Virus record (IMG/VR): IMGVR_UViG_3300048856_000114 | Location: 1-40,918 of that record | Origin: a virus | Taxonomy: Duplodnaviria; Caudoviricetes | Strand: one strand, 5' to 3' | Length of the DNA stretch: 40,918 nt | Part shown: positions 1 to 40,918 of the stretch, piece after piece | How positions within the stretch are numbered: position 1 is the first letter of the stretch | Layout: every line of letters starts with the position of its first letter | The notes under the pieces: model-generated | The model's input: only the letters and a program-made list of their open reading frames with translations | Told to the model about the DNA's origin: nothing | Database searches by the model: none | Program-made: the position numbers and the translations under genes

Positions 1-1188
1 TCAGTTGAGCAGAATGTTCGCGGCCTGTGCTAGTTCTGTCCCATCATCGGCTCGCGGGAACAGGTGCCCGTAGACGTCCATCGTCATCACGATCGACGCG
101 TGGCCCAGCCGCTCCTGCACCATCTTCGCCGGCAGTCCTAGCCCGCCCTCTTCCTTCCGGTTGATCAACCAGCTCGCATAGAAGTGCCGCAGCGCGTGCA
201 TGCCGCTGTATTTGGCCTTGAGCACCGGCTCGCCGCCCTCGCCTTTCTCCACGACCGTGACACCAGCCCGGATCATCGACGGCACCAAACCCTTCTGCAC
301 GATGTTCGCGTGAGAGCGCGGCTCCCCATCGGGATTGGCAAACACCAGCGCAGAGCCATTGGCTTGCGCCAGCTTGTGCTCCTTCAACGTGTTGACCACC
401 ACCGGAGGAACAGGGATCGTGCGAGTACCGGCCTCGGACTTCGGCGGCCCGATCTCTCCGAACTGATCGGCGCGCTGGCTGACACGGATCTCACCACGCT
501 TGAGGTCGACATCCTGCCACCGGAGCCCCCGCAGTTCGGAAGATCGCATACCGGTGAAGACTGCCGTGATGATCAGTGGGCGCCAGTGGTCCGTCAGGGA
601 TGTCACCAGAGCCTTGATCTCCTCGCGAGTAGGTATATCGACCCCGACCTCCAAACGGCCCTTCTGGCGCTTCTCCTGGCGCCTGTCGCGACCCTTACGG
701 CTGGTGCGGATATCCCGAACAGGATTGCGCATGCACAGGCCACGCTCCGCAGCATCGGAAAGGATCGAGCCGAGCGAGGTGAGAACCTTCTTCACCATTG
801 CCGGTGATCGGCCCTCCTTCCGCAGCGTGTCCTCGAAGTCGCGCACCGCCGGCACTGTGAGCTTCGCCAGCAGCACCTGACCGATGAGCGGGACGATGTG
901 ATGCTCGAGGTGAGACTTGCGCTGGTTGATCGTTGAGCGCTCAAGCCCGGCGCTTTCCCCCGAAGTTATCCACAGGCTCGCGGCTTTATCCACGGTGACC
1001 GAAGCGCTGTCGGCGACGTGGACACCCTCCCTCACCTCAACAGAGGCCGTAGCGGCGAACCTGTCAGCGTCCTTCTTGAGCTTGAAGGTTTTCAGTCGGC
1101 GTTTGCCGGTGGTGTCGAAGTAGTCGACGACCCACGCCTGTTTCGCTTCACCCTTAGGCGTGATCCATTCCCGCTTTCGGACTGACAT
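1..1188 (-). CDS. int: Tyrosine recombinase / phage integrase
   Basis: 395 aa with catalytic motifs TGMRSSE, HALRH and LGHASIVMTMDVYGH, plus an N-terminal arm-binding-like segment. Confidence 0.97.
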   Translation of the reverse strand: MSVRKREWITPKGEAKQAWVVDYFDTTGKRRLKTFKLKKDADRFAATASVEVREGVHVADSASVTVDKAASLWITSGESAGLERSTINQRKSHLEHHIVPLIGQVLLAKLTVPAVRDFEDTLRKEGRSPAMVKKVLTSLGSILSDAAERGLCMRNPVRDIRTSRKGRDRRQEKRQKGRLEVGVDIPTREEIKALVTSLTDHWRPLIITAVFTGMRSSELRGLRWQDVDLKRGEIRVSQRADQFGEIGPPKSEAGTRTIPVPPVVVNTLKEHKLAQANGSALVFANPDGEPRSHANIVQKGLVPSMIRAGVTVVEKGEGGEPVLKAKYSGMHALRHFYASWLINRKEEGGLGLPAKMVQERLGHASIVMTMDVYGHLFPRADDGTELAQAANILLN

Positions 1189-1197
1189 CGGTTCACC

Positions 1198-1644
1198 TCA
1201 AAATGGGATATCGTCGTCAAGATCTCGGCTAAACACGTTGCCGCTGGTAGGAGTTGACCTCTTGGTCTCGAACTCCAGCCGATCGCCATCCCGGTCTACA
1301 GCCTCGATGATGCCCACATCGTGGATCGTGATGTGCTCGCCGCTCTTCAGATCGAACTCGATGCTATCGGTTTGGAATCTGACAGCCGTTATGAGCGGGT
1401 GACCGATCAGCACGTCCTTGGCGATGTCCGTCAGCACCTTCGTTTCTGTGAGACGATCCTTGAACCTTCTCGCGATCGTACGCCAAGTGTCGCGGGATTT
1501 AAGCGCCTCATCCAGCAGTTTCCGCGCCGCCTCAACTTCTGACTGGAGCCCCATCTCTGCCTGATAGGCCAAGATGCGTTCAACCAGTTCGCTTGGGAGA
1601 ACGTATACACGTCGCTGTGTATGCTCTTTGTCACCCGCCATCAC
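1198..1644 (-). CDS. Ribbon-helix-helix-like regulator (putative repressor) with C-terminal SSB-type acidic tip
   Basis: N-terminus RRVYVLPSELVERILAYQAEMGLQSEVEAARKLLDEAL fits an RHH pattern. Sits in the repressor position, divergent from the early operon. Ends in FSRDLDDDIPF. Confidence 0.7.
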   Translation of the reverse strand: MMAGDKEHTQRRVYVLPSELVERILAYQAEMGLQSEVEAARKLLDEALKSRDTWRTIARRFKDRLTETKVLTDIAKDVLIGHPLITAVRFQTDSIEFDLKSGEHITIHDVGIIEAVDRDGDRLEFETKRSTPTSGNVFSRDLDDDIPF

Positions 1645-1796
1645 ATCAGCCCATTCATCAAAATTGTCATCTTGCGTCTACTCGCATGGGATAACCCACA
1701 GCGCAATTGACTTTTCGATGGTACAAGCGATTGACATTCATCTGAACATGAACAAAATGACATCGTGGTTAATGGAAACTCTGAAGGAGAACTGAA
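1645..1796. promoter_or_regulatory. Divergent promoter/operator region (lysis-lysogeny switch)
   Basis: AT-richer gap between divergent regulators. TTGACA at 1731-1736. Repeated CATTCATC (1652, 1735) and CAAAATTGTCATC / CAAAATGACATC (1659, 1753). Confidence 0.65.
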
Positions 1797-1988
1797 TTGG
1801 AAAATCCAGGTGACAAGCCGCTGGACTTGGTGTGGGAGGTGTCGGAGATTGCGAAGCTGATTGGCCGATCGGATCGACAGACATTCCATCTCTTAGCGTG
1901 CGGGCAACTACCGGCCCGAAAGGTCGGCGGGCGCTGGGTGGCGGAGCGCAGCAAGCTCCTAAGCTTCTTTATGGGAGAAGCAGCATGA
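1797..1988 (+). CDS. Small HTH DNA-binding protein, excisionase/AlpA-like
   Basis: 63 aa, VSEIAKLIGRSDRQTFHLLACGQLPARKVGGRWVA pattern; TTG start with a GAAGGAG RBS. Confidence 0.85.
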   Translation: MENPGDKPLDLVWEVSEIAKLIGRSDRQTFHLLACGQLPARKVGGRWVAERSKLLSFFMGEAA

Positions 1989-2686
1989 CGATGCTAACGC
2001 TCCCCACCGTGACCATGTCGAGCCGCGAGATCGCGGAACTTACCAGCAAGCGCCACGACAATGTGGTCACCGATATCAAAAAGATGCTCGTTGAGCTTGG
2101 AGAAGATCTCCTGAAATTTCAGGGCATCTATCGGGACAGCATGAACCGCGAGCAGACCGAGTTCCGGCTGGATCGCGAGCTGACCGAGACCCTCCTCCTC
2201 GGATACAGCGCCCCGCTTCGTCGCAAGGTACTCATCCGCCTCAGAGAGCTGGAAGGTATCCTGGCTGATCCAGCGGCGGCCCTGAATGACCCATCGACCC
2301 TGAGGACCATTCTTCTCCAGAACGTGGAGAAGGTCATCGCTCTTGAGGCCGAAGTAAGCGAGCTTCGTCCTGCCCAGGAAGCTCTGTCCCGCATATCCGC
2401 CGCCGATGGCTCCTTGTGCATCACTGAGGCCGCCAAGGCCCTACAGATGCGCCCCAAGGATCTCTTTCAGTGGCTCCGGCAGAATGGCTGGATCTACCGC
2501 CGCCCAGGTGCCGGTCACGATCTGGGCTACCAGTCCAAAACTACAGCTGGGCTTCTCGAGCACAAGGTCACGACCGTCCTCAAGACGGATGGTTCCGAGA
2601 AGGTTTCGGAGCAAGTGCGGGTAACCCCTAAGGGGCTGACAAAACTCGCCAGCCTGATCAAGCCAGCAGTTCGGAGCGTGGCATGA
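1985..2686 (+). CDS. Phage antirepressor (Rha-like N-terminus, KilAC/ANT C-terminus)
   Basis: TMSSREIAELTSKRHDNV and GSLCITEAAKAL...QVRVTPKGLTKL motifs; ATGA-coupled start at 1985. Confidence 0.92.
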   Translation: MTMLTLPTVTMSSREIAELTSKRHDNVVTDIKKMLVELGEDLLKFQGIYRDSMNREQTEFRLDRELTETLLLGYSAPLRRKVLIRLRELEGILADPAAALNDPSTLRTILLQNVEKVIALEAEVSELRPAQEALSRISAADGSLCITEAAKALQMRPKDLFQWLRQNGWIYRRPGAGHDLGYQSKTTAGLLEHKVTTVLKTDGSEKVSEQVRVTPKGLTKLASLIKPAVRSVA

Positions 2687-3084
2687 ACACGGATCTCCAG
2701 AAAGCAAAAGGCCCGGCAGAGGCGGCAACCTCTCCGAGCCATGGTTCCAACATTCCCCAACAGGAAACGAAAATGAACAGCAACGTAGATAGCACCAGGG
2801 CGGCTGCAGCGCCAGTCCCTGTCCAACGAGACGAGGTAGCAGTCGCAAACGCCATGCGCGAGCTGGAGAATGCGATCCGCGAAGTCATGCACATGTCGGA
2901 CATCGCAGCTAATGCCTTCGAAGAGATAGGCATGAAGATCGCCGAGGACGCGAGCAGCGTTACCTATCGCTACACCCACCACTCGATCGACCAGTTCGCG
3001 TTCCTCATCAACAATGTCGCGATCCGTTGCAGCAATCTCCACCTGAGTTTCGATGCAGCTCTCGATGGTGAGGTGCGAGCATGA
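2683..3084 (+). CDS. Hypothetical early protein, helical C-terminal half
   Basis: ATGA overlaps at both ends; alternative start at 2773. Confidence 0.75.
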   Translation: MNTDLQKAKGPAEAATSPSHGSNIPQQETKMNSNVDSTRAAAAPVPVQRDEVAVANAMRELENAIREVMHMSDIAANAFEEIGMKIAEDASSVTYRYTHHSIDQFAFLINNVAIRCSNLHLSFDAALDGEVRA

Positions 3085-3293
3085 GCACGCCCTCCCGCAC
3101 GGTTCACAAGATCCTCGACATCGAGAACATCCTGTCGGCAGCCCGCAACCTGAACGACGCCATGTTCCTGGCCGCTGCCGGCCTCGTCGACATAAACAAC
3201 ACGAACGCCCTGCAGGCGATCGCAGACGAGATCAACAACAAGCTGCTGATCATCGGCGATCGTCTCGAAGAAGTCCGGGAGGAACTGGCATGA
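3081..3293 (+). CDS. 70-aa helical-hairpin hypothetical protein (array copy 1)
   Basis: ATGA coupling, RBS, phage-like codon usage. Confidence 0.85.
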   Translation: MSTPSRTVHKILDIENILSAARNLNDAMFLAAAGLVDINNTNALQAIADEINNKLLIIGDRLEEVREELA

Positions 3294-3502
3294 GGGGCTA
3301 TCACATCGACAATCTGGACTCGGCCGTCCGCAATCTCAACGACCTGATCGAAGTCATCTGCGAGGTCCAGTTCGAGTTCCAAGCCGGCAAGCACGACCCC
3401 CGCCTCGATAGCCTCCTGTGGATCACGCGTGACCTTTCCGAGGGGATCGTGAGGGCCCTCGACGACCAGAACGAAGGATACAAGAACGGAGCATCGGCAT
3501 GA
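3290..3502 (+). CDS. 70-aa helical-hairpin hypothetical protein (array copy 2)
   Basis: ATG at 3290 overlaps the previous TGA; GGAGG RBS; shares an RNLND motif with copy 1. Confidence 0.85.
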   Translation: MRGYHIDNLDSAVRNLNDLIEVICEVQFEFQAGKHDPRLDSLLWITRDLSEGIVRALDDQNEGYKNGASA

Positions 3503-3711
3503 GCAGGATCACATCTGAACTTATTGATGCCGCCTACGACGCCTCCGTCCTGATGCGGTTCCTTAGCCAGCGGCTATCGGAGGGCGAGATCACGGATGAT
3601 CTTGCTGGCGAAATGAGTTGGCTTCTCGGCAGCACAAAGAAGCGTCTGGAGCCGGTGATCATTGCGCTCGAGCACATTGAGCACGATCAGCAGAAGGGAG
3701 ACGCAGCATGA
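3499..3711 (+). CDS. 70-aa helical hypothetical protein (array copy 3)
   Basis: ATGA coupling, GGAG RBS. Confidence 0.8.
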   Translation: MSRITSELIDAAYDASVLMRFLSQRLSEGEITDDLAGEMSWLLGSTKKRLEPVIIALEHIEHDQQKGDAA

Positions 3712-3944
3712 GCGCCCTCTTCTTCAGAGTTTCGTGGCCTGCGAACGTGGACAATTATCGCGCCCTGCAAAAGCACGCAAAGCAGGTGGGCCGCACCCTT
3801 CGCGTAAAGAACGAGAGCCGCATGCGCGGCATCCCGATCTTTCTCTTCTACCTCAGCCGCCCAGAGAATCCCGATCGGCCAGAGTGCTTCTCCAACCTCA
3901 CTGAGGTCGAGGCAGCGCTGAATGTGACAAGGACGGCCGGTTGA
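3708..3944 (+). CDS. Hypothetical protein
   Basis: Coupled to both neighbours. Confidence 0.75.
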   Translation: MSALFFRVSWPANVDNYRALQKHAKQVGRTLRVKNESRMRGIPIFLFYLSRPENPDRPECFSNLTEVEAALNVTRTAG

Positions 3945-4966
3945 TGGGCGTCTTTGCAGATTGGCAACCCCGCTACGCCGAGCGGGGCGTAGCAACCTTC
4001 CCGGTCGGAGCTGACAAAGTCCCGGCCGTGAAGGGATATCTGAAGATCGGCTCCCAGGTCAGCAGCCAGCTGGCGATAAAATTCCCTGACAACGACGCCT
4101 TCGGCTTCGCATGCCGTCGAAACAGAATCACCATCTTGGACGTGGACACCTCTGACGAGCGCGTTCTTGCCGATGGCCTGGCACGTCATGGCTCCACACC
4201 TTTCATTGTACGCAGCGGATCCGGCAATTTCCAAGCTTGGTACCGTCACAACGGCGAGACACGGCGAGTAAGACCAGAGCCTGACAAACCGATCGACATT
4301 CTGGGCGACGGATTCGTCGTTGCTCCTCCCTCCAGAGGCAGCAAGGGCACCTATCAGATCATCCAAGGCTCGATTGATGACCTGCATGATCTACCGAAGA
4401 TGAAGGGGTTAAAAATTGACCCCAATAAGAAACAGAACACCCTCTCTTCTCCTCTCTCCCCCTCCTCCCCTCAGGGGATGAACACCAAGGATGTCGGGAC
4501 AAGGAACGATGAGCTCTGGCGTGAATGCATGAAGATGGTGCGCGGGTGCCGAAACATTGAGGAGTTGATGGTGAAGGCGATGGACAACAACCGGCAATAC
4601 TACCAGCCGCTGCCTGCCGATGAAGTTCTGAAAATCGTCGCGTCAGCGTGGAGCTACGAGGTCGAGGGAAAGAACTGGTTCGGGCACGGCCACCGTGTGG
4701 TCGTCGGGCACTCCATTGTTGATCAGTTGGCGGCAGCGGACCCTCGTGCTTATGCGCTCTTCTCGCTCCTCCAGCGGCATCACTGGGGGCGTGATTTCCA
4801 TCTGACGAAGTCTTACGCGTCCGCTCTTGGCTGGGCGATCAACACCTTTCGGGCGGCTCGGGACACGTTGCTTGATCGCGGCCTAATCGAGTGCATCCAC
4901 CCCGGTGGTCGCGGGCCCAATGACCCGCCAATCTACAGGTTCACCAAGGCAGGAGATGCAGCATGA
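3944..4966 (+). CDS. Bifunctional DNA primase/polymerase with PriCT-like and C-terminal winged-HTH-like domains
   Basis: YAERGVATFPV, ILDVD, VRSGSGNFQAWY and GFVVAPPS motifs; GTRNDEL...PLPADEVLKIVASAW (PriCT-like). Confidence 0.88.
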   Translation: MGVFADWQPRYAERGVATFPVGADKVPAVKGYLKIGSQVSSQLAIKFPDNDAFGFACRRNRITILDVDTSDERVLADGLARHGSTPFIVRSGSGNFQAWYRHNGETRRVRPEPDKPIDILGDGFVVAPPSRGSKGTYQIIQGSIDDLHDLPKMKGLKIDPNKKQNTLSSPLSPSSPQGMNTKDVGTRNDELWRECMKMVRGCRNIEELMVKAMDNNRQYYQPLPADEVLKIVASAWSYEVEGKNWFGHGHRVVVGHSIVDQLAAADPRAYALFSLLQRHHWGRDFHLTKSYASALGWAINTFRAARDTLLDRGLIECIHPGGRGPNDPPIYRFTKAGDAA

Positions 4967-5406
4967 CCAGCTTCGTCGACATAGAGTCCGGCCAGTGGGT
5001 CTTGGCATTTAACGAGCCATACGGCCCACACTTGCGCCCTATGGCCGAACATCTTGAGACCTTTGCCCAACGAGGCGGAGGCTGGGACAGCCATCGCAAG
5101 ACCGAAGTGCTCCACGTCTACGAGGTCGCCCAGGTCATGCCCAAGACCTACACCGTCGGCGAGATCATCACCCACGAGCGGCCATACATGAGCAAGCGGC
5201 AGTACCGCATGTACGTCATCGCGGCCGGCACCAAGGAGCAGATGATCGCCTTGCGCGACCGCTTCTTCGCAATCGGGGAACGGGCGAGCGACCGCATCGA
5301 GACGGAGATGTATCGCCGGATCCAGAAGTTCGCTGCCCGTGAGGAAGCCAAGGCCGTGAAGGAGATCCACCGCGCTTTGCCTCACATCTTTGGGAGGACC
5401 GCATGA
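4963..5406 (+). CDS. Hypothetical phage protein
   Basis: 147 aa, ATGA-coupled, strong codon bias. Confidence 0.8.
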   Translation: MTSFVDIESGQWVLAFNEPYGPHLRPMAEHLETFAQRGGGWDSHRKTEVLHVYEVAQVMPKTYTVGEIITHERPYMSKRQYRMYVIAAGTKEQMIALRDRFFAIGERASDRIETEMYRRIQKFAAREEAKAVKEIHRALPHIFGRTA

Positions 5407-5573
5407 ACCTACTCTCATTCCGAACTCGGAAGCAGCTAGTGGATGATGCCACTCGGACTGAACGCGAACGCTGCCTCGATTGCGTCCGGTATGCAGCATC
5501 TCTTGCGCCAGGTGATCACGCTGATCGGCTCGGTACTGCTTACAAGCTGATCGAAAGAGGATCGCCGAAATGA
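5403..5573 (+). CDS. 56-aa hypothetical protein (not in ORF track)
   Basis: MNLLSFRTRKQ...RGSPK; ATGA overlap with the upstream stop, GGAGG RBS. Confidence 0.6.
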   Translation: MNLLSFRTRKQLVDDATRTERERCLDCVRYAASLAPGDHADRLGTAYKLIERGSPK

Positions 5574-5635
5574 TCCTCCTCGACATCATCAAGCTTTGCT
5601 GGCGCCTGCGCCGCATCCGGAGGGCCATACGATGA
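5570..5635 (+). CDS. 21-aa basic micropeptide MILLDIIKLCWRLRRIRRAIR
   Basis: ATGA overlaps at both ends, GAGG RBS. Confidence 0.45.
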   Translation: MILLDIIKLCWRLRRIRRAIR

Positions 5636-6111
5636 CCCAGATCCTCAATGTCACGCGCAACGACGACGGCCAGTATGAGATCACCGACCCGAAGGGAAAG
5701 GTCGTCGAAGGTCCGTTCGACACGAACGCCGCTGCATGGCGCGCTCTCGATCGCCTTGACCAGGGTGGTGCCGACGCGCCACCGAAGCGTCGGTCTAAGA
5801 AGAAGAAGGTGCTGTGGGGCAAGCCAGAAAAGGTGACGAAATCCCCCCATAAGCCGAAAAGCCAAAAGGTAACCGTGGGTTACCATAAGCGGAAAAGCGA
5901 AAGCGAGCCAACGCCTTACGCGGACGACCAGATGAGGAAGAACGCTGCAAAGGCTCCAGGCTGGGTCAGAAGTGTCGCCGCCGTTAAGTTCGATCCGGCA
6001 GGCCAGCGCGCGTACCGAGACCAGAAGCTTGGCACATTCGGCGCCGCCTCACCGGTGAAGCGGATCGACCCTGCCGAATATCTCGCGGCCAAGGCACGAG
6101 GTGAGGCTTGA
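5632..6111 (+). CDS. Basic hypothetical phage protein
   Basis: GGAGG RBS before the ATG at 5632; lysine-rich. Confidence 0.75.
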   Translation: MTQILNVTRNDDGQYEITDPKGKVVEGPFDTNAAAWRALDRLDQGGADAPPKRRSKKKKVLWGKPEKVTKSPHKPKSQKVTVGYHKRKSESEPTPYADDQMRKNAAKAPGWVRSVAAVKFDPAGQRAYRDQKLGTFGAASPVKRIDPAEYLAAKARGEA

Positions 6112-6545
6112 GGTATAGGGTCAACATCTACCGCGTGGCGCGGGAGTGCGGCGTTCGGCTTCACGAGGCGAGCGAGCATTCCCCAGCCAGCCGGCGGCCC
6201 GCGGACTGCTTCTGCAAGCCAACGGTGCGCGAGATCGGCGCAAGACATGGCGAGGCGCATCTGCGTCTCGTCTTCATGTTGATGACCGGCAACCGCCGCA
6301 ATGCGCGCGAGCTGTATGCCGACATGATGAAGGCCGTCTCTCGGCTTCTGGCAAAGCATCCCGATCTCGTTCGCCGGCCGACACTGGTTGACGAGTTCAA
6401 CAACCTCGACCTGGCCCGTCTGCGTCGGCAGGCCAAGACGATGAATTGCGGCGTACCGATGAGCGACGTCTTGCTCGTGCTGCTGTCGGTCAAATTCCGG
6501 CCTTTGGAGGCCGATCTGGTGGATATGGCAGGAGAAGCAGCATGA
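6108..6545 (+). CDS. Hypothetical phage protein
   Basis: 145 aa, coupled at both ends. Confidence 0.8.
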   Translation: MRYRVNIYRVARECGVRLHEASEHSPASRRPADCFCKPTVREIGARHGEAHLRLVFMLMTGNRRNARELYADMMKAVSRLLAKHPDLVRRPTLVDEFNNLDLARLRRQAKTMNCGVPMSDVLLVLLSVKFRPLEADLVDMAGEAA

Positions 6546-7123
6546 AGTTTCAGGACTGGACAGCGAAGCTCGTTGAGGAGCGCATACTGGAGATGGCTGA
6601 CACGCTGCGGAAGCTGCCAGCCGCAAAGGGCCCGAAGATGTTCGGAACGGCCATGCCCGAGCCCGTCAGGAGCTTTCAAGAGGTTTACGGGGCTCACGCT
6701 GCGCGATACCGCGAAAGCGCTTCAGCGGCTGCTCTGGGGCGAATGGAGCAGGTCTTTGGCTGGATCAACGCCCTACCAGGCGAGGCTGATCGCAAGCTGC
6801 TCTACGCCTGGTCATGGGTGAAGGTGCGTAAGGGCATGAAGATCTCGGCTTTTGCCGAAGAAAATGAGCTGAACGAAAGAACGCTGCGGCGCTCAATAAC
6901 AATGATCTGCCAACGGATTGCTGCCAATCTCAACCAAAATGGGCAACTTCGGCTTGTTCACCCGGATTTACAGGTGTCCGAAACTCAGCCAGATATCACG
7001 TCAACAACGGTATCGTCCGAGAAATGCGTCACACACTGGCGCGCTTCGGACGCTAAGCCGCACGTCGACCCTGCTCTCGCTTCGGTCAGAGTAATCGAAC
7101 CCCGGCAAGCCCGGGTGCGGTGA
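6542..7123 (+). CDS. Putative late-gene transcriptional regulator (Q/antiterminator position; DUF6362-like)
   Basis: Last early gene; WTAKLVEERILEMADTLRKLP N-terminus and an HTH-like segment (ISAFAEENELNERTLRRSI). Confidence 0.65.
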   Translation: MKFQDWTAKLVEERILEMADTLRKLPAAKGPKMFGTAMPEPVRSFQEVYGAHAARYRESASAAALGRMEQVFGWINALPGEADRKLLYAWSWVKVRKGMKISAFAEENELNERTLRRSITMICQRIAANLNQNGQLRLVHPDLQVSETQPDITSTTVSSEKCVTHWRASDAKPHVDPALASVRVIEPRQARVR

Positions 7124-7167
7124 CTATCGATGACAAGCCGCTTCGTGAATTAACGGCCGCTGACCTG

Positions 7168-7335
7168 TTAGTTCGTGGGCGCTGGAGTAGCTGGTGATGA
7201 GGGAGCGGTGGTTCCGTTTGCTGGTGGTCTGGGAGCTGTACTTGCAGCCACTTCCGGGTGCCGCATCACCATGAACGCCGCTATGACAACGATGGCGACT
7301 GCTAAGCCTGCGATTATGATGTTCCGGTTTCCCAT
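7168..7335 (-). CDS. 55-aa membrane-anchored Pro/Ala-rich moron protein
   Basis: MGNRNIIIAGLAVAIVVIAAFMVMR...PAPTN; GGAG RBS. Confidence 0.65.
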   Translation of the reverse strand: MGNRNIIIAGLAVAIVVIAAFMVMRHPEVAASTAPRPPANGTTAPSSPATPAPTN

Positions 7336-7440
7336 GGCTGGTACTCCGACCCTAATGGCTGTTCGGGAAAATCACCCTAACCGAATTTCGGCCATTTGCC
7401 CACGACGGCATGGCCGCCGATCATGGCGACGGTCATTGAT

Positions 7441-7680
7441 CTAGACCACCAGCTTACTCAGTGCCGCTAGATGTTCGCCCTTCAGAGAATAGTCGGCACT
7501 ATCCAGGTGGACTTGAAGCTGAATTTCCATTGGGCCGGTTGTGTCAGCTCTCGCGAATTGGACTGCCTCACGCAAAGTGTCAAAGGTGAACGCATCACTT
7601 GTCCAGTCGTGGCGCCACAGAACTACAGTCGTTTCCTTGTTGCCCCAACGCATCAAAGCTTCATGTGGGTCAGAAATCAT
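7441..7680 (-). CDS. Hypothetical moron protein
   Basis: 79 aa, GGAGG RBS. Confidence 0.7.
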   Translation of the reverse strand: MISDPHEALMRWGNKETTVVLWRHDWTSDAFTFDTLREAVQFARADTTGPMEIQLQVHLDSADYSLKGEHLAALSKLVV

Positions 7681-7755
7681 GCGGTCCTCCCAAGGTCAAT
7701 CATGCCACACCTTAGGGATTGACGGCGGTGGAATGAAGGCAGGACTCTCACGACG

Positions 7756-7773
7756 ACCGCCCAGCGTGAGGAA
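7756..7773. repeat. 18-bp direct repeat ACCGCCCAGCGTGAGGAA, copy 1
   Basis: Exact match to 8428-8445. Confidence 0.85.
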
Positions 7774-7776
7774 AGG

Positions 7777-7989
7777 CTACCCGTTCCGTCTATAAGCTAA
7801 AGCAGTTTCCACGCGACCGACGATATCATCCGCCGGTTCTTTCACCCGGTAGGTGAAGAGACCATTGCTGTCGGTGGCAACCGCAATCCCAATAACCGAG
7901 CCGTTTCCTTCAGATCGAACGCTGACGACGTGCTCGGCGCTGATGTTGATGGCAGCCCCGGTTGACGTCGTTGCTTGAATGAACGCCAT
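7777..7989 (-). CDS. Small beta-rich moron protein, FlbD/SwrD-like pattern
   Basis: MAFIQATTSTGAAINISAEHVVSV...YRVKEPADDIV; AGGAGG RBS. Confidence 0.65.
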   Translation of the reverse strand: MAFIQATTSTGAAINISAEHVVSVRSEGNGSVIGIAVATDSNGLFTYRVKEPADDIVGRVETALAYRRNG

Positions 7990-8092
7990 GCTTTCCTCCT
8001 TGGCCAAGACAGCAGCAAAAGACGGCCGAAAGAATTCGGCGAGGTGCAAAGTCGCGAGCAGTGCGATCCACAGCGGTCATTAGGTAGGAGCC

Positions 8093-8341
8093 TCACTCTG
8101 CGGCGACGGAACTATGCGAGAGGATCGCTTTGAAGGCCTCTCGTAGGTTCTCGTAGCGGTAGAGCATCTGAGCCTTCTCGTCCTTCAGCCGCCGGAGTAG
8201 GTTCAACTCACCGTCGCTGACGTCGTTCGCCATCGCTCTCAAACGGATGTGGCCTTCGATTTCAGCCATCGCGGCCTGGTAGGTTTCAACCGCGCTAATC
8301 AGATCCTGTTGGTGCTTCTCTAGGACGAAGCTCACAAGCAA
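8093..8341 (-). CDS. Coiled-coil moron protein
   Basis: 82 aa, AGGAGGAG RBS. Confidence 0.7.
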   Translation of the reverse strand: MLVSFVLEKHQQDLISAVETYQAAMAEIEGHIRLRAMANDVSDGELNLLRRLKDEKAQMLYRYENLREAFKAILSHSSVAAE

Positions 8342-8427
8342 CTCCTCCTGCCGTCTTCTGACGGGTTATAGCGCGCCTGCGGGTAAGTGAACGACCGATT
8401 ACTAAAGATGGTAAATGTTGGGCTTCC

Positions 8428-8445
8428 ACCGCCCAGCGTGAGGAA
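8428..8445. repeat. 18-bp direct repeat ACCGCCCAGCGTGAGGAA, copy 2
   Basis: Exact match to 7756-7773. Confidence 0.85.
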
Positions 8446-8451
8446 GGGTGA

Positions 8452-8781
8452 TCAGCCGATGAAGGGTTTCGATGTCAAAGGCGATGGCTTGATCGGGAGT
8501 AACTTGCCCCATTCGGCTTGCCATAGCTGTTCGTCTTCAATCTGAACGCAGATCGTGTTGAATGGCATCCACTGGAGCATGCCCTGAGCATTCGCCAGCG
8601 CTTGTCGAACAGGAACAGGATTGCCAAGCGGAGTAACGATGACCTGCTGGGTTGAGGCCTGCTCTAACGTGGGCGCATCGGCCTCCCCAACCAGTCGCCC
8701 GTCCAACTGCCAGATCCTCACAACGATCGCATCCTCGATGTCATCCGCGTCAGCTACTCGCTGATAAACAAAGCCAGCCAT
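8452..8781 (-). CDS. Hypothetical moron protein
   Basis: Likely start MAGFVYQ at 8781. Confidence 0.65.
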   Translation of the reverse strand: MAGFVYQRVADADDIEDAIVVRIWQLDGRLVGEADAPTLEQASTQQVIVTPLGNPVPVRQALANAQGMLQWMPFNTICVQIEDEQLWQAEWGKLLPIKPSPLTSKPFIG

Positions 8782-8840
8782 CCCATCCCCCAGGTTAATC
8801 ATGCCGGTGTTCAAGAACGCACGGCTCCAGATCGGCGTCA

Positions 8841-9209
8841 ATGGCCAAGCTCAAGACCATCAAGCCACTCGTGGGAACCCTGAAGCCGCTGCTAGGTAGA
8901 GCCCAAGGCGAGAAGGCCAGAGAGCAGCACCGCTACCGAATGCAGCCATGGCGCGCTTGGTACAACACCACCAGATGGGCACGCCTCAGACGGCAGGCAT
9001 TCGAGCGCGACCTCTACACCTGCCAGCGCTCAGGCGAGATATGCGCCGGCACCGGCAATGACCCGAACAGCCCAGTGGCCAACCACAAGGTCCCGCACCA
9101 CGGAGACCCGGTTCTCTTCTGGGACATCAACAACATCGAGACCGTAACCAAGCGCATCCACGACAGCCTCATCCAGGCTGAGGAGCGCAGGGCAGCAAGG
9201 GAAGGCTGA
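8841..9209 (+). CDS. Terminase-associated HNH endonuclease (HK97 gp74-like)
   Basis: WYNTTRWARLR...RDLYTCQ...VANHKVPHHGD...NIETV...HD; lies upstream of TerS. Confidence 0.88.
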   Translation: MAKLKTIKPLVGTLKPLLGRAQGEKAREQHRYRMQPWRAWYNTTRWARLRRQAFERDLYTCQRSGEICAGTGNDPNSPVANHKVPHHGDPVLFWDINNIETVTKRIHDSLIQAEERRAAREG

Positions 9210-9211
9210 GG

Positions 9212-9409
9212 CTATTCGTCGTCGACCGGCCAGATGGTTATCAACGTCTTGGTGATGGTGCTCTTCACGACAATCACTGTGCCGCTCGTCAGGTGAACAG
9301 CGGTCTTGTCAACGCCGTGCCTTTCGATGTGGGTGATATGAGACTTCACGACGTGTACCGGATCGCCGTCGACGTTCGTAAGCTGCACTAGCCAGTCTCT
9401 CATCCGCAT
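9212..9409 (-). CDS. Small FlbD/SwrD-like moron protein
   Basis: LVQLTNVDGDPVHVVKSHITHIE...TAVHLTSGTVIVVKST pattern. Confidence 0.6.
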   Translation of the reverse strand: MRMRDWLVQLTNVDGDPVHVVKSHITHIERHGVDKTAVHLTSGTVIVVKSTITKTLITIWPVDDE

Positions 9410-9454
9410 ACCCTCGGTTTGCGCCGGCAGTCATCGCATGGCCCTGTCTGTCAG

Positions 9455-9535
9455 CCAAGGGGGGGGCAGGTAACCTTGGAAACCGCCTCTGCTGCCGTAC
9501 CCGCGTCCCCCACACTGACATAATTTTTTTCTCGC
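9455..9535. promoter_or_regulatory. Putative cos (packaging) region
   Basis: Between HNH and TerS: G-run, GGAAACCG, C-run and AATTTTTTT, a layout typical of HK97-like cos regions. Confidence 0.6.
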
Positions 9536-9551
9536 ACTGCGATTTGGACCC

Positions 9552-9959
9552 ATGGCCGGAAACAAAAATAGCGGGCGTCATGAGTACGCGCCGACGGATG
9601 AGGAGCGTGAAAAGGTCCGAGTTCTCAAGGCTGGCGGCATGTCGAACGAAGGGATTGCGGAGGCCATCGGCTTTTCGGAGCCGACGCTGCGCAAGCATTT
9701 TTCTTCAGAGCTCGATCGAGCCACGGCTAAGGTGCGCGCTGACCTGCTGATGGCCCGCTATCGATCAGCGATGGGCGGCAACGTAGCGGCCCAGAACAAA
9801 ATGATTGAGCAGGTCGGAGCCGCGCAGGCACAGGAGAAGCGAGCGCCGGCCAAGCTGCAGAAGCTGGGCAAGAAGGAAGAGCAGAAGATCGCGGCGAAGG
9901 CTGTAGGCGGCAAGTTCGCGCCGCCGAGCCCGCCGAAGCTGGTGGTGGATAATCGCTGA
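9552..9959 (+). CDS. terS: Terminase small subunit
   Basis: N-terminal HTH (NEGIAEAIGFSEPTLRKHF); GKKEEQK...KFAPPSPPKLVV tail; coupled to TerL. Confidence 0.88.
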   Translation: MAGNKNSGRHEYAPTDEEREKVRVLKAGGMSNEGIAEAIGFSEPTLRKHFSSELDRATAKVRADLLMARYRSAMGGNVAAQNKMIEQVGAAQAQEKRAPAKLQKLGKKEEQKIAAKAVGGKFAPPSPPKLVVDNR

Positions 9960-11671
9960 TGCAATGGTCTACGGCGTGCAAAGACTGGCGCGAGAGGATC
10001 GTCGCCGGCAAGTCGCTGATCCCGCTCCCTCCGCTCTTCCCGGATGAGGCAGAGGCCGCGCTTGAGGTGTTCAAGTCGCTCCAGGTGGTCGATCTCGCTC
10101 AAGTCTACGACAAGGCAACGGAGACCTACCGCCATCCGACCTTTGGTGAGGTCTGCGAGGACTTCGTCTTCGACTTCGTGCAGGCAGTGTTCGGTGCCTA
10201 TGATGCCGACAATGCCACGCGTCTTATCGAAGAGTTCTTCCTGCTCATCAGCAAGAAGAACGGCAAGAGCACGATCGTCGCCGGGATCATGCTGACGGCG
10301 CTGATCCGCAACTGGCGTTATTCGGCGGAACTGCTGATCTTGGCGCCGACGCGGGAAGTAGCCGACAACTCGTTCAAGCCGGCCGCTGACATGGTGCGGG
10401 CTGACCAGGAACTGCAGGACCTCCTGCATGTGCAGGACAATCTGAAGACAATCACCCACCGGACCACCAACGCGGTGCTGAAGGTGGTGTCGGCGGATGC
10501 CTCGACCTCAGCGGGCAAGAAGGCAGCTTTCGTCCTGGTCGAGGAGCTTTGGCTCTTCGGCAAGAAGGCCAGCGCCAGTGCAATGCTGCAGGAGGCGACG
10601 GGTGGCCTGATATCGAGGCCGGAAGGCTTCGTGATCTACATCTCGACGCAATCGGACGGGCAGCCGGCCGGCGTCTTCAAGGAGAAGTTGGACTATTTCC
10701 GATCCGTCCGCGACGGTGAAATCGACGACCCGCGCAGCCTGCCGGTGCTCTACGAGTTCCCGGAGGAGATGATCAAGTCGAAGGCCTACCTGAAGCCTGA
10801 GAACTTCTACGTCACGAACCCGAACATCGGGAAGTCGGTTCGCAAAGAATGGCTGGAGCGCAAACTGGCGCTCGTCCTCAGCGGACAGGACGAGGAAGGC
10901 GATACGATCCAGACGTTCCTCGCCAAGCATCTGAATGTCGAGATCGGCCTGAACCTTCGTGCCAACAGGTGGCCAGGCGCCGATCTGTGGGATGGTCGAG
11001 CGCGAAAAGAGATCACGGTCGACTACCTCATCGAGAACTGCGACGTGATCGTGCCAGGGCTGGACGGCGGCGGCTTAGATGACCTTTTCGGCCTCGCTGT
11101 CGTCGGGCGTCACAAGAAGACGCGGGAATGGCTCTGCTGGGTGCATGCATGGTGCCACAAGGGCGTCCTGCAGCGGCGCAAGTCGATTTCCAGCAAGCTC
11201 CAAGACCTTTCGGACGCGGGCGAGCTGACAATCGTCGATGACGAGCTCGAAGACATCTCGGCGATCATCTCCATCATTGCCAGGATCAAGGTTGCCGGAC
11301 TTCTCGCCTGCGTGGCGGTAGACCCAGCCGGGCTCGGCGAGATGGTGGAAGCACTCGACGAGATCGGCGTGACGCAGGAAGACGATCTGCTTGTCGGCGT
11401 GCCTCAGGGCTACCAGCTGATGAACGCGATCAAGACAGCTGAGCGGAAGCTGGCAAACGGAACGCTGAAACACTCTGGCACCGCGCTCATGCAGTGGTGC
11501 GTCGGTAACCTCAAGATCGAGCCGACGGCTACAGCGATCCGGGCAACGAAGCAGAACGCGGGTGATGCGAAGATCGACCCCGTCATGGCCCTTTTCAACG
11601 CGGTTACGGTGATGAGCCGGAACCCGGAGCCTAAGCGCAAGCCTCAGTACCAGATGCTGGTCCTAGGCTAA
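9959..11671 (+). CDS. terL: Terminase large subunit
   Basis: Walker A ISKKNGKST, Walker B VLVEELW, nuclease motifs GLDGGGLDD and KIDPVMA. Confidence 0.97.
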   Translation: MQWSTACKDWRERIVAGKSLIPLPPLFPDEAEAALEVFKSLQVVDLAQVYDKATETYRHPTFGEVCEDFVFDFVQAVFGAYDADNATRLIEEFFLLISKKNGKSTIVAGIMLTALIRNWRYSAELLILAPTREVADNSFKPAADMVRADQELQDLLHVQDNLKTITHRTTNAVLKVVSADASTSAGKKAAFVLVEELWLFGKKASASAMLQEATGGLISRPEGFVIYISTQSDGQPAGVFKEKLDYFRSVRDGEIDDPRSLPVLYEFPEEMIKSKAYLKPENFYVTNPNIGKSVRKEWLERKLALVLSGQDEEGDTIQTFLAKHLNVEIGLNLRANRWPGADLWDGRARKEITVDYLIENCDVIVPGLDGGGLDDLFGLAVVGRHKKTREWLCWVHAWCHKGVLQRRKSISSKLQDLSDAGELTIVDDELEDISAIISIIARIKVAGLLACVAVDPAGLGEMVEALDEIGVTQEDDLLVGVPQGYQLMNAIKTAERKLANGTLKHSGTALMQWCVGNLKIEPTATAIRATKQNAGDAKIDPVMALFNAVTVMSRNPEPKRKPQYQMLVLG

Positions 11672-11685
11672 GAAGGAACCACCAC

Positions 11686-13656
11686 ATGAACAGGATGTAT
11701 TCGGTCCTGACCGTGAAAGCGGTCGAGGAAGATCAGCGCGTGATCCGCGGCATAGCGACCACGCCGAACCCGGATCGCGTCGGCGACATCGTCGAACCCT
11801 TGGGCGTCCAGTTCAAGAACCCCATGCCACTCCTGCATCAACACGATCACGACAAGCCTGTCGGCACCGTGACCTTCGACGCACCCACCAAAGACGGCAT
11901 CACCTTCGAGGCCAAGCTCCCGAAGATCGAGGAGTCGGGCCCGCTGCGCGACCGTATCGAGACAGCCTGGGGCGAACTGAAGGTTGGGCTGGTTCGCGCT
12001 GTCTCCATCGGCTTTCGCTCGATCGAACACGCATGGCTCGACGGCGGTGGCATCCGCTTCATCAAGTCCGAGGTTCTCGAGCTCTCTCTCGTCAGCGTGC
12101 CGGCCAATGCCGACGCGATGATCTCCACCATCAAGTCGATCGACCGCCCTCTGCTTGCCGCGACTGGCAAAGAGCCGAAGGCGGATGATCGCCCTGCCCC
12201 TCCCGGCGCTGCGGGAAAGAAGACCCACTCAGTCAACCTCAAAGAAAAGGAAGTTTCAGCTATGACCATCGCTGAACAGATCGCGGCGCTTGAAGCATCC
12301 CGCCTGGCAAAGGCCGCTCGCATGGAGGCAGTGCTCCAGAAGTCCATGGACGAAGGCCGCTCGACCGATCAGGCCGAACAGGAGGAATTCGACACCCTCC
12401 AGGCCGAAGTTGCCGCCATCGACGGCGACCTCAAGCGCTTCCGTGACCTGCAGAAGGCGCAGATGACGGGCGGCGCGAAGCCGGTCGATCAAAACTCGAT
12501 CAAGTCCGGTGCCGACGGCGCGAACGCTCGTTCGAACGTCATCATCAAGGCTCCAGCGCCTGAAAAGGGCATCCGGTTCGCGCGCTTCGCCAAGTGCATC
12601 GGCCTCGCTCACAAGACGCACCGCGACCCGATCGCGATTGCCGAGGAGCGCTACGCAAACGACCCGACCATCGCCGCCGTCGTCAAGGCGGCCGTGTCCG
12701 CCGGCAATACCGGCAATGCGAACTGGGCCGGAAACCTTGTCGGTGACGAGTCCAGCATCTTCGCGGACTTCGTCGAGTTCCTGCGACCGCAGACGATTCT
12801 TGGACGCTTCGGAGCCAACGGGGTTCCTGCTCTACGCCGCGTCCCGTTCCGTGTGCCGCTGATTGGCCAGACTTCTGGCGGTGCCGGCTACTGGGTAGGT
12901 GAAGGCAAGGCAAAGCCGCTGACCAAGTTCGACTTCAGCCGCACCACCTTGAACCCGCTGAAGGTCGCCAACATCGCCGTGGTCACCATGGAAGTGCTGC
13001 GCGACTCCAGCCCGTCGGCTGAAGCCATTGTCCGCGACCAGCTGGCTGCTGCGCTGCGTGCGCGCCTCGACGTGGACTTCATCGACCCGGCCAAGGCTGC
13101 GGTGGAAGGCGTGTCGCCTGCGTCCATCCTCAATGGTGTGGCAGGCATCGCCTCCAGCGGCAACACGGCAGACGACGTTCGCGCCGACCTGCGTGCCCTG
13201 TTCGGCGCCTTCATCGCCGCCAACAACGCGCCGACCTCTGGCGCCTTCCTTATGGAGGCGACCACGGCTCTGGCACTGTCGCTGATGACCAACCCGCTCG
13301 GCCAGGCTGAGTTCGGGGGCATCACCATGAACGGCGGCACCCTGTCCGGACTGCCGGTAATCGTGTCGGAATACGTTCCGGCCGGCGTCGTGGCTCTGGT
13401 GAACGCCTCCGATATCTACCTCGCCGACGAAGGCGACATCGATGTCGATATGTCCACCGAAGCCTCCCTGGAGATGGACACGGCCCCGACCGGCGACAGC
13501 ATCACCCCGACAGCCGCTGAACTGGTCTCGCTCTGGCAGACCAACAGCGTCGGTTTCCGTGCCGAGCGCACCGTCAACTGGGCCCGCCGTCGCGCCAGCG
13601 CCGTCGCCTACCTCACCGGCGTTGCCTGGGGCACCCCGGCTGCAGCTGGCGGCTAA
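11686..13656 (+). CDS. Prohead protease-major capsid protein fusion (HK97 fold)
   Basis: N-terminal protease (DRVGDIV, LLHQHDH, SIGF, ELSLVSVPAN), coiled-coil delta domain, capsid motifs (WVGEGKAKP, SLWQTNSVGFRAER); possible internal start at 12262. Confidence 0.95.
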   Translation: MNRMYSVLTVKAVEEDQRVIRGIATTPNPDRVGDIVEPLGVQFKNPMPLLHQHDHDKPVGTVTFDAPTKDGITFEAKLPKIEESGPLRDRIETAWGELKVGLVRAVSIGFRSIEHAWLDGGGIRFIKSEVLELSLVSVPANADAMISTIKSIDRPLLAATGKEPKADDRPAPPGAAGKKTHSVNLKEKEVSAMTIAEQIAALEASRLAKAARMEAVLQKSMDEGRSTDQAEQEEFDTLQAEVAAIDGDLKRFRDLQKAQMTGGAKPVDQNSIKSGADGANARSNVIIKAPAPEKGIRFARFAKCIGLAHKTHRDPIAIAEERYANDPTIAAVVKAAVSAGNTGNANWAGNLVGDESSIFADFVEFLRPQTILGRFGANGVPALRRVPFRVPLIGQTSGGAGYWVGEGKAKPLTKFDFSRTTLNPLKVANIAVVTMEVLRDSSPSAEAIVRDQLAAALRARLDVDFIDPAKAAVEGVSPASILNGVAGIASSGNTADDVRADLRALFGAFIAANNAPTSGAFLMEATTALALSLMTNPLGQAEFGGITMNGGTLSGLPVIVSEYVPAGVVALVNASDIYLADEGDIDVDMSTEASLEMDTAPTGDSITPTAAELVSLWQTNSVGFRAERTVNWARRRASAVAYLTGVAWGTPAAAGG

Positions 13657-13670
13657 CAGCCTAGAAGTCA

Positions 13671-13696
13671 GCCGGTCGCGAACAGTCGCGGCCGGC
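13671..13696 (+). promoter_or_regulatory. Stem-loop after the capsid gene (no U-tract)
   Basis: GCCGGTCGCGA-ACAG-TCGCGGCCGGC. Confidence 0.6.
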
Positions 13697-13715
13697 ACCA
13701 CCACAGGAGATCGCC

Positions 13716-13952
13716 ATGAAGTCGCAGTCCTACATGACCCGCGCAATGCGCGCGCATGATCCCCGCTTCGCCAATGTCCTCGGCAAGCTGGGCTACGAGC
13801 GCGGCGACATGACTGCTGCGCCGCCGGCGCCGGTCGAAGACATCACCACCGTTCGCGCTGAATACTTCGATGTTGTCGGCAAGCGCGCTTTCAACGGCTG
13901 GGACATCGAAACCCTCAAGGCGAAGATTGCTGAGGCAAAGGCAAAGACCTGA
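13716..13952 (+). CDS. Small head-module protein
   Basis: 78 aa, AGGAG RBS, between capsid and portal. Confidence 0.8.
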   Translation: MKSQSYMTRAMRAHDPRFANVLGKLGYERGDMTAAPPAPVEDITTVRAEYFDVVGKRAFNGWDIETLKAKIAEAKAKT

Positions 13953-15307
13953 TGCGCTTCATGGGCCTCAACATCTCCCGCGCGTCTTCTCAGCAGAAGG
14001 CCGCCTCACCCGTCATGCAGGGCCGTAGCGGCTGGTTCCGCATCCTGGAAGGCGCGGCTGGTCACTGGCAGCGCAACATCGAGATCAAGCGCGACCTGGT
14101 GCTGTCAAACCATGCTGACTTCGCTTGCCGCACGCTGATCGCATCGGACATCTCGAAGCTCCGAATCAAGCTCGTCGAGCGGGACGCTGAAGGCGTATGG
14201 ACGGAGACGACCAACACGGCCTACTCGCCGGTGCTGCGAAAGCCGAACCACTACCAGACCCGGATGCAGTTCATCGAGACCTGGGTTCTCTCCAAGCTCC
14301 AGCACGGCAACACCTACGTCTTGAAGGGCCGTGACGGCCGCGGCGTCGTGAACAAGCTCTATGTGCTGGATCCGAACCTCGTCACTCCGATGATCGTCGA
14401 CACCGGCGACGTCTACTATCAGCTCTCGGCTGACAATCTGACTGGCCTGCAGAGCGCGGTGATGGTGCCAGCCAGCGAGATCATCCACGACCGGTACAAC
14501 ACCCTGTTTCACCCGCTGGTCGGCCTCTCGCCGATCTTCGCTGGCGGCCTCGCGGCCATGCAGGGCATAGCCATCCAGAACGACAGCGCGCTGTTCTTCC
14601 GCAACGGAGCTCGCCCTGGTGGCGTGCTGACAGCGCCAGGCGCCATCGAGGACGAGACGGCTGCTAGGATCAAGGAATACTGGGACACCAACTTCGCCGG
14701 TGACAATTCCGGCAAGGTAGCAGTGCTCGGCGACAACCTGAAATACGAGCCGATGAAGGCGAAAGCCACGGACTCGCAGATGATCGAGCAGCTGAAATGG
14801 AGCGCCGAGATCATTTGCTCGGTCTACCACGTCCCGCCGTACAAGATCGGCGTCGGTCAGATGCCGACGAACAACAACGTCCAAGCCCTAAACGTCGAAT
14901 ACTATTCGCAGTGCCTTCAGGTGCTGATCGAGGCAATGGAGCTTTGCCTTGACGAGGGGCTGGACATGAAGGAAGCCGTCGGCACCGAGTTCGACACCGA
15001 CAATCTCCTGCGCATGGACAGCGTCACGCAGATGGACGTCCTCGACAAGTCGAAGGGCATCATGACGCCGAACGAGCAGCGCCAGCGGCTCGGCCTCAAG
15101 GCCGTCGCGGGCGGGAATAGTCCGATGCTCCAGCAGCAGAACTTCAGCCTTGAGGCGCTGTCCAAGCGTGACGCGAAGGAAGACCCCTTCGGCAAGGCTG
15201 CGGCGCCGCCGACCGAACCTGCCACACCCGAAGAACCGGCGAATGATACCGCGGCTGAGGCAGAGGCCCGAGCAGCGCTCATCGAAATCTACAAAGGACT
15301 GCGCTGA
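13952..15307 (+). CDS. Portal protein (HK97 family)
   Basis: LRKPNHYQT, LQHGNTY, GLSPI, FFRNGARPGGVL, YHVPPYKIG, MTPNEQR. Confidence 0.96.
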   Translation: MRFMGLNISRASSQQKAASPVMQGRSGWFRILEGAAGHWQRNIEIKRDLVLSNHADFACRTLIASDISKLRIKLVERDAEGVWTETTNTAYSPVLRKPNHYQTRMQFIETWVLSKLQHGNTYVLKGRDGRGVVNKLYVLDPNLVTPMIVDTGDVYYQLSADNLTGLQSAVMVPASEIIHDRYNTLFHPLVGLSPIFAGGLAAMQGIAIQNDSALFFRNGARPGGVLTAPGAIEDETAARIKEYWDTNFAGDNSGKVAVLGDNLKYEPMKAKATDSQMIEQLKWSAEIICSVYHVPPYKIGVGQMPTNNNVQALNVEYYSQCLQVLIEAMELCLDEGLDMKEAVGTEFDTDNLLRMDSVTQMDVLDKSKGIMTPNEQRQRLGLKAVAGGNSPMLQQQNFSLEALSKRDAKEDPFGKAAAPPTEPATPEEPANDTAAEAEARAALIEIYKGLR

Positions 15308-16047
15308 TGACATTCGATGGCAAAGCCTTCGGCATCGAGATCGTCGGCGTCGTGAAGGGATTCCTTGAAAAGGAGTTGGCGCCGCTCTCAACTCGCATTG
15401 CAGACCTTGAGAAGCGGATCGACAGCTTGCCGGCACCTGTCGACCTGTCCGCAGACCTTGAAGCACTGAAAGCCGCTATCGGTGCCATACAGATTCCAGA
15501 ACTTCCTCAGGCTCCTGAACTGCCTGACATCGCCGCGATGGTCGAGGAAGCCGTTGATGCAGCTGTCGCGGCTCTTCCAGCGCCAGAAAAAGGCGTTGGC
15601 CTCGCTGGAGCCTTCATCGATCGATCGGGTGAGTTGGTGGTTACCCTCTCCAATGGCGAGGCCGTCAAGCTTGGCCCAGTCGTCGGCAAAGATGGCGAGC
15701 CCGGCGCCGATGCCGTCGGCTTCGACGACCTCGATGTCGCCTATGACGGCGAGAAGACCGTCACGCTGAAGTTCACCCGGGGCGAGATCGTCAAGGAGTT
15801 CCCGATCGTCATGCCGGTGGTCATCGATCGCGGCGTGTTCAAGGACGGTACAGAGTACAAGGCTGGTGATGCCGTCACCTGGGCGGGCAGCGTGTGGATC
15901 GCCCAGAAGGACACCGGCGCTAAGCCGGATGCGGGTGATGAGTGGCGCCTGTCGGTGAAGCGCGGCCGGGACGGCAAGGATGCCACCGTGAAGGAAGCCA
16001 AGCCTCATCAGCCGGTGCGCGTCGGCGTGCCCACCAAAGGGGAATGA
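15307..16047 (+). CDS. Portal-associated head protein with coiled coil, Pro-rich linker and CBM-like C-terminus
   Basis: VIDRGVFKDGTEYKAGDAVTWAGSVWIAQ...WRLSVKRGRDGKD. Confidence 0.75.
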   Translation: MTFDGKAFGIEIVGVVKGFLEKELAPLSTRIADLEKRIDSLPAPVDLSADLEALKAAIGAIQIPELPQAPELPDIAAMVEEAVDAAVAALPAPEKGVGLAGAFIDRSGELVVTLSNGEAVKLGPVVGKDGEPGADAVGFDDLDVAYDGEKTVTLKFTRGEIVKEFPIVMPVVIDRGVFKDGTEYKAGDAVTWAGSVWIAQKDTGAKPDAGDEWRLSVKRGRDGKDATVKEAKPHQPVRVGVPTKGE

Positions 16048-16048
16048 C

Positions 16049-16363
16049 ATGGCCCTCGTCACGCTCCAGCAAGTCAACCTCGCGCTGCGCCTCGACCTGG
16101 TCGACGGTGACGAGCGCGTGCCGGACATCGAGCTCAAGATCAAACAGGCGGAAGACGCCGTCCTCGACTTCCTGAAGAAGCCTGACCACGGCTGGACGGC
16201 CGAGAACGTGCCAGGTCGCGTCTCGGCTGCAATCATGCTCGTGGTGCAGAGCCTCCTCGACGAGGCGAACACCGGCGGCCTGCTCTCTGGTCTCGGTACC
16301 GGCGACCCGAAGAATCCTGTGGTGGCGCTCCTGTATCGCCTCCGCTCCCCTGTCATAGCTTGA
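16049..16363 (+). CDS. Head-tail connector (HK97 gp6-like)
   Basis: MALVTLQQVNLALRLD...QAEDAVLDFL...LLYRLR. Confidence 0.88.
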   Translation: MALVTLQQVNLALRLDLVDGDERVPDIELKIKQAEDAVLDFLKKPDHGWTAENVPGRVSAAIMLVVQSLLDEANTGGLLSGLGTGDPKNPVVALLYRLRSPVIA

Positions 16364-16376
16364 AAAGGAGACCGCC

Positions 16377-16565
16377 ATGCGCGTGAAGTTCACCCAGGAT
16401 TTCGACTACAAGCCGACCATGCAGCAGACCATCGGGTACAAAGCTGGGATGGAAGATACGGTGAAGCGGGAGTGCGGCGAAGCTGCCATCGCGGCCGGCA
16501 AGGCTGAGGAAGTGAAAGAGCACATTCGCCCTGCCCCGAAAGCCACCACTGATGGCGCTGAGTAA
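16377..16565 (+). CDS. Small hypothetical virion-module protein
   Basis: 62 aa, AGGAG RBS. Confidence 0.75.
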   Translation: MRVKFTQDFDYKPTMQQTIGYKAGMEDTVKRECGEAAIAAGKAEEVKEHIRPAPKATTDGAE

Positions 16566-16905
16566 CCCTCCGACCGCGCAGCAGCTCGACCGCCGTGTTA
16601 CTTTTGCCAAGCGCGTTCAGATCGACGACGGGCTCGGAAATACCGAAGGCCGCTTCGTGGATCAGTTCTCGCTCTGGGCAGCGTTTCGGTCGCGCGGTGG
16701 CAACGAGGCCGTTGTGGCCGCGCGGCTGGAAGGCCGGAATGTGCTGGGCGTCTACCTTCGTTCAACGCCGCAATCGCGGCAGATCGAGAACGACTGGCAA
16801 ATGACCGACAAGAGAACCGGCGAAAGATACGCTGTGAAGATCGCCGACGCCGTCACTGACCGAAACTGGGTCTATGTCGAGGTTCAGACCGGGAGCGCAG
16901 CATGA
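16552..16905 (+). CDS. Head-tail adaptor / head closure protein
   Basis: LDRRVTF...DDGLGN...EAVVAARLEG pattern and position. Confidence 0.88.
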   Translation: MALSNPPTAQQLDRRVTFAKRVQIDDGLGNTEGRFVDQFSLWAAFRSRGGNEAVVAARLEGRNVLGVYLRSTPQSRQIENDWQMTDKRTGERYAVKIADAVTDRNWVYVEVQTGSAA

Positions 16906-17318
16906 GTGCCGGCAAGGAGCTGTGGCGATCGATCCTTTCGGCGTTGAAGGGGAACGCGGCGCTTATGGCGCTTGTCGACGGTGTCCATGACAAGGCACCA
17001 AAAGAGCCATGGGGCGAGAAGCAAACCTACATTAGCCGCGGGCCATTCAGCGGTTCGCCTGATGATGCCGACTGCATTCTCGGCCAGGAGATCACCGCTC
17101 AGATCGATATCTGGTCACGCGAGCCGAACCGCTGGGTTGTCGACGACGTGATAGCCCAGGTGCGCAAATCGCTGCATGAGGCAGAACTTCCGTTCGCCGA
17201 GGGTGCCATTGCCGCCATCCAGGTTCGCCTGTGGCGAGTAACGGATGATCCGGATCCCAACCAGCAGCACGGCCTTGTTCAGATTCTGGCCGTCATCGAA
17301 GAGGCCGAAGAGGCGTGA
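16902..17318 (+). CDS. Tail terminator (DUF3168-like)
   Basis: ALMALVDGVHD...QIDIWSRE...VRKSLH...HG. Confidence 0.85.
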   Translation: MSAGKELWRSILSALKGNAALMALVDGVHDKAPKEPWGEKQTYISRGPFSGSPDDADCILGQEITAQIDIWSREPNRWVVDDVIAQVRKSLHEAELPFAEGAIAAIQVRLWRVTDDPDPNQQHGLVQILAVIEEAEEA

Positions 17319-17782
17319 CCGCCAAGGTTCTCCGGCTGAAACAGCTTCAGAAGAAGTTGCATCGCCTGCCTGCAAAGGTGAAGCAGCGCATCCGCGAGGC
17401 TATGGAGAAAGGGGCTGACGAGATTGTCGGCATGATGCAGAACCTGGTGCCGATCGGCAGCAGCATGGCGCTTCACGACTCCATCGGCTGGACTTACGGC
17501 CGAGCGCCGAAGGGTGCCATGACCATCGGCAAGGTGCAGTCAGTCGGCGGCGATCTGACCATCACCATCTACGCCGGTAATTCGGAAGCCTTCTATGCCC
17601 GTTGGGTCGAGTTCGGAACATCCGGACACACAGCCGGCGGCAAGTTCGCAGGCGCTACCATCCCGGCCATACCGGCAAGCCCGTTCTTCTACGTCAGCTT
17701 TCGAGCCAACCGGCGCCGAGTGCGCAGCCGGATATCGCGAGCGATCAACAAGGCCGCCAAAGAAGTCGCGGCCGGCGGATAA
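17315..17782 (+). CDS. HK97 gp10-like tail completion protein
   Basis: AFYARWVEFGT...PASPFFYVSFR. Confidence 0.88.
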   Translation: MTAKVLRLKQLQKKLHRLPAKVKQRIREAMEKGADEIVGMMQNLVPIGSSMALHDSIGWTYGRAPKGAMTIGKVQSVGGDLTITIYAGNSEAFYARWVEFGTSGHTAGGKFAGATIPAIPASPFFYVSFRANRRRVRSRISRAINKAAKEVAAGG

Positions 17783-17837
17783 TCCACACGATCACCCAGC
17801 GGCTTGCCGCCTATCAACGCCATGAAGGAGAAACACT

Positions 17838-18284
17838 ATGGCGCCTCCCGTCACCGCGCGCTTCGGCAAGTTCCGGGTCCTGCTCGGCAATTCCGCAACG
17901 CCTATCGTCTACACCGCTCCCTGCGGCTTCACGTCCAAGTCGCTTGCGCTGAACAAGTCACTGTCGGACGTATCTCTTCCGGACTGCCTTGACCCAGATA
18001 AACCGATCGTTCTGGGACGCGATGTCGAGAGCATCAGCGCGACCGTCAGCGGCGAAGGCGTCCTTGCCGCTTCCTCCGTCGCGACCTGGGTCGACGCTTA
18101 CGAGTCCAGCGACTCCATCCCGGTCAAGATCGAGATCGAGTTCTCCAGCGGGATCATCACCTGGACCGGCAACATGCACCTCGAATCGCTAGAGCTTGGC
18201 GCCGAACAAGGTGGCCGCGTGACCATCTCGGTGACACTGCAGTCTGACGGCGAACTCGCCCGAACGGACACGCTCGCGGCATGA
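17838..18284 (+). CDS. Major tail tube protein
   Basis: APCGFTSKSL...PDC.DPD...TVSGEGV...LQSDGEL. Confidence 0.9.
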   Translation: MAPPVTARFGKFRVLLGNSATPIVYTAPCGFTSKSLALNKSLSDVSLPDCLDPDKPIVLGRDVESISATVSGEGVLAASSVATWVDAYESSDSIPVKIEIEFSSGIITWTGNMHLESLELGAEQGGRVTISVTLQSDGELARTDTLAA

Positions 18285-18703
18285 GCCGGGACGCCACGAT
18301 CACGCTCACCTGGGGCGATGGCGACTTCAAGTTCCGCCTAGGCTGGGGCGAGCTGGAGGAGCTACAGGAAAAGACGGATGCAGGGCCCTACGTGGTCCTG
18401 CAGCGTCTGCACAACGGCACGTGGCGGGTGCAGGACATTTCTAATGTCATTCGCATGGGGCTTATCGGTGGCGGCATGGCTCCCGACCAGGCAATCAAGA
18501 AGGTCCGCTTCTATGTCGAGCAGCGGCCCCCGATGGAGAGCATCCACCATGCCATAGCCGTTCTTTCGGCTGCGCTTCTGGGGGCGCCGGATGAAAAGCT
18601 GGGGGAGCCGGAAGCGCCAAAGCGGAAGAGAGGGAAGCGATCGACAACCTCTCCAACGGCAAACTCCGATTTGGCGCCATCTACGGAACAGGAGCCGCAA
18701 TAG
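18281..18703 (+). CDS. Tail assembly chaperone (GTA gp10-like; gpG equivalent)
   Basis: FRLGWGELEELQEKTDAGP...IRMGLIGGGM; between tail tube and tape measure. Confidence 0.85.
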   Translation: MSRDATITLTWGDGDFKFRLGWGELEELQEKTDAGPYVVLQRLHNGTWRVQDISNVIRMGLIGGGMAPDQAIKKVRFYVEQRPPMESIHHAIAVLSAALLGAPDEKLGEPEAPKRKRGKRSTTSPTANSDLAPSTEQEPQ

Positions 18704-18858
18704 GCTTCAGCCCGCAGCAGGTTCGCCTCATGTCGATGTGGCAATACCAGGCAGCGGTCGAAGGCTATGTCAAAGCAAACTCGGCAGATGATGGGAAACT
18801 TTCATCGAGCGAAGTCGACGACGTCTGGCAGTGGATGCAGGGGAAAGAAGCGGCTTAA
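18595..18858 (+). CDS. -1 frame extension of the tail chaperone (gpGT equivalent)
   Basis: The -1 frame opens after TGA 18592-18594 and reads ...KLRFGAIYGTGAAIGFSPQQVRLMSMWQYQAAVEGY...GKEAA* to 18858; G-GGG-GAG at 18601-18607. Confidence 0.75.
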   Translation, partial: KAGGAGSAKAEEREAIDNLSNGKLRFGAIYGTGAAIGFSPQQVRLMSMWQYQAAVEGYVKANSADDGKLSSSEVDDVWQWMQGKEAA

Positions 18859-18862
18859 GGCT

Positions 18863-19192
18863 TCAGGGTGCGTAATCGAAGTCCCTAAGCCGGCACTCGG
18901 CCTTCGCAACTCGCGCGTCATTGGGGCCAAACGACTTCCCAAAAGCTCTCGAACCGGGGCTGATATTCTGGGCGATGATATCGACTGTGGTTAGCGCCCT
19001 GCCTGCTTGATCCAGCAAGCCACAACTCGCCGCGGCGAACTGAACAGCTCGGTTCGTCCGGTTCTCAAACTTCACCACGACCTCAGCAGCGCCAGTCGAA
19101 GTCCTTTCGAAATTCTCGATCTGCACCTCCACGTCGGCAGCGTATGCGCCATGCGCCGCTAAGACCGCTGCTATCAACAATGCTCTTCTCAT
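18863..19192 (-). CDS. Secreted moron protein (signal peptide, Ig-like/FxLYD-like)
   Basis: MRRALLIAAVLAAHGAYA signal peptide; antisense insertion in the tail operon. Confidence 0.75.
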   Translation of the reverse strand: MRRALLIAAVLAAHGAYAADVEVQIENFERTSTGAAEVVVKFENRTNRAVQFAAASCGLLDQAGRALTTVDIIAQNISPGSRAFGKSFGPNDARVAKAECRLRDFDYAP

Positions 19193-19203
19193 AGGACCTC
19201 ACC

Positions 19204-21375
19204 GTGGCTGCACAGGATTTGGAGCGCCTTGTTGTTCAGCTCTCCGCTGACATCAAGAAGTATGAGAACGCCCTGAACCGCGCAAGCGGGGTAGCAAATC
19301 GGCAGGCGCGAGCAATCGAGACGCGTTTCTCGAAGATGAACAAGACGATCCAGGCAGGAGCGGCGTCGACTGCGGGTGGGCTTGTGAAGGCATTTGCTCT
19401 GGTAGGCGGCGCTCAGGGCTTCAAGAACCTGAGCGACTCTGCAACGCGCATCGACAATTCGCTAAAGGTCGCTGGGCTTTCTGGCGCTGAGCTAGAACGG
19501 GTCTACCAGTCGCTGTTCGCCATCGCCACGAAGAACGCCGCACCTATCGAAACCCTTATCGGCCTCTATAGCCGGCTCTCCCTCATTCAAAATGAGCTAG
19601 GGGTTTCTTCGCAGCAGATCGAGCTGCTGACCAGCAATGTCGCCTTAGCTTTTCGTGTGGGCAGCATTGACGCGCAGCAGGCGTCGGGCGCTATCCTGGG
19701 CCTCACTCAGGCGCTCGGCAATGGCAAGATCAACGCCGAGGATTTTAATCAGGTTCTCGAGAATGCCCCCACGATCCTGCAGGCAGTTGCTGCAGGCATC
19801 GGTGAGGCCGGCGGCTCTGTCGCCAAGCTGCGCCAGATCATGCTAAACGGGGAACTGTCGTCCAAAGCATTCTTCGACGGCTTCCAAGCGGGCGCACCCA
19901 TCCTTGAGCAGAAGGTCGCGGGCGCTGTCCTGACGATCGACCAACGGCTGACCAATCTAAACACGGCGTTGATCAACGCTGCGCGCGAATTCAATTCATC
20001 AGCAGCCGCCGGCGAGACGTTCGGCAATGCGATCGACCAGGTCGCAGCCTTCGTCAACAGCATCAATTTTGACACCCTGATCGGCCAGATCCAGGGTGTT
20101 GTTGGGGCGATGAACACCGCCATCGGTGCAGCGAACAGTCTTGCGCAAGCTTACGGCCGGCTCTCCGGCTATGAAGGAATTGGTCGCGATATCGTCAACA
20201 TGCTCCCTGGCGATGGTGCGAAGAAAAGCCTGTTCGGCGGCGGCCTCACTGTAACCTCGACGGCAGGTATCACCGACCGCATCAACCAAGCTTTCGAAGG
20301 CGAGATCCAGAAGGCAGGCGATCTGACCGCGGATGCGATCCGGAAAAGCGTCTTGGGCGATGGAACTGGAGCGCCGGCCACTACGCCGAAAGCCACTCGT
20401 CTCCCAGCTCCACCAACCCCATCAACGATTTCTATCAAGGATCCCAAGTATGCCGTCCCTGCGACCCCGAAGAAAAGCGGCGGCGGTGGTGGCGGCAGAG
20501 GCAAGAAGCGAGGCGGCGGCGGCGGTGGTGGCTCGGCAGACGAGTATCAGCGCGAGATCGAGCAGATCAAGGAGCGCACGATTGCGCTGCAGAACGAAAC
20601 GGCCGCGATGGAGGGGGTTAACCCACTCGTCAACGACTACGGCTTCGCGCTGGAGAAGGCGCGGGCAGAGAGCGACCTGCTGACAGCTGCGCAGAAAGCC
20701 GGCATCGCGATCACCCCTGCGCTAAAGGCAAACATCGACCAGCTGGCGACCGGCTACGCCAACGCGAGCGTGGCGGCCGAACAACTGTCTGAGCGACAGG
20801 ACAATATCAAGCAGGCTGCCGATGACTTCCGGAGCACCGCGAAGGATGCGGTTTCCGGCTTCATCTCAGACATCCGGAATGGCACGTCGGCTACTGAGGC
20901 GCTGGGCAACGCGCTCCAGCGCATCGGTGACAAGCTGCTGGACTTTGCGCTCGATGGCCTTTTCTCGGCCAAGAGCCCGATCGGCTCGGCCGTCAGCTCG
21001 TTCTTCAGCGGAATCAAGCTGGCTGGTGGTGGCCGCGTCCGTGGTCCTGGTGGCCCAACGGGCGACAAGATCCCGGCCATGCTGTCTGACGGCGAGCATG
21101 TCACCAGGGCGGCGATGGTGAAGAAGCACGGCCCGCTCCTCGACGCCATCAACGCCAATCGTGTTCCCCATCTTGCGCAGGGTACACCTGCCAGCGCACC
21201 GAGACTTCCGACCATGAAAGGGATGAAGGTGCAGCGACAGCCGGTCAGTATCCGCGGCGGCGACGTGATCGTGCAGGGTGATGTTCGAGATGCCGCAACC
21301 GTCGACGAGATCGACCGCCGCATCAAGAAAAACAACGCTGATCTCGCTTACGCGCAACAGAATTCCTGGCGGTAG
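19204..21375 (+). CDS. Tape measure protein
   Basis: DLERLVVQLSAD N-terminus, tape-measure domain (QALGNGKINAEDFNQVLE), GPGGPTGDKIPAMLSDGE C-terminus. Confidence 0.95.
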   Translation: MAAQDLERLVVQLSADIKKYENALNRASGVANRQARAIETRFSKMNKTIQAGAASTAGGLVKAFALVGGAQGFKNLSDSATRIDNSLKVAGLSGAELERVYQSLFAIATKNAAPIETLIGLYSRLSLIQNELGVSSQQIELLTSNVALAFRVGSIDAQQASGAILGLTQALGNGKINAEDFNQVLENAPTILQAVAAGIGEAGGSVAKLRQIMLNGELSSKAFFDGFQAGAPILEQKVAGAVLTIDQRLTNLNTALINAAREFNSSAAAGETFGNAIDQVAAFVNSINFDTLIGQIQGVVGAMNTAIGAANSLAQAYGRLSGYEGIGRDIVNMLPGDGAKKSLFGGGLTVTSTAGITDRINQAFEGEIQKAGDLTADAIRKSVLGDGTGAPATTPKATRLPAPPTPSTISIKDPKYAVPATPKKSGGGGGGRGKKRGGGGGGGSADEYQREIEQIKERTIALQNETAAMEGVNPLVNDYGFALEKARAESDLLTAAQKAGIAITPALKANIDQLATGYANASVAAEQLSERQDNIKQAADDFRSTAKDAVSGFISDIRNGTSATEALGNALQRIGDKLLDFALDGLFSAKSPIGSAVSSFFSGIKLAGGGRVRGPGGPTGDKIPAMLSDGEHVTRAAMVKKHGPLLDAINANRVPHLAQGTPASAPRLPTMKGMKVQRQPVSIRGGDVIVQGDVRDAATVDEIDRRIKKNNADLAYAQQNSWR

Positions 21376-21377
21376 TA

Positions 21378-22085
21378 ATGGTCTCTTACTGGTCAAGCGC
21401 ACTCGTCCCTCAGTCGGTGATGTTCCGGCTGAAGCCGATGAACACCCGCGGCCCGATGACGTTCTCGGGCAAGTCGCAAGTGGTCGGTACGGATGCCGGG
21501 TTCTGGGTGGCAACCCTGTCCAACTTCATCGTCCGAACGCCTGAACAAATCCGGGAATGGCGCGGTTTGATTGCGGATCTGCAGGGCGGTCTTAATGACC
21601 TCGTCATTGGTGCCTTCGACTGCCGGCAGGCACCGCGTGTCGCTGGTCGCCCTCCTGTCATCGGCGGCATCACTCATAGCGACGGGTCCCTGTTTAGCGA
21701 CAAGTCGGGCTATCGGCAGTCAACAATCAAGGTGGTGGCGGCACGTGACGCCGCTGTTCGAGCAACCAGCCTCAGGATCAACGTCCAGGAGGCCGGCAAG
21801 CTTGAGCGCGGCATGTATTTCACGATCTGGTCGCTGGTGGCGGGCGTGATGTTGCCCCGGATGTACATGCTCACCAAGACCCCTGAAGTGAGCGGGAGCG
21901 CGGCGACCATCCAGTTCCTCCCGCCGCTGCGGGTCGCGGTCAAGGAAGGCGATGAGGTGGATTTTGCTGACCCTAAGCTGGCGATGAACCTTGCCAGCGA
22001 CGATGGCGGCGATCTCGACATCCGCATGCGCCGCTTCTCATCACCGTCCCTCGAACTGCAGGAAAGCTGGAATGGACTTTCCTGA
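21378..22085 (+). CDS. Distal tail-like protein
   Basis: Follows the tape measure; HSDGSLFSD and FLPPLR motifs. Confidence 0.75.
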   Translation: MVSYWSSALVPQSVMFRLKPMNTRGPMTFSGKSQVVGTDAGFWVATLSNFIVRTPEQIREWRGLIADLQGGLNDLVIGAFDCRQAPRVAGRPPVIGGITHSDGSLFSDKSGYRQSTIKVVAARDAAVRATSLRINVQEAGKLERGMYFTIWSLVAGVMLPRMYMLTKTPEVSGSAATIQFLPPLRVAVKEGDEVDFADPKLAMNLASDDGGDLDIRMRRFSSPSLELQESWNGLS

Positions 22086-22647
22086 GACGATCAAGGCGCA
22101 CCTCGCGGGCCGCACGGTTCGGAAGGCTCGGCTGCTGGAGATGGACTTCGTCAGTAAGCGCATGGGGTTGTGGAACGGCTTCGGCACGCTGGAAACGAAG
22201 GACGACAAGCGATGGCTCGGCGTTGGCGGGCTTGGGAAGATTTCCGGAATCGCCTCGACCATGGGCGGCAAGGCACCTGAACTGATCTTCACCCTATCTG
22301 GTGTTGATGAGGACTTCGCGGCTAAGGCTAAGGGTGAGGCGACGGAATACTTCAATCGCGCGGCGGTCGTGTATGACCAGTTCTTCGACGAGGAATGGGG
22401 TCTGCTCGATCGGCCGTTCGCCGTCTCGTTTGGCTTGATGCGGAAGCTGACGTCAACGCGCGAGGCAAGCGATGATGGCTTTATCCGCACCGTCTCGATC
22501 TCGGCCGAGAGCCCGTTCGCAGCCAAGAAGCGCGCCAAGTTCGCCTACCTGACCCCGCAGGATCAGCGCAACCGGCATCCTGGCGATGCCTTCGCCGACG
22601 ACACGCCGGGCATTGACACCCGCCGGATCACGTTCCCGGATTTCTGA
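22072..22647 (+). CDS. Tail tip / hub-associated protein
   Basis: LWNGFGTL...WLGVGGLGKIS...DQRNRHPGD; start at 22072. Confidence 0.75.
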   Translation: MDFPETIKAHLAGRTVRKARLLEMDFVSKRMGLWNGFGTLETKDDKRWLGVGGLGKISGIASTMGGKAPELIFTLSGVDEDFAAKAKGEATEYFNRAAVVYDQFFDEEWGLLDRPFAVSFGLMRKLTSTREASDDGFIRTVSISAESPFAAKKRAKFAYLTPQDQRNRHPGDAFADDTPGIDTRRITFPDF

Positions 22648-23027
22648 TGCTCGAAACCTTTCTGGCCGAAGCCGCTCGATCGGATCACGTCTGGTCGCAG
22701 AGCGACTGCATGATGACGCCCGCCAACTGGTGGCATTTCAAGCATGGGGCCGATCCCGCTGCAGATGTGCGGGGTAGCTACCACACCGAAGATGAGTGCC
22801 GCGCCTTGATCAAGCGTGAGGGCGGCCTAGTGGCTGCCATGGGCCGAAGGGCCAATCGCGTCGGCGCTCAAGAGACGGATACTCCCCAGCCTGGCGACAT
22901 CGGCGTGATCAATGCGCACGGGCTGGAATTCGGCGCCATCCTGGGTCCTTCGGGCCGGTGGATGGTCAAATCATCGCATGGCATTGCCGGCTACCGCTGC
23001 GGCCATCTCAAGGCTTGGAGAACCTGA
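22647..23027 (+). CDS. NlpC/P60-like tail assembly protein (DUF6950-like)
   Basis: WSQSDC...G.DPA...RGSY...PQPGDIGVI. Confidence 0.8.
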   Translation: MLETFLAEAARSDHVWSQSDCMMTPANWWHFKHGADPAADVRGSYHTEDECRALIKREGGLVAAMGRRANRVGAQETDTPQPGDIGVINAHGLEFGAILGPSGRWMVKSSHGIAGYRCGHLKAWRT

Positions 23028-25444
23028 TGCCGACAGCAGTTGTTGGTTTCATCGCAGCGCTTGGTGTCCCTGGGCTTGTGGGCGCCGGCGGCGCACTCAC
23101 GTTCGCTGGCAACCTCGTCGCCGGTGCGATCGGCCTGGGCATCACCTTTGCTGCGAATGCCCTGTTCGGCCCTAAGCCGTCGAACCTGAAGCCGCAGGAC
23201 GTCAAGTCGACCCTTCGTCAGTCTGTCCTGCCTCGCCGCAAGCATCGCGGCCTGGTGATGACCAGCGGCGGGTTTGCGTTCTACCGCTCGCGCAATGGTG
23301 GCCTCTATATGGTTATCTACCTTGGTGAGGGGCCAACCACCGAGTTCGTCGAGCACTACATCGATGATCGTATTGTCGAGCTCGATGCAAACGGGGCCAT
23401 CCAGGCAAAGCCGATCCGGGGCAAGATCAGCATCGAGACGCGCCGCGGCCTGTCCACCGAGACGTATTACCAGAGCATCGCGGCCGTGTTCCCGGAGATC
23501 TGGAGTGAGGCCAACCGCGGCGATGGCTGTATTTCCGTCGCCATAATTGCGCGCGGTGCCAGCAACGAAGACTTCAACTCGATCTATCCGAACCGCATCC
23601 CGCAGTACAAAGGGCTTCGACGGGATGGGACGGCAAGAGATCCGCGCACTGGTCTGCGCCAATGGACCCCAAATCTCAACCTGATCTATCTCGACTATCT
23701 TGGGGATCCGGATGGTGCTGGCATCGATCGTGACTACTTCGACCAGGACGACTTCGCGGTGGCGGCCGATGTTGCCGACGAGATCCTGCCGACGAACGGT
23801 GGCGGCACTGTGCCGCGCTATCACGGCCAGCTCTCCTATGATCTGACCACCGAGCCGGCCGACATCATTGACCGTATGGAGACTGCGACCGACAGCCGGA
23901 TCTATCTCAAGGCGAACGGCAAGATCGGCATTCACCCTGGGATCTGGGTGGAGCCGACCGTCCGCATCCCGGACGGCTGCATCGTCAGCTACGAGATGTC
24001 GGACTCCAGCGGCCCGCTGCGCGAAGCCAACGAGGTGACGCTCGAATACACCAACCCGCTGACGGGCTATTCCGCCTCGAGCTGTGACCCATGGCGGGAT
24101 GAAGCGGACATCAGCGCGCAGGGCACGCGCACGATCCCGATTGAGGCCTACGAGATCCAGCACCACCACCACGGCCGGCGGGTGCAGAAGCTTCGCTACT
24201 GCCGTGCCTCCGCTCGCTGGCAGGGCAAGGTGGTCACGGACCTCCTCGGCATCCAGGCGCGCGGCGAGCGGCGCATCCTGTTGGAGATCAGGGAGCTTGG
24301 CATCGACTTCGCCCCCTTTGAGGTTGAGGATTATCAGGAAGACGACGAGAGCATGACCGTCATGATGGAGGTGCGCAGTTGCTCGTCCTTCATGTACGAC
24401 CTGTCATCTGAAGAAGAGGGAACGCCGCCCCCTGTGCCACCGAGCACAGAGGATACCGATCTTGATCCGCCGACTAACCTGGTCGTTGTCGGTGGTCAAC
24501 GGGCTGTTTCCGGCAATAACAAGGTGCCAGTGATCACGGCGACTTGGGATGCCTATCCTGGCAGGGATGATCTGACCGCGTACGCCCAGATCTCGCTGGC
24601 TGATCAGAACAAGTGGCGGCCGATGCCTGTCGATGACGATAATCGGAGCGCTGAAGCGATCGGCCTAATCGACGGTGCGCTTTATGACGTGTCCGTCGAG
24701 TGGCGGAAAGTCGGCGGCACGGCATCCGAGCGAGCGATCGTCGAGAACATCCCGGCCCTCGCGGATCCCGATGCGCCGGCGGCTCCGACCGATCTACAGT
24801 CTGTGGTTAATGGAACGGTGGCGAATGTCAGCGCTCGGGCCGCGAACGACAACACCGCTTATCTCGGGTTCAAGCGAGGCACGAGAAGCCAGACGTTTGC
24901 GCAGGCGACCCTGCTCAACAGCGACTATCGCGTGTCGCCGAACCAGGTGATTTCGATCCAGGATCCGAATGGACCGGGCTATGGTCACTGGCGCTACTGG
25001 TTCTACTCCCGAAACGGGTCGGGCATCATCTGCGCAACGCCGGCCGCGCTCAATGTCGATGTGCTCGGCCCCGAGTTGGTGACCAACGGCGCCTACGCTT
25101 CAGATGAGAGCTGGGGTAAGGGAGTTGGCTGGACGATCGCTAATGGTGTGGCCTCTCATGCTTCCGGAACGCAATCTGAGCTGACGCAAGCTGTCACCCT
25201 TGTTGCCGGCGCTACCTACGAACTGACCTATACCGTCAGCGGTCGTACGGGCGGCACGATCACGCCTCGGCTCACTGGCGGTACCACAGTCAGCGGTACC
25301 ACAGTCAGCGGTACCTTCCGTCAGGCAAACGGCACCTTCACAGACACCCTGACGGCGGTTACCGGCAACACGACGCTTTCGTTCCTGTCCACCGCAACTG
25401 GCGTTTTCAACGTCGACAACGTCTCGCTCAAGAGGCTTGCATGA
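23027..25444 (+). CDS. Central tail tip / host-specificity protein with Fn3-like and C-terminal carbohydrate-binding-like domains
   Basis: About 805 aa from the ATG at 23027; PRYHGQL, DPPTNL, PAAPTDL; ELVTNGAY...VDNVSLKR. Confidence 0.85.
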   Translation: MPTAVVGFIAALGVPGLVGAGGALTFAGNLVAGAIGLGITFAANALFGPKPSNLKPQDVKSTLRQSVLPRRKHRGLVMTSGGFAFYRSRNGGLYMVIYLGEGPTTEFVEHYIDDRIVELDANGAIQAKPIRGKISIETRRGLSTETYYQSIAAVFPEIWSEANRGDGCISVAIIARGASNEDFNSIYPNRIPQYKGLRRDGTARDPRTGLRQWTPNLNLIYLDYLGDPDGAGIDRDYFDQDDFAVAADVADEILPTNGGGTVPRYHGQLSYDLTTEPADIIDRMETATDSRIYLKANGKIGIHPGIWVEPTVRIPDGCIVSYEMSDSSGPLREANEVTLEYTNPLTGYSASSCDPWRDEADISAQGTRTIPIEAYEIQHHHHGRRVQKLRYCRASARWQGKVVTDLLGIQARGERRILLEIRELGIDFAPFEVEDYQEDDESMTVMMEVRSCSSFMYDLSSEEEGTPPPVPPSTEDTDLDPPTNLVVVGGQRAVSGNNKVPVITATWDAYPGRDDLTAYAQISLADQNKWRPMPVDDDNRSAEAIGLIDGALYDVSVEWRKVGGTASERAIVENIPALADPDAPAAPTDLQSVVNGTVANVSARAANDNTAYLGFKRGTRSQTFAQATLLNSDYRVSPNQVISIQDPNGPGYGHWRYWFYSRNGSGIICATPAALNVDVLGPELVTNGAYASDESWGKGVGWTIANGVASHASGTQSELTQAVTLVAGATYELTYTVSGRTGGTITPRLTGGTTVSGTTVSGTFRQANGTFTDTLTAVTGNTTLSFLSTATGVFNVDNVSLKRLA
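25278..25315 (+). repeat. In-frame 15-bp tandem duplication (GCGGTACCACAGTCA x2.5)
   Basis: Encodes GTTVS-GTTVS-GT. Confidence 0.9.
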
Positions 25445-25854
25445 CCGGCAGAGACACGCAGGTCGACTGGCGCACCATGATCCAGTCGGCTGAGACAGTG
25501 GCGCTCAGCGTCCAACAGGAAGCGCAGGCGTCGAAGGTGGCATGGATTGCTGATGTCGCCATCATCTATTCCAGCCTGGTGAGCCTCAACCTCGCGCCAC
25601 GGACGAAGGTGTTCGTGGCGCAGGACAACCCGATCATCGCGCAAGCCAGGTATGGCGATCGCGTCTATGCACACCGGCGCGATCCCGTCACCTTGAGCGG
25701 CATAGCGCTTGTCGGCGGTGTCATGATCGAGACGGCAGGCTTCGTGCCCGATAGCGGCAAGGTCGAGATCTATCACGTCATCCCGGCTGTAGGTCTCAAC
25801 CAGACGCTGACCATCCCCCTTCGCCTAGTGGCTTATCGAGCCATCGGTACCTGA
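25441..25854 (+). CDS. Hypothetical tail-region protein
   Basis: 137 aa, ATGA-coupled. Confidence 0.75.
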   Translation: MTGRDTQVDWRTMIQSAETVALSVQQEAQASKVAWIADVAIIYSSLVSLNLAPRTKVFVAQDNPIIAQARYGDRVYAHRRDPVTLSGIALVGGVMIETAGFVPDSGKVEIYHVIPAVGLNQTLTIPLRLVAYRAIGT

Positions 25855-25918
25855 TCGAAACGCATAGATTTCTTTCCGCCTCTGGCTCGCTGCCGGAGCG
25901 ATTTCGCATGGAGACAAC

Positions 25919-28066
25919 ATGGCAGACGAGATCATCAACGCCATTGATACCGCTTTCGCAGACGGGCCGTCGTCGAAGCCGGATGATGTTGACAAGCCGG
26001 CAGTGCGACGGGCCGGGCGTGTCATCCAGGATCAGCTCGACAGCGTCCGATCCCTCGCCACCACGGCAACACAGCAGAAGGCACCGGTTCGCGTGGTGCG
26101 TGGTACGAACGTCTCCCTCACGAGCGCGCTCCGCAACGGCGATGTCATTGATGGGGTGACGGTAGCAACAGGTGACCGGGTCGGCCTTATCGGCCAGACA
26201 GAGCCTGCAGAGAACGGCATCTATCTCGTCATCACGGGTTCCGGCCTTGCCCCTCGCGCCTCTGACGCCGACACGGCCGAAGAAATCCGCGGCATGCAGT
26301 TCTACGTCAACGAGGGCGACGGGAACGGCGGAAAGTCTTTCGCCTGCACCGCGACGGGCGACATCGTACTCGGCACGACTGCCCTCCGCTTCGTGGAGAC
26401 GAGTAACCAAATTGCGGTCAACGCCCGGGTGAGTGATCTCGCCGAGATCAATGGTACCTGGGAGATCAAGCAGTCCGCTGACGGCGAGATCGCCTTTGTC
26501 GACCAGTATGGTTTCTCACCATTCCGCACCGGCAACAACGGGACGAGCTTCGGTGACGCGGTATCGCGCCCTGACGGGCAAAGCCGCATCATTGTTGTCG
26601 ATCGTTATGGCTGGGGCTTCGAGCTCGGCGCGGCTGGAGGGGGCTCGTCAGGCGGTGGCGGCGGTGGCTCTGGCGAGTTCACAGCTGCCGAGATCGAGGC
26701 GCTGAACGCTCGCTCGCTCGCCCTTTCGTCCGCAGTGATGAACGCGAGCAACACCTTCACCACGCGCCTTCAGTTTGCTTACAACCACGTGCTGGAATAC
26801 GGGCAGTCCCTGTCCATCGCGACGGAAGCTTATCCGGCCAAGTCGAAGACGGCGATGTTCGGCAATATGAGCTTCGGCGAAAGTGTCCTGCCGACGAACC
26901 TGTCTCTCCCGACCTTCACACCCCATGGAAGTGCAGCGCTTTATCCCTTGACGGCTAAAGTGCAGTCGGGCGCCGACCTTCTCACAGATGCGCAGGTGGC
27001 GGCACTTGAGCCAGGAAATGCTGCCACGGGCGAGCAGATGAGCATCGGCTTCGCCAACTTTGCGAAGGCACTGCACAACCTTCAGAGGGGCGTCGAGAAT
27101 GACGCGGATCGAACGCTCGTTGTTTCCTCTTGCGGTCGCGGTGGTCAGACGATCGCTCAGCTGTCGAAGGGTGCGGACCCGAACTATTACGGGCGCTTGC
27201 CGGATGTCGCAGGTAAAGTGAAGGCTCTCGCTTCGACGGCCAACAAGACCTATGGGATTGGCGCCTTCCTTTGGGCTCAGGGCGAGAACGACTATTCGGC
27301 CGGTACGACAAAAGCTGCTTACAAGGCCGCCTTCCTTCAGCTGCTCGCCGACGTCAAGGCGGATGTAGTCGATGGTGTGAGCGGCCAGTCCCGCATGCCG
27401 ATCGTGCTGACCTATCAGACGGGCGGCAGCTTTGCTGATGACAGCCAGGAGCTGGCGATCGCCAACGCGCAGCTTGAGCTCTCCAACGAGATCCCGGAAG
27501 TGGTCATGTATGCCCCCTCTTATCCTGTCACGGATAAAGGCGGCCACCTTTCGGCCGACGGTTCGCGCTGGATGGGGATGCAGGCAGCAAAGGTATTTCA
27601 CCGCGTTGTGACGCTAGGGCTAGGCTGGAAGCCTCTCCAGCCGACACAGGTGTCCATCCGGGGCAGGCAGATCCTTATCGGCCATCACGTACCGAAGCCG
27701 CCGCTTGCCTTTCGCAAGCCATATGTCGGCTTCGTGGCGACCGACTACACGAACAAGGGTTATCGGGTCACGGACAACAGCGGCACGATTGGCATCTCCT
27801 CTGTCGACATTGTCGGCGATGCCGTCGTCAGCATTGCCTTGGCGCGCGACCCGATCGGGCCGGTGAAGGTCTGGTACGGAGACAAGGGCACGCACAACGG
27901 CAATGGCTGCCTGGCTGACAGCGACGACGCCCTGGCTATTGCGAAATACGAGTACGCCGAAGGCTCCGGCGACTATCCCGCGGCCAACATCGAAGAACTC
28001 GTCAACAAACCCTATCCCCTGAACAACTGGTGCGTTTCCTTTGTCGCGCCGGCAGAACCTGTCTGA
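25919..28066 (+). CDS. Tail fibre/spike with SGNH (sialate O-acetylesterase-like) domain
   Basis: Fibre-type IDGVTVATGDRV...ENGIY...RASDAD segment, Gly linker, then GQSLS, GRGG, WAQGEND and DKGGHL motifs. Confidence 0.82.
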   Translation: MADEIINAIDTAFADGPSSKPDDVDKPAVRRAGRVIQDQLDSVRSLATTATQQKAPVRVVRGTNVSLTSALRNGDVIDGVTVATGDRVGLIGQTEPAENGIYLVITGSGLAPRASDADTAEEIRGMQFYVNEGDGNGGKSFACTATGDIVLGTTALRFVETSNQIAVNARVSDLAEINGTWEIKQSADGEIAFVDQYGFSPFRTGNNGTSFGDAVSRPDGQSRIIVVDRYGWGFELGAAGGGSSGGGGGGSGEFTAAEIEALNARSLALSSAVMNASNTFTTRLQFAYNHVLEYGQSLSIATEAYPAKSKTAMFGNMSFGESVLPTNLSLPTFTPHGSAALYPLTAKVQSGADLLTDAQVAALEPGNAATGEQMSIGFANFAKALHNLQRGVENDADRTLVVSSCGRGGQTIAQLSKGADPNYYGRLPDVAGKVKALASTANKTYGIGAFLWAQGENDYSAGTTKAAYKAAFLQLLADVKADVVDGVSGQSRMPIVLTYQTGGSFADDSQELAIANAQLELSNEIPEVVMYAPSYPVTDKGGHLSADGSRWMGMQAAKVFHRVVTLGLGWKPLQPTQVSIRGRQILIGHHVPKPPLAFRKPYVGFVATDYTNKGYRVTDNSGTIGISSVDIVGDAVVSIALARDPIGPVKVWYGDKGTHNGNGCLADSDDALAIAKYEYAEGSGDYPAANIEELVNKPYPLNNWCVSFVAPAEPV

Positions 28067-28076
28067 GGACCTATCA

Positions 28077-28814
28077 ATGACACGGATTATCGTACCAGGC
28101 AGCCTGGAAGTCGGAGCCAACAAGATCTATCCCGTGGTCCCTAATGGGCTGGTCGGTCTTTGGCTATTCGGCCAGACGATGGAGAAGTCCCGGCGCAACC
28201 ATGCTGACAATGGCGTGGATGCACTCGTTGTCGGCGAGCCGGTCCTCACGGATCGGTATATGTCGTTCAAGGGTGGCTCGGACTATCTGATCACTGATGT
28301 GCGTGAAACCAACAGCCTGACGCTGATCGCTGTCGCCCGCACGTCAGAGCCCCTGACCACCAATGCGGCCCGGCCGCATCTCATCAGCAACTTTCTGGGA
28401 TCGACTGGCGGCGCCAGCCTGTCCGTCACCGGCACGCCGAGCGCTGCGCCACAGGCGTATGTGTCTTCTTCGACCTACCGTGATGTAAACGGCGTTCCGA
28501 CGTCCGGCGGCTCTACCGTGACAGTCGAAGCGATCAACACCTGGCGCTTCCTGGCCGGGGTTCATTCTCCGACCATGTCGTCTGTCTACGATCTTAGTGC
28601 AGGCGTGGAAGATGTTGATGCGAGGACCGGAACGCGCATCCTGAAGCCGAATGTGCCGTTCCGCATCGGGTCGTCGGAAGGAACGCAGTTCCTCGGCGCC
28701 TGCGATATCGCCTTCGCAATGATTTACAACCGGGCCTTGGCAAAGATCGAGCTGGAAGCGCTACGCGCGCAGTTCGCGCAGTTCCTACTCGATACCCGCA
28801 GCATCGCTAGTTAA
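28077..28814 (+). CDS. Concanavalin A/LamG-like protein, putative receptor-binding accessory
   Basis: WRFLAGVH...FRIG...IAFAMIYNRAL pattern. Confidence 0.7.
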   Translation: MTRIIVPGSLEVGANKIYPVVPNGLVGLWLFGQTMEKSRRNHADNGVDALVVGEPVLTDRYMSFKGGSDYLITDVRETNSLTLIAVARTSEPLTTNAARPHLISNFLGSTGGASLSVTGTPSAAPQAYVSSSTYRDVNGVPTSGGSTVTVEAINTWRFLAGVHSPTMSSVYDLSAGVEDVDARTGTRILKPNVPFRIGSSEGTQFLGACDIAFAMIYNRALAKIELEALRAQFAQFLLDTRSIAS

Positions 28815-28841
28815 GCACCTGGCGGCGAAGGGAATTACGGT

Positions 28842-29108
28842 ATGACCAGCAACGCCGACCTACCTCAGGATCTCATCCTAGCGCGTGAACGCACGCAAGA
28901 TGCTCGCCAAAAAGCAGCTCTGACTCAGAGCCGTATCGACCAGCGCAGGACTAAAATAGCGCGGCGTAGGAATGAGATCGCGCAGCTGCGATGCGCGCAT
29001 CAAGACCCGAAAAGCGAACTTTCGGGAGCGGAGGCTATCGTCTTCGATGCCCTGACAGCCCTCGCTTTGTTGGCGGCTATAGCGCCGATGATGAGGTGCT
29101 TCGTCTAA
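28842..29108 (+). CDS. Hypothetical protein
   Basis: 88-aa ORF with coiled coil and hydrophobic tail; weak support. Confidence 0.45.
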   Translation: MTSNADLPQDLILARERTQDARQKAALTQSRIDQRRTKIARRRNEIAQLRCAHQDPKSELSGAEAIVFDALTALALLAAIAPMMRCFV

Positions 29109-29386
29109 TGCGACACATCGCTGCCTAGAGGTCAGAAGGCGCCGGCTCCACTTCAGTCGTCGCCGCAGAACAGGTATCCAGCCTTGATGTTCTGAAGGCC
29201 TGACAAGCCACGCCTTGCACCTGAGAACCAACGCTATCTGAGAAACCTGAAGTCATCCTTACGCTTTTGCAGGACGGCCAGCGTGATCTCGCGGCAGCAA
29301 CGTGACGTCAATCGGTTGCCCGACCCCGTTCTGAAGCTAGCGGCAGTCGCGTCATGATCAGCTTTGACAGAGCGGTCTTTTCTAGA

Positions 29387-29578
29387 CTAGAGCACCTCGG
29401 CCGGGTTCACGTAGACCCCCAACAGTGTCTGATCTTCAACCACGGCGCGGGCGAGTTCCTCCATACTGGCGGCCTCCAGGCAAAGCTCATCTACAGCATC
29501 CGCGATCATCGCGAGCGACTGAGATATCCGCTTGTCGTTGGCCTTCCTCGCGCGGTTAACGGCAACATTCCCAAACAT
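29387..29578 (-). CDS. Hypothetical moron protein
   Basis: MFGNVAVNRARK...; GGAG RBS. Confidence 0.45.
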   Translation of the reverse strand: MFGNVAVNRARKANDKRISQSLAMIADAVDELCLEAASMEELARAVVEDQTLLGVYVNPAEVL

Positions 29579-29667
29579 GGCTTCTCCCTGACACCTTCCC
29601 ATCAGGAGGTTGATCAAGAAGCCGACGGTCGGCAAGGGCCGAGTCCATCATCAAATCGGAGAACACC

Positions 29668-30339
29668 ATGACTAGGCGTATCAACGCAGAGGGGCTTTCG
29701 CTCATCAAAAAGTGGGAAGGCCGGAAGCTCACGGCCTATCGAGATGTCGTCGGCGTGCTGACGATCGGCTACGGTTCAACTGGCTCGCACGTAAAGCTCG
29801 GAATGACCATCACCGAAGCCGAAGCGGAGGCGCTGCTGCGGAAGGACCTTTCCCGCTTTGAGGAGAGAGTGTCGCGCCTCGTGAAGGTGCCGCTCACAGA
29901 CAACCAGTTCGCGGCTCTGGTTTCCTTCGACTTCAACACCGGGGCGATCGACAAGTCCACTCTGCTGAAGAAGCTCAACAAGGGCGACTACAACGCCGTG
30001 CCTTCCGAGCTGATGAAGTGGGTCAATGCTGGCGGCAAGCGCGTGCAGGGCCTCGTCAACCGGCGTGCTGCGGAGGCTGGCCTGTGGGCCAAGGGCGAGT
30101 TCGTCGCATCCAACTTCGTGGACGTTCAGAAGCGGGTGCCGACGAATGAGGTTGCCGCGATCGGAGGCGGCGGCGCGGCGGCTGTGGCGACAACGGCCAG
30201 CCCGGCCATTCCCGAAGTGCTCGACGCCATCACCGGCCAGCAGCAGGAGCTTTCCAGCGGCGACTGGATCCGAATGACCATCGCCGCCGTGATCCTGGGC
30301 CTCACGATTTGGGGTGTCTACCAGAAGGTCAAGAACTGA
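29668..30339 (+). CDS. Endolysin, GH24 lysozyme with C-terminal hydrophobic segments
   Basis: WEG...AYRDVVGVLTIGYG catalytic E-D-T motif; GLVNRRAAE. Confidence 0.95.
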   Translation: MTRRINAEGLSLIKKWEGRKLTAYRDVVGVLTIGYGSTGSHVKLGMTITEAEAEALLRKDLSRFEERVSRLVKVPLTDNQFAALVSFDFNTGAIDKSTLLKKLNKGDYNAVPSELMKWVNAGGKRVQGLVNRRAAEAGLWAKGEFVASNFVDVQKRVPTNEVAAIGGGGAAAVATTASPAIPEVLDAITGQQQELSSGDWIRMTIAAVILGLTIWGVYQKVKN

Positions 30340-30620
30340 TGTTCTGCCTACTGGATGCGCTCAAGATCGGCGTCGGTGCTGCCGCTGGCTTCGTCCTCTG
30401 CCTGACGCTGAACGCTCTCTTGTGGCTGCCTGAAGCCGAAAGAGAAGCAAGGGCGCAGGAGCGAGCAACCCTTCAGGCAGCAACCAATACGGCAATCGGA
30501 GAACTCACCAATGAAGCTGACAAAGCTCGCGTGCGTCGTCGCCTCTGCATTGAGCGTGGCGGCCTGTACTCATACGGAACAGGCGTCTGTGGCGAAAGGC
30601 CAGCTGCAGTCAACGGCTAG
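30339..30620 (+). CDS. Inner-membrane spanin (Rz-like)
   Basis: N-terminal TM segment, coiled coil, C-terminal cysteines; follows the endolysin. Confidence 0.7.
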   Translation: MFCLLDALKIGVGAAAGFVLCLTLNALLWLPEAEREARAQERATLQAATNTAIGELTNEADKARVRRRLCIERGGLYSYGTGVCGERPAAVNG

Positions 30621-30765
30621 GTCGATCGTCGGCACTTCGCTCATCGGGGCGAGAGGAGCGACACCGCGCGATCAGGACAAGATCGACGATACCGTCGCCG
30701 GTCTTTGCGGGGCGAAAGCATGGAGCGCGGAAGAGTGCGCCGCTCATGATGAGGCTGTCCGGTAA
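30511..30765 (+). CDS. Outer-membrane spanin lipoprotein (Rz1-like)
   Basis: Lipobox SVAAC; overlaps the i-spanin in another frame. Confidence 0.7.
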   Translation: MKLTKLACVVASALSVAACTHTEQASVAKGQLQSTARSIVGTSLIGARGATPRDQDKIDDTVAGLCGAKAWSAEECAAHDEAVR

Positions 30766-30813
30766 GTTGCCGGGCCAGGCACAAGCTGATTGACATTATG
30801 AAGAGGCGAAGAC

Positions 30814-31062
30814 GTGCCTGAACGAATTGATCTCCTAGTGCAGGACGTGCAGTCCCACAGCAAATCCATCTCCGAACTGACAGCCAGGATGGCCGGCTAT
30901 GAAAAGCTTATCGCGGTTAGAGAAGTTGAGGATAAATACCTTGAACAGCGACTTGCCCGCATCGAGCGCATTGGGTGGGCCATACTGTTTGCCTTCATCT
31001 CCGTCTTCATCGCAGCCTCTGCCAACTTCATCGTCAGCGGGGGCCTCTCCATTGCGAAGTAA
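30814..31062 (+). CDS. Holin-like membrane protein
   Basis: Coiled coil plus one C-terminal TM segment, in the lysis cassette. Confidence 0.55.
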   Translation: MPERIDLLVQDVQSHSKSISELTARMAGYEKLIAVREVEDKYLEQRLARIERIGWAILFAFISVFIAASANFIVSGGLSIAK

Positions 31063-31504
31063 GATCGCCTCTCTGACCTTGGGTCTCGTCTATGCGCTGT
31101 GCTGGATGATCGGGATCGGGGGTATGGTCTTCACGCTGTTCACCGTTGGCCCTTCGCTTGAGACACGATGGTTCCCGGTGGTGTCAAAGCTCGAGGTGTT
31201 GTCCATCGAGCCATACGGCGAAGGCCAGTCCCTCATCCGTGCCGCGTTCCAGAAGAAAAGGGACTGCGAATATATTGGGGCCGCTTGGTTCGTCGGGGAT
31301 CGTGCCACCGAATTTGAGCGCGTGTCTCTGGTCCTCATGAGATCGGAAGGCGACACATCCAGCCCGAACCGTCCGCTTGGTTATCAGAGGGCGGGGCCGT
31401 GGATTGTCGGAGTTCCTCCATACGAGCTACGAAACAGGTCCTTCGCGACCTTGACCCACAGATGCCATCCGTTTTGGAACAGCGTCACCAATTTCTTCCC
31501 CTAA
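31052..31504 (+). CDS. Membrane-anchored hypothetical protein at the end of the lysis cassette
   Basis: Likely TTG start at 31052; N-terminal TM segment. Confidence 0.65.
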   Translation: MRSKIASLTLGLVYALCWMIGIGGMVFTLFTVGPSLETRWFPVVSKLEVLSIEPYGEGQSLIRAAFQKKRDCEYIGAAWFVGDRATEFERVSLVLMRSEGDTSSPNRPLGYQRAGPWIVGVPPYELRNRSFATLTHRCHPFWNSVTNFFP

Positions 31505-31683
31505 ACTTCGGGATCATCGGTAGCCTCGCATGGATCAACTACACGCAGCGGTGGCTCCTCACGCTTGAGCTTGCGTATCTCAATCAAGTGATTGGCTAGA
31601 GCTTCTCGGAAGCGTTGCCGATCCCGGCGAGTTACGGCTGCTATGAGAGCGCGACGAAGTTTGGGGTGAACTGTGGCATGCAT
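31501..31683 (-). CDS. Hypothetical protein
   Basis: 60-aa ORF converging on the late operon. Confidence 0.4.
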   Translation of the reverse strand: MHATVHPKLRRALIAAVTRRDRQRFREALANHLIEIRKLKREEPPLRVVDPCEATDDPEV

Positions 31684-32044
31684 GCGTATCGCGACGTCCT
31701 GAGTGGGCTACCAGCCGAAGCTGGGCGGGCATCAACTCCGAACTCAGGATTTAGTTGCTTTGTCTCTTCCCACTTCCGGAATTGCTCAGCGCCTCATGTG
31801 GGTAGCAGTAAGCAGGCTGGGGTTGACGGGGCTGCGGGAAGTATTGCTCGTGCAGCTTCCTCTCGCCGTACAAGACCTCAAGGTTGTTGGTCTTGCAGAC
31901 CGTTACCCAGCGCCCCCTCACGTAAAGAATTGGCGAATCCCTTTTCTTTGTCGTGAAAAGCTACTTGGTCTTTGTTGAAGAAGTTCAGCTTCGGGTAAGT
32001 ATGTGTACGCTAACGTACAATCTGCTTATCTAACGGGGGTTGAT

Positions 32045-32200
32045 ATGGCCGTAGCGAATGACAACAAACGTGAGGCGCCTGAGGCGGAGGCGCTTTCGAG
32101 CGAGCGCATCAAAGAGATGTCTGACACACTAAGGAGTGCCCGAGAGAGCTTCACGGCCCTTCAAGACGTTCTGCGACGCATGAAGGAAACACTCAGCTAG
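32045..32200 (+). CDS. Small hypothetical protein (MAVANDN...)
   Basis: GGGGG RBS; helical. Confidence 0.55.
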   Translation: MAVANDNKREAPEAEALSSERIKEMSDTLRSARESFTALQDVLRRMKETLS

Positions 32201-32513
32201 CATCCGCCCGCCGTGCATCCCGAAGTGGCATGCCGATGATCTGCTCCGGTCCCACGGGTGTGTCAGGACGATTGCCTAAGAGCTGACCCATGACTTGGCC
32301 CTCAAGCGAAAGTCGTCCTGCGTTGATGACGTTCCTCGTGACATGGCCGCGGACGATTGCATGCCCGCCCTCATGGATATGAAGATCGCCGTCCAGATGC
32401 CCGTGCACAGTTAGAACAGCTCCGCGTCCTACGTGCACGTCTCCGCGCACGAGGTTCCAGAACTCCTCATCCCTGCTTACAAGAAAGCGAACTCTCAGAT
32501 CTGTCATATCCAT
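32193..32513 (-). CDS. Bactofilin / polymer-forming cytoskeletal-like beta-helix protein
   Basis: Repeating VRGDVHV..GAVLTVHGHLDGDLHI..GGHAIVRGHV pattern; GAGGTG RBS. Confidence 0.7.
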   Translation of the reverse strand: MDMTDLRVRFLVSRDEEFWNLVRGDVHVGRGAVLTVHGHLDGDLHIHEGGHAIVRGHVTRNVINAGRLSLEGQVMGQLLGNRPDTPVGPEQIIGMPLRDARRADAS

Positions 32514-32525
32514 CTCACCTCATGG

Positions 32526-32601
32526 TGGTGCCTCCGCCGAGGAGTTGAACCTGGATCTGCTACAAACGAAGTAGCTGCTCTGGCATTGAGCTACGAGAGG
32601 C
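32526..32601 (-). tRNA. Atypical tRNA-Thr(CGT)-like element
   Basis: GCCTCTCG TA GCTC AATGCCA GAGC A GCTAC TTCGTTT GTAGC AGAT CCAGG TTCAACT CCTCGG CGGAGGC A CCA; cloverleaf with bulges, no D-loop GG, U at position 37. Confidence 0.7.
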
Positions 32602-32681
32602 ATGTGGTTGTAACATCGGCCTCAAATGTCGATCTGCAAGGGGCATCGCCATGTATGGTTAAAGCCAGCGAGGTTCGCCAC

Positions 32682-32720
32682 AAAACAGCGCCCTCCACCG
32701 TGAGGCAGGGGGCGCTTTTG
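32682..32720. terminator. Rho-independent terminator-like hairpin
   Basis: AAAACAGCGCCCTCCACC-GTGA-GGCAGGGGGCGCTTTTG. Confidence 0.65.
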
Positions 32721-32776
32721 CGTTCGGGGGTTCGCAGGGGTTGGCCTTACATCCTAGCGCACTAGTTTAGGAGCCA

Positions 32777-32938
32777 TGACCGAGGAACCAAAACTTAGGA
32801 CTGCGGAGCGCAAACGGCTTGCTCACGAGCAGACTACCGCGTTCGCCAAGCGCGCCGGTCAGCTTGAGAAGAAACTTCGGGATGAGAAGACGGAGCGCCT
32901 ACGGGCTCTGAGACTGGCGAGCGTCAAGGGATCTAGCT
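32777..32938 (+). CDS. Small hypothetical protein (…DEKTERLRALRLA…)
   Basis: AGGAG RBS; 53 aa, below the ORF-track cutoff. Confidence 0.6.
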
Positions 32939-33073
32939 GACAGCCTCCGCCTCAATGCTGCACCTCCCATTCGACGCATGTCCTTAGACTTGCCTGAGGC
33001 TTAAGCCCTTGCCCCCTCCGACTTTGAAACTTGAGGTTCAGGTCGTGCTATCGCTAGTCAAGGGATAGCAGCT

Positions 33074-33319
33074 TCAGTGGATGTTGAGATCATCAAGCCT
33101 GATTATCGGCATGCTGTTATCCGCGGCCGCCCGGATCTTTGCGTTCGTCAGGGCGGATCTTCGCAGAACGTCTTCAGAGTCTTGAATGGATTTGTATGTG
33201 TCCTCACTCATCCGGAAACGCCCGCATGTTGGACAGGCGAACTCCAGATAATCGCGGTCGCCAGGAACCTCTTCTGCGGGCTCACCACTGATAGGGCAAG
33301 AGACATCATCGTTGTTCAT
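33074..33319 (-). CDS. Small Cys-containing protein (CPIS...CPTC), possible zinc ribbon
   Basis: 81 aa, AGGAG RBS. Confidence 0.6.
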   Translation of the reverse strand: MNNDDVSCPISGEPAEEVPGDRDYLEFACPTCGRFRMSEDTYKSIQDSEDVLRRSALTNAKIRAAADNSMPIIRLDDLNIH

Positions 33320-33391
33320 CGCGTCTCCTAGGCGGCCTTGGCCTCTATTGGGAAGGAAGCGCCGCGGACATGATGCGGCGCCTGCTAACGG

Positions 33392-33616
33392 TCAGCGGCG
33401 GATTGTGGTGGTTGTGTCGTCGCGACGATGCCTTTTCAGTCCTGCCAGGCCAAGCAGGCCAAGCAAGCCAAGCCAGCCCAGGTCAAACCCGTCGTCATCG
33501 TCCGACGCGGCAGCATTATCTGTCGCTGCAGGCGGAGTGGCCTGGGTCTGGGCGATTGCTGGGGCAGCGAAACTAATAAGGCATGCGGTGCCTAAGGCGA
33601 GTAGCATGTTGTGCAT
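33392..33616 (-). CDS. WGxxGxxG/MYXO-CTERM-type exported small protein
   Basis: Signal peptide; DDDDGFDLGWLGLLGLLGLAGLKR. Confidence 0.85.
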   Translation of the reverse strand: MHNMLLALGTACLISFAAPAIAQTQATPPAATDNAAASDDDDGFDLGWLGLLGLLGLAGLKRHRRDDTTTTIRR

Positions 33617-33725
33617 GGGTTTCTCCCTGTTTGCAGGCTAAGAACCATCGGTAGACGCAAAGGTTGCATGGGACCAAAGTCCGATAGGAGATCAATCCCA
33701 TGGAATGACCCAGCCGAGCATAGCG

Positions 33726-33848
33726 TCAGTGCGTCAATATGCCGGCCTCTTCAGCTGCTTTGAGGAAGGCCGCATACGCGTCGTCGCTAGTTGCTTTGCA
33801 TGATGAAGCCTCAAGACAAACCCGGCACGCCTTGGCGTGCCAGCATCC
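33726..33848 (-). pseudogene. DUF982-family 3' fragment
   Basis: HAKACRVCLEASSCKATSDDAYAAFLKAAEEAGILTH* with an in-frame stop just upstream and no start. Confidence 0.6.
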
Positions 33849-33912
33849 TCATGTCGTACCCCGGGAAGAACTTGCCTAAGGGGAGAGGGTTCGCCGACCC
33901 TCCATAGACACT

Positions 33913-33944
33913 GAGAAGCGCACGCTCCCCAACGTGCGCTTCTC
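33913..33944. other. Perfect 12-bp inverted repeat
   Basis: GAGAAGCGCACG-CTCCCCAA-CGTGCGCTTCTC. Confidence 0.7.
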
Positions 33945-34245
33945 GACAGACGAGGCTCTATCGCTACTCGGCTTTACTCCTTGACACCTGAGCTTATGTC
34001 GAGGCGAGACAACACGGCCCTAAGAGGTATGGACATCAGAGCCCATATGCGAGGCCAGCTATCGATGGGGGGATCGAGACGCTGGCCTCTCCCGCAGGGG
34101 GACCTCACAGGCTGCGGTGATCGCGTCGAAAGCTGAGCACAGATGCAATGAGGCAGGTCGGCAACCCTTCTCATATGCACAGGGGCTTCGGCCGGCGGAT
34201 TCGCTCAGTTCGACTGGATGATCCGATCATGTGCTTGGCGAGCCG

Positions 34246-34509
34246 CTAGTGTGCAGTTGGTGTTTCTTTCGCCTGTTCAGTCGACGAACGAACGGCGGCA
34301 TCGTCACCAGGGTGATTTTTGTCTTTGCCAGGATTTTGATGAGGTTGCTTGCTGATGTCGGTATAACCTGTGCCATCACCTCTTCCGGGGGATGGCGTGG
34401 GCTTAGTGTTCAAGCCGAGGCGGGACATGGAAAGATCGATCCAGCCTTTGACCTGTCTCATCACGGGGGCGGTCATGAGATTCTCCTTCGAGAAATTAGC
34501 GTCTCCCAA
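34246..34509 (-). CDS. Hypothetical, probably disordered small protein
   Basis: ORF with an AAGGAG RBS before the internal ATG at 34476. Confidence 0.45.
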   Translation of the reverse strand: MGDANFSKENLMTAPVMRQVKGWIDLSMSRLGLNTKPTPSPGRGDGTGYTDISKQPHQNPGKDKNHPGDDAAVRSSTEQAKETPTAH

Positions 34510-34663
34510 TACACAGCGCGCTTCTTCCCCCGGGAAAGCAACAACAATCGTATAAACCCTAAAGTTATTATTTTTGCATGCGCTTAAGTCTGGCTCTTAT
34601 TACTGCACGTGTTCAACAGCCGGGGGCGTGCATCATGCTCAAATCTTCTGCGGAAGTGCGGTG

Positions 34664-34918
34664 TTACACCGCGGGGTGACCCTTCTTCGACGCTTCCACC
34701 AGTGTGACAACGTCGCCTACCGTTACCAATCTATCTGCATCCTTGTCCGAGATCTCAATGCCGAAGACCGCTTCGACTTCCATCACAGCTTGAGTGACTT
34801 CAAGGGAGTCTGCGGCAATTTCCTCAAAGAGGGTATTGTCGCTGATCTTGCCAGGATCCGCCCCCAGGATATCAACGAAAATGGCAGTCAGGCGTGAGCG
34901 AATTTCCTCTGGATGCAT
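34664..34918 (-). CDS. Acyl carrier protein
   Basis: 84 aa, acidic; ADSLE phosphopantetheine site; FGIEISDKDA...TVGD. Confidence 0.9.
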   Translation of the reverse strand: MHPEEIRSRLTAIFVDILGADPGKISDNTLFEEIAADSLEVTQAVMEVEAVFGIEISDKDADRLVTVGDVVTLVEASKKGHPAV

Positions 34919-35336
34919 GAGTTGTCCTCGCAGGAGCGAGAGCATAAAGCATCTCCCAGTCACCGCCTGCTCGATTTGCACGATGATAGGTTCAGGCTAT
35001 CGCGTTTGCCTAATGTGGTCCAGTCGCTGGACGGTACGGTTTCGCCAGTCACTACAGGTGAGCGGGGCTGAGCCTCTGGACCTTAGGGGCAGGGGTAGAT
35101 CAGCGTTAAGATCTGGAGACGGTGCTTGTCGTCGGCGTCATCCGCCAAAGCATAGCTCTCGATGTGGCTTTCGACGCATGACAGCCGAACATCGTGATAT
35201 CTGCGGATCATGAACGTCACGAGGGCTGAGCTCAGGGGGCGAACTCACTCTTGCTGACGCGAGGTGAACGCCCTCGTGAAAGCGCGTCAGGGCGCGAGTG
35301 AACCTTTGGCCCGAGCGAGGCGTCGGGGCGCCCCAC

Positions 35337-35645
35337 CTAATCCTTTGGCTCCGTTCCTGTATGGCGGACAGCCAGGAGATCTCTAATCATTTCGGCTGCA
35401 TCGAGCAGGGCCGCCTGGCTTTGCTCATCTGACGCACTACCCTCTCTTAGAGAAGCTGCCGCCTGTTCTAGTCCCTCAACAGCATCCACGACATTCGGGC
35501 TGGGCCACCGTTGGATTTCGTCCCGTAGATCCCGTATCGTGAGGGCCGCGCGTTCCAGAAGGCGCTGCCTCTCCTGATCGGTTACCTTGGCGATCTCGTT
35601 TGCGGCTCGGACAAGTTCTTGGACAAAGCTGTTCGTCTGACTCAT
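35337..35645 (-). CDS. Helical hypothetical protein
   Basis: 102 aa, GGAG RBS; internal repeat LLERAALTIRDL / LLDAAEMIRDL. Confidence 0.7.
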   Translation of the reverse strand: MSQTNSFVQELVRAANEIAKVTDQERQRLLERAALTIRDLRDEIQRWPSPNVVDAVEGLEQAAASLREGSASDEQSQAALLDAAEMIRDLLAVRHTGTEPKD

Positions 35646-35843
35646 GCATTGATCTCCCAGTCAACCATCCAGATGGCAGCCGGGAGCCGCAGGTCAATAG
35701 AAGCGAATGCCGGTCATGAAACTTCCTTGGTGATGATGGGCAGAGCTATATGTGCGAGCAGCCGAGCCGTTGGTTGCTGCAGGAGATCGCGAACGCCTGC
35801 GGCGAATTCGACCTGAAGGGGAAGAGGAGCTTCGCTGCTTAGG

Positions 35844-36224
35844 TCACCGATAGGTGGTCACAGCGTGCTTGCCGATCTCAATCCACAAGCGGCGGCCCCC
35901 CTTAGCGTTTGCGAACTCCCACTCGAGCTTAATGATGTCTAGGCAGTGATCGATACGCTTGGATGCCATAACAGGTCCGCACGCGCACATGATGAGATTG
36001 AGGTTTTTGAATCGCTCGTCCGTTGTGCCAAAGCGCTTTGACAGTTGCTTCATGTCCCCGTCGACCGCAATGAGGATGGCGTCGTTCTTCATTGCGGTCT
36101 GGCAAACTACTGGGTCTTTTACACCCTGTTCCAAGGCCTGGCGGTGATAAATGACGTCATGGCCAGCGGCGGCCAGAGTTGCGCCTACAGAATCGGGCAC
36201 ACTCTCATCAAGAAAAAACCGCAA
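35844..36224 (-). CDS. PIN-like domain toxin (DUF5615 / VapC45-like)
   Basis: RFFLDESVP...AGHDV...DPVV...LIAVDGD acidic PIN motif; downstream of the DUF433 gene. Confidence 0.85.
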   Translation of the reverse strand: MRFFLDESVPDSVGATLAAAGHDVIYHRQALEQGVKDPVVCQTAMKNDAILIAVDGDMKQLSKRFGTTDERFKNLNLIMCACGPVMASKRIDHCLDIIKLEWEFANAKGGRRLWIEIGKHAVTTYR

Positions 36225-36242
36225 CTGCGCCCTCGTGGCTGA

Positions 36243-36884
36243 TCAAGCTGCGGCTCCAAAATCAAGCGCTGCCTTAATGTCTTCTGTAGTTAAAGTTGGG
36301 TATTCTTTCCGAATCTGGTCTACGGTGTACCCAGCCTCCCAGAACTCCTTGATCGCCTCAACTGGTATTCTAGTGCCTGAGACAACCGGCCTGACTTTCT
36401 TCTTGCCCCGGTACGTATCTATTTTGCCAACGGCCGATTCATCTCTCGCGCGCATCTTCGCCACGGCTTCAGACATGTTGCCGGCGACAACTTCGAGCGG
36501 AATCTGTAGCACCCCCTGACCCGAAAGAACCTCCTCCTTCGTGTTGCTTTCCGGGTTGTGAAAGACCACCTTCTTGTTGAGGACATACAGCGTGGTCTTT
36601 GCCCACAGATCGTCTCCAAGGTGCGCAAGCTTTTGTTTGACGCTCCTCAGATGCTGCATCGAGACCTGAGATTCGTTACGTAGCTTGTTTAAAACCTTGA
36701 GGCAGACGACGTCCCTGAAGGAGTAAAGCCTAGCAAACGCTTCTCTCCGGTTTTCATATGCGAGGCTTGGTACAAAAAACTTAATCTTATCCCAATGCCT
36801 AAGTTGGTCCACAGTTATGCCGGTGAGCCGGGCGACCTGCTCTTCCGTGAACGCCATAACGATGGTTGTGTTGTCGTGGGTCAT
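36243..36884 (-). CDS. MerR-HTH + DUF433 antitoxin (VapB45-like)
   Basis: FTEEQVARLTGITVDQLRHWD...RLYSFRD; PVVSGTRIPV...IRKEYPTLT.EDIKAAL. Confidence 0.9.
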   Translation of the reverse strand: MTHDNTTIVMAFTEEQVARLTGITVDQLRHWDKIKFFVPSLAYENRREAFARLYSFRDVVCLKVLNKLRNESQVSMQHLRSVKQKLAHLGDDLWAKTTLYVLNKKVVFHNPESNTKEEVLSGQGVLQIPLEVVAGNMSEAVAKMRARDESAVGKIDTYRGKKKVRPVVSGTRIPVEAIKEFWEAGYTVDQIRKEYPTLTTEDIKAALDFGAAA

Positions 36885-36973
36885 GATTGGAATGTAGGTT
36901 TTTTGTATCTAGAGAACACTAATATCTTGGGCGGAACTGTCTCCAACCGATCAAATATTGTTGCACATTTCGA

Positions 36974-37141
36974 TCAGAACCCGGGCATGGTGTTCAGCAC
37001 CATGCGCACCACGCCGATGACCTCAACGCTGACCCCATCGTCAGCGTCGAACTGGCGATGCACCACGATCGGCTTGTGCTTCGGGTTGCTCGATCGAGGG
37101 TGGAACTCGGTCCTGTCCTCGTAGATCTCGATCTGCTTCAC
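36974..37141 (-). pseudogene. C-terminal remnant of an S24/LexA-type phage repressor
   Basis: VKQIEIYEDRTEFHPRSSNPKHKPI...VEVIGVVR; no HTH or catalytic Ser region upstream. Confidence 0.7.
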
Positions 37142-37217
37142 TGGCTCCCCCTGAACGACCTCACGTAAGCATGCCTTCTGCTTTGAGTCGAGCCATCTCC
37201 AATCCCCGTTTTCCTCG

Positions 37218-37628
37218 TTACCTCCCGCACCACTTGTTGCCCTTGTTGGGCCAGAGCTGAGCAAGGCCTTCCCGCACCAGAACCTGCCCAGCGTCACGCC
37301 CATCCGGCAGGATGATACGCACTAGCTCACGTCGGTTAGACGTCCGATCTTTCGTGCCGCTTTCATCGATCCGATAGCCGCCAGCCATCAACTGCTGCAA
37401 GCGCTGGGTAGCCTGCTTCCCGATCTGCCGCTCCCGCGCACATTCTGCTCCAGATGTTTCCGGCGTGTCGATCTCCAGGAGGCGCCACTTCACCCCGCGA
37501 TCCCAGCCCGTATCGCCATCCACCAGGCAGGTGACCTTGCGCGCCGCTCGATCGCCGCCGGAGCAAAGCGGAATGGCCCACGCGGACGACGCGGTCATCA
37601 GCAGCAGGGCTGTAGTCAATCTCAGCAT
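37218..37628 (-). CDS. Secreted thermonuclease (SNase)-family protein
   Basis: Signal peptide; VDGDT, RLLEIDTPE, LVREGLA...WC. Confidence 0.9.
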   Translation of the reverse strand: MLRLTTALLLMTASSAWAIPLCSGGDRAARKVTCLVDGDTGWDRGVKWRLLEIDTPETSGAECARERQIGKQATQRLQQLMAGGYRIDESGTKDRTSNRRELVRIILPDGRDAGQVLVREGLAQLWPNKGNKWCGR

Positions 37629-37870
37629 AAGGATTCGCAAGGCCTACCGTCATTGTCACGGTCGAGCTTCCCGCCCCAGGAGCAGCTACGCAGATAATAT
37701 TGCGCTTCCTCGCAGCTCTGGATCTTCGAGCAAGTCTTCCGCGGCTGGCACGACCAGCTTTGGGCTGTCTCAAGTTGTGGGATGGGTGTCATTGGACCGG
37801 CTGGCGCGATTGCTGCTGCGGTGAATAAGGTGATGATCAGCGTATGCAAGCTATCCCCCTCAGGTTGCAT
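37622..37870 (-). CDS. Excalibur calcium-binding domain protein
   Basis: CSKIQSCEEA...LDRDNDGRPCESLC. Confidence 0.9.
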   Translation of the reverse strand: MQPEGDSLHTLIITLFTAAAIAPAGPMTPIPQLETAQSWSCQPRKTCSKIQSCEEAQYYLRSCSWGGKLDRDNDGRPCESLC

Positions 37871-37974
37871 GTGGCGATAGAAGCACTGAGCTACTGATTC
37901 CGCCAGCTGACAATACCTGCCAGCCGAAGTAAGCGCACCTCGACATATGGATCGTTTGATGTTCCACTTCGCTC

Positions 37975-38157
37975 ATGAGGAAAACGTTCAACGAACTGAA
38001 GCTGTCGCCGGAGCTTGCCGCGGAACTGCATCTGCGAGGATATCACACGCTCGATGATCTAAAGGTTCTGACAACTCAGCTTCTGCACCGCATTCCCGGC
38101 ATGGAAGGCGAGAACTGGCACAAGGTGGCGGACGCGCTCGGCCGGCCCCGCTCTTAA
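37975..38157 (+). CDS. Stand-alone RNA polymerase alpha-CTD-like (helix-hairpin-helix) protein
   Basis: ELKLS...L...GYHTLDDL...LLHRIPGMEG...KVADAL. Confidence 0.65.
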   Translation: MRKTFNELKLSPELAAELHLRGYHTLDDLKVLTTQLLHRIPGMEGENWHKVADALGRPRS

Positions 38158-38188
38158 CCCATCGTCTCTCAAGACGCGCCCCCTACCC

Positions 38189-38497
38189 CTAACCGGACGC
38201 AGGGCCTTTTTTACGTTCTTGCGACAGCCGCCTCTTTTCTCGCATGGCGTGGCTAAATCGTTCACCGATACCGGATGCTGTTTCGACCGCTCCGAGGTTC
38301 ATCGCGCGGTCTAAATCATCCCGATACCAGAACTTCCGTCTTGTCGTGTCAACCACACGGGGCTGGGGGTAGATCGTGCCGACACGTTCGAGGAAGTCTT
38401 CGACGTGGCGTTCGCCGCAATAACCGGCAGCCATATCCGCCAGCATGCGGGGAGGCCAGCTCCCTGGAGGGACGACTGATCGATGGCGGTTGCTCAT
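38189..38497 (-). CDS. Excisionase-like winged-helix protein
   Basis: WPPRMLADMAAGYCGE...YPQP...KFWYRDDLD; GAAGG RBS. Confidence 0.7.
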   Translation of the reverse strand: MSNRHRSVVPPGSWPPRMLADMAAGYCGERHVEDFLERVGTIYPQPRVVDTTRRKFWYRDDLDRAMNLGAVETASGIGERFSHAMREKRRLSQERKKGPASG

Positions 38498-38531
38498 CGC
38501 GGTTCCTTCTCTGATGGCGCCACGTGTGCTT

Positions 38532-38768
38532 CTATTTATTTGGCTTACGACGAGGGTTTTCAAACTCGGCGAACTCTTTGGCGACATCGAAGTCATCCCA
38601 GCTCTCGAGACCGTCGGGAACTAAGCCATCCACTGGTTCACCTTCCTTCGCAGCCGGCAGCACCGTCACCACCAGCGTCTTCAGGTCGATCTGCAAGACG
38701 GAGCCGACGCTTTTCGCAGCACGAAAGATTCGCTCCATGTCAGCCTGACGGAAAGAAGCTCTCGTCAC
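38532..38768 (-). CDS. Small integrase-associated-type protein (QAD..R type), putative RDF
   Basis: MTRASFRQADMERIFRAAKSVG; GTGA overlap with the upstream gene. Confidence 0.65.
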   Translation of the reverse strand: MTRASFRQADMERIFRAAKSVGSVLQIDLKTLVVTVLPAAKEGEPVDGLVPDGLESWDDFDVAKEFAEFENPRRKPNK

Positions 38769-39016
38769 TTCTCACCTCCGCGAGACAATATCTCGTCGAT
38801 GCGGTTGCCAGCTTCCTGCGGAAGGTCCGAGAAAGCGGCGTCTAAGGCGATACGATCCCAAACCACACGTCCGTCAATCCTCTTCGGCTTTGGCATGCGC
38901 TTGTCGGCAACCATCTCATCGAACTTCGTCGTGCCTACGCCAACATAGCGCGCGGCTTCTTCGCGCGACATTCCACGAGGCGGGTACGACAAGGAGTCTG
39001 AAAGTCTCGCCGTCAC
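38765..39016 (-). CDS. AlpA/excisionase-family HTH protein
   Basis: PPRGMSREEAARYVGVGTTKFDEMVADKRMPKPKRIDGRVVWDR. Confidence 0.88.
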   Translation of the reverse strand: MTARLSDSLSYPPRGMSREEAARYVGVGTTKFDEMVADKRMPKPKRIDGRVVWDRIALDAAFSDLPQEAGNRIDEILSRGGEK

Positions 39017-39047
39017 GTCGGCTCCAGCGTTTCGGGACCGTACGGAA

Positions 39048-39224
39048 TCATAGTCGAATGCGCTCCTTCTTCACCTGCTGCTGGAGCTTCTGCATTTCGG
39101 GATAGTCGGGCGCAACCCGGATGATGACGCCGTCAATCTCCACCTCGACACGCATGCCGGTCTTCTTGGCGACGGCCGCCATGCGCATCAGGTCGCCTTG
39201 ATTGACGAGGGCTCTCTTTGTCAT
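39048..39224 (-). CDS. Small integrase-associated-type protein (QGD..R type), putative RDF
   Basis: MTKRALVNQGDLMRMAAVAKKTGMRVEVEIDGVIIRVAPD. Confidence 0.65.
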   Translation of the reverse strand: MTKRALVNQGDLMRMAAVAKKTGMRVEVEIDGVIIRVAPDYPEMQKLQQQVKKERIRL

Positions 39225-39242
39225 TCTGCGAAGCTGCCAGAG

Positions 39243-39272
39243 CATGTCGCATGTTGCAATCCATGTCGCATG
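39243..39272. repeat. Direct repeats CATGTCGCATG x2 with an intervening CATGTTGCA; putative integrase arm-type sites
   Basis: Copies at 39243-39253 and 39262-39272, about 130 bp from the tRNA 3' end. Confidence 0.6.
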
Positions 39273-39339
39273 GAGTCGCCGTAGTCGGGCGGAAACGGCC
39301 GGAAATCACGGGGATTAGCTGCAGCACTGCGCAACATAG

Positions 39340-39371
39340 AAAAAGAGCGGCATCATGCCTGATACCGCTCT
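39340..39371 (-). terminator. Rho-independent terminator downstream of tRNA-Cys
   Basis: Minus strand AGAGCGGTATCA-GGCA-TGATGCCGCTCT followed by TTTT. Confidence 0.8.
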
Positions 39372-39397
39372 ATCTAGCTGATTTGCTAGTGAATTCT

Positions 39398-39471
39398 TGG
39401 AGGCCTCGCCCGGAATTGAACCGGGGTACAAGGATTTGCAGTCCTCTGCGTCACCACTCCGCCACGAGGCC
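39398..39471 (-). tRNA. tRNA-Cys(GCA), probable attachment site
   Basis: GGCCTCGTGGCGGAGTGGTGACGCAGAGGACTGCAAATCCTTGTACCCCGGTTCAATTCCGGGCGAGGCCTCCA; canonical 74-nt cloverleaf. Confidence 0.98.
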
Positions 39472-39937
39472 ATCCGGGCAATTGCTCGCCGGTGGGTGTC
39501 GGCCGTTTAGAACGAATCGAATAGTTCCGCAAGCACCTTGATCTCGCTCCCACGTTTTTTCTTGGTGGATTTCGTGCCCGCCGTTCGGCTGCTACGACAT
39601 AGCGGCAGTGCCAGTTGCTTACCAACAACGTTCTTGTCACCACGCGTCGCACAGCGCCGACGTCATTGCATGGTCCGCGGCGGGAAGACCTGGCATCACA
39701 GATCGGGCCAGTCCGATGCGTGAGGCTCGGCGTGGTTACAAGAATAGCTCGCACTCCGTGGCCCGCTGCCGCCCCGCGCCAACATCGGTCATGTTGTTCG
39801 TACGCAACCGCACAGACCTGAAACTCTTTGCGCGATCACAAGTTGGGGCTGCGAGATGTGTGGAGGCACAGCCGCAAGGCTGAACACGAAAAGACTGCCC
39901 CCGTCTCGAACGTCTCGCGTTTCGATCCTCCCTAACT

Positions 39938-39962
39938 AACCCGCTTTGGCGGGTTTTCTTTT
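39938..39962 (+). terminator. Rho-independent terminator
   Basis: AACCCGC-TTTG-GCGGGTT-TTCTTTT. Confidence 0.7.
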
Positions 39963-40044
39963 CCATCCAGTCCCTCAGGAGGCGTGGTGTGCTGTGTCAG
40001 TTATGAGCATGAGAGGCAACGACTTCGTCCTTGTCGGCCACGCG

Positions 40045-40458
40045 CTACGAAAACACTTTCAGGCTCAAGGGCACACGAATCGCCGGCACGCCGACGCAGT
40101 GCCCTTCGGCAAACAGCAGGAGATCCTCCATTTCCGGGTCGAGAACCGGCTTGGACACCACGCCCACCGCTCCCTTCACGCCGTCTCCCACCAGCTCTGG
40201 ATTGGCGGTGAGGAAGATCACGGCTACCCCGTACCTGGCCAGCGTCGCCCCAATCTCGGGGCCTGTACAGCCGTCCGACAGGTTGAGGTCGACGAAGGCG
40301 ATGCCGACCTCCTCGGCGTATTTCAGGGCCGTTTGGTAATCACGTGCCGTTGCTGTCACGGTGTATCCACAGGACCCGACGATGTCCTCCATCATCATAG
40401 CGATGAGGAAGTCGTCTTCAACGATCAGCACTTGCCGGCAAAGGACCTCTTTCGTCAT
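40045..40458 (-). CDS. Single-domain response regulator (receiver), host gene
   Basis: VLIVEDD, AFVDLNL.DG, VIFLTA, SKP. Confidence 0.9.
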   Translation of the reverse strand: MTKEVLCRQVLIVEDDFLIAMMMEDIVGSCGYTVTATARDYQTALKYAEEVGIAFVDLNLSDGCTGPEIGATLARYGVAVIFLTANPELVGDGVKGAVGVVSKPVLDPEMEDLLLFAEGHCVGVPAIRVPLSLKVFS

Positions 40459-40607
40459 GCCTATAAAACCCGCTGTCGCTGTCCGGGTTCCTGTATCGCG
40501 TACGATATCGTACGAAGGGAGGATCACCTGCGTCTTTGTGGGAGAGGCGGCCAAAGCCCTAGATCCGCTGCCTTGCGGCCCTGTCCCGGAATTTGTCATG
40601 CGCTTGC

Positions 40608-40632
40608 GGAACCAAGCACCCCGTCCCGCGTT
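40608..40632 (+). promoter_or_regulatory. EcfG/RpoE2 general-stress promoter
   Basis: GGAAC-N16-CGTT directly upstream of the DUF982 gene. Confidence 0.75.
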
Positions 40633-40660
40633 CTCGACGCCGCGAATGAAGGTGAATGAA

Positions 40661-40918
40661 ATGAATGTTCTAGATAGTCAGGACCGCGTTCTTTGGTCCG
40701 AACCGGTTCGAGTCCGCGTCGGCTACGGATTTCCCGAAACAATCAGAGGTCCTGAAGAAGCATTGAACTACCTGAATTGGCGCTGGCCAGTGCGCGAAGG
40801 CACCTATTATGTCAAAGCGCTCAAGGAGTGCGCGGCCTCCCTCCAGCGCCAGGTTCCGTTGGAAAAGGTGCGAGAAACCTTCGTTCTCGCCAGCATCGAA
40901 GCCAAGATGCTGGGCTGA
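40661..40918 (+). CDS. DUF982-family protein, host gene
   Basis: WSEPVRVR...EEAL..L..RWP...F..A..EAKML. Confidence 0.85.
   Translation: MNVLDSQDRVLWSEPVRVRVGYGFPETIRGPEEALNYLNWRWPVREGTYYVKALKECAASLQRQVPLEKVRETFVLASIEAKMLG

What the first reader, a model, noticed from the sequence alone, without database searches (positions are those of the whole stretch)
38189..39272. Integrase-less operon of four different excisionase/RDF-like genes beside the att site
Seen: four small co-oriented genes alternate between two types, QxD..R-type (39048-39224, 38532-38768) and AlpA/Xis winged-helix type (38765-39016, 38189-38497). All look intact, two overlap by GTGA, and no integrase follows; the operon runs into a convergent gene. 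The element already has its own Xis-like gene at 1797. Recalled knowledge: each of these gene types usually occurs singly, directly upstream of a tyrosine integrase in alphaproteobacterial prophages. Inference: this may be a collected panel of heterologous recombination directionality factors that excises or destabilises competing resident prophages, or blocks integration of incoming temperate phages. That would be an inter-element warfare system I do not recognise as described. In the excised circle the operon would lie downstream of int across attP.
Basis: partly seen in the sequence, partly recalled or inferred. Interest (0 to 1): 0.85.

Follow-up and report, generated by a model that had tools for sequence, protein, structure and literature searches.

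The report
Prophage array of borrowed excisionases
A rhizobial prophage carries, next to its attachment site, four small genes of types that other phages keep singly in front of their own integrases; similar shuffled arrays of two to eight such genes recur in many other elements, and they likely serve to unseat or block rival temperate phages.

Summary
Four intact co-oriented genes start 20 nt after the element's integrase arm sites, with no integrase remnant. All four types normally sit directly before a tyrosine integrase of other phages (g2 65 of 68 loci; g4 27 of 31 informative; g1/g3 family 28 of 45 copies in a 400-genome sample). g2 and g4 are Xis-like. g1 and g3 are distant homologues from an unannotated helix-hairpin family that fills the xis slot; their RDF role is inferred from position only. 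The block is not a one-off: 31 integrase-free arrays (about 27 independent) of 2-8 Xis-slot domains were found, with varying content, order and fusions, beside many tRNAs and several integrase types. Most pairs show purifying selection, and none of 28 arrays tested holds this phage's own xis type. Best reading (0.45, untested): a panel of foreign directionality factors that pushes rival phages toward excision or failed integration. No expression or functional evidence was obtained. The closest published case is a single orphan excisionase (EcCIMP1 alpA_1); nine paper searches found no arrays. This scan noted similar arrays before in Pseudomonas and Stenotrophomonas (unchecked notes).

The parts
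39048..39224 (-). g1: 58-aa helix-hairpin ('QxD') protein; foreign xis-slot type whose nearest integrase-linked relatives target tRNA-Arg(tct)
38765..39016 (-). g2: 83-aa Xis/AlpA-like winged-helix protein; foreign type (cognate modules at tRNA-Phe, -Glu, -Met, one -Cys)
   Evidence: phrog_25900 E 7e-17, phrog_66 E 1.5e-6; TIGR01764 below cut-off
38532..38768 (-). g3: 78-aa helix-hairpin ('QxD') protein; foreign type whose integrase-linked relatives target tRNA-Gly
   Evidence: the downstream ORF of cognates hits phrog_1 integrase
38189..38497 (-). g4: 102-aa protein with predicted Xis fold; foreign type (cognate modules at tRNA-Lys where visible)
   Evidence: top three structural matches are excisionases, Z 6.4/5.7/5.7
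39243..39272 (-). three tandem TGCRACAY repeats, read as arm-type sites of the element's own integrase (attL arm); they end 20 nt before the g1 start
39344..39371 (-). intrinsic-terminator-like hairpin between the tRNA and the array
39398..39471 (-). tRNA-Cys(gca), the integration site (attL core); host homology starts here
1..1188 (-). the element's own tyrosine integrase, at the opposite end
1797..1988 (+). the element's own xis-like gene
   Evidence: phrog_1840; same gene beside the same integrase type in L149, L228, L239, L304
37975..38157 (+). convergent 60-aa gene (phrog_34844, weak helix-hairpin-helix match) that closes the array

Best explanation
The four genes are an accessory cassette of xis-slot genes of types that other temperate phages keep in front of their integrases, and it likely acts in trans as a panel of foreign recombination directionality factors against rival phages. 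Shown: the cassette lies in the variable cargo slot behind attL of a tailed prophage; each gene type belongs to a different foreign integration module; such arrays recur with shuffled content; most pairs are under purifying selection. Inferred: the cassette is transcribed in the lysogen (or early in infection) from a promoter in or near the attL arm. Each protein then binds the att arm or integrase of the phage family it came from and tips that integrase toward excision. An incoming rival would fail to integrate, and a resident rival would be excised without induction and lost by dilution. The carrier is spared because its own xis type is not in the array. For g1 and g3 the RDF role itself is inferred from gene position only.
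For: Integrase linkage of homologues: g2 65 of 68 loci; g4 27 of 50 loci (19 end at the contig edge, 4 have no integrase match); g1/g3 family 28 of 45 copies in 41 regions from a 400-genome family sample; named phages RHph_N28_2, Rivra and phi2LM21 show gene-int adjacency. In cognate g1/g3 loci, 0 of 59 upstream ORFs from 12 loci hit an excisionase PHROG. g4 model matches Pukovnik Xis (Z 6.4, rmsd 2.5, 54 aligned), GIsul2 Xis and RdfS. Other array members hit HTH_17, Phage_AlpA and PrtN/phrog_1300 excisionase. 28 arrays have no integrase hit inside or within 1 kb downstream, and none holds the window phage's own xis type; 3 more arrays came from an independent arm-site search. dN/dS is 0.02-0.12 in 10 of 11 unsaturated QxD array pairs and 0.02-0.19 in the other winged-helix types except the g4 pair. 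The array/cognate label changes 14 times on a 111-row tree, at least 3 forced by well-supported branches. Cross-acting RDFs are documented: EcCIMP1 alpA_1 and Vibrio VefA/B/C. RDFs drive excision and prevent re-integration (PMC3509656 abstract).
Against: No expression data: the one RNA run laid gave no credible cover of the array. No promoter was found by the sigma-70 scan, and a terminator separates the tRNA from the array. g1/g3 have no family match in Pfam, PHROGs or NCBIfam and model as helix plus beta-hairpin rather than a winged helix. The best published orphan excisionase helps the other phage, and two other foreign AlpAs inhibited rather than promoted its replication, so the sign of the effect is open. 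Three of the least diverged pairs gave dN/dS 0.51, 0.63 and 0.43 on few changes. Many pairs include time spent in cognate modules. The window genes are 9-25% diverged at non-synonymous sites from their nearest relatives with near-saturated synonymous sites, so they may no longer fit today's targets. One genome (G265) holds an array and an intact g3-type prophage module about 5 kb apart, although the types do not match. Only 7 of 32 same-family att slots hold any Xis-like gene.
Confidence: 0.45

Rival explanations
1. Dominant-negative jammers: the foreign Xis-like proteins bind rival att arms or integrases unproductively and block the rival's excision when both prophages are induced, so the carrier wins the burst.
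For: [quoted passage not shown] Array members are diverged from cognates and often fused to one another or to an extra winged-helix-like tail, which could spoil normal RDF geometry.
Against: The window's four genes are unfused and keep the cognate C-terminal motifs. The position in the att-side cargo slot fits lysogen expression better than lytic expression (inference).
Confidence: 0.2
2. Transcription-factor panel: the proteins act on promoters (int autoregulation, early lytic or satellite promoters) of other elements or of the host, not on recombination.
For: Xis-fold proteins double as regulators: TorI represses intS and the tor operon, AlpA is the PICI master regulator, XisF4 is excisionase and activator. 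Arrays include AlpA and PrtN family members.
Against: The common denominator of array members is the xis slot, not the fold: helix-hairpin and winged-helix types are mixed. Ordinary phage repressors were not seen in the arrays on reading the ORFs (by eye, not a count).
Confidence: 0.15
3. Helpful key ring: the cassette excises co-resident elements for the carrier's benefit (helper mobilisation, freeing att sites, rescue of xis-defective neighbours), as proposed for EcCIMP1 alpA_1.
For: alpA_1 sits at the end opposite the integrase and supports helper excision. Some arrays follow P4-like integrases (L129, L222), and 0 of 5 further array records had a PF03354 terminase (one terminase family only).
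Against: The window element encodes its own terminase, capsid, portal, tape measure and endolysin and needs no helper; 3 of 5 other array records also hit PF03354.
Confidence: 0.13
4. Neutral debris: leftovers of successive integrations or deletions at a tRNA hotspot.
For: The block lies at a tRNA 3' end; single orphan copies occur (5 of 14 orphan loci in the genome sample); one broken array member was seen (g3 type in L161).
Against: No integrase fragments. The donors target other tRNAs than the one the array lies at. Genes are tightly packed and intact, and dN/dS is low in most pairs, including pairs inside array-only clades.
Confidence: 0.05

Closest known systems
EcCIMP1 alpA_1 (E. coli MP1 PICI; PMC11773190, abstract and passages seen, supplements not read)
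   Same: An integrase-free excisionase of a foreign phage's type at the end of the element opposite its own integrase; dispensable for its own excision; acts in trans on another element.
   Different: One gene, on a satellite, helping its helper. Here four genes of two folds (up to eight elsewhere), shuffled between elements, on a phage with its own morphogenesis genes.
Vibrio cholerae VefA/VefB/VefC cross-talk (PMC7721734 passage; Carpenter 2016 seen only as a reference entry)
   Same: RDFs acting on non-cognate islands; two RDF genes on one island.
   Different: Related RDFs of resident islands that also serve their own element; not a variable collection of unrelated foreign types.
Classical tyrosine-integrase RDFs (Pukovnik Xis 4j2n, RdfS 8dgl, GIsul2 Xis 8c3t, TorI, lambda Xis)
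   Same: g4 predicted fold and g2 profile matches; the gene types normally abut a tyrosine integrase.
   Different: Here detached from integrase and att arms and arrayed; g1/g3 model as helix plus beta-hairpin and match no RDF profile.
KplE1 attL/intS promoter overlap (PMC2951348, abstract and passages)
   Same: A gene starts right behind integrase arm sites in attL, so Int binding could control its promoter.
   Different: In KplE1 the controlled gene is the element's own integrase; here it would be the foreign-gene array. No promoter was mapped.
Anti-CRISPR gene clusters (recalled, no call)
   Same: Variable arrays of small genes collected against several rival specificities.
   Different: Different targets and protein families; analogy of architecture only.

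Membership tests
Xis/AlpA-type RDF (g2, g4) | small basic protein with MerR-like winged-helix fold | tested here: met
   g4 model: top three matches are excisionases, Z 6.4/5.7/5.7, middling Z; g2: phrog_66 E 1.5e-6, TIGR01764 below cut-off
Xis/AlpA-type RDF (g2, g4) | gene type normally adjacent to a tyrosine integrase | tested here: met
   65 of 68 and 27 of 31 informative loci; many g4 loci are near-identical
Xis/AlpA-type RDF (g2, g4) | cognate integrase and att arms on the same element | tested here: not met
   the only integrase found in the record is of another type with its own xis
Xis/AlpA-type RDF (g2, g4) | binds att DNA and stimulates excision | not testable with these tools
   needs recombination assays
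RDF (g1, g3) | occupies the xis slot, coupled to the integrase start, no other xis nearby | tested here: met
   where a start could be placed, QxD stop to int start is -23 to +10 nt; 0 of 59 upstream ORFs in 12 loci hit an excisionase PHROG
RDF (g1, g3) | winged-helix fold | tested here: inconclusive
   model has H8-21, E24-28, E33-37, pTM 0.38; fold searches uninformative
RDF (g1, g3) | required for excision of the cognate phage | not testable with these tools
   needs a deletion mutant
EcCIMP1-type helper-excising orphan excisionase | orphan foreign-type xis at the end opposite the integrase | tested here: met
   same layout in L045 and G188
EcCIMP1-type helper-excising orphan excisionase | carried by a helper-dependent satellite | tested here: not met
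   terminase, capsid, portal, tape measure, endolysin present
EcCIMP1-type helper-excising orphan excisionase | complements the other phage's xis deletion | not testable with these tools
   bench test
Catalogued anti-phage defence systems (PADLOC 2.0) | match to a system's protein models | tested here: inconclusive
   only a weak g2-mad1 HTH match, E 0.0017; none for g1, g3, g4; the library dates from 2023

The most novel reading that the evidence does not exclude
Temperate phages and related elements of Rhizobiaceae keep an updatable arsenal of excision factors captured from rival phages at their att end and use it to evict resident prophages and deny lysogeny to newcomers: a form of phage-phage warfare aimed at site-specific recombination. 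Its commonest component is a previously unannotated helix-hairpin class of directionality factor.
Probability: 0.35. Interest if true: 0.92.

Novelty: new variant of a known kind. Interest (0 to 1): 0.8.

Why it matters
If true, it adds recombination directionality to the known fronts of conflict between mobile elements and helps explain which prophages can coexist in one cell. It makes that question directly testable, because each array gene names its likely target (phage family and tRNA site). It would also supply a new RDF family for tyrosine integrases (406 representatives at 50% identity) and natural tools for curing prophages from rhizobial strains. Even if the sign of the effect differs (jamming or helping), selected multi-specificity xis arrays were not found in the papers searched.

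Tried and rejected
Single-sequence viral scans for g1 and g3 found nothing; alignments were needed. Fold searches with the g3 model gave no usable match (best Z 2.7 in PDB, best E 0.026 in BFVD), and sequence searches of solved structures gave nothing for g2 or the g1/g3 profile; this shows neither a new fold nor a different one. ESM Atlas hits for g1 and g3 were under 0.9 and unnamed. Foldseek against PDB for g4 had no hit at E <= 0.001. Complex prediction of g3 (1-60) with the tRNA-Gly integrase returned 'no answer', score 0.00: no evidence either way. RNA evidence: one metatranscriptome laid, only a 35-nt match with unrelated flanks inside the array; contigs cannot show absence. The sigma-70 scan found no promoter. 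The repeat before g1 was first considered an operator and rejected in favour of integrase arm sites. A genome-level exclusion test (array versus matching prophage) was dropped for lack of power: 9 array loci and 28 cognate copies in 400 genomes. The tRNA-Gly integrase was missed by Pfam single searches, PDB and hhalign and confirmed only by PHROGs and weak Pfam hits in 7 of 24 members. Paper searches found no description of multi-excisionase arrays; the library lacks most subscription papers.

Full report
Setting. The window is a whole virus record. It encodes a tyrosine integrase at 1-1188, its own xis-like gene at 1797-1988, anti-repressor, primase, terminase, capsid, portal, tape measure and endolysin, then a stretch of accessory genes, the four genes in question, and tRNA-Cys at 39398-39471. 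Contigs from other runs match from the tRNA rightwards and break off at its 3' end, so the tRNA marks attL. Named homologues are from Rhizobium, Agrobacterium, Neorhizobium and Sinorhizobium, so a Rhizobiaceae host is inferred.

The observation. The four ORFs, the GTGA overlap and the convergent gene are as described. Seven integrases, including the types linked to g1-g4 elsewhere, leave no trace in 35000-39400 (best E 0.11), and DNA similarity to cognate loci stops inside the gene bounds. Three TGCRACAY repeats end 20 nt before the g1 start. A related phage (L149) has the same repeats on both sides of a tRNA-derived core directly after its integrase, 79% identical to the window over 101 nt. 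The motif occurs in 27 of 401 family genomes and in none with the reversed control; 19 of those 27 carry this integrase type, against 66 of 401 overall. In 26 of the 32 places fetched (of 35 found; a contig edge, an int-side copy and an overlapping duplicate were left out) it lies 107-133 nt behind a tRNA. I read the repeats as integrase arm sites.

What the genes are. g2 matches phrog_25900 and the excisionase family phrog_66; 65 of 68 viral loci have an integrase within 1.3 kb downstream, as do phages Rivra and phi2LM21. g4's model matches three solved excisionases best, at middling Z; 27 of 50 loci have an integrase next, 19 end at the contig edge and 4 have none detected (three arrays and L050); many of these loci are near-identical. 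g1 and g3 are distant homologues with no family match; the g3 model is one helix and a beta-hairpin. In a sample of 400 family genomes 55 had a match at E <= 0.01. I fetched 40 regions around the stronger matches and added L162: 28 of 45 copies are directly before a tyrosine integrase and 17 copies in 14 loci are not. Cognate copies overlap or abut the integrase start, and none of 59 upstream ORFs from 12 such loci hits an excisionase family. So this family fills the xis slot; that it is an RDF is inference. The cognate modules point at tRNA-Arg, -Gly, -Met, -Leu, -Pro, -Ser, -Phe, -Glu and -Lys; one g2 locus points at tRNA-Cys.

The array is a recurring structure. 28 loci, the window included, hold two to eight xis-slot domains in one orientation, with no integrase hit inside or within 1 kb downstream. 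Three more came from the arm-site search, which did not use the proteins. Near-copies reduce the 31 to about 27 (one search tested the 28). Content and order differ: g1-g2-g3-g4 here, xA-g4-g1-xF in L043, eight domains in L142 (labels are my own HMM names). Other members are HTH_17, Phage_AlpA and PrtN proteins and further unannotated types; fusions are common. Arrays lie behind tRNA-Cys, -Val, -Thr, -Arg, -Gln, -Leu, -His and -Met, with this integrase type, with P4-like integrases, and near a serine recombinase. Three of five records tested carry a PF03354 terminase, a fourth has a sub-threshold PF03237 match, and none of five others hit PF03354, so carriers are not all shown to be full phages. 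The slot is general cargo: only 7 of 32 same-family slots hold Xis-like genes, 4 as arrays. The window phage's own xis type is in none of the 28 arrays.

Selection and origin. Among array copies of the g1/g3 family, 10 of 11 unsaturated pairs have dN/dS 0.02-0.12, one very close pair 0.51, and 5 pairs are saturated; other types give 0.02-0.19, except two close pairs at 0.63 and 0.43 (pairs with pN over 0.25 were dropped). Several low pairs lie in well-supported array-only clades, so selection acted after loss of the integrase; other pairs include time in cognate modules. On a 111-row, 47-column tree the array/cognate label changes 14 times (shuffled mean 36.7; at least 3 forced by starred branches). 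This fits repeated exchange with cognate modules, but the tree is weak and unrooted. The window genes are old captures: synonymous sites are near saturation against most of the nearest relatives.

How it likely works. Established: RDFs drive excision and prevent re-integration (PMC3509656 abstract), and RDFs can act across elements (PMC11773190 passages; PMC7721734 passage). A collection of foreign xis-slot genes, kept without their integrases and without the carrier's own type, only makes sense if it acts on other elements (inference). A self-sufficient phage has no helper to mobilise, so I favour hostility: blocked lysogenisation of newcomers and excision without induction of residents (0.45). 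Jamming of rival excision (0.20), transcriptional action (0.15), helpful mobilisation (0.13) and debris (0.05) remain. Nothing here shows expression, binding or the sign of the effect. The start of g1 just behind the arm sites suggests control by Int as in KplE1, but no promoter was found.

Comparison and novelty. The closest case is EcCIMP1 alpA_1, a single orphan excisionase at a satellite's far end. This element works like it in layout but fails membership on being a satellite, and it carries a variable multi-family panel. Nine searches found no paper on such arrays. I saw abstracts or passages only and read no supplements; the EcCIMP1 tables of further excisionases could bear on the comparison. 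Two unchecked notes of this scan describe similar arrays in a Pseudomonas prophage and a Stenotrophomonas island; they are leads to a wider range, not support. Verdict: real, recurrent and selected; new variant of trans-acting RDFs with an undescribed architecture; interest 0.8.

Noticed in passing
L136/L168, L130, L139, L149, L166, L175, L219, L236, L045, L129: Array members are often fused to a C-terminal winged-helix-like tail (weak HTH_34 match in one) that was not seen on integrase-linked copies.
   Followed up: partly
L045:1383-2030, L162:5480-6004, L220, L236, L146:695-1345: Two different Xis-type domains fused in one ORF (g4+AlpA, xB+g2, g2+xB, xF+xB, g1-type+xE).
   Followed up: partly
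window 35337-35645 (-): 102-aa protein resembling, by eye, the ORF that follows arrays in L045, L129, L142, L146, L161, L222 and L236; no family match.
   Followed up: no
L053:1935-3107, L046, L130, L220, L226, L236, L318: An unannotated 390-490-aa protein recurs next to arrays, in L046 behind a serine recombinase; no family match of note.
   Followed up: partly
window 32530-32599 (-): ARAGORN calls a tRNA-Thr(cgt) inside the accessory region; the sequence looks irregular and may be a pseudo-tRNA.
   Followed up: no
window 35844-36884 (-) and 37218-37870 (-): MerR-DUF433 plus PIN/DUF5615 pair (toxin-antitoxin-like) and an Excalibur plus staphylococcal-nuclease pair downstream of the array.
   Followed up: no
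L048 and L049, 6001-6250: Cognate g4-type gene frameshifted in front of an intact integrase; the record of L048 shares its genome id with the array record L161.
   Followed up: no
L053:1503-1793, L239, L288, L318, L229: Further helix-hairpin types beyond g1/g3 occur in arrays, suggesting a wider unannotated superfamily.
   Followed up: no
L150:4209-5351 and relatives (alignment A4): The tRNA-Gly integrase linked to g3-type genes is so divergent that Pfam and NCBIfam miss it; PHROGs finds it.
   Followed up: yes
L228/L319 and L306 (G220, G379): The two closest integrase relatives also sit at tRNA-Cys and carry a single orphan g1-type or g4-type gene in the same slot.
   Followed up: partly
window 34664-34981 (-): ORF that looks like an acyl carrier protein (recalled motif, not tested) among host-like accessory genes.
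   Followed up: no
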